A stretch of DNA of 62,388 bases, the filler included, from Intoshia linei (taxonomy: Eukaryota > Animalia > Orthonectida), in assembly GCA_001642005.1 (NCBI GenBank). It is 11 parts of 11 records of this genome, joined end to end, with 100 filler letters (N's around TTAATTAATTAA, not from the genome) between each part and the next. Parts side by side here need not be neighbours in the genome. Positions count along the whole stretch, not along the records: positions 52,989 to 62,388 come from LWCA01001360.1; 10 more parts are not named here. The stretch is one strand, 5' to 3'. The notes beneath the pieces are model-generated. The model saw only the letters and a program-made list of their open reading frames with translations. It did no database searches and was not told where the DNA came from. Shown here one piece after another: positions 1 through 62,388 of this stretch; positions within the stretch are counted from its first letter, which is position 1; the number at the start of each line of letters is the position of its first letter. A program made the translations under genes and the position numbers.

Positions 1-97
1 TAATATAGATTCCTTTTAACAAAATCAATTCCATAATTTATTTCAGAGACAGACTAAACTCAATTAACATGGTTTACATTTTGGTGCTGATCTACAT

Positions 98-463
98 CAG
101 AGGTTCTCAAAGGTGATCGACCAAGGGGCGATTTTTCTATTTTATTTCACAAAATAAATAAGCCAATAATATTTTTGGAAGGTCACAAATTATTTTTCGT
201 CATTTGATTAAAATATTAAAGTCCTTTTCATTAATTTCATTGCTAAAATAACGTAAAAAAGTATCAGAATTTTTTAAAGATAATTATTGATTCTATGGGC
301 GATTCTTTAAAAATTTGAGTAACAGTAAAAACTTGTTACTAAAAGGTAATTGAAAACACTAACTAATTGTGAGTCACTAAGTAAATTTTATCAATCTAAA
401 AATATGCAATTTTTATTTTGAATTATGGAAGGGGCGATTCTAAAAAAAGGTTGAGAAGCCCTG
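98..463. mobile_element. hAT (Charlie/Buster-type) MITE
   Basis: TIR CAGAGGTTCTCAA ... TTGAGAAGCCCTG; 8-bp flanks atctacat/atctacag (7/8 TSD); subterminal GGGGCGATT at both ends. Confidence 0.8.
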
Positions 464-1754
464 ATCTACAGTAATAAATACTTATACAAAAATTGATGCT
501 GTTATAATTTAATTAGCCATGATATCGAATATACACGGCGTTCCAACAATATAATCACAAATTCGTATTAAAAACTATAAGAATTTGTAATTACAAAAAA
601 ATAATTTATTTTATTATTAATTTTTTATTGTCTTATTGGAATGCACTGTAATTTGGTAGTCAAATACGCGTATTAAATTTATTAAACGTAACCAAATTTA
701 ATTTTGAGTATGATGGTCGTTCATTGAAGATTTAATAATCAGTCCAATAAAATATACAGAGACGTTTACATCAGCATCACTATATTTTAAAGATTTAAAA
801 TAATTACATTACGCAGAAAATCTTGAATTAATATGCTTGGAGAAGTTTCATTGCACTGTAGTTTTGATTGATTTTGTAAATCTTTAATCTAAAATCAAAT
901 TACAGCGAAACTTGTCTTCAGTGGAACGTAAAATTGAGTTGTTATAACAAGTTCCATTGTAGAAAAGGTAACAATTTTGGTTATGTTTAAAATGTTGCTA
1001 AAAACAATATTTATTGTCATACCCATGGATTATCCATTTTAGACAAGATTAAAATTCCCTTTTAACATGTCTATTTACATCTAATCACTATAGAATATAA
1101 TTTTAAAACTAATTTTGTACATTAAAATGTATTTCATTAAAATAAGTTTCATTGTAGACAAGTTATAGTGTATTGTAGTTAAATGGGAATTAACTATTTA
1201 AGGAACCATCGTACATATTAAGCGATAGATAATATGAATAAATTATGATACATCAAAATCTTGTGCTAGATGATGTCAATAAATTTGAATGTCACAAAAA
1301 CGTGTGCCATAGTTCAGGTTCCTACACTTTTTTCATCACAAACAAGTAATTTACTATAAAATTTCCCACGGACCACTAAACGAAATTACTAGGCAAAATT
1401 TAAAAGAAGTAAGATAAATTAATATATAGATAGGATAAGAGATATAAATAGAAATAGGATAAATCGAAATAAATTATGTAATAATTCAAAGAGTCATCAT
1501 ACAAAATATTAAAACAAAATATAAATTAAATATTATTTAGCTTTTTGTGTATTGTTTTTTGTTGACATACTTATGACGCGTCATTTCATTATTTTATATA
1601 CGTTTGACCATTTCAAATGCATATTAAAGATACGATCGAATCGAATGACTCATTATACATACATCATTTTAAAGGCAATATTCACATAAATATACAATAT
1701 AGTATAATGTAGTATGAAATAATTAACTTAATAATTAAATAATTATGAATACTA

Positions 1755-2170
1755 AAATGCTTTTTTGACTGTGAAGTCGTCACTTATTCGGATTGAAATT
1801 TTTTATGTTATAATTTTTTAAATTTAAGGGCTGTTTTCATTATAGAAAGAAAAGTAATTTTGGGTTTTGGCCCTGAAGATATAATTTTTTAAATTTATGA
1901 TAATGTTTATGATTTTAAAATTCGCATCAGCGTATATATTTTTTTAAATTCTCCAACTCATTTAATTTTCAAAAAGAGGGACAACAGGGGTTTTTGACCC
2001 GTAAGATTTGAAATTGGGAGGTTGGAATTTATCTTAATATACGTTCCGGAAAAAACTGTAATTGAAATGTTATCTTTAAAAAATTTTAAAACGCGTAGTT
2101 ATTTAAATAAAGGTGAACAGACCGACACACACAGACACACAAACAAATTTGTTATGTGATATCACTGATA
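1755..2170 (-). mobile_element. Non-autonomous Helitron-like repeat, diverged copy
   Basis: Shares the block gtgaagtcgtcacttattcggattgaaattttt...ttctccaactc...acacacagacac with the copies at 32140, 34516, 55220 and (inverted) 61472. Confidence 0.7.
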
Positions 2171-2454
2171 TAGAATTACTACTTCACTGTATTACTAAAT
2201 TATCATGCACAAATTGCCTCTATAATTGCAAATGAAAATTTACACGATTCTATCGTTGACTTAAACGAATTTCACTGCATAAGGAAATGTTTTAATGTTT
2301 ACCTTTTTATTCATATTTTCAATTAAATTTAGAGAATTTTTTAATCTGTGAAACAATTTATTTATATTTTGCTCAGATTCTTTTTTAAATTTTCTATTAT
2401 TATTTCTAAATTATAAATGTATACATTCTAAAACATACTTCTTGTACCCAAGTA

Positions 2455-2698
2455 CAGTAATGGCAAAAATTTTCATTTGTTGTGTCAAAAAACAATTTTT
2501 GCTGTGTTCTTTTCTAGTTGCGTGTAACTTTTAAATGATAAATAATTTTAGGTATGTATATTTTTCTATTATTACACACTTTAGAGTTAATTTTTTCACA
2601 CCATATTACAAATTTCAAATAAGTTTTTTACCAGCGTTTCAGGCAGAATCCCTGTGCATGTCACTAGTGACACGCGTGTCATATTTTTGCCATCACTG
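2455..2698. mobile_element. hAT MITE
   Basis: 16-bp TIR CAGTAATGGCAAAAAT / ATTTTTGCCATCACTG; flanks cccaagta/accaagtg; subterminal TGACACGCGTGTCA palindrome seen in hAT ends. Confidence 0.8.
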
Positions 2699-3151
2699 AC
2701 CAAGTGCATTTATTTTTTTATCTATGCTATTATTATTTACTTTTTTTCTTGTAATAATATTGTGTCCATTTTTTTATTAGAAAGACCCATTTTGCACGTA
2801 GGTGTCTTTTTTGATTTTAACCATTTATAAAAAAAATGAAATCAGTTAATATTTACTCCTCAAATGTAATTGAAGTGGAATCTCGATCGTAAGTTTAGAA
2901 AATAAATTTATGCAATATTTTTTATTACTAAGACAAGTTTAAAAATGAAAAAGTAATAATACCTATATACATGTCTAGTGCATAATTTTCACTTTACATT
3001 ACGAGTTTGGCATGAACATGAAGGGTGAGTGCATTCAACACACGAGTTATGTAAAAGTGTGAAAATTATTAGCTATGACATGTTAATTTTTTTACTGTTT
3101 AGTCTATTAAATCAAAATTTCAATTTTTGCATGTTGAAAAATATAAATAAT

Positions 3152-3251
3152 NNNNNNNNNNNNNNNNNNNNNNNNNNNNNNNNNNNNNNNNNNNNTTAAT
3201 TAATTAANNNNNNNNNNNNNNNNNNNNNNNNNNNNNNNNNNNNNNNNNNNN
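3152..3251. other. Artificial assembly spacer (N44-TTAATTAATTAA-N44); also at 11873-11972, 25203-25302, 29019-29118, 31838-31937, 34416-34515, 37131-37230, 40138-40237, 47550-47649, 52889-52988
   Basis: Identical 100-nt block ten times; the core 12-mer puts TAA in all six frames. Confidence 0.97.
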
Positions 3252-3450
3252 ATGGATGTAGTATTAATTATTAAATTATGTATTCATTTAATTGTTTTGT
3301 ATTCTAGTTTTAAAAGTTTTAAAAATATTTTTACACCTTCACTGATCCGCACAAGTAAAAACATTTGGAATGTTTTGACAAAAACAGGAGCATCATGTGC
3401 TCTGAAAAATGATAACAAAATTAGCAATATGTAAGTAACAATTTTAAAGG

Positions 3451-3818
3451 TGCCATACAAAAATTACAATATAACTTTATTTAATGGAATGTTACCATCG
3501 AATGTGTTAAATATGTTTTGAGTGGTTTTATGTTGACCGTCATGTTTGGTTGTTCACTTTACATCTTTAAATTCAATTCAACCTCGTTTACTTTATATTT
3601 TATTGATGTTTAAATTTGCTATAATTTTATAAAAATTATCATTTTTCATTGATAAAAATTTTCACTAAAAACAAAAATAAATGAGGTAAAATTGAATTTA
3701 AAGATGCAAAGTGAACAACCAAACATGACGATTAACATAATTCCAGTTAAAACATATTTACAGGATCTCATCATAACATTCCAGTAAATAAAGTTATATT
3801 TTAGTTTTTGTAGAACAT
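3451..3818. repeat. Long inverted repeat / foldback element
   Basis: About 145-bp arms, e.g. cgtcatgtttggttgttcactttacatctttaaattcaatt pairs with aattgaatttaaagatgcaaagtgaacaaccaaacatgacg; spacer about 80 nt. Confidence 0.85.
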
Positions 3819-5318
3819 TTTTGTATGAAATTTTTAAATTGGCAAGGGTCTTCGCAAAAAATTCTCCAAAATCAATTTTTTTTTCAGTGTAGCCATAAAA
3901 CTGTATACGCGACTTTATCCGTTCCTGCACCATAAAATTTCCAAAAAAACTACTAAAATTCACACCTCTAATAAATATATTTTAAAAAAATTTAAAATAA
4001 ATGATCCTCAAAATCAATACTTAAAATTCAAGTGTAGTTTATAACCATTGATTACACTTATAAAAAAATTAAAGACCGACATGCATCTTTTGAAAAAGCA
4101 TTGTAGTTAATCTGTCTACTCTAGGAATACCTTAATTTATTTCAAATTATCATTTTAGGGATTCATACGGAAAAAACATGGACGGCCCAATAAAATTTAA
4201 ATCTAAAATTCAATTTAGTTATTTTCATTAATTTTAATTAATTTTAAAATCGTGCTTGATTTAGATTTTTTTTCAAATTTTATTACTTTATTATTATGAA
4301 TTCCAATTTCATCTTACAATACAGTGGAATCTTGATAATACATACAGCTAAATTACACAATATATTTATGCAATATTTTTTATTATTAAGACAACTTTAA
4401 AAATGAAAAAGGAATAAAGTAAATATCGCGCATTTTTTAAATTTATCAATAGGTTTAATGAATTTATAACTGCACATGACGATACCTTTCCTTCTGATTC
4501 AGAATCTGATTTTGAAATTATGGCTACTCAACCATCTAATAATATATCTAAGAATGAAGAAAATATAGATTTGGCTTTAAAAATCGTTGAATCATCGATT
4601 TTCTTGTCTAGTATAATTGATATGGACTCAGAGTTGGATTTTTTAGAATAATACAAAAAAAATTACAAGACAAAAAGTCTAAATATTTGTAGATTAAATT
4701 TATTTTTAAAACTTTTTCATCATAGTCGTTTAATTAAATTATATCACCATCATTTAATATATAATAGTATACTACAGAGATGTCAGACTCAATTTGCTTG
4801 TCAGGCCAAATGTGACACAAAAAAATATCTTCACTGAAATCATCATTAAATTAATTAAGAAAATTAATAGAATATATAAATAAATAAATGGGTTAAAAAT
4901 TTTTTATAATGCGGCCCGCGTAATTGAACGCAGGTATACTACAGTATGATTATAAAATTATAGATTTTTAGTTTTTTTAAATAATAAATAAATTAAAAAC
5001 GCGGCAATATTCTGTTTCATAAACATTATTTTAATAAATTGCAGTCCTTTTCGTATGTTCTGTATAAACTGTGCCTTTTCGTATTTTTGAAAAATAAAAT
5101 TAATAAATTATAGCATAGATTACTCTATATCAATTCAATGTGAAGTTTTTATATTATCTTGAAATATAAAGTTAAATTTAGTATTTGCTGTATGTATTAA
5201 CAAGTGTTTTCAGAATCAAATTTCCATTGTATGTAGTAAATCTGCTAGTAACGATAGAGCAAAATTAGTGTAACTATTGTTATCATCACTCAGTCTAGAA
5301 TTAATATATTATGTTCAT

Positions 5319-5689
5319 TAGGGTGTGCACTTTTGACATTTTTTTTTGAATTTCAAAAAGTATATTTGAGTGCAGTATATTGTAGGTAATCTTGATGATC
5401 TGCTTAAAGGTTCACTAAAAAGTATTCCGTATGGATGTGCCAATCTCAATTTTTTTCTAGACAATATATTTTTTGGTTGTGACATGAGGTCTTAGAAAAA
5501 AGAAATTAATTAATAATTTAAATAATAAACTAATGTTTGCGTTTCAATAATAATAAAAAAAATGCATTTTAAAATTTTGCTTTAGAAAATTTCAATTAAA
5601 TGAATTTTTTTTGTATATTCGTGATCAGCATATAAAAATACACCTATATGCAAATATACTTTTTGATCTTTAAAAAAGTGCACACCCTA
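5319..5689. mobile_element. TIR MITE (TAGGGTG-type end, hATm- or Tc1-like)
   Basis: Perfect 16-bp TIR TAGGGTGTGCACTTTT / AAAAGTGCACACCCTA; no clear 8-bp TSD. Confidence 0.7.
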
Positions 5690-7002
5690 CATAAAATATA
5701 ATGTTTGATATATAAGTTTCTAGTAGTTAACTATTGAAGTTACTGCTAGTAATTAATATCATTATCTTGTTGAAGAATGTACTTATAACTTCATTTTTAT
5801 GAGTTATACACCCGATTACGTTACTCTGCTCATAAAACCATCAAAAAAATGAATATATTTATTTTAGTTATATGATCATTGTAAATTACAATTTGTAAAG
5901 TATTTAATTAGTAGTTGATAAATAATTGTATTTAGTTATTACTAATAACTAATTAGTAATAATAATAACTTATTACGTACGTTAAAACTATAATTATCTT
6001 TATTCAATAAAAAGTTATACAATTGTCTATATATAATTGTTATTATTAATAGATTGAGGTATACCATTAGGAAATTGATTATATACTATATTACATATTC
6101 ATTACGTTAGTGAGATTTTGATCAGAGGAAATATTAAACATATAATTTCTTACATTGCATGTAAATAGTAAGACTAAGTAATTATGTTAATAGAAATAGC
6201 AAAGTTGAAAATTGAAGTAGCAACCAATAATTATTTTAAAATTATTTAAAAGGTAATATTAAACAAGTATGAATTAAATGATTTTATCGATTCTTAATTT
6301 ATGCTGTAATATAATGTATAGTTAGTCTAAATAATTTATGAATTTATTGATTGAAAGTTCACAAAGAAATTTAAGAAATAAATATAACTAATAATTGTAC
6401 AATGCAAATTAAAAAATGTACGCATTGTATCGACTTTTTCAAACACCTAAAATAGTCGAAATTATTAATATTCTTTATTATTACAATCAATATGTACATT
6501 AACATCATTTTACAATTTATATTGATAGTTGATATATATACATTTTTGTACTAATTTATGGATAAATAATATTGATTATGATTAGCAAACTCATTAATGA
6601 ATTTTTTTGCTTCAATCGATAATATATACAAAGTAGAACAAATTAAGGAAATATATGATAAAATTCGATTTAAATAACCTGTAAATTTAATTTTATACAA
6701 GTTAATTTATACTTTTAAATTACTTATTCAAATTATTTCATCTAATACATTATCCATATAATTGGATGGATAAGACTATTCATTTCATGTTATTTAATGA
6801 AATGGATAAATTAAATTTTCAAAATAATCTATTATTGACATTTACATTAATTTTCCAAAATATTAAAGTAAAACAATTGTTTCTCGATAATGCTGAAATT
6901 TCCAGCACTATTTTCAAAATATGCTTTTAATATTTTTTCATTTTTAAACGTTCACTTTGATAACACTTACATTTCAATATATTGAATTGTAAACTAATCA
7001 TT

Positions 7003-7356
7003 ATGAGTCTGATGAGATTTTTGTCATTAAAGGTTTTTGCTTTTGTTTTTTTATACTATCTTTTATTTAGAAGACAGCTTCTACTGATGGAAAATCTAAT
7101 CAAGATCCAAATAAATCACCTATATTAGAGAGTACTGATATTGGTGCAATCAATTTTAGTATTCACTATGATCATTTTGATAATATATTAACCATTAAAA
7201 TCATTCGTGCAATCAAATTACCAGCTATGGATATCACTGGAACTAGTGATCCTTATGTAAAAATTTCACTACTTCCAGATAAACGACCTGTATTAAAAAC
7301 CAATGTTAAAAGAAAAAATCTTAATCCAATTTGGAATGAAACATTTGCTTTTGAAG
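7003..7356 (+). CDS. SYT7: Synaptotagmin-7-like, partial (first half of C2A); exon 7071-7356, possible exon 7003-7032
   Basis: Manual translation IGAINFSIHYDHFDNILTIKIIRAIKLPAMDITGTSDPYVKISLLPDKRPVLKTNVKRKNLNPIWNETFAFEG matches Syt7 C2A (GTSDPxVK..LLPDK..KRKNLNPxWNETFxFEG); tttag acceptor and gtatg donor; 38-nt intron 7033-7070; later exons not found. Confidence 0.85.
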
Positions 7357-8580
7357 GTATGCAATTTTATTTGAAATTTTTACTGTGATATCGAAATGAA
7401 ATTTGGGGTTGTTAATCGAGCCCACAAATGGAAGGCTTTTTTCATTTATTTATAGTTTATTTATATTATTTAGTGTGCACTGTATAACATTATTAAAACA
7501 CTACAGCTAAACATTTTTGAAATTAAGGCTTTTAGTTAATTTTACTTTTATAAAAATTTCTTAAAAAAATATAATTGAATTGTTTCACTGGTATATTAGC
7601 TATTCTCAATCCAATTCTTTTTAAAGAGGAAGTCATGAAGGATTCCTAATCAATGGAATTTTATTAAGTTGAGACATATTTAAATTATATACTATTATTA
7701 TATAACTAGATTGATTCTTATGTAGTTACTTTGTACAAACAGCAGCTAACTCTGCCGAGGGTAGATTTTTTAATTTATGAGATACTGAGTATGATTTTAA
7801 AAACAATCAAATTATAATTACACTATATTAAATCGTTATAAAAATATGAATTCCACAAAATTTTATATTTTAAATATTTGTAGAACAAGATACATCATAT
7901 TTTCTTTTTGAATGAAGGAGTGGTTCCCAAACTTACTTCATCATGGACCGCTCAATTCACATCAAATTAAATTTATATAGCATTGTTAACATTTGTGTAA
8001 AAATTATAAAAATACAATTTGGTTAATGTCATTTTTTTAATTTATTAAATAGAATAATCTTAAAATAAAGTAAAAACAGTCCAATTCTAAAAATTGTCAT
8101 AAATAGCATAAATTCCCAGAAAAAATAAAATTAAGAAACCTATTTTGTCATTTTCAATGTGATGACATATATTCAGTATCAATTTAATAAATTAAAAACC
8201 TATAGTATCATTTTCAATGTGATGATATATTTACAGTATCAATCTAATAAATACTTGAAAATACCAATTATATATCAATAATTAAACGAATCTTCACTTT
8301 ATAAACATATTTTAGTCGAATTTTACCAATATTGTAAAGGATTGTAATAAATATAAAAATGGTAATAACAAAGTTGTATTACTTTTAGTAATTCGTTGTT
8401 GTTATTTGAAAAAGATTGATTTATAATAAATTAAAAATTATTTTTCACTGGGAATGCGTAGATTTCTGGAATTGAAATTTGGTATTTATATCAAATTACA
8501 AAAAAATTAGAAATATTCTATGGTGTTCACACCAGAGAATATTTTTTTTATGAGAAAAAATTATGTCAATTAATATGTTA

Positions 8581-8864
8581 ATTTATTGTGTCAGTATTTT
8601 TCTTATTGATTCGTCATTATTTTTAATTATTTTGTCAGAATTGTAGATGGCTTGTCAGTATTTTAGGTGCCTATACTGACAAAATAATTTTTTTTACTGC
8701 CCTTCTAATTTAAATACTGAGAATCAATTATTTATACTGAAACCTTATCAATTGGCACCTAAAATACTGACAAACCATCTACAATACTGAAAAAATCAAT
8801 GTTTCTACTGACAAACCATCACCAATACTGACAAATCAATAAAAAAAATACTGACACAATAAAT
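8581..8864. repeat. Foldback element built from TACTGACA repeats
   Basis: Left arm atttattgtgtcagtatttt...tgtcagtattttaggtgcc mirrors right arm ggcacctaaaatactgaca...aaaatactgacacaataaat. Confidence 0.85.
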
Positions 8865-10749
8865 GCACGCCTTTGTTAATTTTAATAATTGTATTAAATT
8901 TTTAAATGAGTTATTTTAAGTATGCATTAATTTGTTCTGTAATTAAAATGGTTACAGCATGATTAATATTGGATTTAAACATTTCAATCTTGTACTATTT
9001 ATATCGTAAAAATTAAGAAATTGAGTACTAAGCACTTTTTTTCAGGTACATGTGACACTTTAATGTCAACGGCGAAGTGCTGAATTGGTTTTTAAAATTA
9101 TTGTCCATTTATCTTTTATCGATTTTAGCAGCTTTAGGTTCATTTTATTATAATGAAAATTATTTGAGTTAGCTAAACTTTATCATAACAATATTATATT
9201 TACATACAGACCAGACCGTGGAGAGAGTTAAATGGCACATGGCGCGTGTATACACTCAAGATGGCCTAATATTTGAATTCATTAATAGGTAGTATTGGAA
9301 AATTTTTATTTTATGATCACAATGCGATTTTCAACTGTTATTTTTAATTTTTAAATGAAAAACGATCGATTAAACAATGTATAGATATTGTTTAATTATG
9401 TTTTACATATTAATAAAAATTTATATGGACATAAATTTTTTATCTACCCGAACCTACTGGTGGCTCTCCACAACCCTGTATACATGATAATTTCTTGGCT
9501 AATTATTTCTTTTATAAAAAAAATACTGACAATAAATGAATAATTTTTTAGTACTGTAAAGATTAAGATTTCATTTTTTGCCAAAATTGGGAATTGAAAA
9601 TTTTTGCGAATACTAGAATCTATTTTCAAGGATACTGTTAGCCAATTTAGTATATAAAGCTATATAAATAAATTTGATCCTAATCAAAAATTTAATTTTA
9701 TATCAGGCGTGAACGTGACGTGAAAACATTTTTTCAATTTATTTTAAAAAAAGTTTGGTGAATAACGGATCATCGGAATTAAAGTTTTTTTAATAGGATA
9801 ATGGGAGAAGTAAATAGTGGAGCCCTTGTACACAAAATGAACTCCATTTGAAAAAATAGTGTAGAGCCGCCGAAGAGGGGAGCAGAACGGTAGATTCGGA
9901 TTTGAGCTCTATTTACCTCTCCACGATCTTGGGGTTCACACTTTAAATTTGACACACAAAACATATATTATATTATAAAATAATATATAATATTTTAAAT
10001 GTTCAATTAGTAAAAATTATATAAACCCCGATGAGGGGTTTGGGGTATGGTAGATTCGGTCTGCATATAATGATACTGGTAATACAACTGAGAGTCTCTG
10101 ATCACAGCTCACAAATTGTGGAAACTGAAACTGACGCGTGGAAATAGGCAAGTTATATAATAAGCTTTAAATATGAACTTGAAAATTTTGACTCTGACGG
10201 AGCCATGGTTTATTTTAATCTGTTTAATAAAAATACTGATTAGTGATTTAGATGAAATTCTTTCTTTAACATTCTTATACAAACATTTTAATATATTGAT
10301 TATATATTAATTTACAATTTGATTGGAATGATAGTTTATTAATCGTTTCTAAATCGTGTATTTGACGGAAATTGATTATATTAGTTACTTAGAGAATCAT
10401 TTATTAGCTTTTAAAACATGTTCTTTGAAAAAGTAATAAAATTAGATTATTAATTGACATGTTTAATCGATTTTTTAAACAAAACCAAATTTAATGCATG
10501 TTAAATGATATTGGGTTTTCATTATAACTAATTTATAAAATAATTTTGATTTACCATTTCAAAAAACATTGTACTACATTTAATTACTTAATACTTAGTT
10601 ACAGTCTAAGTCAGTGGTTCCCAACGTAATTTCTCTGGAAATTCTAGATGGTCCACAAGAAAAATTTTAAATAAAATGAAGTTTAAATTTTTTTAACAAT
10701 AATATTAATTTATAATATGATTCATTATAGATCATTATTATTAGTGAAC

Positions 10750-11775
10750 GTAAACATCACATCATAATTCTTCTATCACTCCTTAGAAATATACTCGCAA
10801 TCGTTATGTTAAGTAGAACAGGTCCCAAAATAGAACAACATATACCACCGTTGCAAGGCGCATACCAGAGAACAGATCAACAACAGAACACGTCTTCACC
10901 TATAAACTACTAGCGGAAAAAGCGATCACCTCAAAAAACTATGAATTTGATATTCTTTTCATGGACTTGTCAAAGGCTTTCTACACCATCCATCGAGCTA
11001 CCCTAATTGAAGATCTGAGACAAATAGTTGAAAAAGATGAAACTCACATTATGAAAATTCTCCTGGAAAATATCGAATACACTGTGACATGCGGTAAGTC
11101 TTTTAGTGAACCTTTCGTAACAAATACCGGATCACCACAAGGAGACAGTTTCAATACAGTTTTCTTCATTTTCTTGGATACATTTATCACCTAAACGACC
11201 ACACATATGCTCTACCATCTCACCTCCATCCTCAGGTGCAACCAAAAGAACTAATTCATCATGATTACTGTACTCCACCAACTAAAATACACTAAATGTT
11301 GAAGGAGTCAATAAACTTTGATACACAGTATGCTGACGATTGTGGTTACGCAGTAGTTACTCAGAATACAAATGCCATTCATTACATCAAGATCATAACT
11401 CCTCAAATCCTTAAAAGTAGACACTTCCTATGTAATGAAGAAAAAACTGAACATCATGTTGTCAGCAGGAAAAACAATGATTATTCCTGGAAAAAGTGTA
11501 AATACCTTGGATCCAAGCTAAGTACTGATGATGACATAATACACAGAACACCTCTAACAAATAACACCATGAATAACCTGAATGAAGTATGGAAAAGTAA
11601 CTTACCTATAAATACCAAAATGATAATCTTTAATGGTTTTATACAAAGTGTCTTCATGTATAACACATGCCTATGGATTGTGAAAAAAAGAATCCATAAT
11701 AACATGAACTCTATACATACGAAATAATATGCACACAACATTATCAACGGGTCCATGTGGACTCTTCGGTCCACA
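10750..11775 (+). mobile_element. Non-LTR retrotransposon (LINE) reverse transcriptase relic, frameshifted
   Basis: Motifs DLSKAF, GSPQGDS, QYADD and KYLGS in ORFs 10961-11194 and 11296-11727. Confidence 0.9.
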
Positions 11776-11972
11776 TCAGTTTTTCAGAAGTCCATGAAAA
11801 ATTTTATCAACTTTAATATATTTACAGAAATAAAATAAAGTTAAAAATGATATTTCCGCAATGATAGTAATTNNNNNNNNNNNNNNNNNNNNNNNNNNNN
11901 NNNNNNNNNNNNNNNNTTAATTAATTAANNNNNNNNNNNNNNNNNNNNNNNNNNNNNNNNNNNNNNNNNNNN

Positions 11973-12677
11973 AAAATAAACAAGTATTGTTAGTGTCAAC
12001 TTTACACGTGAAAGGATGTATAGATGGTGATTCTAATAAGCCTAAGTCTATTTTATATTACAATAAATCAAAATGCGAGGTAGACACAATAGATCAGTTG
12101 TGTCAAAGTTATTCTGTGCAGCGTGAAACCAGAAGATGGCCATATTCTTATTTTATGAACACTATAAATATCGCCTGCATTAATTCCTGTTTTATACAAA
12201 TTTAATAACGTTCATCATTGACACAAACGTTATGAATTTATGTACAATCTTGGAATGGAGTTAGTTATGGATCACATGCAACACAGATCATTGCAAGTAG
12301 GTGGGGGTTTCATAAGGATATAATTGATGCAATGCTAACTTGTGGAATTAAATTTGATATCCCTTTATTTACAAATTCATGCTTTTTTAAATATGGTATT
12401 TTCTCACAAAATTGCAAAAATTCAACACCTCATATTTGCTCTGGTTGCAATAAAAGAATATGTGGGAATCATTCAAATCGTCAAATAGTATACAGTTGTC
12501 ATAAATGTTTGCTGTATAAATTTTATAAAAAATAAACAAATTAATTTCAATATTATTTATTTTAATTCTAAAAATTTTATTATTTTTGGAAATTGTAACT
12601 AAACAATAAACTTATTTAAATTTTATTGACTTGTAGAAGTACAATACGTTAGTTAAATTAGGGTGTGTATTTAAGTG
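11973..12677 (+). mobile_element. piggyBac transposase relic (3' part)
   Basis: KPKSILYYNKSKCEVDTIDQLCQSYSVQRETRRWP matches the piggyBac core (YN..K.GVD..DQ....Y...R.TRRWP); Cys-rich C-terminus CSGCNKRICGNH; ends at TTAA 12678-12681. Confidence 0.9.
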
Positions 12678-13004
12678 TTAAAAATATACTCCATGTGCGT
12701 TGTCAATTTTTTTTGTACTCCAGGTATTTTGGTCTAAAATTTACCAATTTAAAAAATTGATAATAATAAATAAATAAAATGCAAATCCTAAAAGGACTTA
12801 AAAGTTTAAAAAAGATAAGAAACCGCAAAGTTTAAACTACTGGATCCAAACGTGAATTTTAGGGACTATTTATATATTAATACGGAATTTAATGCGATAC
12901 AAATAAATTAATTTAAAGTTAAACTACCCTCAATATTGTTAATCATTAAACACACCTTTATATTTTAAAGATGTACAATTATAATTATATAGGTAAAAAC
13001 AAAC

Positions 13005-13717
13005 CTTGACAAGTGTTGATACTGATTGAACCATCGGAACTAGCACAGGCTAAAACCAATCCTATATTCGGTGGTCCCCAAACAATTGAATTGACTAATT
13101 GGAAAAATCAGTAGTATAAGCAAGAATAAAATACCTGACGCGCTGTGTTGATTAATCACATGATACGTCATCCATGAAGCATTTTGTTCGTCCTGCTTCC
13201 ATATAATGACTGTTTTATCCTGACTACACGATGCAAGCATCACATCATGCCAACTTCTAGGATGACTCCATGCAACCTATTTGTACAAAATGAAAAGAAA
13301 GCTCTTACAAACCTCCCAGACAGCTCCAGTATGTCTATAAATATGCAAATTAGACACTAGTGGATTCATGAACCATAAAATTCAAAATTAAATGTTACCC
13401 TTTTAAATCACAAATGTGTTTTTTGACAGTATCGTTAATTTTATAAATTTTTATTAATTTATCAGATGAACACGACGCCAAATACTCTCCATAAAAGTCA
13501 ATGGCTATATGGTGCTATAAAATACAATATATTTATAAATAATTAACATAAATACAACAAGGTCTTTATGCTTGGTTTCAAATTTTTCAATGTAATCCAA
13601 CTAAAATTTAAATTTCAAATTAACAAAATTGATAATTGATATTTTATGCGCAATGGTCCAAAAAATATGAATAAGTAGAAAAAAATTTTTCAGGGTAACG
13701 TACTTTTTACAACCATT
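13005..13717 (-). CDS. SEC13: Protein SEC13 homolog (WD40), 5' half; exons 13715-13717 (ATG only, inferred), 13556-13600, 13399-13514, 13313-13334, 13135-13276, 13005-13094
   Basis: Spliced: LDYIEKFETKHKDLVHHIAIDFYGEYLASCSSDKLIKIY...DLKGHTGAVWEVAWSHP...MLASCSQDKTVIIWKQ...[30 protein letters not shown]; all introns GT-AG with consistent phase. Confidence 0.9.
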
Positions 13718-14008
13718 AATTTCCTAGTAACGATAGATCATAGTCAAACAATATGCTAAATGTTTTATTATTCCAATTTAGGAAATAATCACATACAAAA
13801 TGTACTAATAAATTAATCAATTAAATTTAAAACGCAATAAATAAATAAAGATGTAAAAATATATCAAGAAATAATTTATAAAAACCTTCATCAATCTAAT
13901 AAAGTTAGTTAAATTTAAAACGCCTTGACAATATGATATCAAATAAATTTTATTTTACAATTTATACAACAGATATATTTCTTGAATAAAACGAAAATTC
14001 GAATATCT

Positions 14009-17000
14009 TCATGTTTTAGTTTCATTGATTAAATTCAAGTGTGTTGATATATTTTTAAGTTTGTTGGTATGTTCTTTCAATTCCACATTAGACTTCACAA
14101 TACTTTCCTGTTTCTAAAAGTATATACAGGTTAATTCCTAATTAGCAGACTGAATTTTTCTGTATAACAAAAATTCCGTTAAATTTTATCGTATAATGAC
14201 CAGCATCATAATTATATAAAAACGTTTTCGGTTCAAATTAAAAGCTTTAGATACATAAAAGATTTTATTTTCTTTTTGATTAATAATGATATAATGGTTG
14301 AATATTAATTATATGAAATGAAATCCAAATATAGGCGAAGTTGAATGAAAATCAAAATATTTTCATTTTGTCATTGTTTTAATGCAATGGTTCAAATACT
14401 GTGTACGGACCCCAATTTCAAAATATTAATTTTTTTGAACTCCAAGGGAAAACTGAAATATAAAACATTGATGAATAAATAAAAGATTGTTCATAAAATT
14501 TAGTAAAATCATGTTTTTCAAATAAATAATGGAAAAATAGGACATCTCTGTTAAGCATTGGTAATATCGCAGTTTTATTTTGGGGTGGAGTAAGAGGTTT
14601 TTCTCATTCAGATTTGGTAAAATCGTTTTTTTTCAAAAATACATTTCAAATAAGGGTATTTTTCTATTAAGGGTATTTTTCTATTAAGGGTTGTAAAATA
14701 GTATTTTTATTTTGATTAAATGGTTTTTTTAGAAAGGTTTTGTAAAATCGAATTTTTGAAATAACCATCTAGCGATCGTCTAGGCCAGGGGTCTAAACGG
14801 GGCGGTAAAAATTATATTTAAAATTTATTTAAATTGAAAACTATTTAATATGTTTAATTATATATAATATATAAAAAACAATATTAATCCTGACAATTTA
14901 AAATGCTACGGCGATTATTTGAGCCTATCAAAAAATAATATAATTATTCGCTTTAAAGATATTATTGACTTGAAAATTGAAAACGTGGATAATCAATGCA
15001 TTTATTACTGATATTACTCAAGTTGTCGTGAATTACCAAAAAGAATTAGTTGAATTAAAAAAATTATGAAACGTCTTTTATTATTTTCAAAGAAGGTGGA
15101 TACATAAAAATGCGGTAAAGATGTTTAATGCCAAATTTGGAACAAAATAGAATTGTTACTTTTAGCATTCCCTTCAACATACCTGGTAGAATCTGCGTTT
15201 AGTTTAGTTTTAAATATAGTCACTAAGCAGAGAAACCGACTAAATATTGTCAATCGTGGAGACCTGCGATTAAATCTTACTAATTTTAAAACGGATATAA
15301 AAAAAAATTCTGCGAATCACCAAGCCCAAAATTCTCATTAAACAATAATTATTTTAACTTGTAAATTAATTAACTAATTAATTGTTAGTTAATCCATCAC
15401 TAAGTTGCCTTTTTTATTTATTATCCATAGATACACTATAATTTTTTATTTTGGGGGCGTTAGCTTAGAAAAGTTTGAGTACCCCTGGTCTAGGCTTTGG
15501 GATAATAAACATCTAGAATCTCCGTAATAAATATTAAAAATTCTTATATTAAAATAAACAAAAGTTGCACCCTTCTGAAAAATATGGACTTGGGAATTTT
15601 AAACAATACAGTATTATAATGATACAATGAATATATTTTAATCTGCAGATTCTGCAATATCATATACACAATATTTTCAAAAAAATAAGACCACCCATGT
15701 TACAAAGTAAAAAAAATACAAAAATAATGATTACCTGACATAAAACAAGAAAAGAATGTATAAGATTTCCAAGTTTGTTGTGGACATTTGTCTCAATTTC
15801 ATTGTTAATTTCAAGTTGTTGTTTGTATTTTTCAAAATCTAATAAGAATAAAGTCTTTTCTTTACATACACATAACCAGGACCCCATGACGGGCCTACTA
15901 TTCTAATTTAATGAAAATTTTTTTCGACACCCAACCCCTCAGAAGATATCAGATACGGTGGCTTTGGTTTTGAAATACATTACTAGATATAAATATTACC
16001 TGAAACAAAGTCTATCATAACAACACTAAAATTATTCATATTACTGTAATTATATTTCCCATTAGCGAGATAAAGAGTAAAATACTTAACAATTGTATTG
16101 AATTTCTAAAAACATTAGTCAAAAGATGATAAATTAAAACTTAAAAACCTTTAAAAAGTTTTCCTGGTTATTAATTTGTATGGAAAAGGAATAAATAAGC
16201 CAAATTTTATAATTTTGTGGATAAATTTCAATTAATTGGAGACAAATAGTTTCACACAATTTTCCCATTTTGTCCATTTCATTTTGAGAGCAATTAAGAC
16301 ATGTTAAATAAATATTGACAAATTGAGTAATATAATTTAAATTACACCAATTCTTATTCATACCAATAACAGTAGAAATGGAATTATAACTTTCAATGAA
16401 ATTTTTAGATTGCAAAGAAATAATGAGCTTATTTTCCCATAATTTTGGATTTGAAAAATTTAACTTGATAGCCTCATTTATTATAGCCAAAGCCCTAGGC
16501 AAATCACCAGTCTGTCGATACAAGGAAGCAAGATTGCACCAAACATTTTCAGTTGGTTGTAATTTGGAACATACTTGAAAAGCTTCTATAGCTCTTATAA
16601 AAATTTCGAGTTTTATACACACAGAGCCAAGTTGAAACCATGCTTCGTGTTTAACATAGTTGATAGTCACGCATTTTTCAAAATATTCTTTAGATTTTAA
16701 GAGAGATTCTTTACTTGAATCTTTACTTTGTAAATTTCCTTTAATGTACCATGCTCTCCAATGTGTATCAGATAATTTTAAAGCAGAATCTGCATGTTTA
16801 ATGTCTTGTGTAACTTCAGCTAACCAGCAGTATAATTGGGGTGTTGGATTATTTTCTAATCTAGCCCTAATTAATTTTTCTACAAGATGGACTTTATTTG
16901 TGGCACTGAGGCAAAGAATAACATGCTTCCAATCATTTAATTTTTCAAAAATTACCAAAGCTTTGTTAAATAAACCTAGGCAAACTAAAATTAGTCCAGT

Positions 17001-20000
17001 ATCCTTTTGTATTAAACCGACAGGGTCTTGACTAGAAATATAGTACATATTTACACTTTTTTCTATTTTTTCCTGAAATTTTTCATTACTTCTCGAACCT
17101 GACAAATACATGTTCAATTCCTCCATTTGACATAATGATCTCGTAGTTTTGCTAGACTTTTCATATTCATTCATGGAACGTCTATGCAAAGCGTCTATTC
17201 GAATGTAACTACTAGTTTTATCTTGTTGCAATACAAAATCTAAATAGGCTCTAATTTCATCCTTTTTGCCATCCTCTGTATAACCCAAAAATCTGGTTCT
17301 CATCGTTGCTGCCATAAAAATGCATTGGACGAATAAGCTTACACTTTGAGACTCAAATTTTGGTTCAAATTCAATATTATCCAGAAATGTATCATCTTGT
17401 AATTCGTGCATTTTAATATCAATTTGTTTACCAGAGCAAAATGGTTTGATTAAAACATTCTTATTACTAGATTTTACATGAGCAATTAATTGTGATGTTG
17501 GCTCGATCTGGAATTTTGTCCTTTTCCCCATTTTACCATCCAAAGTGATATTAAATTGTTTAAACAATTTGTTGAGTCTGTCTTGAGCCGTATTTTCCAT
17601 GAATAATACGTCATATATAAATAATTCTAGTGATTTAACGTCATCAACAATTCTTGATATAGTTTCATCAATTTTTGACAATTCCGTTAAATTTTTTTCA
17701 AACCTATTTCTGACTTTAGTATATTTTTCATTCATAGGAATCAAAAGCTTATCAAACATTTTTTGTAGGGTACCGTATGTTCTTAACAACATCCAATCAC
17801 TAAAAATTATCTAAAAAGGAATGCTATTAAATGATTCATAATAGACTTTTTATTTACGATATGTTAAGTTTTAACCTGAAAGGGAAGAGGAGGTTTCAGT
17901 CATGATAATGTGACAATTACAGGTATATAGGTCGCGTAGTTACCAATATAATTTGTTTACAGTGTTGCTTTGAAAAACTTTAAAATTCAATTTTTTATAT
18001 TTTATAATGCTTTATTTTCAATTAAAAAAACAAAAATTAACATAAAAATAAGTAAAGAATGCATTACAATCATTTTTATGTAAATTTAATGTTTATCTAC
18101 AAAAAAATTGACATGAATTTACCTTTTTTCAATGCGTTATAAGAAAATGTTATTTTTCGAAGGATATATTTAAAATGATCACATACAAATTTCAATATTT
18201 TCTATATCTTAGTTTTATTTGTATTAATTATTTAATAATATCCAGAATGACATAATTACATGTTAAAAATGAAAAAAATAATAGTTGTTTACAGTTAATT
18301 TGAATTTTGTAAATTTACAGATCTATAATTTCTTCATTCGAATAGGTCAATTCATTTTTTTTTGAAAATCTGACTTTAAAATTTAATTTCACAATTCGAA
18401 TAAAACTGTTTAGCTTAAACTGTATAGCAACGATTAGAAATCAGTATCAGAAGAACATCCAAGAGGCTAGTTAATGGGATGCGAGTGAAGCAAGCAATAT
18501 ATTTTTTAAAATTTGAAAAATTTTTTTTACGGCGTCTCTTTTAATATCAAGACGTCTAGTTTGATTTTAAAGCGTCTCTTTTAACTTCATTTAAAGGTTG
18601 TTATATAATAATTTCCAAATTTGTATTTTTATGCAAAAATAAAAAAATGATCAGCACAAAAAAAAAGAGAAATTAATTTTGTTCATTAAATCAGACATTC
18701 TCAACTCTTTTTCGCTCTGGACCCCTAAGATGATATTACAAAAAACCTGTGAACCCCCCAAAAAATTAATAATAATGACAGTTTTTAAAGGATCATTACA
18801 TTTGGGTAAACGAATGATGGTCAAAAGACATGGAGTACTCTATTTTTGTGAGATGATAAACTTGATGAACTATTAATATTAACCTTTAACCCGTCAATGT
18901 TTCCAAATGGAACATGTTTTTCAGGTATTGTGTACAGTACATAATTAATTGTATACTACATATTTTATCAAATCAATAAAAATTCTATATTATCTATCTT
19001 TCCTGTGAAAAATTAATATTTTATATCCCTTGGTTGATGTTTCATAGAATCATAAATAATGACTTATTTTTGTCTCATTTTTAATTTGAAATTTAATGCT
19101 TTTTTTATGACTAGAAACTTGGCTCGGTCATAAATTTTAATAAAATAGTTAAATAAAATCGCTGCTCCTAAAATAGAACAATGGAGGTTTCCCAATAAAT
19201 TTTTACACTTGTAAGTAATTTAATTTAATACCAAAGAATTTACTTGTACATGATTTGCACGTTTTATATTAATATTTCTGAGCCTTTGTTTTAAAAACGA
19301 CTTTGTTACTAATAATGTCTATAATATGTAATAAATGTATACAATATTCATGGACCCCAAAAAAGTGCTGTGGACCCTGTTGAGAATGTCTGCATTAAAT
19401 AATGCTAAATCAATTAGGTCCAATCTTCTGCGATGAAGTATTGGAAATTCATTAACCAAACTTTCAAAATCAAAATTATAGTCATAGTGGCAATTTATGA
19501 GGGCCAGTCCACATAGACGATTACCAGTCATTGTTGATCTTAAAAAGGTTTTCAATCTTCTCAAATTGCTAATGGAGAGTGATTGGCAATGTTGCCAAAA
19601 TATTTAAAAGTTGATGAATATTTGCAAACAAATTAGAATTGTAGCTTTTGATTAATTTTATGAGAGTGGTCTTTGAATCAAGTTCTTTTTTTTCATCTAG
19701 TATATTCTGCTTTGAAATATTCATCTACTATTAATGATATTCATGGTAAAAATAATTAATATTTTTCTGCGAATTCTTACAAATCTTTAAAATGACTCGT
19801 TTTAAAATAAGTGGGATGTAGGGAAAATCTTTTCAAAAAAATCTGTTGACCATTGAAAAATCTTCATGTAATTCCATGTAATTAAATGAAATGTAATTAA
19901 TTTGTTATGAGCCATCTATATTATTTTAATAAATTAAAACCTTTTTTAGTTATTTTACAAAACATTAATTAAAAATTTAGGGGGTGCAACTGCATCCCCT

Positions 20001-21760
20001 AAATCCGCCCCTGAGTATAATAGGGTGTCATATCGTCTAAGAATATAGGAAAATTAGTTCTCAAACTGTACATTTATGTAATATTAATAATAGTTTGATT
20101 TTGTAAGCATTTGATGGGCAATTAGCATTCATTTTGTATGATTTTAAAATAGAAAAACTATTTCGTAATGAAAAACATTTAAAACTATCTATTCGTGTTT
20201 CGTTTGTATTTTTAAATTTATCCTGTAAAAATATTAACAAAAAAATATAAAAGAGCAGTGGTTCCAAAATTTTTTCCACTATGGACCATTTGTCACAAAA
20301 AAAAATCCTTAATCCTGAACACATCACTAAAATAATAAATATGAATAATAATAAATAAACGATAATGAATAATATTCTAATTTAATATTATTGTTAAAAA
20401 AGATTATCTTCATTTTATTTAAAATTTTTCTTGTGAACCACTCCCCAGAGTATAATAACAATAAATTTAAAAATTGATAAATAAATTTATAATTAAAATT
20501 GAAATATTTCACATGTTGTCAATAATGACATGATAGATTCAATTTTTTTCGACATTAAATTTATTATAAGTTTAAACGTATGTCATATTTCATATGAATA
20601 TCGTTTTTGAGTGTTGCTCAGTGTAATTTACTGATTGATTCATTTATTGGAAGTAATGTTAATGTTTTCACCTTTTCTGTCAAAATGTAATGATTCAAAT
20701 GTAATGATTTAAAATGGAGAGGTACTGGTATGGATCGTAATCAAATCAAAAATTTAGACTGGGAAGGGCGTTAATAAATAAAAATTGCTTACAAATAATG
20801 TTCTCTCATATCCATCAGAGTGATCAAACGCGTCGTAATCAAAAGTATACATATTGGCAATTTTCTCGAATACACAATGAGCAAAATACCATAAAGAAGG
20901 TTGTATAATCCATGAAGGAATTTCGTCAACAGAAATAAGTAAAGATATCTGTTCAAGTAGGACAATTGATTTGTTGCTTAAATCAACATTATCAAACAAA
21001 CCATAATTATTGAAATCTTCTGGAACATTAATTGCATTAGCTCCAAAATTAGCAGAGACAAATGCGTCCAAAGCTAATTTAGCAATCATACTAAACCGCA
21101 ACAAACTAAAAGATGTAATGTATACGACGTGTATTGTACGTATTCAGAGAAATAGAATAAAAATATTCATACGTCAAGACAGAGCCGAACCTACCATGCT
21201 TGAGGCCACGAAAATCGAAAATTTTGCAAACAATGCGTAATGTCATATAACGCTAGCCGACTACACATAGTTATGGGGTTGGACATGAGATTACATTTAA
21301 CACAAAATATTATAGTTGACTTTGTAAAAAATAATTTTTTGAAATTTTGAAACAATTTGACAAAACGAGACTTCCGGAAGTCGAAGAGGAGTCTCGCGTA
21401 CGGTAGCTTCGGCTCTGCGTCAAGATATCAATTAATGTACCTTATCTGCCAAAACACACCGTTTATAAAAAGTAAATGGTAATATTTTCATAAATTGTTC
21501 ATAAATTAAAAATACCTTTCACTAGTCACGTTTGATTTAGTGTAAATAAGGATGTCATCGAGATTTTTCAATTTGGGTAATACTTTTTCGTCATTTTTTG
21601 CTTTAATACCTTAAATTAATTTTTTTATATTAAAACATTCATAAAATAGTTTAGAATAATCATTGCTAATACCGAGTTCATTATTTTCACATTTTGATCG
21701 TTTTGTGTCTACTATACCTCCCAATGTATATATAGTAAAATTTTCTAAACTAATACTCAT
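14009..21760 (-). CDS. TTC27: Tetratricopeptide repeat protein 27; main exon about 16150-17810, N-terminal exons 20580-21760, last exon 14009-14113
   Basis: ORF 16134-17792 has GKMGKRTKFQ and LQDDTFLDNIEF (TTC27 motifs) and C-terminal TPRs (AWFQLGSVCIKLE, VWCNLASLY, LWEN); exon at 20754-21104 LDAFVSANFG resembles the TTC27 N-terminal LxxFVQxNWTG; start codon and small exons uncertain. Confidence 0.85.
14786..15487 (+). mobile_element. hAT Buster/Charlie deletion derivative in the last TTC27 intron
   Basis: Ends CAGGGGTC...TACCCCTG; perfect TSD gtctaggc with central TA; ORF 15153-15341 AFPSTYLVESAFS...KQRNRL...GDLRL...HQAQNSH is a Buster transposase C-terminus. Confidence 0.92.
19400..20013 (-). 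mobile_element. hAT-Tip100/ZMYM1-like transposase relic
   Basis: RRLKTFLRSTMTGNRLCGLALINCH is the hAT C-terminal dimerisation motif; terminus CAGGGGCGGATTTA on the minus strand at 20013. Confidence 0.85.
21180..21417. mobile_element. hAT MITE in a TTC27 intron
   Basis: TIR CAGAGCCGAACCTACC / GGTAGCTTCGGCTCTG (15/16); perfect 8-bp TSD cgtcaaga. Confidence 0.92.
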
Positions 21761-23001
21761 TTGAATGATATTTAATATTTACTATGGATACCTTTAAAAA
21801 TATTTTAGTATTGAGTCAAAAAGTAATGAATATAAAATAACTATAATATACTATATTTATGTAATGGAGGGGCTGCAATTTTCGAGTGATTTATGTTGGT
21901 GTCTATTTCTGTTCGATGTTGTTATTTTTTGTATTTTTTTCCTCAACATACGTATTTTGATGAAATGCATTGACACAATTTCTAATGACTTGGTTTGGTG
22001 AATATTATTAAAGTTAGCGATTATTTGTGGCGATTCTTTCACTCGTGCTACTCGGGCTAAGCCCGAGATTTATATTATTATCAAATTTATGATTATTAAA
22101 TTTTAATATTACATAATAAACTGTATAATTATCATAAATATTCATAATTTACGTAACTATCCTTACTTATATAAAGTAAAATGGTTAAAAATGTATTTAT
22201 GTTTATTTATTCCAGTTTATTTAGGAAAATAAAGAGAGCTGAGTTTTAATTCAAACCATGTTATTAAAACAAAAAATTTGAATTAACGGTTATACAATTA
22301 AAAAAAAGTTTATTTTGATACAGCTTATTCCAGTTGATATAAATATAAAATTTCAATCCCAGAAATCTACGCATTCCCTCTTATCATCTGTATTGGAAAA
22401 ATTTATCCACATATACTTTTCAGTTATGACTAAATTTTATTTTAAAATCAAGCATAACTTTAATGTGAAAGAGACATATGTGCGACGCAGTTTTGCAATG
22501 TTACAATGCGGATATATCATGAATCATGATTATGATATATGTACTTGTGTTTGTATTTACGATTTAAATTTTAACCGATCAGATAAATTAAAATGTATCA
22601 AATAGTAAAATTTTTTGTATAAATAATTAGAATTAGCACAAAGAAAAGTATAAAATGCAGTACAATATGTAGAACAAAGTTTTGCAAATTAAAATGAACG
22701 TTTTTACGAATTAAGTTAAATGCTTCATTTTGAAATGTCGTTAATCAAAATACATGTATAAATGTTACAGATAATTAATTTAATTTATGTTATCCTTAAG
22801 ACTTCAGTAGTAAAATGTAGTCATTTGTAATGAGAGTCGTTGTTATAGAACTGCTCCGTGACGCAGTTTCTGGAAAGTCTGATAAAGTTAGTTAATTTGA
22901 TTTTATTTGAAACTTTTAGTTCAGTGTATCTACGCATTATTGATAAAGGTAGTCGTAGTGAATATATATTTAATTTCTAGTATACAAACATTTACTTAAG
23001 T

Positions 23002-23614
23002 ATGAATTTTAATCCTAACCAAGGATTTCCTGGGAACCAAGGAGGTGGTAATCAACGTGACGGCAAAAATATTTTTGGTAATCCGCAAAGACCACCAGGT
23101 TTTCAAGAAAATACAAATTCAATGGGATTTATGGGTGGAATGAATAGCTTCAATCCACCGATTACTGGATACAACCCTAATTCTAATGCACCGTGTCCAC
23201 CATTCGGAGGATCAAACTTTATCCAAAATGTTTCCAGTCAACCTTATGGTCCAGGTGGAATTAATACCCCGCAGACTTTTAATCCTCAAATGAACCCTAT
23301 GCAAGGGTACCCAAACATGCAAACCACTTCTAATATGCAGACTATGCCCAATATGCAGACTATGCCCAATATGCAGACTACCCCTAATTATAGTCCGTAT
23401 AACCAACCTGGTCCAAATTCAGGATATTCAACTCAAGGATACCAGATACCTTCAGTGAATACTTATCAAAATTCTCCTATAGGTGGTAATTTTCAGAGAC
23501 GGATGGATGAATATAAAGGTTTTTTTATTTACATATTTTTATTTTTAAAATTTAGGTATACCAAGTTCCGATTATCCTCCTAAACACAATGGTTTACCGA
23601 AATTGCCTTATTAA
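23002..23614 (+). CDS. Orphan low-complexity N/Q/P/G/M-rich protein, 191 aa; exons 23002-23518, 23556-23614
   Basis: Long GC-elevated ORF; 37-nt GT-AG intron gives C-terminus ...MDEYKGIPSSDYPPKHNGLPKLPY*; tandem NMQT(M/T)(P/S) hexapeptides. Confidence 0.75.
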
Positions 23615-24212
23615 TTATAATTATTATAACTGTTTAATATTTTAATATTAAAAATTATGATAATTTTCTTTAGTTTTTTGACATATAGATAATTATAATA
23701 CAATTATTGTAATGTAGTTATAGTTTTAAGTCCAATGATAATTAAGAGATTAGCATAAAATTTATCATAAATCAGTTTTTCCAACGGCTCACCCTGCAAA
23801 TGTCATGTGTGCCATGAGAAAAATTAAATATATACTACAAGGGGTTTCAACTTTTTTTTTAAATGATTCGCATTTTCTATATTTGATATTATTTATTATT
23901 CACTGACCCAGTGATTAGGACCAGTGACACTGGATCACATTATGGGGCCCATATATTTTTTTATATTGCATTTGAATTGTTTTTATTTTTATTATATAAC
24001 TTGCGTATATTTAATTAATAATAATTAATATTAAGGTTGACAATTAATAATATGTACGATGTATAAAAATTATGTAAGTTTATTTATTTGTCTGTTACTA
24101 TTTATTAACGAAAGTAAGACGCATACAATTTTAAAAATACCCATTTCTAATACAATGGTTGGAGGGGATGTTTTATCGCTAGTTTCATTTTCAGAAATTC
24201 AGTCCTTCTAGA

Positions 24213-25202
24213 TCAGGGTTTCTTAACCTTTTTTAAATTTGGTACCCCGTTAGCCAGATCAATTATTTCCAGCACACCTGCAAAAATAAAAAATGATACC
24301 TTAAAATTCAACTTAAAAATCGTATTTTATTGAGATTTAAAAAAATCATCCTATTGAACATAATCAATAAATGAACATATAAGCAGGAATTGATGAGATT
24401 TAAATTATATATGATGTCAATTATGATTTTCTGGAATATATAAAAGTAACAAAACCATGGAATTAAAAAAATATTTTAATTTACATAATAAATTTGTGAT
24501 GAATCATTACTGATGATATACTTAATGAGAGTTTTGTTGTTGTTTATCGTAAACAAGTTTATCATGTCTGGTTTTGTTTGAGATAAACCAACTCTCATAT
24601 CGTGTGACAACTTATCCCCCCATATATCTACTTTTCGATTTTTGGTTATATCGTGCTCTCTTAATGCGAAAATTCTCAATAAATCTATTTTCATCATTTG
24701 GATGTTTTTCTATTCGTTTTAAGAGACGAATTACAAGGTTTAAGATTGGAATTACACATTACAAAATGACAATTCATGCATTGAGCTATATCATGCTTCC
24801 CACTTTCTATAAGTCCAGTAAATCCATACCTTACGTATTCATTGTTCCATTTGCGAATTTTTTGCATAATTATTTATGGATAAAAGTGTTGAAACCTTGG
24901 TGAAGTTAACTATTACAAAGTTTAACTGTTTACAAATTTAATTAACTGTTGATAACTCGATCTCACTTTTGACAACTTTCGTTAGTAAACAATTCGTTAT
25001 GAGACAATTTTCAATTTGAATATCAATAGTAGACAATAATTCGTGAATTATTACTATTGACGATTTAATATTAGACAAATAAAATAAAAAGAACATTTTT
25101 ATATTTACATTGTTTACATTACAGTTTGAACATTTAAATTTGATTGATTTGAAATTGTCTAACTCTCAAAAAAACCATTGACTTTTTGCATTTTAAACTA
25201 AT
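24213..25202 (-). mobile_element. hAT Buster/Charlie transposase relic
   Basis: Terminus CAGGGTTTCTTAACCTTTT at 24213; minus-strand fragments DMRVGLSQTKPD and KQQQNSH* match the Buster C-terminus. Confidence 0.75.
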
Positions 25203-26049
25203 NNNNNNNNNNNNNNNNNNNNNNNNNNNNNNNNNNNNNNNNNNNNTTAATTAATTAANNNNNNNNNNNNNNNNNNNNNNNNNNNNNNNNNNNNNNNNNN
25301 NNTAAAATATTTTAAATAGACCTTGAATAAAATCTCATTTTAACTTTTCAATTTGAGGTAAAATAATATATTGCATTATGATCAGATGTATTGCCCACGG
25401 CCGCACATAAACGCTCTCACGGTTGCACGTTGTGCACCCCTGGTCTATAGTATCCATACTCCATAGACTCCATAATCATCTGATGATTATGACTGTTTGA
25501 TATTTATATTATATAAAATTGAATTTCTGTGTATGTTACCGTTTAATAATTTGTGAAATTAAGAGTTTTAGAATTACAAAAAAAAAATTATCGAACTCAT
25601 TGGTGAGGACTGTCTTAAAACTATGCGTGTTATATACTTCATATGGAGTAGTTTGAGAAAATATAGAAATGCTAACAAATTTCAAATTATTAACACGGAT
25701 AGTGTTAATATGTATCTTATTTAATACTATCTAGAAAAAAATGAAATTTTTTAAAAAAAGATGATTTTTACTGGGTGAAATATTGAGGCCAATTTGGCTA
25801 CATACTGCCAACTAACCGCATTTTATCACTATTAAATTACATTAATATTCAATAATTAATTGAGCCTTATAATTAATTCTTTGAACGGATTGATACAATA
25901 ATACTAACCTAATTTCGTTAGAAAAGATTCTGTTAAACGGATTTTAAAGGGCCTATATTTTAATAATTTTTTTGAGAAAACACTTGAAATTATGGACATT
26001 AGACAGACTATTGAAAATAAAATTGAGTATAATAATTAAAAAAATATAC

Positions 26050-26476
26050 AGGATTCAAAACATAATCACCAGTTTTCATTAAATTTGATTGGAATACATT
26101 AATCCTATCTAAAATTAAAGTTAAAAATTACCAATAACAATTTACCAGTCATTTTCCATAATTTTTGTTTCGATAATGTTGGCATTGAAATTTCGAGAGC
26201 ACCACAATCGCTCATAAAAATTCTCAAAACATTTTTAATCTTCTCGACTACCCTGAAACCCAGTGGTAATAAACTGTATAAACCGTTAGAATTTACGCCG
26301 ACATAACCATAATTAATTAACTTCTAGACACGAAATTTAAAAAGGCTCAAACAACGATTAATGAAAAATACATTTATGGCATCATTTGTTCGATGTAAAT
26401 GAATAGTTGAAAATGAAGGAAACATCTTTGAACAAAGCGTAACTTGTCGATATCCATTATTTAACCTAAAACCCAT
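26050..26476 (-). CDS. PARS2: Mitochondrial (bacterial-type) prolyl-tRNA synthetase, 5' part only (3 exons)
   Basis: Spliced KLINYGYVGVNSNGLYSLLPLGFRVVEKIKNVLRIFMSDCGALEISMPTLSKQKLWKMT...YVLNP matches ProRS motif 1 (G.Y..LPLG.RV..K......M...GA.E..MP); basic N-terminal leader; THEE and motif 2 not found. Confidence 0.8.
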
Positions 26477-26542
26477 ATTCTTAGTAACGTGATAATTTAA
26501 ACTAATAAAGTTTACACTAAAAATATTTTATAATTTATAATT

Positions 26543-27762
26543 TTAATCTATGCATTTGAATAACTTTAATATCTTGATTATGTTTCTTCTGTAATCTCTA
26601 GACATGATGCCATATATGATTGGATTCAAAGCTGTACTACTGTAACCAAACATTGATAACACGGCTATATGAGTAATTATACAGTTTTCATAGAAATATT
26701 TAGCCAATCTTGTTTCCATTAATATATCAAAAAGATGGACTGGAAACATTGTTATTATAAACGATACTGATATTGAAATCATCATTTTTCCTATCTAAAT
26801 TTATTTTTTTTGATATAGAGCTAAAGCTTTTGATTGTACCTTTTTGTTACTTTGTACACGGTTTTTATAGCTTACATTTGAAATAACCATTGCATTTGTA
26901 TTTCCTTGATTACTAATATTTTTGTTCACGTGGTTCATTTCAATCGTGATTAGAATGCAGGATATAACAAGAGTTACTAACGGTATAAAAAATAGTAAGA
27001 CGAATCGAATTGGTACAAATATGCTTTCAAAGGCTAAAACCATATAAATTGTACATTACTTTTTTGTAACATTACTAATGGGTGTATGACTGTTTATTAT
27101 TAAATTCCAGTATGAGTAATCAACATAGCACATCCATAAACGAAGTTTTTTTGTTGTATATTTTGTTCCAATAAATGTATACTCTATTGGCTTAGCAATT
27201 GTATTGGGTAAATGAAAAAGTAATGGCAATAGCCAAGATATTACAATCTTTATATAAGTCATTCTTAAAGAACGATTTTTAAGCATTTTTATGGGATTTT
27301 TAATTGCTTGGAATCTATCTTTTAATATATTTGTATATGTATATAATGTTACCTGTCATATGAAATATTCACCAAAATGAGAATAGAATGCTTGGCAATG
27401 GAAGGGGAAAGTGTTAGAAAAATTGGACATAAAATGGGATGGCATTGAAAATAATTTGAAGTAAGCATAATGATTTTTGAAATCATAAAAAATGTAGACA
27501 TGAAAAAATCGCAAATGCATAAATCTGTCAACATGATATTATTGCGATTTTTACTTTTTGCGAATCCAAATGTGTAAATAGCTACTGAATTTCCTATGAA
27601 AGAATGGGATTAGAATGAAATTAAAATACCAATGATGGACACGACAAATATAATTCCGACAATAATAAAAATCATTAATTTAACTTGCCAAAATTGCATG
27701 AAATCACTATAATCGAGCACAATTGACTTGGTACACTTTAAGTTTTGTGTAATATTCCACAT
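26543..27762 (-). CDS. Class A (rhodopsin-like) GPCR, probable peptide receptor; 5 exons
   Basis: TM1 SIIGN, TM2 LTDLCICDF, TM3 LC...ISYDRFQAIKNP, TM4 ISWLLP..FHLP, TM5 LFFIPLV, TM6 FIITMFP, TM7 YSSTALNPIIYG; short GT-AG introns (e.g. 27594-27629). Confidence 0.92.
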
Positions 27763-27921
27763 GAAGGAGTAAACGAAATGTACAAGTAATGGTGTATTTG
27801 CATAATCCTTTTGTATATAATGTCTTCACTTATGATCAATTAAAAAAATACATTATCAAGTATTGATTTGAGATATTACAAACATTGTTAATTTAAAATA
27901 ACCGTGTCAAGTAATAATATA

Positions 27922-27987
27922 CAGTGAAAACCCTCTATAAGCATACTTTATATAAGCATAAAGTGTGCTTATAGGGACTTTTCACCG
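27922..27987. mobile_element. 66-bp Tc1/pogo (Tigger-like) mini-MITE
   Basis: TA|CAGTGAAAACCCTCTATAAGCA...TGCTTATAGGGACTTTTCACCG|TA. Confidence 0.75.
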
Positions 27988-28239
27988 TATTATGAACAAT
28001 ATATTTTCTTTTAATAATGAGTTTACTAATCCAAAAATAAAGCTGACGTAAATTAATAATAAATAAGATTATAACATTTCCTTAATCGAGAAGGGACGAG
28101 AATAATATATACTCGATAATAAATTGTTTTGAATGATACATTACATGAAATATTGGATTACGTATGCATTTTTACTTTTAACTTGTAATTGAAAATAAAT
28201 CATAATTGTGAAGTAAAATAAAAATCTTTTACTTTATTA

Positions 28240-29018
28240 CACTAGAAGACACTGAAAAATACATCTGCATAAAAATAATACCATCTTCTGGATAATCTAG
28301 CGCTGATTTTAATGATATAATATATTTATAAGTTTTAGTTCATATAACCCATTTATTAATACTTATAATGTTAAAAAAAATATAACAAANCATTTATTAA
28401 TACTTATAATGTTAAAAAAAATATAACAAAGTTTCACTTCAATTCTAAAATTGACCAATTATATCATTCAAAATGTTTACTTTAAAATATGTGAAGTTTT
28501 TTAAGTTTTAATATTTACTTATTAATTTAAAATGCATGTCTACAAAATAAACGAAACATATTATTGCTTTTGATGTAGTATATATTTGCCAAACACCAAA
28601 AAATGTTTATCTATAACTGATAAATGTAAAAATTTGATAATGCAAATATACAGTTTAATGTACGAGAATTAACTTTGAAATCCTTCAAATCTATATCAAA
28701 TATGCCATTCGTCTATAATGAGATTTAAAAAGAGATTTGTGACACCTAGAATATGGAAACATTCAGAAAGTGCGAATGACTGCTATTTCTGTATTCTGAA
28801 AAGAAGAAAACAAACAAATAAATTAAGCCTTTACTCTTATCCGGCCACCAAAAGTTCAACTTTACCAATTCCAATGCAAGTATATAATTTAGTTTCATCA
28901 TCCCAGCCGTTACATCCCAAGAAACAGTTGTTTCAATGTATACTGAGGAATTTCCAAATCAACCAACTATTATTACAGAAAAAAAATTAAATTTATTAAT
29001 ATATTTTTTTTAAATATC
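28240..29018 (+). mobile_element. Chapaev3-like (CMC) DNA transposon, 5' end and degenerate transposase N-terminus
   Basis: Starts tta|CACTAGAAGACACTG; encodes RFVTPRIWKHSESANDCYFC...YSYPATKSSTLPIP, resembling recalled Chapaev3 F.IPRIWREP..H...CYFC...YP...S...PVP; second copy at 42738. Confidence 0.7.
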
Positions 29019-30071
29019 NNNNNNNNNNNNNNNNNNNNNNNNNNNNNNNNNNNNNNNNNNNNTTAATTAATTAANNNNNNNNNNNNNNNNNNNNNNNNNN
29101 NNNNNNNNNNNNNNNNNNAATCCAAATTCAAGACCATCGCGTCAAATTAAAACACCCTCATATCTTAAAAAACACTATATATATGATAAATATGATTCTG
29201 ATAATTAAGAAATATTTTTTTTATTTCTCAAACGTATCTATATATATTTCACTAAAAAATTTTTTTTCTCTCACGACTTATCCTGGAGGGAAGGTGTAGC
29301 GTTGCTATAGCTCTTATGTACATATTTGACTTTATTTATACTCTTATTTACACAAATTAGACAACCGTACTTTTACAAATAGATTCTGTGAACAACTTAA
29401 ATTTATAATTTTTGTATACCAATAAATTAATTATTATATCTCATTACACACCCATCAAAGAATCAAGGGCAATTAGCACTAAACGTGTGTATTTTTAAAA
29501 TAGAAAAACTAATTCGCAATCAAAAACATTTAACGCTATCTATTCTAGTTGCGTTTGTCATTCTAAATATCACTGTATAAATATTATTGGAGACATTAAA
29601 ACTGAACTTTATTTTAACGAGAATTGGCGTTTGAGCTTTTAAATGTGGTATCGACTTTATAATATTGTTCCCCATGTTCAGTTATACTATCTATACTATT
29701 ACTACTACTACTAGTACACTATTATACTATTTTAGATCAATTTTTTTGAATTTTATTAACGATTTAATTTCTTGAATTCTGGCTAAATAGTCAATTAAAA
29801 GTGTTTAAATTTTATTCAATTGCATAATATGAATTCCATAAGCTAGTTACTATATATAAGTATATAAGTAAGGATTATATTAAATTTTTTTCTTTCACTT
29901 CTTACTTTTATTTGAATATTTAGATTGTACTTTTCTAATGGAAACTTTGTAAAAGGAGTAAATGACAAAGTTGAAACTCGTGTCTTACAAGATAGTTTTG
30001 GGTCAGTTAAATCTATTTTAAAATTTTGCAATTTACCTTTCAAACAGGGTAAATAAAAAATATATATAAAT

Positions 30072-30332
30072 CAGTCATTCTCAATGTGGACCACCGGATC
30101 CACAGAAAAATTTTGATTTTAAAACATCTTGTTTATAGTTTTGTTAAAAAGAATTATACAATGTTAATTTAGATTTAATTAGTAAATTATATTGGAGTTT
30201 TTTCCATAGCGCCAAATGTAAGTGGGCAAAGTGAAATACATGTATTAATTGACAATATATTTTTATTTCGTAAACATTAAAGTTGATTTTACGATACGCG
30301 TCCACACCTCGAAAAAAGGTTTAGAATGACTG
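30072..30332. mobile_element. hAT Charlie-type MITE
   Basis: TIR CAGTCATTCTCAA / TTTAGAATGACTG; flanks atataaat/atttatat. Confidence 0.7.
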
Positions 30333-30372
30333 ATTTATATAGTACGGTTAATATTCAATGTACAATTTTTAG

Positions 30373-31371
30373 TTGGATTATTTAATAATTTGGTTAGAAA
30401 GCTTACAAAACATGGATATGTTGATAATTACAACCTAAGAGGTGCTCCATATGATTTTAGAAACCTTCCAGGTATTTATAAAATTATTTAAATATTATTT
30501 TGTATAAAATATTATTTAGACAATAAATACTATGAAAAATTAAAAATTTTGATTGAACAGACATATCAAATAAATAGAAACAAAAAGGTTGTAATATTAT
30601 CTCATTCGTTCGGTGGAATAGTCTGCAACATATTTCTAAATAAAATGGCCAAAAATTGGCGTTCAAAATACATTAAAAGCTTAATTACATTTGGCACGCC
30701 TTGGGGCGGTACCTTAAAATCTTTAAACATGATATTGAGAGGTAAATATGATTTTAAAAATATTTAATTATAATAATTATTATTATTTAGGTGATAATTT
30801 AAATATACCATTAATTAAAGCACAAGATATTTACCTGCAACAACGTTCTATGCAGGTAGCTTTATATTTACTGCCAAATGAAATTGTATGGAGTAGGGAC
30901 CAAGATTTGGTGGTAAATAAAAATGTGACTTATGCAATAAAGGATTTAGAAAAATTGTTTATTGATACAAAATACTATGAAGGTTTTCTTCGGTACGCTT
31001 CAATTTTAAATATTATGAAACCGAGACAAACACCAAATGTAAAAACATATTGTATACATGGATCTGGAAAACCAACTATGAGCAAAATTATATATAAAAA
31101 AAAATTTCCATTAGGTCTACCCGAATATATTTATGGCAATGGAGACGGGTCTGTCAATTTAAAATCTCTAGCATATTGTAAAGAATGGAAAACTAAATAC
31201 AAAGTAATTTATAAAGTGTTTAAAAATACTGAACACACTAATGGATTATACAATAAATCAGTAATGAATTATATTCACGAAATATTGGATTTACCGAAAA
31301 TCAAAAAAACTAGATATGAAAAGTTGATCCATAACATTCAAAAATTTTGCAATGTAACAGTTTTAGGTTAA
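30373..31371 (+). CDS. LCAT / group XV phospholipase A2-like, last three exons (5' exons not in this contig)
   Basis: NLRGAPYDFR, nucleophile elbow VILSHSFGG, GTPWGG, catalytic Asp in GDGSVN, His in TEH; introns 30472-30520 and 30742-30790. Confidence 0.92.
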
Positions 31372-31480
31372 CTTTTAATACACCTTTATAAAATAATTGT
31401 GCTGCATTAATTCGATAATTAATGTTTAATTTATTAGTCTCCAATTATTGCTGATCAGGATGAAAATTATAAAGGTTTAA

Positions 31481-31837
31481 CCCTTTCACTGTCTGTGTAT
31501 TTGATAGTATAAAATCTATACTATACATAGTATACTTTTGAAAAACTTTATTCTTTTATTTTCATACATTTTCACATCGATAACACTGCCTAACACCAAA
31601 AACATGCAAGGATGATGAATACATCATCTTTTTCGTCTCAATGAACTGGTAAACGCTATAACAATATTATTTTTCAATCACGTCCAGATTTTTTTTTAAT
31701 TGACGGTAAAGTTGCAAAAATGTCAAAAATAAGGGGTTTTTAAAGCCATCTTAAACACAATTAGAAACACCATATATATCATTATACATATATAATATAT
31801 TAATTAATGTCATAATATATTTTGTTTAATAAAAAAT
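31481..31837. mobile_element. piggyBac-type terminus (second copy near 52183)
   Basis: TTAA|CCCTTTCACTGTCT at both sites. Confidence 0.6.
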
Positions 31838-32139
31838 NNNNNNNNNNNNNNNNNNNNNNNNNNNNNNNNNNNNNNNNNNNNTTAATTAATTAANNNNNNN
31901 NNNNNNNNNNNNNNNNNNNNNNNNNNNNNNNNNNNNNTCGAAATATTTGGAAAATATTGGTTGATAATATATTAAAAACTATTTTCACCGGCAATGCGTA
32001 AATTTCAGAAGTTGAAATTTTGTATTTATATCGACTGGAATAAGCTCCTTCAGAATTCTTTAATTTAATTTTTGGACCGTTAATTATTTCACATTTTTTG
32101 TTTTATTAAAATATTTCAAAAAAAAAATAAATGAATATA

Positions 32140-32582
32140 AAATGCTTTTTTAACCGTGAAGTCATCACTTATTCGGATTGAAATTTTTTGTATGTGTTAA
32201 CAAGATACAACTGTACCACCTCTAAATTTTTTTATATTCTAGGATTGTTTTAATTAAAAAAAGAAGAGTAATTTGGGGTTTTGACCCTGAAGATATTTTT
32301 TTAAATTTAAATTTATGATAATGTTTATGATTTTAAAATCCGTATCCGCGTATATATTTTTTTAAACTCTCCAACTCGTTTGATTTTTAAAAAGAGGGAC
32401 AATTGGGGTTTTTGATCCGTAAAATGTGAGTTTGGGAGGTTGAAATTTATTTTATTATATGCCCCGAAAAGAACTGTAATTGAAATGTGAACTTTATAAA
32501 ATTCTAAGACTAGTAATTATTGAAATAAAGTGGAACACAAACACGTTAACAAATATTGCGTAGCATATTATATAAGTAAGGA
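32140..32582 (-). mobile_element. Non-autonomous Helitron-like repeat
   Basis: Minus-strand 5' end A|TCCTTACTTATATAA plus shared internal block. Confidence 0.75.
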
Positions 32583-34515
32583 TATATTTTTAATACTCAA
32601 AAATACTCAGTTTGGACAAATGAGGCCCGATTTTATGAAAATTTTATTGATCTACGCAATCCTTCCCCCATCCCGAAGAGAGGTCTTGATACGCTAGATT
32701 CGACCTTGGGTCAAGCCACTATAATCACTGCTAAAAACGTTTTCAAAAATATTTTTAAAATAATATATGTATTAGTTACTTTGATTTTATCAATGCTGGC
32801 ATCATTAACTTTATTTTTATCAATAATTTCTTGTTTCAGTTTTTCTATGGTACTATTAACAGTGACACTGTCTAAACGAGTCAAAGAGACTTTTCTCCCT
32901 AATTTTTCAATCATAATTTTATGATATTCCTTTGAAACTGCTTCAATGTTCTTTGATAATTGCTTACAGACTCGAATAAGCTGTAAATATTTTTGTTTTG
33001 ACTTTCTAAAATAGTAAAATTATATTCACTAATTATACATTTAAAGATTAGAGATATGGGTTAATTTAACTTCACAGGATTTCTTTGAAATTGTATAATC
33101 TCCTTATTCAATATTAACTACTTAATTTTTAGTCTACTTAAAAATGTACCAATTATTTTAAACTTTTTTTTAAATAAATCATTTTATAACCTTTCTACAA
33201 AAATATTAAATCTTTTTATACAATATAATAATGTATATCAAATGTAGAAACCTGTTTCGGATAGATACCAAAGGAAAATTAAAAGTACCAGTTAGTGATT
33301 GTCCCCGGGAAAAACGGGACAAAATTCCAGTGATTTTTTGAAAAAATGATATACTCTACCAGAGTCGACCTTATCATACCCGAAATACCTCTATTACGAA
33401 AGAATAGTAAAATTTAATCTAAAAATAATAAAAAAATTGTTGAATAGATAAAAGAGAATATGAAAAATTTATTAGTAACGAAAAACACGATTAAGAATAC
33501 ATGTGGTTTAAAATATGGTATCTTACATATTTTTATATTACTTTATTTAAATTTTCCCGGAAATCACAAATAAATTATGATTCCATTTTTTATTTTGAGA
33601 AAGTAGACAAAGTCAANTTTATTTAAATTTTCCTGAAAATCACAAATAAATTATGATTCCATTTTCCATTTTGAGAAAGTAGACAATCTCAAAAATATAA
33701 CTTTTTGATAAAAATATTTTAAATTATCATTGAATAAAATCTGAGTTAAACTTTTTCAATTTGCCGTAAAATGATATACATAATAAATGGTCAAATTTAT
33801 TACATTGCACAATAAAGCCACCTCAGAATTTAAATTAAGTCATTTAAAAATTTTTAAATTTGAAGTAAAATGATATATTGCATTATAGTCACATGGATTT
33901 CCTACGGCCTCAGGTTGTGCACCCCTGTACTAAACCCTATGATGAAAAACCTTTCATTTTATCAACAATTTTTTATATTTCATGTTTTCTTTGAGGTTCA
34001 AAAAAATAAATATTTTGAAATGAGATCCCGTAATTCTGTACACTATTTGAACCGGGAACCACTGTATTAAAAAAATAAAAAAAATTTGATTTTTATTCAA
34101 CTTAGCCTATATTTGCAGGTAATTTCATTTTATATAATTAATAATCAACCATTATTATCATCATTAATCAATAAAATAATATAATGTTTTACATATCATA
34201 AGCTTTTAATTTCAACCAAAAAAACGTTAGCATAATTATGATGCTAGTCATTTTAAGTTAAAATTTAACGGAATTTTTGTACTTTAGAAAAATTCACAGT
34301 CCGTTAATAAGGATTTTTTTCCGTTATCGTGTTTTGTTTGTTTTATGTTATGTTATGTGTTAATTTTTTGTTGTCTGAATTTAATACAACTTTATACTTT
34401 CCAGGATTATTAATTNNNNNNNNNNNNNNNNNNNNNNNNNNNNNNNNNNNNNNNNNNNNTTAATTAATTAANNNNNNNNNNNNNNNNNNNNNNNNNNNNN
34501 NNNNNNNNNNNNNNN

Positions 34516-34957
34516 TTTTGACCGTGAAGTCGTCACTTATTCGGATTGAAATTTTTTTATGTGTGTTAAAATGATACAACTCTACCACCTGTAAATTTTT
34601 TGAAATTTTAGGGCTGTTTAAAAAAAAAAGAAAGGAATTTAGGACTTTGCCCATGAAGATATAATTTTTTTATTTTTAAATTTATGATAATATTTATGAT
34701 TTTGAAATTCACATCAGCGTATATATTTTTTTAAATTCTCCAACTCGTTTGATTTTCAAAAAGAGGGAGAACAGGGGTTTTTGACCTTTAAGATGTGAAA
34801 TTGGGAAATTGAAATATATCTTAATATACGCCCCGAAAAAAACTATAATTAAAATGTGGTCTTTAAAAAATTCTAGGACGGGTAGTTATTTAAATAAAGC
34901 TGAACACACACACACACAGACAAACAAAAATCGCGTAGCCTTTTATATAAGTCAGGA
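34516..34957 (-). mobile_element. Non-autonomous Helitron-like repeat
   Basis: Same family; (CA)n microsatellite near the 5' TC end. Confidence 0.75.
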
Positions 34958-35568
34958 TTAATAATCAATTGATTATACAAATTTAATAAAATGAAAAAAA
35001 ACCTGATCTTTTTACTACTAAAATAAACACGCTTTATTATTTTGTTTGTGAAATGTATGTTTCATTTTTGTCACTATAATTGAATTTCTATATGGTTAAT
35101 TGTTAAGTATTTAATGGTGCATTCAACATTTACATGATTTAATTATATTATTATTTTTTAACAAGATAAATAAGAGTAAAATTATACACCAATGAAAATT
35201 TTCACTTGGGAGAGTTTAAAATTGCGCCTTTTAAAATATTTTTGTGACAGGTAATAATTAATGTTAGTGATAATTTTTGTCTCCAAGTGTCTCACCAAAA
35301 TTTCAATTATTTCAAATTATTTAATATCACCTAATTGTATATCTATCTATCTATTTTGTCAATATAGTTGTAGTTTTTATTATATTATTACATTTAATGC
35401 ATGTATTATGATATTTATATAATTATATAAATAATATATTTATAATTGTATAATTATGAAATACAATGTACTACGTGTATTGTTAATATGTTTAATGAGT
35501 TATATATGTTATATCATGCATTAGATATCTATTTACATTTTTGTTAATTTATTAATCTAATGTGTTAG

Positions 35569-36858
35569 CAAATTGCGGTATTGGTGAATATGTAACATCT
35601 CTAAATGAATGCAAAAAATGTCCACTTGGAACATTTTTGACACTAAAAGACCGATACAGTCATGCGTGCACACCTTGTCCTCATACGTTCACTACATCCC
35701 GTGAAGGTTCCACGTCTCAATTGGACTGTTTCTGTAATTACGTTTTTATAATTATGTATTAAATTTTAGCAAATACATGTAAAAATAAAAAACACAATTG
35801 CGGTTCATTTGAGGATGGTAATATTTGTGTTGATATTTCAAATGGATTCAAATGTGAATGTAGACGGGGATGGATTAAAACTGACTGGACTTGTAGACGT
35901 ATGTATTTAATATTAATTTGAATGCAATGTGACCAATAAATGCTGAATAATTCGTTCACTATTTATTAATTTGAGATACATGTATATCTAAATTTTAACA
36001 CCATTTATCATTAAAAAATTCACCTACCTTATATAGTCGCAGTTAAACTTTTATGTCAAATTCTTTAGTCTTAAGTGGCATTAACGTTTTTAATCTAATT
36101 GTGTCCGAATAGGATAGGACCGAATGGTATGTTTAGACCGATTGTCGGTAAACTGTGATACCCATGACAATATGCTGAATAAGTAATAATACATATATTA
36201 TAACAACCATAATTAATATGGTTACCACTAAAATAACTTTTTATATAGTTCAGGTTGTTTATAAAATATTTTAAGAGTTATCTAAAATCAATCACTTGTT
36301 AAAAATTAAAGTGGTAATCTTTTTGTTCGGTTACCGTTTTTGTATGAAATACTCAAAATACCGGATAGTGTTTAATATACTATATATAATATGCATTGTA
36401 TATATATTTTACATTTTTAGATCAGTGTGATAATGATTTTTGTAAAAATGGAGGAATATGCGACAGACAAAACATTGAAAATCCTAGATGCATATGTCGA
36501 GCTCCTTATACTGGAGCCAATTGCAATTCTATTGATACTACCACATCAAACAATGAATATGATTCATGTAATAGAAACTAATTTTTAATATTTTAATTTT
36601 TACATAGATACTCGAACAATAATAATAATTGCATCTACAATTGGAGGTGTTATTGTGTTGGGAATAGTCATTATTTTGGTTGCCAAATTCTTAACCTCTG
36701 GCATCAAATCAGCTTCCAAACCAGTTAATTATATTAACCATGGGTTCGATGGAAATAACCCTTACCCCTCAACTCACAAAGTTGGATCCATGGCTGGTAC
36801 CAATCGATTTGCTCAGAGATTACCTAATCAGTCGGTAGAGTTTTATGATATACCGTAA
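35569..36858 (+). CDS. Type I membrane protein, last four exons: ephrin-receptor-like (GCC) Cys repeat, two EGF domains, TM helix, short tail
   Basis: CKKCPLGTF...CTPCP...TTSREGSTSQLDC; NTC...HNC....ICVDISNGFKCECRRGW....TC; CDNDFCKNGGIC...CICRAPYTGANC; TM IIIIASTIGGVIVLGIVIILVA; phase-1 domain exons. Confidence 0.88.
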
Positions 36859-36999
36859 AAGCAAAAGGAAATTTATCTTAAATTATTATTAAAGTTATTG
36901 TTTGTTATTGAATAAATATATTAAAGACTATTTTATGTATTAAATCGGATGATAAATAAAGGGTGTCTACTCAAATCCAACCATTTTTACTCAAAATTA

Positions 37000-37130
37000 A
37001 AATTTACCAACATTAACAAGAAAAATTCAGTTTAAACAACCTTTAAATGAAAAATCCAGTTTTACCAACCTTAAAGGGAAAATTCTAGTTTTACCAACCT
37101 TTAACGGAAAAATCCAGTTTTACCAACCTT
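37000..37130. repeat. About 30-bp minisatellite running into a gap
   Basis: Unit aaaaatccagttttaccaaccttaa repeated 4-5 times. Confidence 0.85.
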
Positions 37131-37439
37131 NNNNNNNNNNNNNNNNNNNNNNNNNNNNNNNNNNNNNNNNNNNNTTAATTAATTAANNNNNNNNNNNNNN
37201 NNNNNNNNNNNNNNNNNNNNNNNNNNNNNNATCCTTCCACTTTGTAAAAGATGATATTTTTATCAGTAAAATTGTTCAATATTAAAATAAAATTTTAAGA
37301 AAAAAGAATATTAACAACACAAAAAAAAATGAATTCACAACATTTATATTTTCTGTACACAAAATTCAACGTTGTTTAATCAAAAGTTTTGAATATCATA
37401 TTGCAAATATTAACCATCTTATTATAATTAATCATAATA

Positions 37440-37780
37440 CAGAAAAAAATGTGTGTATAATTGAAAATACAGAGTTAAAAATTGAAAGAAGTCAAAAAAG
37501 ACAATGTGCAAGTCTAGATTATGTTTGTTCATTGAACTACGATAGAGATACAAGTCATTTATGTGTTGGTGGTTCTTTCAATCAAACCAAGAAGCAAATA
37601 TGCTTTAATGGAAAAATGCAAAACATTGATTTGGCTGGCTATAAACCAATATTCTCTTCCAGTTATTACGAAAAGTATTGCTGGCCAAATTATTTTAATG
37701 GTCCGTCCAACATTACTTGTGATGATATTAAAAGACCATATCAAAAAATTTTCTCAAAATCGAATTCGTGTTCATTATAA
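37440..37780 (+). CDS. Cys-rich terminal exon of an unknown protein (partial duplicate at 38249-38449)
   Basis: Over 110 open codons with 8 Cys in stop-rich DNA; possible tacag acceptor near 37440; AATAAA after the stop; duplicate keeps the frame. Confidence 0.5.
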
Positions 37781-40742
37781 ATGTATAATATTGTCTCAAT
37801 ATTAAGCAATAAATATATTTTGTAGTATTTTATTCATATTTAAATCAAACACCGTTACCCATAATATACAATAAAAATTTCTAGTTGGAAATGGTATATC
37901 GTTTTAAATCACAAAAAAATAATAGTATGAGAATATTAAATATTTTTTACGTTGTAAAAAGTATGACGACTTAAAAACAGAATAAATAATATAATGACTA
38001 GGTTGACTGTTATGTAAAACGTACAAACAGCACCTAGCTTTGCCGAAGGCACATTTATATTCTACCAAAAAAATAAATTCACGTTGATCATCTAACTTAA
38101 AAATTCTATTATTTATTATTATCAATTGTTTAAAGGATTGGTTCCAAAATTTGTTTCAGAATAAAAACCTATTTTGTCATTTTCAATGCGATAATATATA
38201 TTCAGAGTATATATATATAATTTAATATATTATTTAATATATATAGANAATCAAACCAAGAAGCAAATATGCTTTAATGGAAAAATGCAAAACATTGATT
38301 TGGCTGGCTATAAACCAATATTTTCTCCCAGTTATTACAAAAAGTATTGCTGGCCAAATTATTTTAATGTTCCGTCTAACATTACTTGTGATGATATTAA
38401 AAGACCATATCAAAAAATTCTCTCAAAATCGAATTCGTGTTCATTATAAATGTATAATATTTTGTAGTATTTTATTTATATTTAAATTAAACACCATTAC
38501 CCATAATATACAATAAAAATTTTTAGTTTAAAATGGTATGTTGTTTTGAATCACAAAAAAATAATAGTATGGGAATATTAAATATTTTTTACGTTGTAAA
38601 AAGTATGACGACTTAAAAACAGATTAAATAATAAAATGACTAAGTTGACTGTTATGTAAAACGTACAAACAGCACCTAGCTTTGCAGAAGGCACATTTAT
38701 ATTCTACCAAAAAAATAAATTCACGTTTATCATCTAACTTAAAAATTCTATTATTTATTATTGTCAATCGTTTAAAAAAGTGGTTCCAAAATTTGTTTCA
38801 GAATAAAAACCTATTTTGTCATTTTCAATGCGATAATATATATTCAATATCAATTTAATAAATACTTAAAAATACCAATTATGTATCAATAATTAACGGA
38901 ATCAACACTTCATAAATATATTTCAGGTGTAAATATTTAAAATTAAAAATAATTTCAAAAACAAACTTAAATTAAATGTTATTACTTCATATTTAAACAT
39001 TTTTCAAGATTAATAATACATGTATATTATTTTATTAACCACAAAAATTTAAAAAATATATACACGTTTAAAATTACTGATATACACTATATACTAGGGG
39101 TGTCCAACCTTTATAATGCATCGATTGACTAATACATTGACGATAAAAATTTTTGTTATCGGAACATATTTTAAAAAAATCGCCTTGCGGAATCCAATAA
39201 AAAATGTTTATCTAAATATTATAAGACTTTGATCCAACGAAGAGCACACAAAATTAAGGCAGTCACTGATGTTTTTTTATTTCATTACAGTGAATCTTTA
39301 CCATAACGTCATTTACGATAACAATTTGTAGTTCAATTTGTACACTTTCTATAGACATTATATTAAATATACAATTTATGATAACTTAATTTAATTTATG
39401 TTTTTTAAAATTTATCATAGCGTATAAATCATAGTGATTTCATTGTTTTTATAAAAATACATCTAATTATTTTGAATTTGATTAAATTAAAAGATTTATG
39501 TATAAAATATTTATCGTAATGCATGTTTCTATAGCAGGGGTGTCAGACTTAATTTGTTTTTTCAAACACGAATGAATTTTTGAGAAACTGGAATTGTCCA
39601 TGATGGTAGATTTAGATATTTGGACCAATTTGTGTAATGATTTTAAGGTATTGATTTATAACTGCAATAATTACAATCAAAATCACATTTAGACTTTTTC
39701 CATATTCTAGGCTTCCTAAGATTATTATATTTTTAGTATAAATACGCATGACAGCTTGAAAAAGCTCAGAAAATTCGTATTTTTTATTTTTATACTTTAA
39801 ATAACTTTTAACCACAAATGTGACAAAATGTGCTTTTTTTAAAATAATAACAATTTATTTTTTAAATCAAAAATTAACAATAAATAAATAAAAGTATATT
39901 TACATACATGTATATGTTAGTGTATATGTTAGAAAATATGTTATAAAGACAAAATTTTAACCCCCTAAATCCACGCATTTCCGGTGAAAAATAATTTTTA
40001 ATATATTATCAACTAATATTGATCAAATATTTCGATAAATTTCAAATAAAAATTATAAATGTAAATATTGATGCTACGATTTAAAAAAAAAATGTGCATT
40101 GAACGTCTACACATTTCCAATAAAGAAATATGGGTAANNNNNNNNNNNNNNNNNNNNNNNNNNNNNNNNNNNNNNNNNNNNTTAATTAATTAANNNNNNN
40201 NNNNNNNNNNNNNNNNNNNNNNNNNNNNNNNNNNNNNATATTTGTCTGTCTTCTTATACTAATATTGACTATCTATGCAATTTTAAGACTACAAGGTTAT
40301 AAATTTATTTAATTCATTCCAATAAACGTTTTTAAATATTATACATATTACAAACTATTTCTTCGTTTACGGTAATTGGTTGTGAAAAACTATCTCATTT
40401 CGTTTACGAGGATTTTTTTTTTGGAAAAACATTCTGGTTATTGGAATTTTTTATAAATAATTTCTACATTAAAACAATGGTTCCCGATTGAGATCCAAAA
40501 TTATATGCCTGGTTTGGTAGTATCCAAATAAAATATAGAAAAATTTTGATCAACTTTTGTTTATTTTTATAAGAGAATTTTCAATATATATTACAGACTT
40601 TCTAGATGTTTATTATCCCAAAGCCTAGACAACCGCTCATTATTATTTCAAAAATCCCACTTTTATACTACCATTAATAAAATTTAATAACAAATACCAT
40701 TTCAAGCCCTAAGAGAAAATTGACTTTTATAAACCCTTAAGG

Positions 40743-41185
40743 CAGTGGTTCTTAACCGGGTGCATAATCAATTTTTAGGGTACACAGAGCTATTTTAATT
40801 TTTTTTTAAATAAGTGAAATTACAGAATTGATATTTTTATTATCAACAAAAAGATTAGATGTAAGACATTTCATTTTATTAATACTTATTAAGTTAAGTT
40901 AATAATTAACGCTCATTGAATTTATTCACAATCATTTAATAATCAAATTAAGTTTGTATTTTCAACTTTTTTAAGGTATACACATTACATTTTAATTGTA
41001 TTTTAATATATAAATTATCATAGAGTTTTTAATTTTTTCTAAGGATGTCTAAAAGAAGACAATGAAATAACAATTACGAAGAATTTGGTTTTATTTGTCG
41101 TAATGATGCAGATGAAACCGAAAAACCTCAGTGCATTTACTTTTCGGCGTTTTATGTAATAATAGCATAAAGCCAAACCTCCTCG
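40743..41185 (+). mobile_element. hAT Buster 5' end with BED-finger relic
   Basis: CAGTGGTTCTTAACC terminus; MSKRRQ*NNNYEEFGF...EKPQCI...LCNNSIKP matches the Buster N-terminus (Y..FGF...PQC..C...L.N..MKP). Confidence 0.8.
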
Positions 41186-42737
41186 TTTTTTCTATAAAAA
41201 AGGTTTCTAGTAATATTGGTCAAATTTAAATATTGCAAAATTTATAACAAAATATTATTTTAACTATGAAAATTTGACTGTGCCATTTTAAAATTTAGTT
41301 ATTTACGTATTAAATACATTTTAATGAAAAAAAGTATTATGAACTTTATAGAAGCCGAGCTAAAAAATTGAACTGTATTTGTTCTAATCGGTTAATGTTC
41401 ATAAAAATTATGTAATGATATGTAAAATGTTACGCAGATTTGTTAGAGGTGAGTGTAATTTTTTTGTATTATTAGTTTATTTGTTTTAACTAATTAAAAT
41501 TAGGGAAAAAAACGAAAATTCTTGATTTTATTTAAAAAATAATGATTAATCATGGAAAAAATTATTATATTAAAATTCACAGGTAATTTTGCTTCTATAT
41601 CTTCAATCTTACGATTAACAGATTTTATATATATCCCAGAGATCTTTCACAAATTTCATTGGTACCATCGACATTGAGAGGATAAGGTAGTATATATAGT
41701 AGTATATATACATCCATTCGATTGAAACACTAATGTTTTACCTTCCAAGATTTGTAATATTTTTTGAATTTTCTGTTTTTATTTTACAAGAGAACCAGTT
41801 ATTGACAACCAATTTACATGCATCAACAACGGTATTAGATTTGTGATAACTTAACAAATAGTATTTTAATAAATAATTTGATTCATTATTCCATTGTGCC
41901 TTTGATAAACGTCCCAATTTCTTTATTGATATCGTTATATCCAGTGATCCATGAGATATTTAACTCCTTCGCATAGAATTGACAATTAAATTATTTAATA
42001 TTTAAATGATTAATATTGAAAATTCTGCATAAGTTTTTAGATATAAGAAGATAATATGATCAATGCAAGTTTATTTTGAAAATAATATACATGTATAAAA
42101 ATGTTGAAGTCGGGGCAGGGCACAATATTCAAAATTTAAAAAAAAATTATGCTACAACTGATTTCTAAGTGAAATGGGGATTATACTTAAGAATAGTTTT
42201 CATTTGGTGATATAGTGAACCATCCTAATATATATTACATATACATGTAGTCAAACTTCATCAATTTAAATACATGGCGTGCAAAATATTTAAATGTTCA
42301 ATTTTTGATATAATATGAACCATTAATAATATTAATAATAAAAATCGCTATATTCAACGAAATCACCATGAAAATTTAAGTTGATGAATCTATTCAATTC
42401 TAAATCAATACGACTACGCCTCATCAAATATTTAAATAAATTACTTTAGGGATATTTCAGATTCTGATTTGGATTTATAGTTTTTACATACAACGTATAC
42501 TTGGTATCTCTAAATAGATCTATCAAAATATAATTAATCATAATAAGGTACGTACAATGTACGTCGTACATATACATTTTATGTATCACAATAAAATTTT
42601 ATTATAAATAAATATTTACCAGGTACATTGTACCTATTAATATTAATAAACCCACCTTAAAAATAGGTATGATACCAATAATAACATGTATATTTCTAGT
42701 CATATTGTATGACAAGATATAATCCTTACTTATATAA

Positions 42738-43215
42738 CACTAAACAACACTGAAAAATACATCTGCATAAAAATAATACCATCTTGGGGATAATCTAACG
42801 CTGATTTCAATGATATATTATATTTATAAGTTTTAGTTCATATAACCCATTTATTAACACTTAATGTTAGAAAAAAATATAATTTAAGTTTCACTTCAAT
42901 TCTAAAATTGACCAATTATTTCATTTAAAATAATGTTTACATTAAAAAAAGTCAAGTTTTTTAAGTTTGAATATTTATTTATTAATTTAAAATGCATGCG
43001 TGCGAAATAAACGAAACATTATTATTGCTTTTTATGTGGTATATTTGCCAAAAACTAAAAAATGTTACTCTATGACTGTAAATATGTATAAATTTAAAAA
43101 TTTGATAATGCAAATATACAGTTTAATATACGAGAATCAACTTTGGAATTCCTCAAATCTATGTCAAACGTGCCATTCGTCTATTATGAGATTTAAAAAG
43201 AGATTTGTGACACTT
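42738..43215 (+). mobile_element. Chapaev3-like relic, second copy
   Basis: taa|CACTAAACAACACTG start; aligned to the 28240 copy; fragments YCFLCGIF and ENQLWNSSNLCQTC. Confidence 0.7.
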
Positions 43216-44430
43216 TTAACTAAACAAGTACCAAACAGCCAAGCTTGTAATAATATAATAAGATTACATATTAATATTCTAAAATTACTCTCATAGCATC
43301 TTTACTGAAATGAACTGATTTGGAGTCCATTGTAGTTGAACGATTCAGCTGACAGCCTTTCAAATTCTTAGGTTTTGGGTTTACGGTTTCTGTAATAAAT
43401 AAAATTAAATATACTAACAAAATATAAATAATAAACGACTTAAAAATGTTTCAAACTCAACAATATATACCAAAAATGTCAATCTTAAATTGAAACTCTA
43501 ATCTCGAATAAAACTGTAGTAATAATCAACGCAGTTGAATAGAATTTAATCATATGTATGTATTGTGAGCTCTACTGTTATTATTTTTTTTTGTAAAACA
43601 CATCCCTTATGCATTATAAACATGATATTCACCAAAACGTTTTTATTACACCAAAAACCCCAATTATAGATGACAGATTTCTAATGTCTTACAATTCAAA
43701 ATTGTATTTGTTATGGCAAATCAAAGCCATAGGCTCAGCACATGATCACGTAAGGTTAAAGCATTTCATAATTTTGTTTTATTACCCAACTTTTATTAAT
43801 TTTTTATAAATGCTTATTTTTTTTTATTATTACTTATCCATTGAATGTACAAATACTCTACAATATATATTACCTTCAATGCTGGTGTATTTTTGATTGA
43901 AAATAATAAATTGAATGTGAAACAAAATCAACACTGCATGAAATTCACTTAATATTCAATATGTATGTTAATAATATGTAAATTATGGATATCTCAATCT
44001 ATTCATTTCTATCAATAACAAAATTGATTAATACATTCTATAAATATGTTTATGAGGTTTATATTCATTTTATATGTCAATACAGAATAACATCATTTGA
44101 ATCCATTAAATTAAATGTATTCTATTATGATTAAATTCGATAATAACAAAAAAAATGCAATTATTAAAATTATCTTAATCCAGTTTTCGCAAATAGGAGT
44201 CCGTTGTAATCAATTATAAAATAATACAACAAACACATCAATTATATGGTATTTTTTTATAACAAAATTTTTGTTAAGGCAATATAGATAGTTTATGTAA
44301 TATTTAAATAAAATTTTTTACAAAACAACATCCTTTTTATTAGCCCAATGGTTATCGATAGGGATTCCTGGAGGTTCGTGAGATATGTTTCATTTGGGGT
44401 AAAAAAAATACTTTGAAATCGGGTCCGTAC

Positions 44431-45059
44431 TAGTGTGTTCAACTTTTGTAAAAAGTACTGATTTTAACTGAGTACTGAGTTATTTAATAAGTACTTAACA
44501 TTAATTTTTATTTACTGAGATTAAAAATTCAGTACATTTAATAATAAAAATATTTTTAAAATTATTAATTTTGCCAATCAGTTTGGTTTTTACCTCAATG
44601 CATTGGTAAATTGCATTAAATAAATAATAATAATTATCAATACCTGCAATTAGTGCATCAGTTAAAAGATTCTTTTCTGCGGTGGGGTTATTCAAGGCTA
44701 TTCGTAGAACTGGGATTACGCCAGAATTAATTGAAACTGAATTATAAAATACAATAAAAACTTCATGTCTACAAAAGGTAATTTATAACCAATTTTTTCT
44801 AATAAAAAATTTAATTATCTACTTTTAATGATTCTAGTTTTTTATAAAATTCGGATATTGTCTTCCTTTAAATATCAGTTATTTATTTATTTAAATCTAA
44901 AATCAGAAACATTAATTTTATGTTTTTAATTTTTTGCGTTTTATGAACGAAAACTGAAAATTCATTAAATTTTTTAATTTGCTTTTACTAAAATTTAAAA
45001 AAAATACTTACTGAGTTTCACTGTACTGAGTTTCTAAAAAAACTAAGTTGAACACACTA
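44431..45059. mobile_element. hAT (Ac/Tol2-like) MITE nested in a Charlie-type MITE ending at 45090; truncated inverted copy near 53635-53998
   Basis: Perfect 15-bp TIR TAGTGTGTTCAACTT; TSD gtccgtac/gtccgtat; subterminal ACTGAG repeats. Confidence 0.9.
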
Positions 45060-48000
45060 GTCCGTATACTATTTGAACCGGGAACCACTGCATTAAAACC
45101 ATGAAACAATTTTGATTTTCATTCCACTTAACCTATAATTGCCTATATTTATCTTGTATATATACAAGTATATATTACGCCAGTATACAAGATATGTTTT
45201 GGAGTTTATTTTTTGTTTGAATAATATTTAAATAATGTAAATAGCCAGAATTCGAGAAATTAAATTGTTAATAAAATCCAAAAAAATTGAGCTAAAAACA
45301 AATATTAAAAAATAAAAAGTATAACTAAGCATGGAGAATAATATTATAAAGTCGGTACCACGTTTAAAAACTCAAACGCCAATTTACGTTAAAATAAAGT
45401 TCAGTTTTAATTTTGTAATATAAAGTGTATATATAAAAAAATTTAAATAGTCAGGTTATCTTCAATATTCGTTGAAATGCATTAATATTTTGGAAATATC
45501 ATTTTTTTATACTTGATCACTATTATACCTAAGGATGTTCAAAAATATAATTTTTCATTTTTTTTAAGACACCTTAGTGCAATGGTTCCAAAAAATACGT
45601 GGCTTCCCCCCACCAGGGGGGCCTACCGAGTCTGAAGGTGGGCCGCAGATTTAAGAAAAATTTTATAATTAAATTATAATCGTTAACATTAATTTTATTT
45701 AGTGTTTCATATTTACATTATGTTACATTATGTTCATTAATATAATTTGAAATTCGGATTAATTTTGGATTATAATAAATTTAAGTTTTATTAACCCTTA
45801 CAAGACAATAACACGTATATAAACAAAAAAGAACAATTACAAATTTACATAAAATACATGTATCTACAAAATAAATGTTATTAAATATACAAAAATACGT
45901 AACAAATATATAAACCATCTAACAAAAGAATAAATGGTTTTAAAAGTATTTGCTAAAGTAACAGCAATAAAATATAAATTTTATGAAAATGCTGTAGATT
46001 TTAGAAATGAAACTAAAATAGTTTGTATAGTTAAAAACGTTAAAATTGTATCTGGTAATGACAAACTTTCGGTATTTCAAATGAAATCCAATAAAATGAC
46101 CAAAGTGTGGGAAATTATGGTTGATGATAATTCTATGTGGAATTATGTGGAATATAATGAAATTTGTATTATTTGTGTAACAATCAAAAATGAATAATCT
46201 GCATACGTCATTTATAATAAAGACACCAAGCTCCACATATTATAAAATACGTATGAAAAATTTTGTGAAATTAAATACATACGTGAAAATAAAAAATGGC
46301 AGTTATTTAGTTCAAACAAATCATTATATTTGTCAAATAATAATAAAATAAAAATTAAAAATGCAAATATTAATCCTATAATTTCAAAGAAAATTGAAAT
46401 CATCACAAAGCTATATTTCAGGTGATAAAATAAATATTATTAATGTTGTAAACTTTACGAAAATCAGACATTTCGTAGTAATGATAAAAACAATCTAGCC
46501 ATCAATTTTAGACTAGAAAATAGAAAAGATTTCTTTAAAGCAGTGGTTCCCAAACTTTTTTGCCGTGGATCAGATTTCATTAAAAAAATACACTTTTTTA
46601 AGGTTGTGACTCATGATTGAATCATGATTGATGATTCAAAACTATCTCACAATTTTTAAATCAAAGGGTAATTTGTGGTTTTCACAATGAAGGTGTGTGA
46701 TTTGAAGCTGGGATTTATGAAAATGTAAATGATTTCAAAAAGCCTTCAGAATTTATAATTTTTTAATTTTTAGGTTATTGGTATTAACAGCTAACCTTTA
46801 TTTAAAATTTTTGGTTTTGTCGTGGACCAATTTTTTTATACCTTATCAGCGTTTCGTAATCTTTTGTAAATTTAGCACTACCGTTAGCCAGATAAATTAA
46901 TAAATCTTGTTAATTTATATATTGAAATATCTCATTTAAAACTATAATTAAATTACAAATTAATAAACTAAAATAAATTGAAATAGCTTAATTGATATGA
47001 TATTGTCAACAAATATCTTTTGATAGCGAACTGTAAAATTAAAAAAAGAAATATCATGTTAATCACAAAAATTTCAGTGTTTTAATCGTATATTTNNNNN
47101 NNNATTAAAAAAAGAAATATCATGTTAATCACAAAAATTTCAGTGTTTNCTAGAAAATAGAAAAGATTTCTTTAAAGCAGTGGTTCCCAAACTTTTTTGC
47201 CGTGGATCAGATTTCATTAAAAAAATACACTTTTTTGAGGTTATGACTCATGATTGATGATTCAAAACTATCTCACAATTTTTAAATCAAAGAGTAAGTT
47301 AAGGTTTTTACAATGAAGGTGTGTGATTTGAGGCTGGGATTTATGAAAATGTTAATGATTTCAAAAAGCCTTCAGAATTTATAATTTTTTAATTTTTAGG
47401 TTATTGGTATTAACAGCTAACTTTTATTTAAAATTTTTGATTTGTTCGTGAACCAATTTTTTTATACCTTATATGCGTTTCGTAACCTTTTTTTAATTTA
47501 GCACTACCGTTAACTAGATAAATTAATAAATCTTGTTAATTTATATATTNNNNNNNNNNNNNNNNNNNNNNNNNNNNNNNNNNNNNNNNNNNNTTAATTA
47601 ATTAANNNNNNNNNNNNNNNNNNNNNNNNNNNNNNNNNNNNNNNNNNNNTACACATTTCCAATAAAGAAATATAGGTGAAAATCTATATAATTCATTCCT
47701 TCGGACTTTTAAATTTCAAATTCTCATTTTCAAATCATTTTGTATAAATTTTAAATTATAATACTACAGAAACGATTTTATAAAAGTTTTGATACTAACT
47801 TATAGACGTGTTATTTTTTTAATTATAATTGTTAAATTTAACATAAAATGGAAAAAAGAAAAGTGACATTCAGAAGCAAACAGGCCATAAAGGTGAAGAT
47901 GAGGCGTCTCAATGATTCATCACATTGAAAATAACAAAATAGGTTTTTATAATTTTATTTTTTTCTGGCATTTATGACAATTTTTAGAACTGTATTTACA

Positions 48001-48604
48001 TTATTTTTAATATTATACACACATTCTGTCTAATAAATTAAAAAAAATGGGATAACAATTGTAAAGGATTGATAATAGTGAATAGTAGGATTTTTAAGTT
48101 AGATTTTCAACGTGAGGGATTGATAATAGTGAATAGTAGAATTTTTAAGTTAGATTTTCAACGTGAATTTTTTGATATAATAAAGATGTGCCCTCGGCAG
48201 AGCTAGGTGCTGTTTATACGTAGTACATTACAGTCAACCTAGTACTGTATAATTATGAATTAATTTACATTTGATATGTTAATGTATTAAATTCAGCTAG
48301 CCGAAAATGAATTTCAGTCTGGCAAAATTGAAATGTAAATGGTATAATATTTTTTTAAAGTCAAAAATTAGTTCTAGAATTTTGAATAAGGATTATTCAC
48401 AAAGTTTATTCCAGTTGATGTAGAACAAAATTGATCTGAGAAATCCACACATTCCCGATTAATAACGAATTTTCATGTAAAAATAGATCTCGGGACAGAC
48501 GCCCTGAACTGAGCTAGATACTGTTTGTACGATTTAAATAAAACAAGTTAGTTTAATTATATACAAGTTTGAGTTATTGAACTTTATCAAAATATTGTAA
48601 ACAT

Positions 48605-49861
48605 TCAGTCTGATAAGTCATATTCTATCAATTTTGGCGATTTCGACGGAGGTTTCGAAGGTTTAGCATATATTTTTGAATTACGTTTAATGTTTTTTTT
48701 TAATGTTTCGATGGGTGTACTATCTATATTTAAATTATAAACACAATCAACAAATCAATTTTAATTTAAAAAAATTACTAGGTTTTTGTCGGTTTTTGAA
48801 AAGTGATTTAGCGATTTTTACATCGTCCGATCTCTCTGAAATCAAGGGTACTGATAAATTCAATCTATTGGCGATTCGTTGATCGGCTCGTTTAATGTTC
48901 TTTTGTATCTAAATTTCGAAAATTCAATATTACGCAAACTAAAATTTCACACGACACTGGAGTATATTACAAATACAATTTCTGAAATTAAATTAGGTTT
49001 AACCCAGTGGTTCGCAACGCGGCTTTAAATATAATAAATGGTAGATTCAATTGACTCATTGTGCCAATTGATGCACAACAAAGTAACTAATTAATTAAAC
49101 ATACCCTAAATTTGTCTCGCAAAAATATATTAATATTATAGTCATCTTTCCATTCAGATCTGACATTAAGTAATTTAGATAAAGAAGGTACATTATCTGA
49201 TTTTTCGTAAGCTTTTTGTTTGTCCATTTCATGATCTAATTTAAACATGGGATCTTCATTCATTTTTTGAAGAACCATTCCAGCTGAATAAGTTATATAG
49301 AATAGAATAACATGAAATTACGAGTATGAATCAACTGCTCATTTTCAGAAGGATCCCACCTAAGTTCCTTTCTTCTGGCTCCCGATGTAATAATATAATT
49401 AAGTTTCTACGTATTGAATGAAAATAAAAATTTAAAATAATAATTACCTGAGGGTCAGTTTTTATTGTAAAGTGATTAGGGCATAAATGACACCGCATTT
49501 TAAATTCATAAATGGGCGTACTATAATACATATCAATTTTTGTTTTTTCTGCATTATATCGTACCCCAGTTGCCACTGAATTGCCACATCCATCACACCA
49601 AATATTGAAAGGTAATTCAAATCTTAAGTATATACAATTGAATTACGATTATACAATGAAATTTGGATTTCAAAAAAAATACCTTATGACTATGATGCCT
49701 TGTTTAATTTTTTTCGCTCTTTCGCGAAGAGCGTGAGTTCCATGATATCGATTCAAGTTTCCATGTTTTCTTGGGTCAAAATCTGGTGGGTAATATTTAT
49801 TTTGACCTTTTCTCTCTCCCTAAATTAAACTTAATCCAGTCATTAGATATTAAATAACCAT
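48605..49861 (-). CDS. CCDC130: CCDC130 / YJU2B splicing factor homolog, complete
   Basis: Spliced MGERKGQNKYYPPDFDPRKHGNLNRYHGTHALRERAKKIKQGIIVIRFELPFNIWCDGC...GVRYNAEK...YYSTPIYEFKMRCHLC...TDP...DPMFKLDH...WKDDY; ATG-only exon 1, then 39-nt intron. Confidence 0.95.
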
Positions 49862-50030
49862 TGCAGATATCTTATTCAATAACTATATTGTACCAGTACT
49901 TTCCTATTTTCAAATTGACACGTTGTCAATGACTTTTAAATATTTGTTGTTAATGACAATTAAATATACAATAAATTTATTTTGATATGAATAAATCACA
50001 AAATGTTTTTTAATTAGTATACATTCGAAT

Positions 50031-51535
50031 ATGAATTCAGCAGAAATTCGAAAAGTAAAGGCTAAAATTATTGCTACCGAGTATATTTTTAATTATAATG
50101 ATAATTTAATCTAATTTGTTTATGCTTTAGAATATTTATATTCATTTATTAATTGCCATTTCAACGTGAATTTTCTATATAAGTTACTTTTTTGTTTTTT
50201 TTAGTTTGATTTGTATACTTTTTTTAATAGTTAAATTTCATTAATGATTTGAAAAGTATAATCCTAATGCCACTTATATTTTTATTGACTTTATGCGAAA
50301 CGATGGTCCCATCAGTCTTCCATCGATAAAGTAAATATTGACTTTTTAGATTTATATAAGAATTGATACGTTGTATTTTTTTAAATTTGAATGCTATATC
50401 AATATAATATTATCTAACACAATTTAGTAAATTAGTAATTTAATTATTAGTAAATTAATGAAATGCTATGATAAAAAGAAACAAGAGGTATTTTTTTATA
50501 ATAACAATTCTAGTATTTTTATTTTTTATGTATTCATTTTAGATTGATGTACTTAATAAAAATATAGTAAAATTACACAGAGATTATAGCAAGTAACACT
50601 TTTTTTAATTTAGTTTTATTTTTTTAGAGAAATGGAGGATGTTGCGCTTAAATTAAAATCAGCTATCGATGAAATTGATAAATTGCATGATGTAATATTT
50701 AAAAAAATTATATATGATATTTATTTTTAAATGTTTTCGTTAGGACAAGAATTTGATTAATTACCATTATCTCAACAGCCAAAAAATAATTACCGATTTA
50801 AAATTAGAAATAGAATATCTAAAGGTAAAGTATGAAAAAAGTTGTCATTAATTTTTATTGGTAGAAACATAACCATGAACTACTTTCTTCTATAAATGTG
50901 AAAAAAGGATCAATTACAGCAGAGCAATGTACAACAAATTCCTCAACCTGCCCAAATTATATATTGTAGTTATTATATTGCTTTTTTATTTATTTTTATT
51001 AGATATCAAAATGCACTGGGTGAAATTAAGTCATTGAAAGGTTTTTAATTATAAAGTTATTAGACAGATTTAGTATAATGTTTATGATTTTAAAATTTGT
51101 ATCAGCGTATACATTTTTTTAAATTCTCCAACTCTATTGATTTTCAAAAAAAAGGACAATTGGGGTTTTTGACCCGTAAGATGTGAGTTTGAAATTTATT
51201 TTGCGAATACTCCTAAAAAAACTGTTATTGAAATGTGGACTTTATAAAATTCTAAGACTGGTATAATAAAAATGCGCCCTTGGCAGAGCTAGGTGCTGTT
51301 TGTACGTAGTACAAAACGTATAATATTATAGTGTAGTATTATATAATTAAGGATGTACGATACTCAGTCATGTATTTTATTATTTTAGAGGATAGTAAAA
51401 AGCGTGATTTGAAAGAAGACCCAGAGTTTGAAAAATATCTTCAAGATATCGAAGATGGAGCAATAACGGATACAGATTGTATATTATATTTATATATTAT
51501 TATTGTCAGGTTCGACTACCGAATTTCTCTGATAA
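50031..51535 (+). CDS. Unidentified coiled-coil protein, many small exons (boundaries approximate)
   Basis: Run of ag|..|gt exons with short introns: KLMKCYDKKKQE, IDVLNKNIVKLHRDYSK, EMEDVALKLKSAIDEIDKLHD, DKNL...ITDLKLEIEYLK, YQNALGEIKSLK, DSKKRDLKEDPEFEKYLQDIEDG. Confidence 0.65.
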
Positions 51536-51619
51536 CTTTAATGACGGTTCTTTTGACTTTCATTGATGACTCAGATTCACTAGCTCAAGTTCATAACCTA
51601 ATCTGATTTACATTTTACA

Positions 51620-52116
51620 ATGTAAAGTTCGCCGTACAGCCTCGATAGTATATGAGAAAGTTAAAAATAAGATTAATGAATTATTAAAAACGGGTATAAT
51701 TGAACAAATTGATAGAAGCGAATGAACAAGTGTTATCGTAGTTGCATCTAAAAAAATAATGATATAAGATTATGTGTGAATTTAAGGAATTTAAATAAAA
51801 ATATAGAAATTGACACATATCCTCTACCTCTAATTGATAAAATATTTAATAATACTAATGGATGTTAATTTTTTTTTCAAAATTAGATTTGATAAAAGCT
51901 TATAATCAAATTGAATTAGACAAAAATTCACGATATGTAACTGCATTTATTACATAATTTGATTTATATCAATACAAAAGAGTACCATACGGTTTGGCAT
52001 TTGCGCCATCTTTTTTCCAAAAATTTATTTCTATTTTAAACGATATAAGTAATGTGAGCAATATGTTGGACGACATACATTATGTATGGTCATTCAGTTG
52101 AAGAACATGATAGAAC
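51620..52116 (+). mobile_element. Ty3/gypsy reverse transcriptase relic
   Basis: LLKTGIIE, DIRLCV, DTYPLPLIDKIF, FSKLDLIKAYNQIEL, LYQYKRVPYGLAFAPSFFQ, MLDDI; interrupted by stops and frameshifts. Confidence 0.92.
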
Positions 52117-52446
52117 AAAATTGTCATCATGGCTGCCACTTGAGGAACTAAGCTTCTTGATTGAATCGTACCCCATCTTTAACCCTTTCACTGTCTAATA
52201 CTATTTTATGATGCATCACCACTAGGGTGATCACTTTTGCATATTTTTTCGAAACTTTAAAAAGTATATTTCACCATCAGGATTATTGGTGATGGTTGTA
52301 GTGATGCCAATGTTATTACTATGAAGATTACTTTGTTTATTTACATTTATCACGTGTTATTAAATTTAAATTAAATATCTTGTTATTGTAAAGGCTCTTC
52401 ACTTATCCTCCAACATTCATCTTTACATATTTAATTGAAATAATAA

Positions 52447-52888
52447 TGGAAAAATTAATTCTAAAGTTAAAACCTTTAATATCGGAGGATGGAAAATACA
52501 CTAGAGATCCGCATGTATGTATTCAGTGATTTGAAAATATTTTAGTATTAACAATGCCTGATCAAAAAATTTCTGATAAAAAGAAATGTACATTATTAAA
52601 AGTGTTGATCGGAGAAATTGCTGAGAAACGTTTTGAAAATTCCAATGTCACGGAATCGTATGTATTAATCAAGAAGTTTTGTCGTGGCATAAATTAAGTG
52701 TTTCCGATAAGAGACAAATTTACGAATACATTTCAAGGTAGCAATGAAACAATAGAGGCATATATCGATAGATTAAACAATTTGACTACTTATTGTAAAT
52801 TCGTTGATAGAAAAGAGAAAATACGTGATCAATTGGTACGTGGTATAAAAAATCGTCGGGCAGTTGAAGAAATTAAAATGTATGACCA
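52447..52888 (+). mobile_element. Ty3/gypsy gag relic (separate insertion; possible short LTR 52297-52427)
   Basis: RDKF...QGSNETIEAYIDRLNNLTTYCKF.....IRDQLVRGI is a gypsy gag major-homology-like region. Confidence 0.8.
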
Positions 52889-53126
52889 NNNNNNNNNNNN
52901 NNNNNNNNNNNNNNNNNNNNNNNNNNNNNNNNTTAATTAATTAANNNNNNNNNNNNNNNNNNNNNNNNNNNNNNNNNNNNNNNNNNNNAAAATTTAATTT
53001 AAATATTTTATTATTTAAATTGTAAATGATTTCACATTATTTGAATTAATCGCATACTATAACATTACATTTTAAAAATTATTAAAATTTATTATAATAA
53101 ACTTAAATTTTTAATACGTTTTAAAT

Positions 53127-53460
53127 CAGTGCTGCCTAAAACGTACTTCTGGCAGTTTTATGTAAATTAATAAATGTTTCTATAATACAAATCATTGATT
53201 TATCCGAACGTTAACTTCGTATTTTGGTGAAAATATTTTTATTTTGACTAACTTAAATATTTCCTGAATGAATCTGCTGTACAGATAGAAATAGATTATT
53301 ACGATTTTAATAGAATTATGAAAGCAATTCAATAAAAAAATAGTTTTCAATTTAAATAAATTTTAAATATAATTTTTACCACCCCCTCCCCCAAAATATC
53401 CAAACGCCCCCTAAATGTTAAAATTACCCCAGGGGGCGGTACACTCGTTGAAGACCCCTG
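53127..53460. mobile_element. hAT Charlie-type MITE
   Basis: CAGTGCTGCCTAA ... TTGAAGACCCCTG; flanks ttttaaat/ttttagat. Confidence 0.65.
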
Positions 53461-54031
53461 TTTTAGATCAAATAAATTATATTTACAATAAATAAATAAC
53501 TGATATTTAAAGTAAGATAATATCGTAATTTTATATAAACTAGTATCATTAAAAGTAAATAATTAAATATGTTATTAACAAACTCTTAATTATAAATTAC
53601 TTTTTGTAGACATAAAGTTTCTATTGTATTTTAAAATATAGTTTCAATTAATTCTGGCGTAATCCTAATTCTACGAATAGACTTGATATAACCTCACCAA
53701 AGAAAATAATTTTTTAACTAAGGCGTTAGTTGCAGGTATTGATAATTTAATTATTTATTAATGCAATTTTCACATGAATTGATTGAAAAACCAATCTGAT
53801 TCGAAAAATTAATAATTTTTAAAAATAAACTTATTCTTAAATGTACTGAGTGTTCAGTAAAAATTCAGTACCCAGAAAATTTTAAATAAAAAAATCCAAT
53901 AACTCAGTAAAAGTAAAATTAAGTACTTACTTATGTACCATTTTAACTAAATTGGTTAATAAATAACTCAATATTTTTTACTAAAGTTGAACACATTACT
54001 CAGTACTATAAAAGAAAATTTATAAATAATT

Positions 54032-57000
54032 TTAATGGAAATGAGAATGACTATGATCATGATATTTTGAAGTATGTAAATTTTTGCCATGATGATAATT
54101 CCGATGATTATAATAATGTGGCTTATGATTGTAATTATGAGAATGACCGTTTTGAATGAGGTTTCTTTGTTTTTTTATAAAATTTTGATGAGCCAAATTC
54201 ATATAAATTTCATAAGCATGCATATTACGAATAATAGGATCACCATATCTTTCAATATTCACATGAGAATGAGGTTGTATATGATGACTAGATTGATGAT
54301 ACTGTTGTGGATGATTATGATGTCCATAATTCGAATAGCTGGGACTATTTTCAAAATAACCATGAACATTAATCTGACTCGATGGATACAAATCTTTATC
54401 ATGATAGTTATTTCCATTAAATTCACCATCATGGTCATGTACATGATGTCTATGATCATGTTGATCGTACCCGTGGAATCTTTCTGCATTTGTTACATAC
54501 GGATTGTAAGCATACTCGTTATGATTAGAGTACCCAGAAGGGTATTTCGAATGTGATACATAGTCATCATGAACATTTGCATGCGTTTTGTCATAATGAA
54601 TAGGCCTATATCCATTATGACTGTGTGAATTTTTTAATTTCGTGTGATCATAATTTGAAATGTTGTGACTACTGTTTGATGGTTTTGAATTCAAAGTATG
54701 TTCATTTCCATCAGCTAGATGATTATAATTATGTTTATTTCCATAATCAATGATATCATTAGGATTCAATTCGTCGTGTAATCCGTGGTACGATCCTCTA
54801 TTGTCATGATACGTATCTGTGTGGTCTTTAATAGAATGACTAACGTCTTTATAATAGTCGCCATAATATTTATCATGTGATGCATGCTTATTTGTATAAT
54901 CATTTACAGAGTGGTTGTTATTCTTATCTTTATTAATATTGTAATCGAAACCATCATTTGGGCGACTGTCAGTGTGGTCACTAATAGCATAATTATCGTT
55001 TTCATTGAACTCGTAATCGTATAACTTGCTATTTAGGTTATCTCCGGGTTTAAAATCATATGAGACCTCACTCAGTTTTCTTTTGACTAAAATTTAAATA
55101 TTACATAATATGTATAATCCACTTGTCCACTTTTGATGTGTTTTTTTATTAGAAAACTCATTTTAGACGTGGATGATTTTATATTATAAAAGCATTTATC
55201 CCCGAAAAATGAATAATAAAATGCTGTTTGACCGTGAAGTTGTCACTTATTCAGATTGAAATTTTTTGTGTGTGTTAACAGAATACAACAGTACCACCTG
55301 TAATTTTTTTAAATTCTAGGGTTGTTTTATAAAAAAAAGAGTAATTTGGAGTTTTGGCCCTGAAGATGTAATTTTTTTAAATTTAAATTTATGATGATAT
55401 TTATGATTTTAAAATCCGTATCAGAGAATATATTTTTTTAAATTTTCCAACTCGTTTTATTTTCAAAAAAAGGACAATTGGGGTTTTTAACCCGTAAGAT
55501 GTGAGTTTGGGATGTTGAAATTTATCTTATTTTACGTCCCGAAAAAAAACTGTGATTGAAATGTGAACTTTATAAAATTCTAAGACTGGTAGTTATTGAA
55601 ATAAACGGTAACACACACAAATATTGCGTAGCATATTATATACGTAAGGATAACTTTATTTTATGTATAATCAATTTTAATTTTATTTCGATGGATAATT
55701 ATATTGGTAATTCATTTGATGGATTTTTCTAATAAAAAAAGTGGATACCCTAACCGTTAGGGCCTAACGTATCAGTGGCGTAGCGTCATAGTATGAAAGG
55801 TGTTCGCCGAACACCCTTGACAATTTAAAATTTAAAAAAATTATATTTAATAAATAGAATAATTTTTATTATTTAAGTTCGATATCACATCATAGTTCAT
55901 ATTCGATATTCATATAAAATGTCAATAGTAAATTATCTGTTAAAATCTATCTTTAAAAAACATCAGTACAAAATTTTAAACTCATAATAAATTTGAACAT
56001 CGTAAAAATTGGATAAATATTTTCTATAGAGATTTAAATTCTGAAATTATACTCAACTTTAGGTGTCTTGAAAATTTAGCGAACACAATTTCATAGTATC
56101 TTAATCATATTTTATGCTCACATTTATAATAGTAAAATATTTTCTATAGAGATTTACATTGTCAAATTTTACTCAAGGTGTGTTGAAAATAAAATGAACA
56201 CCTTGCACTTAGATATAAATTTAGACTGAACACTATACTTTCATTATTGCGATGTTTTCATTGTTTAATTATTTTTTATAGAGATTTTAATATTATACTC
56301 AAGGTGTCTTGAAAATTTAGCGAACACAATTTCATAGTATCTAATGATTAGAGCCATTCATAGAGCATAATGACTAGGTTACGCTAGATTTTGATTATGA
56401 TCTTAAAGAAGTTTGCATCATTGTGAATTACATAATTATGTTTATTTGTTTACATTTTATTTTATTTTATTTATTGTTGCTTAACGACTTTAGAGCATAA
56501 TAAGAGCATAATGTTTGAATGGCTCTACTAATGATACATCTTTTGCTAACATTTATAATATGGAAATATTTTCTATAGATTTACATATCAAATTTTACTC
56601 AAAATGTGTTGAAAATAAAATGAACAACTTACACTTAGATATAGATTTAGACTTTAATTAAATACAGTATTTATTTCTAATTGGTCAAAAATTTTATTTA
56701 CAAGAATGAAACAAATTAAATTCACATCAAATACAATTTATCTTTCAAGCATACTTTATAGAAGTGGTTTTCAAATTTTCTGTATTCGCGACCCCTTATG
56801 AACATTTCTTTATATTTCGGTATTAATTTTAACTTTATTTAAAAATTTTATGTTACCAAGGAACCATTCCCGAACACCTTGTGAGAAAAGTCACGCTACG
56901 CCACTGTAACGTATAATGTATAAGATGGTTTGTATATATGAAAAAATGAATATACCTCGTCGGTAGACAGATGGAGGCTCTAAATTGAAAATTAAAACAT

Positions 57001-58701
57001 AAAAAAATAAAAATTACCTGGTGTTATATATTGTGGGAAATCTTTTGGCATCGAACTCCATGGTGATATTTTACTAGTAACGCGAAAATTAGATAATGCA
57101 ACAAACCCACTTCTGTTGATAACGCTTACAATAATCTAAAATACTATTTAAAAAGTATGATTATGAATCATTTATACTTGTATTAAATTATCAGTTTCAA
57201 CCCAAAAATGTCCTTCATATGTTTTCCATTTATCACCTTTACTTTTGTTTGTATTTGGAAGGTAATGTGGTAAATTTCCAGGCGATTGGACATGTATTTT
57301 AACCGTATTGTTAATCGCTGTCGAGTAATAATCAAGTTTTACAGTTAACAAAATTGACTCGTATACATCTTTACTATTTGCAAATGGGTGATATCTTAAT
57401 CTAAATATCATATAATGTTAATTAGTTAAGATGATTTATGTATATAAATCTTGTCAGTACTGTAAAATGTACAAATAAAGCGTTGAAGCTGTTGGCGACT
57501 TATTTTTATTTTTATTTAACTTAACATCAAGAAAAAGTAAAATGCAATAACAATCTTTGTACAAAAATAAAATATGTAATTTATGTCGTTTGATTGTATA
57601 TTTTATGATTTTAAACACAAAATATGATGAAAATATTAAAAAATTGAATACAATAAATTAAAATTGAAATTTAATTTGAAAATCGATAGTTACAATACAT
57701 TAAAAAAATTTTTTTGAATTTTATCTAAAAATGAAATAAACAAAAATAAAGTTTTATTTAAAATTTTCACTTTATTATACAAGAAATTGAAACAGAGCAA
57801 GCGTCTCATTAATTTTAGATGGAATTAATTCAATTTGTTCGTTTTACCATTTATGAATAATTACGCTAATCTTAACGATCTTGGACTATATTTATAATCT
57901 TATGAACCATGACTTTGTTTACTTTTAATTTTAAATCTAATGTTGGTAATTTAATTAATAATTTAGATTTTTAATGATGATTTTATAATAAAAGTTATAC
58001 GTTTTTGATGATGAAAATATCTATTTGTGGACTTTAATTTTTATTATTGCTTCTAAGCTTTCAATATGATATTTTTTCAGTGGTAATTTTCAAAATCTCG
58101 CTAAAACGAACTTTGGATCGTGTTGATAGTTTCACAACTCTAATCAGTACATTTTTCAAATAAACAGTAGATAGATGATTTTTTGTTGACCGACAAACCA
58201 AGTGCTGGATTATTTATTATTACGTTTATTTTCAAATAAAACTTTTTTTTTAGATATTTTATGGTTATTTTAATTATATTTCATTCATAAAAAACGGACA
58301 AAAATGTCCTCTGCGAGTAGTAAAAAGTTAATAAACTTGAAAAAATCTAATATACTCAAATCCTTTTTTTAAATTTAAATAATCTGCATCTGACCTAAAA
58401 CTGATATGATCATATAGCTATTCTACAGCAAACGAAGCATATTCTAGACCGCCGTACCCTAATACGTGAGTATAAATTACGTAGCAAATCCATCTGTAGT
58501 TTTGGCATAATGAACGACATTTTCCAAACTTTTCTCATCTTGATTAATAACCCAGTTCCCAGTATACCTACCGCATGTATGATTGATAAATGGACATTCA
58601 AACACAACTAAAGATAAAAATAAAGATGAAAAAATAAAAAAACCATAAACAGATGCTGTAAAGTTGAATAGAAATAAGATGAATATAAAAATGAAATTCA
58701 T
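54032..58701 (-). CDS. Predicted secreted 534-aa protein: signal peptide, MAM-like domain, RRVKR site, His/Asn/Tyr/Asp-rich tail; exons 58644-58701, 58481-58607, 57178-57400, 57018-57135, 56956-56979, 54032-55086
   Basis: All five introns GT-AG with matching phases; exons total 1605 nt = 535 codons with no internal stop; no assembly gap inside. Confidence 0.75.
55220..55650 (-). mobile_element. Non-autonomous Helitron-like repeat (intronic)
   Basis: Same family; minus-strand 5' end A|TCCTTACGTATATAA. Confidence 0.75.
55773..56906. mobile_element. hAT non-autonomous element with internal tandem duplications
   Basis: TIR CAGTGGCGTAGCGT / ACGCTACGCCACTG; perfect TSD taacgtat; repeated GAACAC motifs. 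Confidence 0.93.
56349..56527. mobile_element. 179-bp hAT MITE nested in the 55773-56906 element
   Basis: TIR TAGAGCCATTCA / TGAATGGCTCTA; perfect TSD ctaatgat. Confidence 0.92.
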
Positions 58702-58882
58702 AATTGAAAAGTGAAATTAAACGAAATTTAAAATTAATAAATTAATAAACAAAAAATAAAACAATTTAACTACACAATGAATACAAATACATTTCAACAA
58801 TATGATACTGTTTACAATGTGATAACATTTACAATAGCGTCTTATTAACATTTTAATAAAAAAAGTTAAACACAGATTAAAA

Positions 58883-60652
58883 TTAAATTGAAGTTTCTGA
58901 ATTGACAACTAGAGTAAAAAAATTATCCTGTAATCCGATTGAATGTTCTTGTAAATAGAATTGAGGAATTGAACGACATGTAACAAGTAAAGAAACGTCA
59001 GATTGTTTTAATCTAAAAATTGTTCCATGTGTGATTGATCCACTGAGATTATCAGAACAAATAATTTTCCATGAATCACGGATATTTTTTTCTCTTTTTA
59101 GAGATTTATTGTAACTACTTTTGAAAATTTTTTTATCTTTACATTTTTCTTCAGATGCAGAATGTCTTCCAATTGAAGGGTATCCATTATTCTCAAGTTG
59201 AGTTGTGATTGAGGCGGATATAGTATATGTATTATAAATAACATTGCCTTGGTGTACATAGCGGTTTACAAATGTTTTGGGTCCCATATCATTACTAAGA
59301 CACAAAGCTAAATAATCGATAATGGATCGTAAATTGTATTTTTGTTGTTGTCGCGTAATCCTCAAGTACTTTTTCAAAGGGTTTCCCAAAGTCGCAAAAA
59401 CTGCTTCAGCTGCTTCCCGAGATGTCAAAGGTGGTGATATGTCGTTATTCAACCTCCTCACATTATTAAAAGATTCTTCTGCAGCAGTCATTAGTCTTAC
59501 TTTTCTCCTTTGCACACGTCTTTCATAATCAACTTCTTCATAGAATCGATCATTTCTACTTTTATTTTTCATTCTTTGTTTGATCATGCCAGAATATTTT
59601 TGAACGTCGATAGTTTCTTCGTTCGACATTTGAGGAATCATTGCGTCGTTGTTTACATTTTGATTCGGACCTTCGTTCACATTGTAAATTTTAAATGTTG
59701 ATAATCTGGCTCTACGCTTAGCGTACCTTTCAAGATGTGGATTGTAACCAGGAAAATCGTTAAAGTAAAACTGCAACATTTGAACAGCAGTCCTCTGAAT
59801 ACTAAGTTGACCAATAATGTAATTTTTAGTAAAACCGTCTGGAGACCTAACCATTTCTATCGAATATTTACACCGCATTTGTCGAATTTCTAGAAGCAGG
59901 ATAGCAACATAATGTAAGAAAAGTTGTGTGTCCAAATACGTTGAAGCATATCTAACAATGACATCCAACCTTTCTTCTATTCTAAAAGCTATTTTAACCA
60001 CATAGTACAGCCAGAATATAAGAGATATAAACATGGACAAAAAGGTAAGGAACGTACGAATTGTAAAATTACGAGGCATTATGGCTAATTTTGATCTGAA
60101 AAATATTGCCCATGAACCTATCAAAGCCAATAATATCTTTGAACCAATAGAAATGTATATCCCGTCACATTCTACATCACATTTACTAATTTTCCAGCCA
60201 TCGACTAATCCCAATTTTGGCAATATAAACATAATAATTGGCGATATGAACGCTGCAATAAATACTATACCGGCTATGAACATTGTAAACAAACTAGAAT
60301 AAAGCTGCGAACAATAAGAACTTTTTACATTGTATTTTTCCAAGGCGTTATGAAATACGGCTGTTCCATCTGTAATTACAGAATAAGCCGTTTCAGATGT
60401 TGTGTTGGTTGTCCTATCAGACTTTGCATCACCCCAATCATCGTCTTGAGGGATGATGCGTACGGCATCGTGGTCTGGTTTTGAACGATTTCGGTAAAAT
60501 TGAGGAGGGTTTAAAACTACTCTCCGATTATCCATACCGTTTTGTTGGTTATAGACATTATTCATTTCTTGTCTGTTTTGATAATTGTAATTTCTACTTT
60601 TTCCAGGATAAGGAATCTCACTGTGAACTGATTTTATTGACATCCTTTCCAT
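58883..60652 (-). CDS. Vang: Vang-like / strabismus planar cell polarity protein, intronless CDS, about 589 aa
   Basis: QDDDWGD, four TM helices, C.V.CDG.YIS, RSPDG, GQLSIQR, FYEE.DYERRV.RRK.RL.TAAEESF, EAAEAVF, L.KYLRITRQQ, C-terminal ETSI; first ATG at 60652 (the ORF track start at 60709 is TTG). Confidence 0.97.
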   Translation of the reverse strand: MERMSIKSVHSEIPYPGKSRNYNYQNRQEMNNVYNQQNGMDNRRVVLNPPQFYRNRSKPDHDAVRIIPQDDDWGDAKSDRTTNTTSETAYSVITDGTAVFHNALEKYNVKSSYCSQLYSSLFTMFIAGIVFIAAFISPIIMFILPKLGLVDGWKISKCDVECDGIYISIGSKILLALIGSWAIFFRSKLAIMPRNFTIRTFLTFLSMFISLIFWLYYVVKIAFRIEERLDVIVRYASTYLDTQLFLHYVAILLLEIRQMRCKYSIEMVRSPDGFTKNYIIGQLSIQRTAVQMLQFYFNDFPGYNPHLERYAKRRARLSTFKIYNVNEGPNQNVNNDAMIPQMSNEETIDVQKYSGMIKQRMKNKSRNDRFYEEVDYERRVQRRKVRLMTAAEESFNNVRRLNNDISPPLTSREAAEAVFATLGNPLKKYLRITRQQQKYNLRSIIDYLALCLSNDMGPKTFVNRYVHQGNVIYNTYTISASITTQLENNGYPSIGRHSASEEKCKDKKIFKSSYNKSLKREKNIRDSWKIICSDNLSGSITHGTIFRLKQSDVSLLVTCRSIPQFYLQEHSIGLQDNFFTLVVNSETSI

Positions 60653-61471
60653 CTTTATATAAAGGATTTTAAATGGTATTGATTCAAACCTAATTGATGT
60701 TTCTTTCAAAAATTGAAAATGCTAAATGATTTTGTTTTTCATTCCTATGGTTGTTGCCATTTTATGGTATCGTATAAAGTTAGCGCGTATCTGTAGTATG
60801 AATTGTAATTTATGATGCGAGACTACTGTCAGACTGTCAGCTGTAGTGTGTATATTTTAAAGAAAATGCCGCCAATGGATTCTAATTAACTAAGTACCAA
60901 AGAGTCTCTGGACTCAAATTTACAAATTTTAAGATGGATAATGTAAATTGACAATGAAACAGTTGCATACTTATTAATCATTAATGTATTAATTCATTTA
61001 TTGTACGATTCATCGTGTACGAATTATACTACGTCTAGTAAAATTTACAACAAAGGATCCGAAGCAGTTCAAAGTATATAAATTCTGCCATTGAACAATT
61101 ATAATTATAGTTAACTTTACGTGGCTATTGTACATATTATCAGTTAAAATTTAGTAAAGCCAAAACTACATGTTACTTATCTATGATGAATAGGGTAATT
61201 TTTTATTCCTATATAAAAAAAAAAGCTGAACTAAAAATTACATTTACTGACTTTATCTGAACTTAACATTTTTGTGTTTCTATAGTTAATACCAACTGAA
61301 TCTACTTATCCGAAACCTAACTTTTGGTGGCCTTAAATTTAATAGACCTTAATTGTAATATTCACATAGGCTTCGACCATGATGGTGTCGGTCATTTTAC
61401 AATGTAATTTTTACATAATAAATTAATATGAATAAAACTTAAAATATGGAATATTTATTTAAAATTTATTA

Positions 61472-61906
61472 TCCTTACTTATATAATGAGCTATGCAATA
61501 TTTGTTTGTGTGTGTGTCTTAGAATTTTATAAAGTCCATATTTCAATTACATTTTTTTCCGGGGGTGTTAGCAAAAGTATTTTTCAACCTCCCAAACACA
61601 TCTTACGGGTCAAAAAGCCCAATTGTCCTTTCTTTAAAAATCAAACGAGTTCGATAATGTAAAAAAATATACTCTGATATCTTCAAACCAAAACCCCAAA
61701 TTACCCTTTCTTTTTAATTAAAGCAGCCCTAGAATTTAAAAAAAAATTACAGGTGGTACAGTTGTATCCTGTTAAGACACACAAAAAACTTCAATCTGAA
61801 TAAGTGACACCTTCACGGTGACGTGAATTTATTTTTTTGGTAGAATAAAATATGCTCTCGGTAGAACTAGGTGATGTTTGTACGTAGTACATAACAGTCA
61901 ACCTAG
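61472..61906 (+). mobile_element. Apparently full-length non-autonomous Helitron-like element (435 bp)
   Basis: A|TCCTTACTTATATAA...(GT)n...hairpin...CTAG|T; inserted between A and T with no TSD. Confidence 0.75.
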
Positions 61907-62388
61907 TGTTTTATAAAATTTTTGCACGTTTCATTTTTAAAAAAAAAGGTAATTTGGGGTTTTGAATATGAAGGTATGCGTCTTAAGGATGAGATCCATG
62001 ACAATGATTTTAAAATGCGTTTCAAAATTAATGTTTTATTAAATTTATCGGCTGATTTTAGTTTTTTAAAAAGGGAAAAGTGGGTTTTAGATCCTGAAAG
62101 ACTTAAATTCATAAACTGAAAAGTATCTAATAGAAACTACTAGTAGTTAATCTAGTAACTTTTACTTCTTTTACAAAAACTTACTTAATTAATGAACAAA
62201 GTTTACTTTTTCATTTGAAAATATGCACCATGCAGTCACAAAAAATTCTTGATAATTCTTTAAAAATGTTGTTTTCTCACTTTTTTCTGAGAGAAATCAG
62301 ATATGATATGATCAAAACTGATATTATTCAAAACATCATTCTCAATTGACATTAAGGAGAGCGCATTCAAACGAGGTTGAGCTAAGCA

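What the first reader, a model, noticed from the sequence alone, without database searches (positions are those of the whole stretch)
54032..58701. Hidden secreted proprotein: MAM-like domain, furin site and 350-aa histidine-rich tail
Seen: three ORF-track fragments plus two small exons splice in phase. The product has a hydrophobic leader MNFIFIFILFLFNFTAS, then ECPFINHTCG..GNW...GFATLRYHPF...KLDYY...KGDKWKTYEGHF...IQIIVSVINRSGFVALSNFRVT, a Pro-rich linker, YRRVKR made by the exon 5/6 junction, and a Cys-free tail that grades from acidic (D/E/N/Y) to His-rich and ends HDHSHSHFH. Known: MAM domains follow CxF...CG.W ... A.L.SP ... G..W ... Q+++.....G.+A+D.+.+; RxKR is the furin consensus; His-rich proteins harden annelid jaws and squid beak and bind Zn, Cu or haem. 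Inference: a folded prodomain releases a metal- or pH-responsive self-assembling polypeptide, for cuticle, adhesive or host-interface use. I know no described protein with this layout. Only the first MAM Cys pair is present, so the fold call is tentative.
Basis: partly seen in the sequence, partly recalled or inferred. Interest (0 to 1): 0.85.

Follow-up and report, generated by a model that had tools for sequence, protein, structure and literature searches.

The report
Orthonectid secreted MAM-like, histidine-rich orphan protein
This is a real, spliced and expressed gene of the tiny marine parasite Intoshia linei, already in GenBank as a hypothetical protein, encoding a probably secreted protein with a likely MAM-like beta-sandwich head, one furin-type cleavage motif and a long disordered histidine-, asparagine-, tyrosine- and aspartate-rich tail; nothing similar was found in any database searched and its function is untested.

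Summary
The piece is the whole 9.4-kb contig LWCA01001360.1 of Intoshia linei (GCA_001642005.1).

- **Gene model:** The gene is uncharacterised, not hidden.
- **Splicing:** transcript-derived contigs from a 2024 study join the exons at 55086/56956, 57135/57178 and 57400/58481. The His-rich exon is therefore part of the same mRNA as the N-terminal domain.
- **Tail (348 aa):** Cys-free and non-repetitive, with H 15%, N 14%, Y 11% and D 9%. Half its codons are NAY. It grades from acidic to basic/His-rich, and its net charge goes from +29 at pH 5.5 to -12 at pH 7.5.
- **Cleavage motif:** RVKR at residues 183-186 is the only R-x-K/R-R motif. It lies across the splice junction at the domain boundary.
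- **MAM call:** half supported. Pfam and PDB sequence searches are blank and only two Cys exist. ESM Atlas features point to MAM (0.92, 21 of 30 hits), and the Atlas model resembles jelly-roll domains (TM 0.62-0.66). My own AlphaFold model failed.
- **Homologues:** none found anywhere.

Secretion, cleavage, metal binding and self-assembly remain inference. Moderately interesting orphan gene.

The parts
58644..58701 (-). Exon 1a. ATG at 58701 with an in-frame TAA six codons upstream. Encodes the hydrophobic leader (residues 1-19), a putative signal peptide with likely cleavage after Ser17.
   Evidence: Kyte-Doolittle maximum 3.6 over residues 3-12. Cleavage site inferred by the -3/-1 rule; no SignalP available.
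58608..58643 (-). 36-nt T-rich GT..AG intron used in the deposited model. If retained it adds 12 hydrophobic residues in frame.
   Evidence: Not covered by RNA contigs (skipped 58599-58640 as a repeat).
58481..58607 (-). Exon 1b: start of the N-terminal domain. Holds the only two Cys (C24, C31), an NHT sequon between them, and W38.
   Evidence: X3 record 14 covers 58481-58598.
57178..57400 (-). Exon 2: core of the N-terminal domain (residues 62-136).
   Evidence: its only hit in 1.84 billion representatives is the protein itself.
57018..57135 (-). Exon 3: last strands of the domain (residues about 136-156), then the Pro/Ser-rich linker.
   Evidence: the 42-nt intron 57136-57177 is removed in all three runs; strand 136-143.
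56956..56979 (-). 24-nt microexon encoding the end of the linker and the first two Arg of the basic cluster.
   Evidence: the joint 55086/56956 appears in X1, X2 and X3, and the record coordinates leave exactly 24 nt.
55079..55086 (-). Second half of the RVKR motif (residues 183-186), completed across the splice junction with 56956-56959. Candidate proprotein-convertase site, followed by Lys.
   Evidence: the only R-x-K/R-R in the protein; 3.9% chance anywhere, 0.25% at the boundary.
54032..55078 (-). Rest of the last exon: 348-aa Cys-free, non-repetitive tail rich in H/N/Y/S/D (residues 187-534), plus the stop codon.
   Evidence: transcribed contiguously with the upstream exons.
54428..54460 (-). 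Densest internal His cluster (residues 393-403; alternating His with Asp, Arg and Val).
   Evidence: HxHxH seen 5 times against 1.2 expected.
54146..54241 (-). Island of ordinary composition in the tail (residues 466-497), predicted as a single helix with a 3-4 spacing of hydrophobic residues. Possible self-association element.
   Evidence: helix 467-497, the only tail segment with pLDDT above 50; heptad register. Weak evidence.
54035..54145 (-). Basic, His-richest C-terminal segment (segment pI 9.9) ending in an alternating His/Ser/Asp run.
55087..56955 (-). 1869-nt intron 4, filled with mobile-element debris (see Noticed in passing).
57401..58480 (-). 1080-nt intron 1. Spliced out in X3 record 14. 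X1 record 1 reads through the acceptor for 93 nt.

Best explanation
This is gene A3Q56_07012 of the orthonectid Intoshia linei, a lineage-restricted, expressed six-exon gene for a secreted two-module protein.

Shown:
- The mRNA is spliced as modelled.
- The long frame is coding.
- The product has a hydrophobic N-terminal leader, a roughly 140-residue beta-rich domain with two Cys, a Pro/Ser linker carrying the only R-V-K-R motif, and a 348-residue low-complexity tail.
- The tail is not a repeat array. About half its codons are NAY (His, Asn, Tyr, Asp), and His is ten times the level in the neighbouring gene.
- Acidic residues dominate the tail's first third, and His and basic residues its last third. 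Calculated net charge goes from about -12 at pH 7.5 (-14 at pH 8.1) to +29 at pH 5.5.

Inferred:
- The leader is a cleaved signal peptide.
- The domain is a divergent MAM-like jelly roll with a single disulfide (C24-C31).
- A furin/kexin-type convertase cuts after R186 in the secretory pathway, separating the folded head from the tail.
- The tail is an intrinsically disordered polyampholyte. Its His clusters (HxH, HxHxH), Tyr and Asp would let it stay soluble and cationic in acidic secretory vesicles. At seawater or tissue pH it could condense or bind Zn, Cu or Ni, giving an extracellular matrix, coating or adhesive material. Possible sites are the microvillar cuticle of the free stage or the parasite-host interface.
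For: - Splicing and co-transcription.
- Identity with the deposited gene and contig.
- Coding frame: (0 of 20000 shuffles stay open; 11-64 stops in the other five frames).
- Metazoan context: the neighbouring gene is Strabismus/Van Gogh, PF06638, E 3e-124.
- Leader hydropathy and absence of any other hydrophobic segment.
- MAM-like head: (features 0.92 with 175 shared, 21 of 30 hits MAM; Atlas model TM 0.62-0.66 to jelly-roll CBM_4_9 and MAM clusters over residues 20-160). Strands also appear at 93-100 and 136-143 in my otherwise poor model.
- RVKR: unique and placed at the domain boundary.
- Tail composition, gradient, charge switch and His-motif enrichment. No tandem repeats.
- Analogy: His-rich disordered proteins that switch with pH and zinc are documented for the annelid jaw protein Nvjp-1 (PMC9465683) and mussel mefp-12 (PMC13022425). 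His and Lys act as nucleophiles for DOPA-quinone cross-links in trematode eggshell and squid beak (PMC11727788). Orthonectids have a microvillar cuticle and are placed with annelids (PMC6543705).
Against: - There is no homologue, so no conservation evidence exists that any tail feature is under selection.
- The H/N/Y/D set is exactly the NAY codon box in a genome piece of about 27% GC, so part of the composition could be mutational.
- Pfam MAM and PDB sequence searches are blank, and only one MAM disulfide is possible.
- AlphaFold gave no usable model.
- The ESM Atlas evidence is a lead with a stated false-positive rate of 4-10% at this score, and was not calibrated for parts of proteins.
- The leader has no basic n-region.
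- Presence of a convertase in I. linei was not checked.
- Lys at P1' is not a preferred furin context (my own knowledge).
- His at 15% is well below Nvjp-1 (above 25%), and Gly is only 5%.
- The animal has no known hard parts.
- The RNA contigs give no stage or tissue information.
Confidence: 0.5

Rival explanations
1. Uncleaved modular surface or matrix protein. The MAM-like head is the working adhesion or glycan/protein-binding module, as in other MAM proteins. The His-rich tail is a spacer or secondary binding region, and RVKR is fortuitous or only partially used.
For: - MAM domains are normally functional extracellular interaction modules, not prodomains (PMC5104691).
- A single motif has a 3.9% chance of occurring anywhere in a protein of this composition.
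- Lys at P1'.
- There is no evidence of cleavage.
Against: - The motif sits exactly in the Pro-rich linker between the modules (0.25% by chance).
- The basic cluster holds three of the protein's four dibasic pairs.
Confidence: 0.22
2. Fast-evolving parasite secretory protein whose tail has no specific metal or material role. It would be a compositionally drifting low-complexity region (NAY-codon run) in a lineage-specific gene, possibly a host-interaction or immune-decoy antigen.
For: - Orphan status in 5.8 billion and 1.84 billion sequences.
- 49% NAY codons.
- No repeats and no detectable relatives of the tail in the ESM Atlas.
- Orthonectids evolve very fast (PMC6543705).
Against: - His is enriched tenfold over the neighbouring gene, while the other NAY residues are enriched only about twofold.
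- The ordered acid-to-base gradient and the HSH/HxHxH clustering exceed composition-shuffled expectation (P 0.0008 and 0.012).
- The frame is kept open over 350 codons in AT-rich DNA.
Confidence: 0.17
3. Metal or haem buffering and detoxification protein, analogous to Plasmodium HRP2 or histidine-rich glycoprotein. It would be secreted to sequester Zn, Cu, Ni or haem at the host interface rather than to build a material.
For: High His content with HxH clusters and flanking Asp, and a parasitic lifestyle.
Against: No repeats of an HRP2-type motif. The nemertean host tissue is not known to me as a haem-rich niche. No direct evidence.
Confidence: 0.08
4. Annotation or assembly artefact: a chimeric or non-functional transcript, with the His-rich frame not translated.
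For: Low contig depth (about 4-10). One contig retains the 3' end of intron 1, and intron pieces occur in the RNA contigs.
Against: - Exact GT..AG intron removal in three runs with 0 mismatches.
- In-phase junctions including a 24-nt microexon.
- A 534-codon open frame.
Confidence: 0.03

Closest known systems
MAM domain proteins (Pfam PF00629: meprins, RPTPmu, neuropilins, nematode MAM-domain proteins)
   Same: - Extracellular N-terminal domain of about 140-160 residues.
- An N-terminal Cys-x6-Cys-Gly motif followed by Trp.
- Aromatic residues spaced much like the NRP1 core (my rough reading against the residue numbers in PMC5104691).
- A C-terminal hydrophobic strand pair.
- Best ESM Atlas feature hits, and jelly-roll structural neighbours.
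   Different: - No Pfam hit at E<=10.
- Two Cys instead of four.
- The DD of the metal-site strand appears replaced by Ser-Asn (inference without an alignment).
- No known MAM protein carries a His-rich tail; my literature search for MAM plus histidine-rich found nothing relevant.
Nvjp-1, the His/Gly-rich zinc-binding jaw protein of the annelid Nereis virens
   Same: Secreted, intrinsically disordered, rich in His, Tyr and Asp/Glu, with pH-dependent zinc coordination and hardening (PMC9465683). Annelid affinity of orthonectids (PMC6543705).
   Different: - No sequence similarity.
- His 15% against above 25%, and Gly 5% against 35%.
- Asn-rich.
- Has a folded head and a convertase motif.
- Orthonectids have no jaws.
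Mussel His-rich plaque protein mefp-12 and squid histidine-rich beak proteins
   Same: His-rich secreted proteins stored in vesicles that undergo Zn- and pH-dependent phase separation and solidify at seawater pH (PMC13022425; review PMC9999432). The tail here has a calculated charge switch across the same pH range and one helix island.
   Different: mefp-12 is a coiled coil with zinc-finger-like domains. The protein here is mostly disordered, Cys-free and unrelated in sequence.
Trematode vitelline (eggshell precursor) proteins
   Same: Cys-free, Tyr-rich (12-15%) secreted precursors cross-linked through DOPA-His/Lys chemistry (PMC11727788). The tail has 11% Tyr, 15% His and 6% Lys.
   Different: No TES domain or any Pfam hit. 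Presence of a tyrosinase in I. linei not checked. No eggshell is described for orthonectids, to my knowledge.
Profilaggrin (my own knowledge, not checked with tools)
   Same: A folded N-terminal domain released by furin-type convertases from a long His-rich, phase-separating low-complexity region.
   Different: Profilaggrin is intracellular, has an S100 head and a repeat-based tail, and is vertebrate-specific. This is analogy only.

Membership tests
MAM domain (PF00629) | Match to the Pfam MAM profile at or near the gathering score | tested here: not met
   No family at E<=10 for P0001 or for the exon pieces. No MAM chain among the PDB sequence hits at E<=10.
MAM domain (PF00629) | Jelly-roll beta-sandwich fold | tested here: inconclusive
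   The ESM Atlas model of residues 20-160 aligns to CBM_4_9 and MAM clusters at TM 0.62-0.66. My AlphaFold single-sequence model has pLDDT 35 and is unusable, so no fold search was run on it.
MAM domain (PF00629) | Four conserved Cys forming two intramolecular disulfides (PMC5104691) | tested here: not met
   The only Cys are C24 and C31, so at most the first pair is present.
MAM domain (PF00629) | Language-model feature similarity to MAM clusters | tested here: met
   Score 0.92 with 175 of 256 features shared; 21 of 30 hits carry PF00629. This is a lead-level test with a 4-10% false-positive rate at this score.
MAM domain (PF00629) | Conserved Ca/Na-site residues and aromatic core (PMC5104691) | not testable with these tools
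   No MAM sequence with a session reference was available to align. Only a rough spacing comparison was possible.
Proprotein-convertase substrates | R-x-K/R-R motif in an exposed region of a protein that enters the secretory pathway | tested here: met
   RVKR at 183-186 in the Pro/Ser linker, with a hydrophobic leader at the N-terminus.
Proprotein-convertase substrates | Actual cleavage, and a furin/kexin enzyme in the organism | not tested
   No proteome search was possible by reference, and the literature search was blank.
His-rich structural proteins of the Nvjp-1 type | Sequence homology, or His above 25% with Gly around 35% | tested here: not met
   No hit other than the protein itself. 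The tail has His 15.2% and Gly 4.9%.
Trematode eggshell synthesis (TES) proteins | TES domain | tested here: not met
   No Pfam family hit.

The most novel reading that the evidence does not exclude
An orthonectid-specific material or interface protein of a layout not described before. A divergent single-disulfide MAM-like head is cut off by a convertase to release a non-repetitive His/Tyr/Asn/Asp polyampholyte. This tail would switch from soluble cation to condensed, metal-cross-linked matrix between vesicle pH and seawater or tissue pH. It would be a new, independently evolved member of the His-rich bio-material proteins, in an animal with only a few hundred cells.
Probability: 0.2. Interest if true: 0.65.

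Novelty: new variant of a known kind. Interest (0 to 1): 0.45.

Why it matters
Orthonectids are extremely reduced annelid-related parasites. Almost nothing is known about the proteins they secrete onto their cuticle or into the host.

This gene is a clean, expressed example of a lineage-restricted secreted protein. It combines a recognisable ancient extracellular fold with a tail whose chemistry (His, Tyr, Asp, charge reversal near pH 6.5) matches the design rules of pH- and zinc-switchable marine biomaterials.

If the tail does condense or bind metal, it would give a non-repetitive sequence model for such materials and a marker for an orthonectid secretory cell type.

If it does not, it is a useful case of how NAY-codon bias in an AT-rich genome can produce a "histidine-rich protein" look.

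It does not open a long-standing question by itself.

Tried and rejected
- **Pfam on each exon by reference and on P0001:** nothing, apart from a meaningless Presenilin match to the hydrophobic leader (E 0.07).
- **PDB sequence search:** only E~0.3 matches of the linker to cephalosporin acylases, judged chance.
- **phmmer of exon 2 against 1.84 billion representatives, and word-indexed searches of the tail and of residues 18-190:** the protein itself only.
- **AlphaFold2 single sequence:** pLDDT 35. Because of this, no fold search was run and the second structure job was not spent; with no homologues, no alignment could improve it.
- **ESM Atlas on the tail:** no usable hit.
- **Tandem repeats in the tail:** none, which rejects the idea of a recent microsatellite-type expansion.
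- **Rfam and tRNA scans of the piece:** nothing.
- **Literature:** nothing for the locus tag, for MAM plus histidine-rich, or for Intoshia plus convertase.
- **Joined model:** I did not type or join the spliced model myself. Exons were searched by reference, and the joined protein was used only as the database's own record, P0001.
- **Domain-only fold:** a fold of residues 18-165 alone could not be made because no reference exists for that stretch.
Full report
**Where it is.**
The piece (52989-62388, about 27% GC) is the complete 9,400-nt contig LWCA01001360.1 of the Intoshia linei assembly GCA_001642005.1. I. linei is an orthonectid, a minute parasite of nemerteans.

Two genes are called on the contig, both on the window's minus strand.
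- One is a Strabismus/Van Gogh homologue at 58886-60709 (PF06638, E 3e-124).
- The other, 181 nt downstream, is the gene in question.

Its product is in NCBI and UniRef as "hypothetical protein A3Q56_07012", 534 aa (P0001). The gene is therefore not hidden. It is annotated but uncharacterised, and I found no paper mentioning the locus tag.

**Checking the observation.**

The CDS is 58701-58644, 58607-58481, 57400-57178, 57135-57018, 56979-56956 and 55086-54035. That is 1602 nt, and all five introns are GT..AG, of 36, 1080, 42, 38 and 1869 nt. These sizes fit the short-intron habit of I. linei, where the median is 57 bp and most introns exceed 30 bp (PMC6543705).

The deposited model removes it. 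It is in frame, so either version keeps the leader and the domain.

**RNA evidence.**
The one sequencing-run search returned three small runs of one 2024 study. They held about a third of the sampled words, which is close to the exon fraction of the span. Laying them on 53500-59300 gave contigs that lack the introns exactly.
- X3 record 14 (1516 nt, 0 mismatches) runs 54059-55086, then 24 further letters, then 57018-57135, 57178-57400 and 58481-58598.
- The 55086/56956 and 57135/57178 joints occur in all three runs.
- The 57400/58481 joint occurs in X3.

These contigs must come from spliced RNA. The His-rich exon, the 24-nt microexon and the N-terminal domain exons are therefore one transcript.

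Caveats:
- Contigs say nothing about level, stage or strand.
- X1 record 1 reads 93 nt past the exon-2 acceptor.
- Pieces of intron 1 also occur at about half the exon depth, so unspliced RNA or some DNA is present.
- The 36-nt intron was not covered.

**Is it coding, and more than chance?**
The 350-codon frame of the last exon stayed open in 0 of 20000 nucleotide shuffles. The other five frames carry 11-64 stops. An in-frame TAA lies six codons upstream of the ATG.

**The head.**
Residues 1-17 are a strongly hydrophobic leader with small residues at -3/-1 before Val18. I infer a signal peptide; no predictor was available. There is no other hydrophobic segment, which suggests a soluble secreted product.

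Residues about 20-160 contain the only two Cys (C24, C31), five N-x-S/T sequons and alternating hydrophobic stretches.

The sequence-level tests for MAM were negative.
- Pfam gave nothing at E<=10, on the whole protein or on the exon pieces.
- PDB sequence search gave only chance-level acylase matches to the linker.
- phmmer of exon 2 against 1.84 billion representatives found the protein itself only.
- The word-indexed search of residues 18-190 found the protein itself only.

The ESM Atlas placed MAM clusters first by language-model features: 0.92, 175 of 256 features shared, and 21 of 30 hits MAM. By the tool's own calibration this favours true family membership roughly six to one, though it was not calibrated for parts of proteins. 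The Atlas's own model of residues 20-160 aligns with jelly-roll CBM_4_9 and MAM clusters at TM 0.62-0.66.

My AlphaFold2 single-sequence model was unusable (pLDDT 35), although it did draw strands at 93-100 and 136-143. With no homologues, no alignment could rescue it.

Against the MAM features listed for NRP1 (PMC5104691):
- the jelly roll is plausible;
- only one of the two disulfides can exist;
- the metal-site Asp pair of the last strand seems replaced by Ser-Asn, which is my inference without an alignment.

I put "jelly-roll sandwich" at about 0.75 and "divergent MAM" at about 0.6.

**The junction.**
The linker (residues about 157-182) is Pro/Ser-rich. The microexon supplies Tyr-Arg-Arg, and the junction with the last exon supplies Val-Lys-Arg-Lys. 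RVKR (183-186) is the only R-x-K/R-R in the protein, and three of the four dibasic pairs lie here.

In composition-preserving shuffles, such a motif appears anywhere in 3.9% of trials and within the boundary region in 0.25%. That makes a convertase site a reasonable inference. Cleavage, and the presence of a convertase in this species, were not tested (one search was blank).

**The tail.**
Residues 187-534 are H 15.2%, N 14.1%, Y 10.9%, S 9.5%, D 9.2% and K 6.0%, with no Cys.

His is tenfold the level in the neighbouring Vang gene, while N, Y and D are about twofold. These four residues are exactly the NAY codon box. In the tail 49% of codons are NAY (38% NAT), against 19% in Vang, and second-position A is 61%. 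A mutational contribution to the composition must therefore be considered. This pattern also explains the Ile/Met-rich mirror ORF on the plus strand (54089-54556) as an artefact.

Several features argue against pure drift.
- There are no tandem repeats at DNA or peptide level.
- HSH (5 observed against 0.8 expected, P 0.0008) and HxHxH (5 against 1.2, P 0.012) are clustered beyond composition.
- The tail has an ordered gradient. By thirds, Asp falls 19/11/2 and His rises 10/19/24, and segment pI runs from 4.5 to 9.9.

The whole tail has pI 6.5. Its calculated charge is +29 at pH 5.5, -0.6 at pH 6.5, -12 at pH 7.5 and -14 at pH 8.1.

One island of ordinary composition (residues 466-497) is the only part predicted helical. 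It shows a 3-4 hydrophobic spacing.

The ESM Atlas found no look-alike of the tail. The tail query found no relative among 5.8 billion proteins.

**How it most likely works.**
Shown: transcription, splicing, coding frame, composition and motif positions.

Inferred: entry into the secretory pathway, folding of a MAM-like head, cleavage after R186, and a disordered tail whose protonation state changes sharply between vesicle pH and sea or tissue pH.

By analogy, I favour a secreted matrix, coating or adhesive role.
- Nvjp-1 shows zinc- and pH-dependent sclerotisation, with Asp-His salt bridges at low pH (PMC9465683).
- Mussel mefp-12 shows Zn/pH-dependent phase separation and then solidification at seawater pH (PMC13022425).
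- DOPA-quinone cross-links form to His and Lys in eggshell and beak (PMC11727788).

The only extracellular material I can cite for orthonectids is the microvillar cuticle (PMC6543705).

The rivals are an uncleaved adhesion protein with a His-rich appendage, a drifting low-complexity region in a fast-evolving parasite secretory protein, metal or haem buffering, and an artefact. They are listed with odds in the Rival explanations section.

**Comparison and novelty.**
It is not demonstrably a member of the MAM family: two defining features were tested and not met, one was inconclusive, and one lead-level test was met. It may well share the fold.

It is not related to any known His-rich protein. 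It shares their physicochemical logic, not their sequence.

The layout of signal peptide, MAM-like head, convertase motif and non-repetitive His/Asn/Tyr/Asp tail was not found in any search. I therefore class it as a new variant of known kinds. It is of moderate interest, mainly to people working on orthonectid biology or on His-rich biomaterials.

- Exons were searched by reference.
The joined sequence was used only as the database record P0001.
- A domain-only fold could not be made, for lack of a reference to that stretch.

Noticed in passing
window 58886-60709 (-): Intronless Strabismus/Van Gogh (Vang) homologue (PF06638, E 3e-124) ending in a Glu-Thr-Ser-Ile PDZ-type C-terminus. The deposited call is 589 aa, so its true start lies inside the 608-codon ORF. 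Its stop is only 181 nt upstream of the ATG of the His-rich gene. RNA contigs over it have depth about 400-2300 against about 4-10 for the His-rich gene; the tool warns that depths are not rankable.
   Followed up: partly
window 55773-56906 (inside intron 4): A 1134-bp non-autonomous DNA transposon: perfect 14-bp terminal inverted repeats (CAGTGGCGTAGCGT) flanked by an 8-bp target-site duplication (TAACGTAT at 55765-55772 and 56907-56914). This is the hAT-superfamily signature. It has internal 66-nt and 53-nt direct sub-repeats (56049-56653) and is multi-copy in the RNA contigs.
   Followed up: partly
window 55231-55653, with an inverted copy at 61469-61819 and a partial copy at 62004-62088: An interspersed repeat of about 420 bp is present in intron 4 and, inverted (78-94% identity), upstream of the Vang gene. 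RNA-contig depth over it reaches 1,600-8,200 with many variant contigs, so it is a high-copy, transcribed family. No Rfam or tRNA match.
   Followed up: partly
window 57401-57493 and 57994-58224 (intron 1): X1 record 1 runs through the exon-2 acceptor for 93 nt. An in-frame ATG at 57411 would give a leaderless product starting just before exon 2. Other intron-1 pieces occur in the RNA contigs at 0 mismatches and about half the exon depth. This could be retained intron or pre-mRNA, DNA carry-over or an internal start; it was not resolved.
   Followed up: no
window 54089-54556 (+): A 155-codon Ile/Met-rich ORF lies antisense to the His-rich exon. It is the mirror image of the NAT codon run (ATN codons), not a gene.
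   Followed up: yes
window 58608-58643 (-): The 36-nt T-rich intron of the deposited model is among the shortest plausible for this genome and is in frame. If retained it adds a second hydrophobic stretch, which could turn the leader into a longer signal or anchor. No RNA evidence either way.
   Followed up: partly
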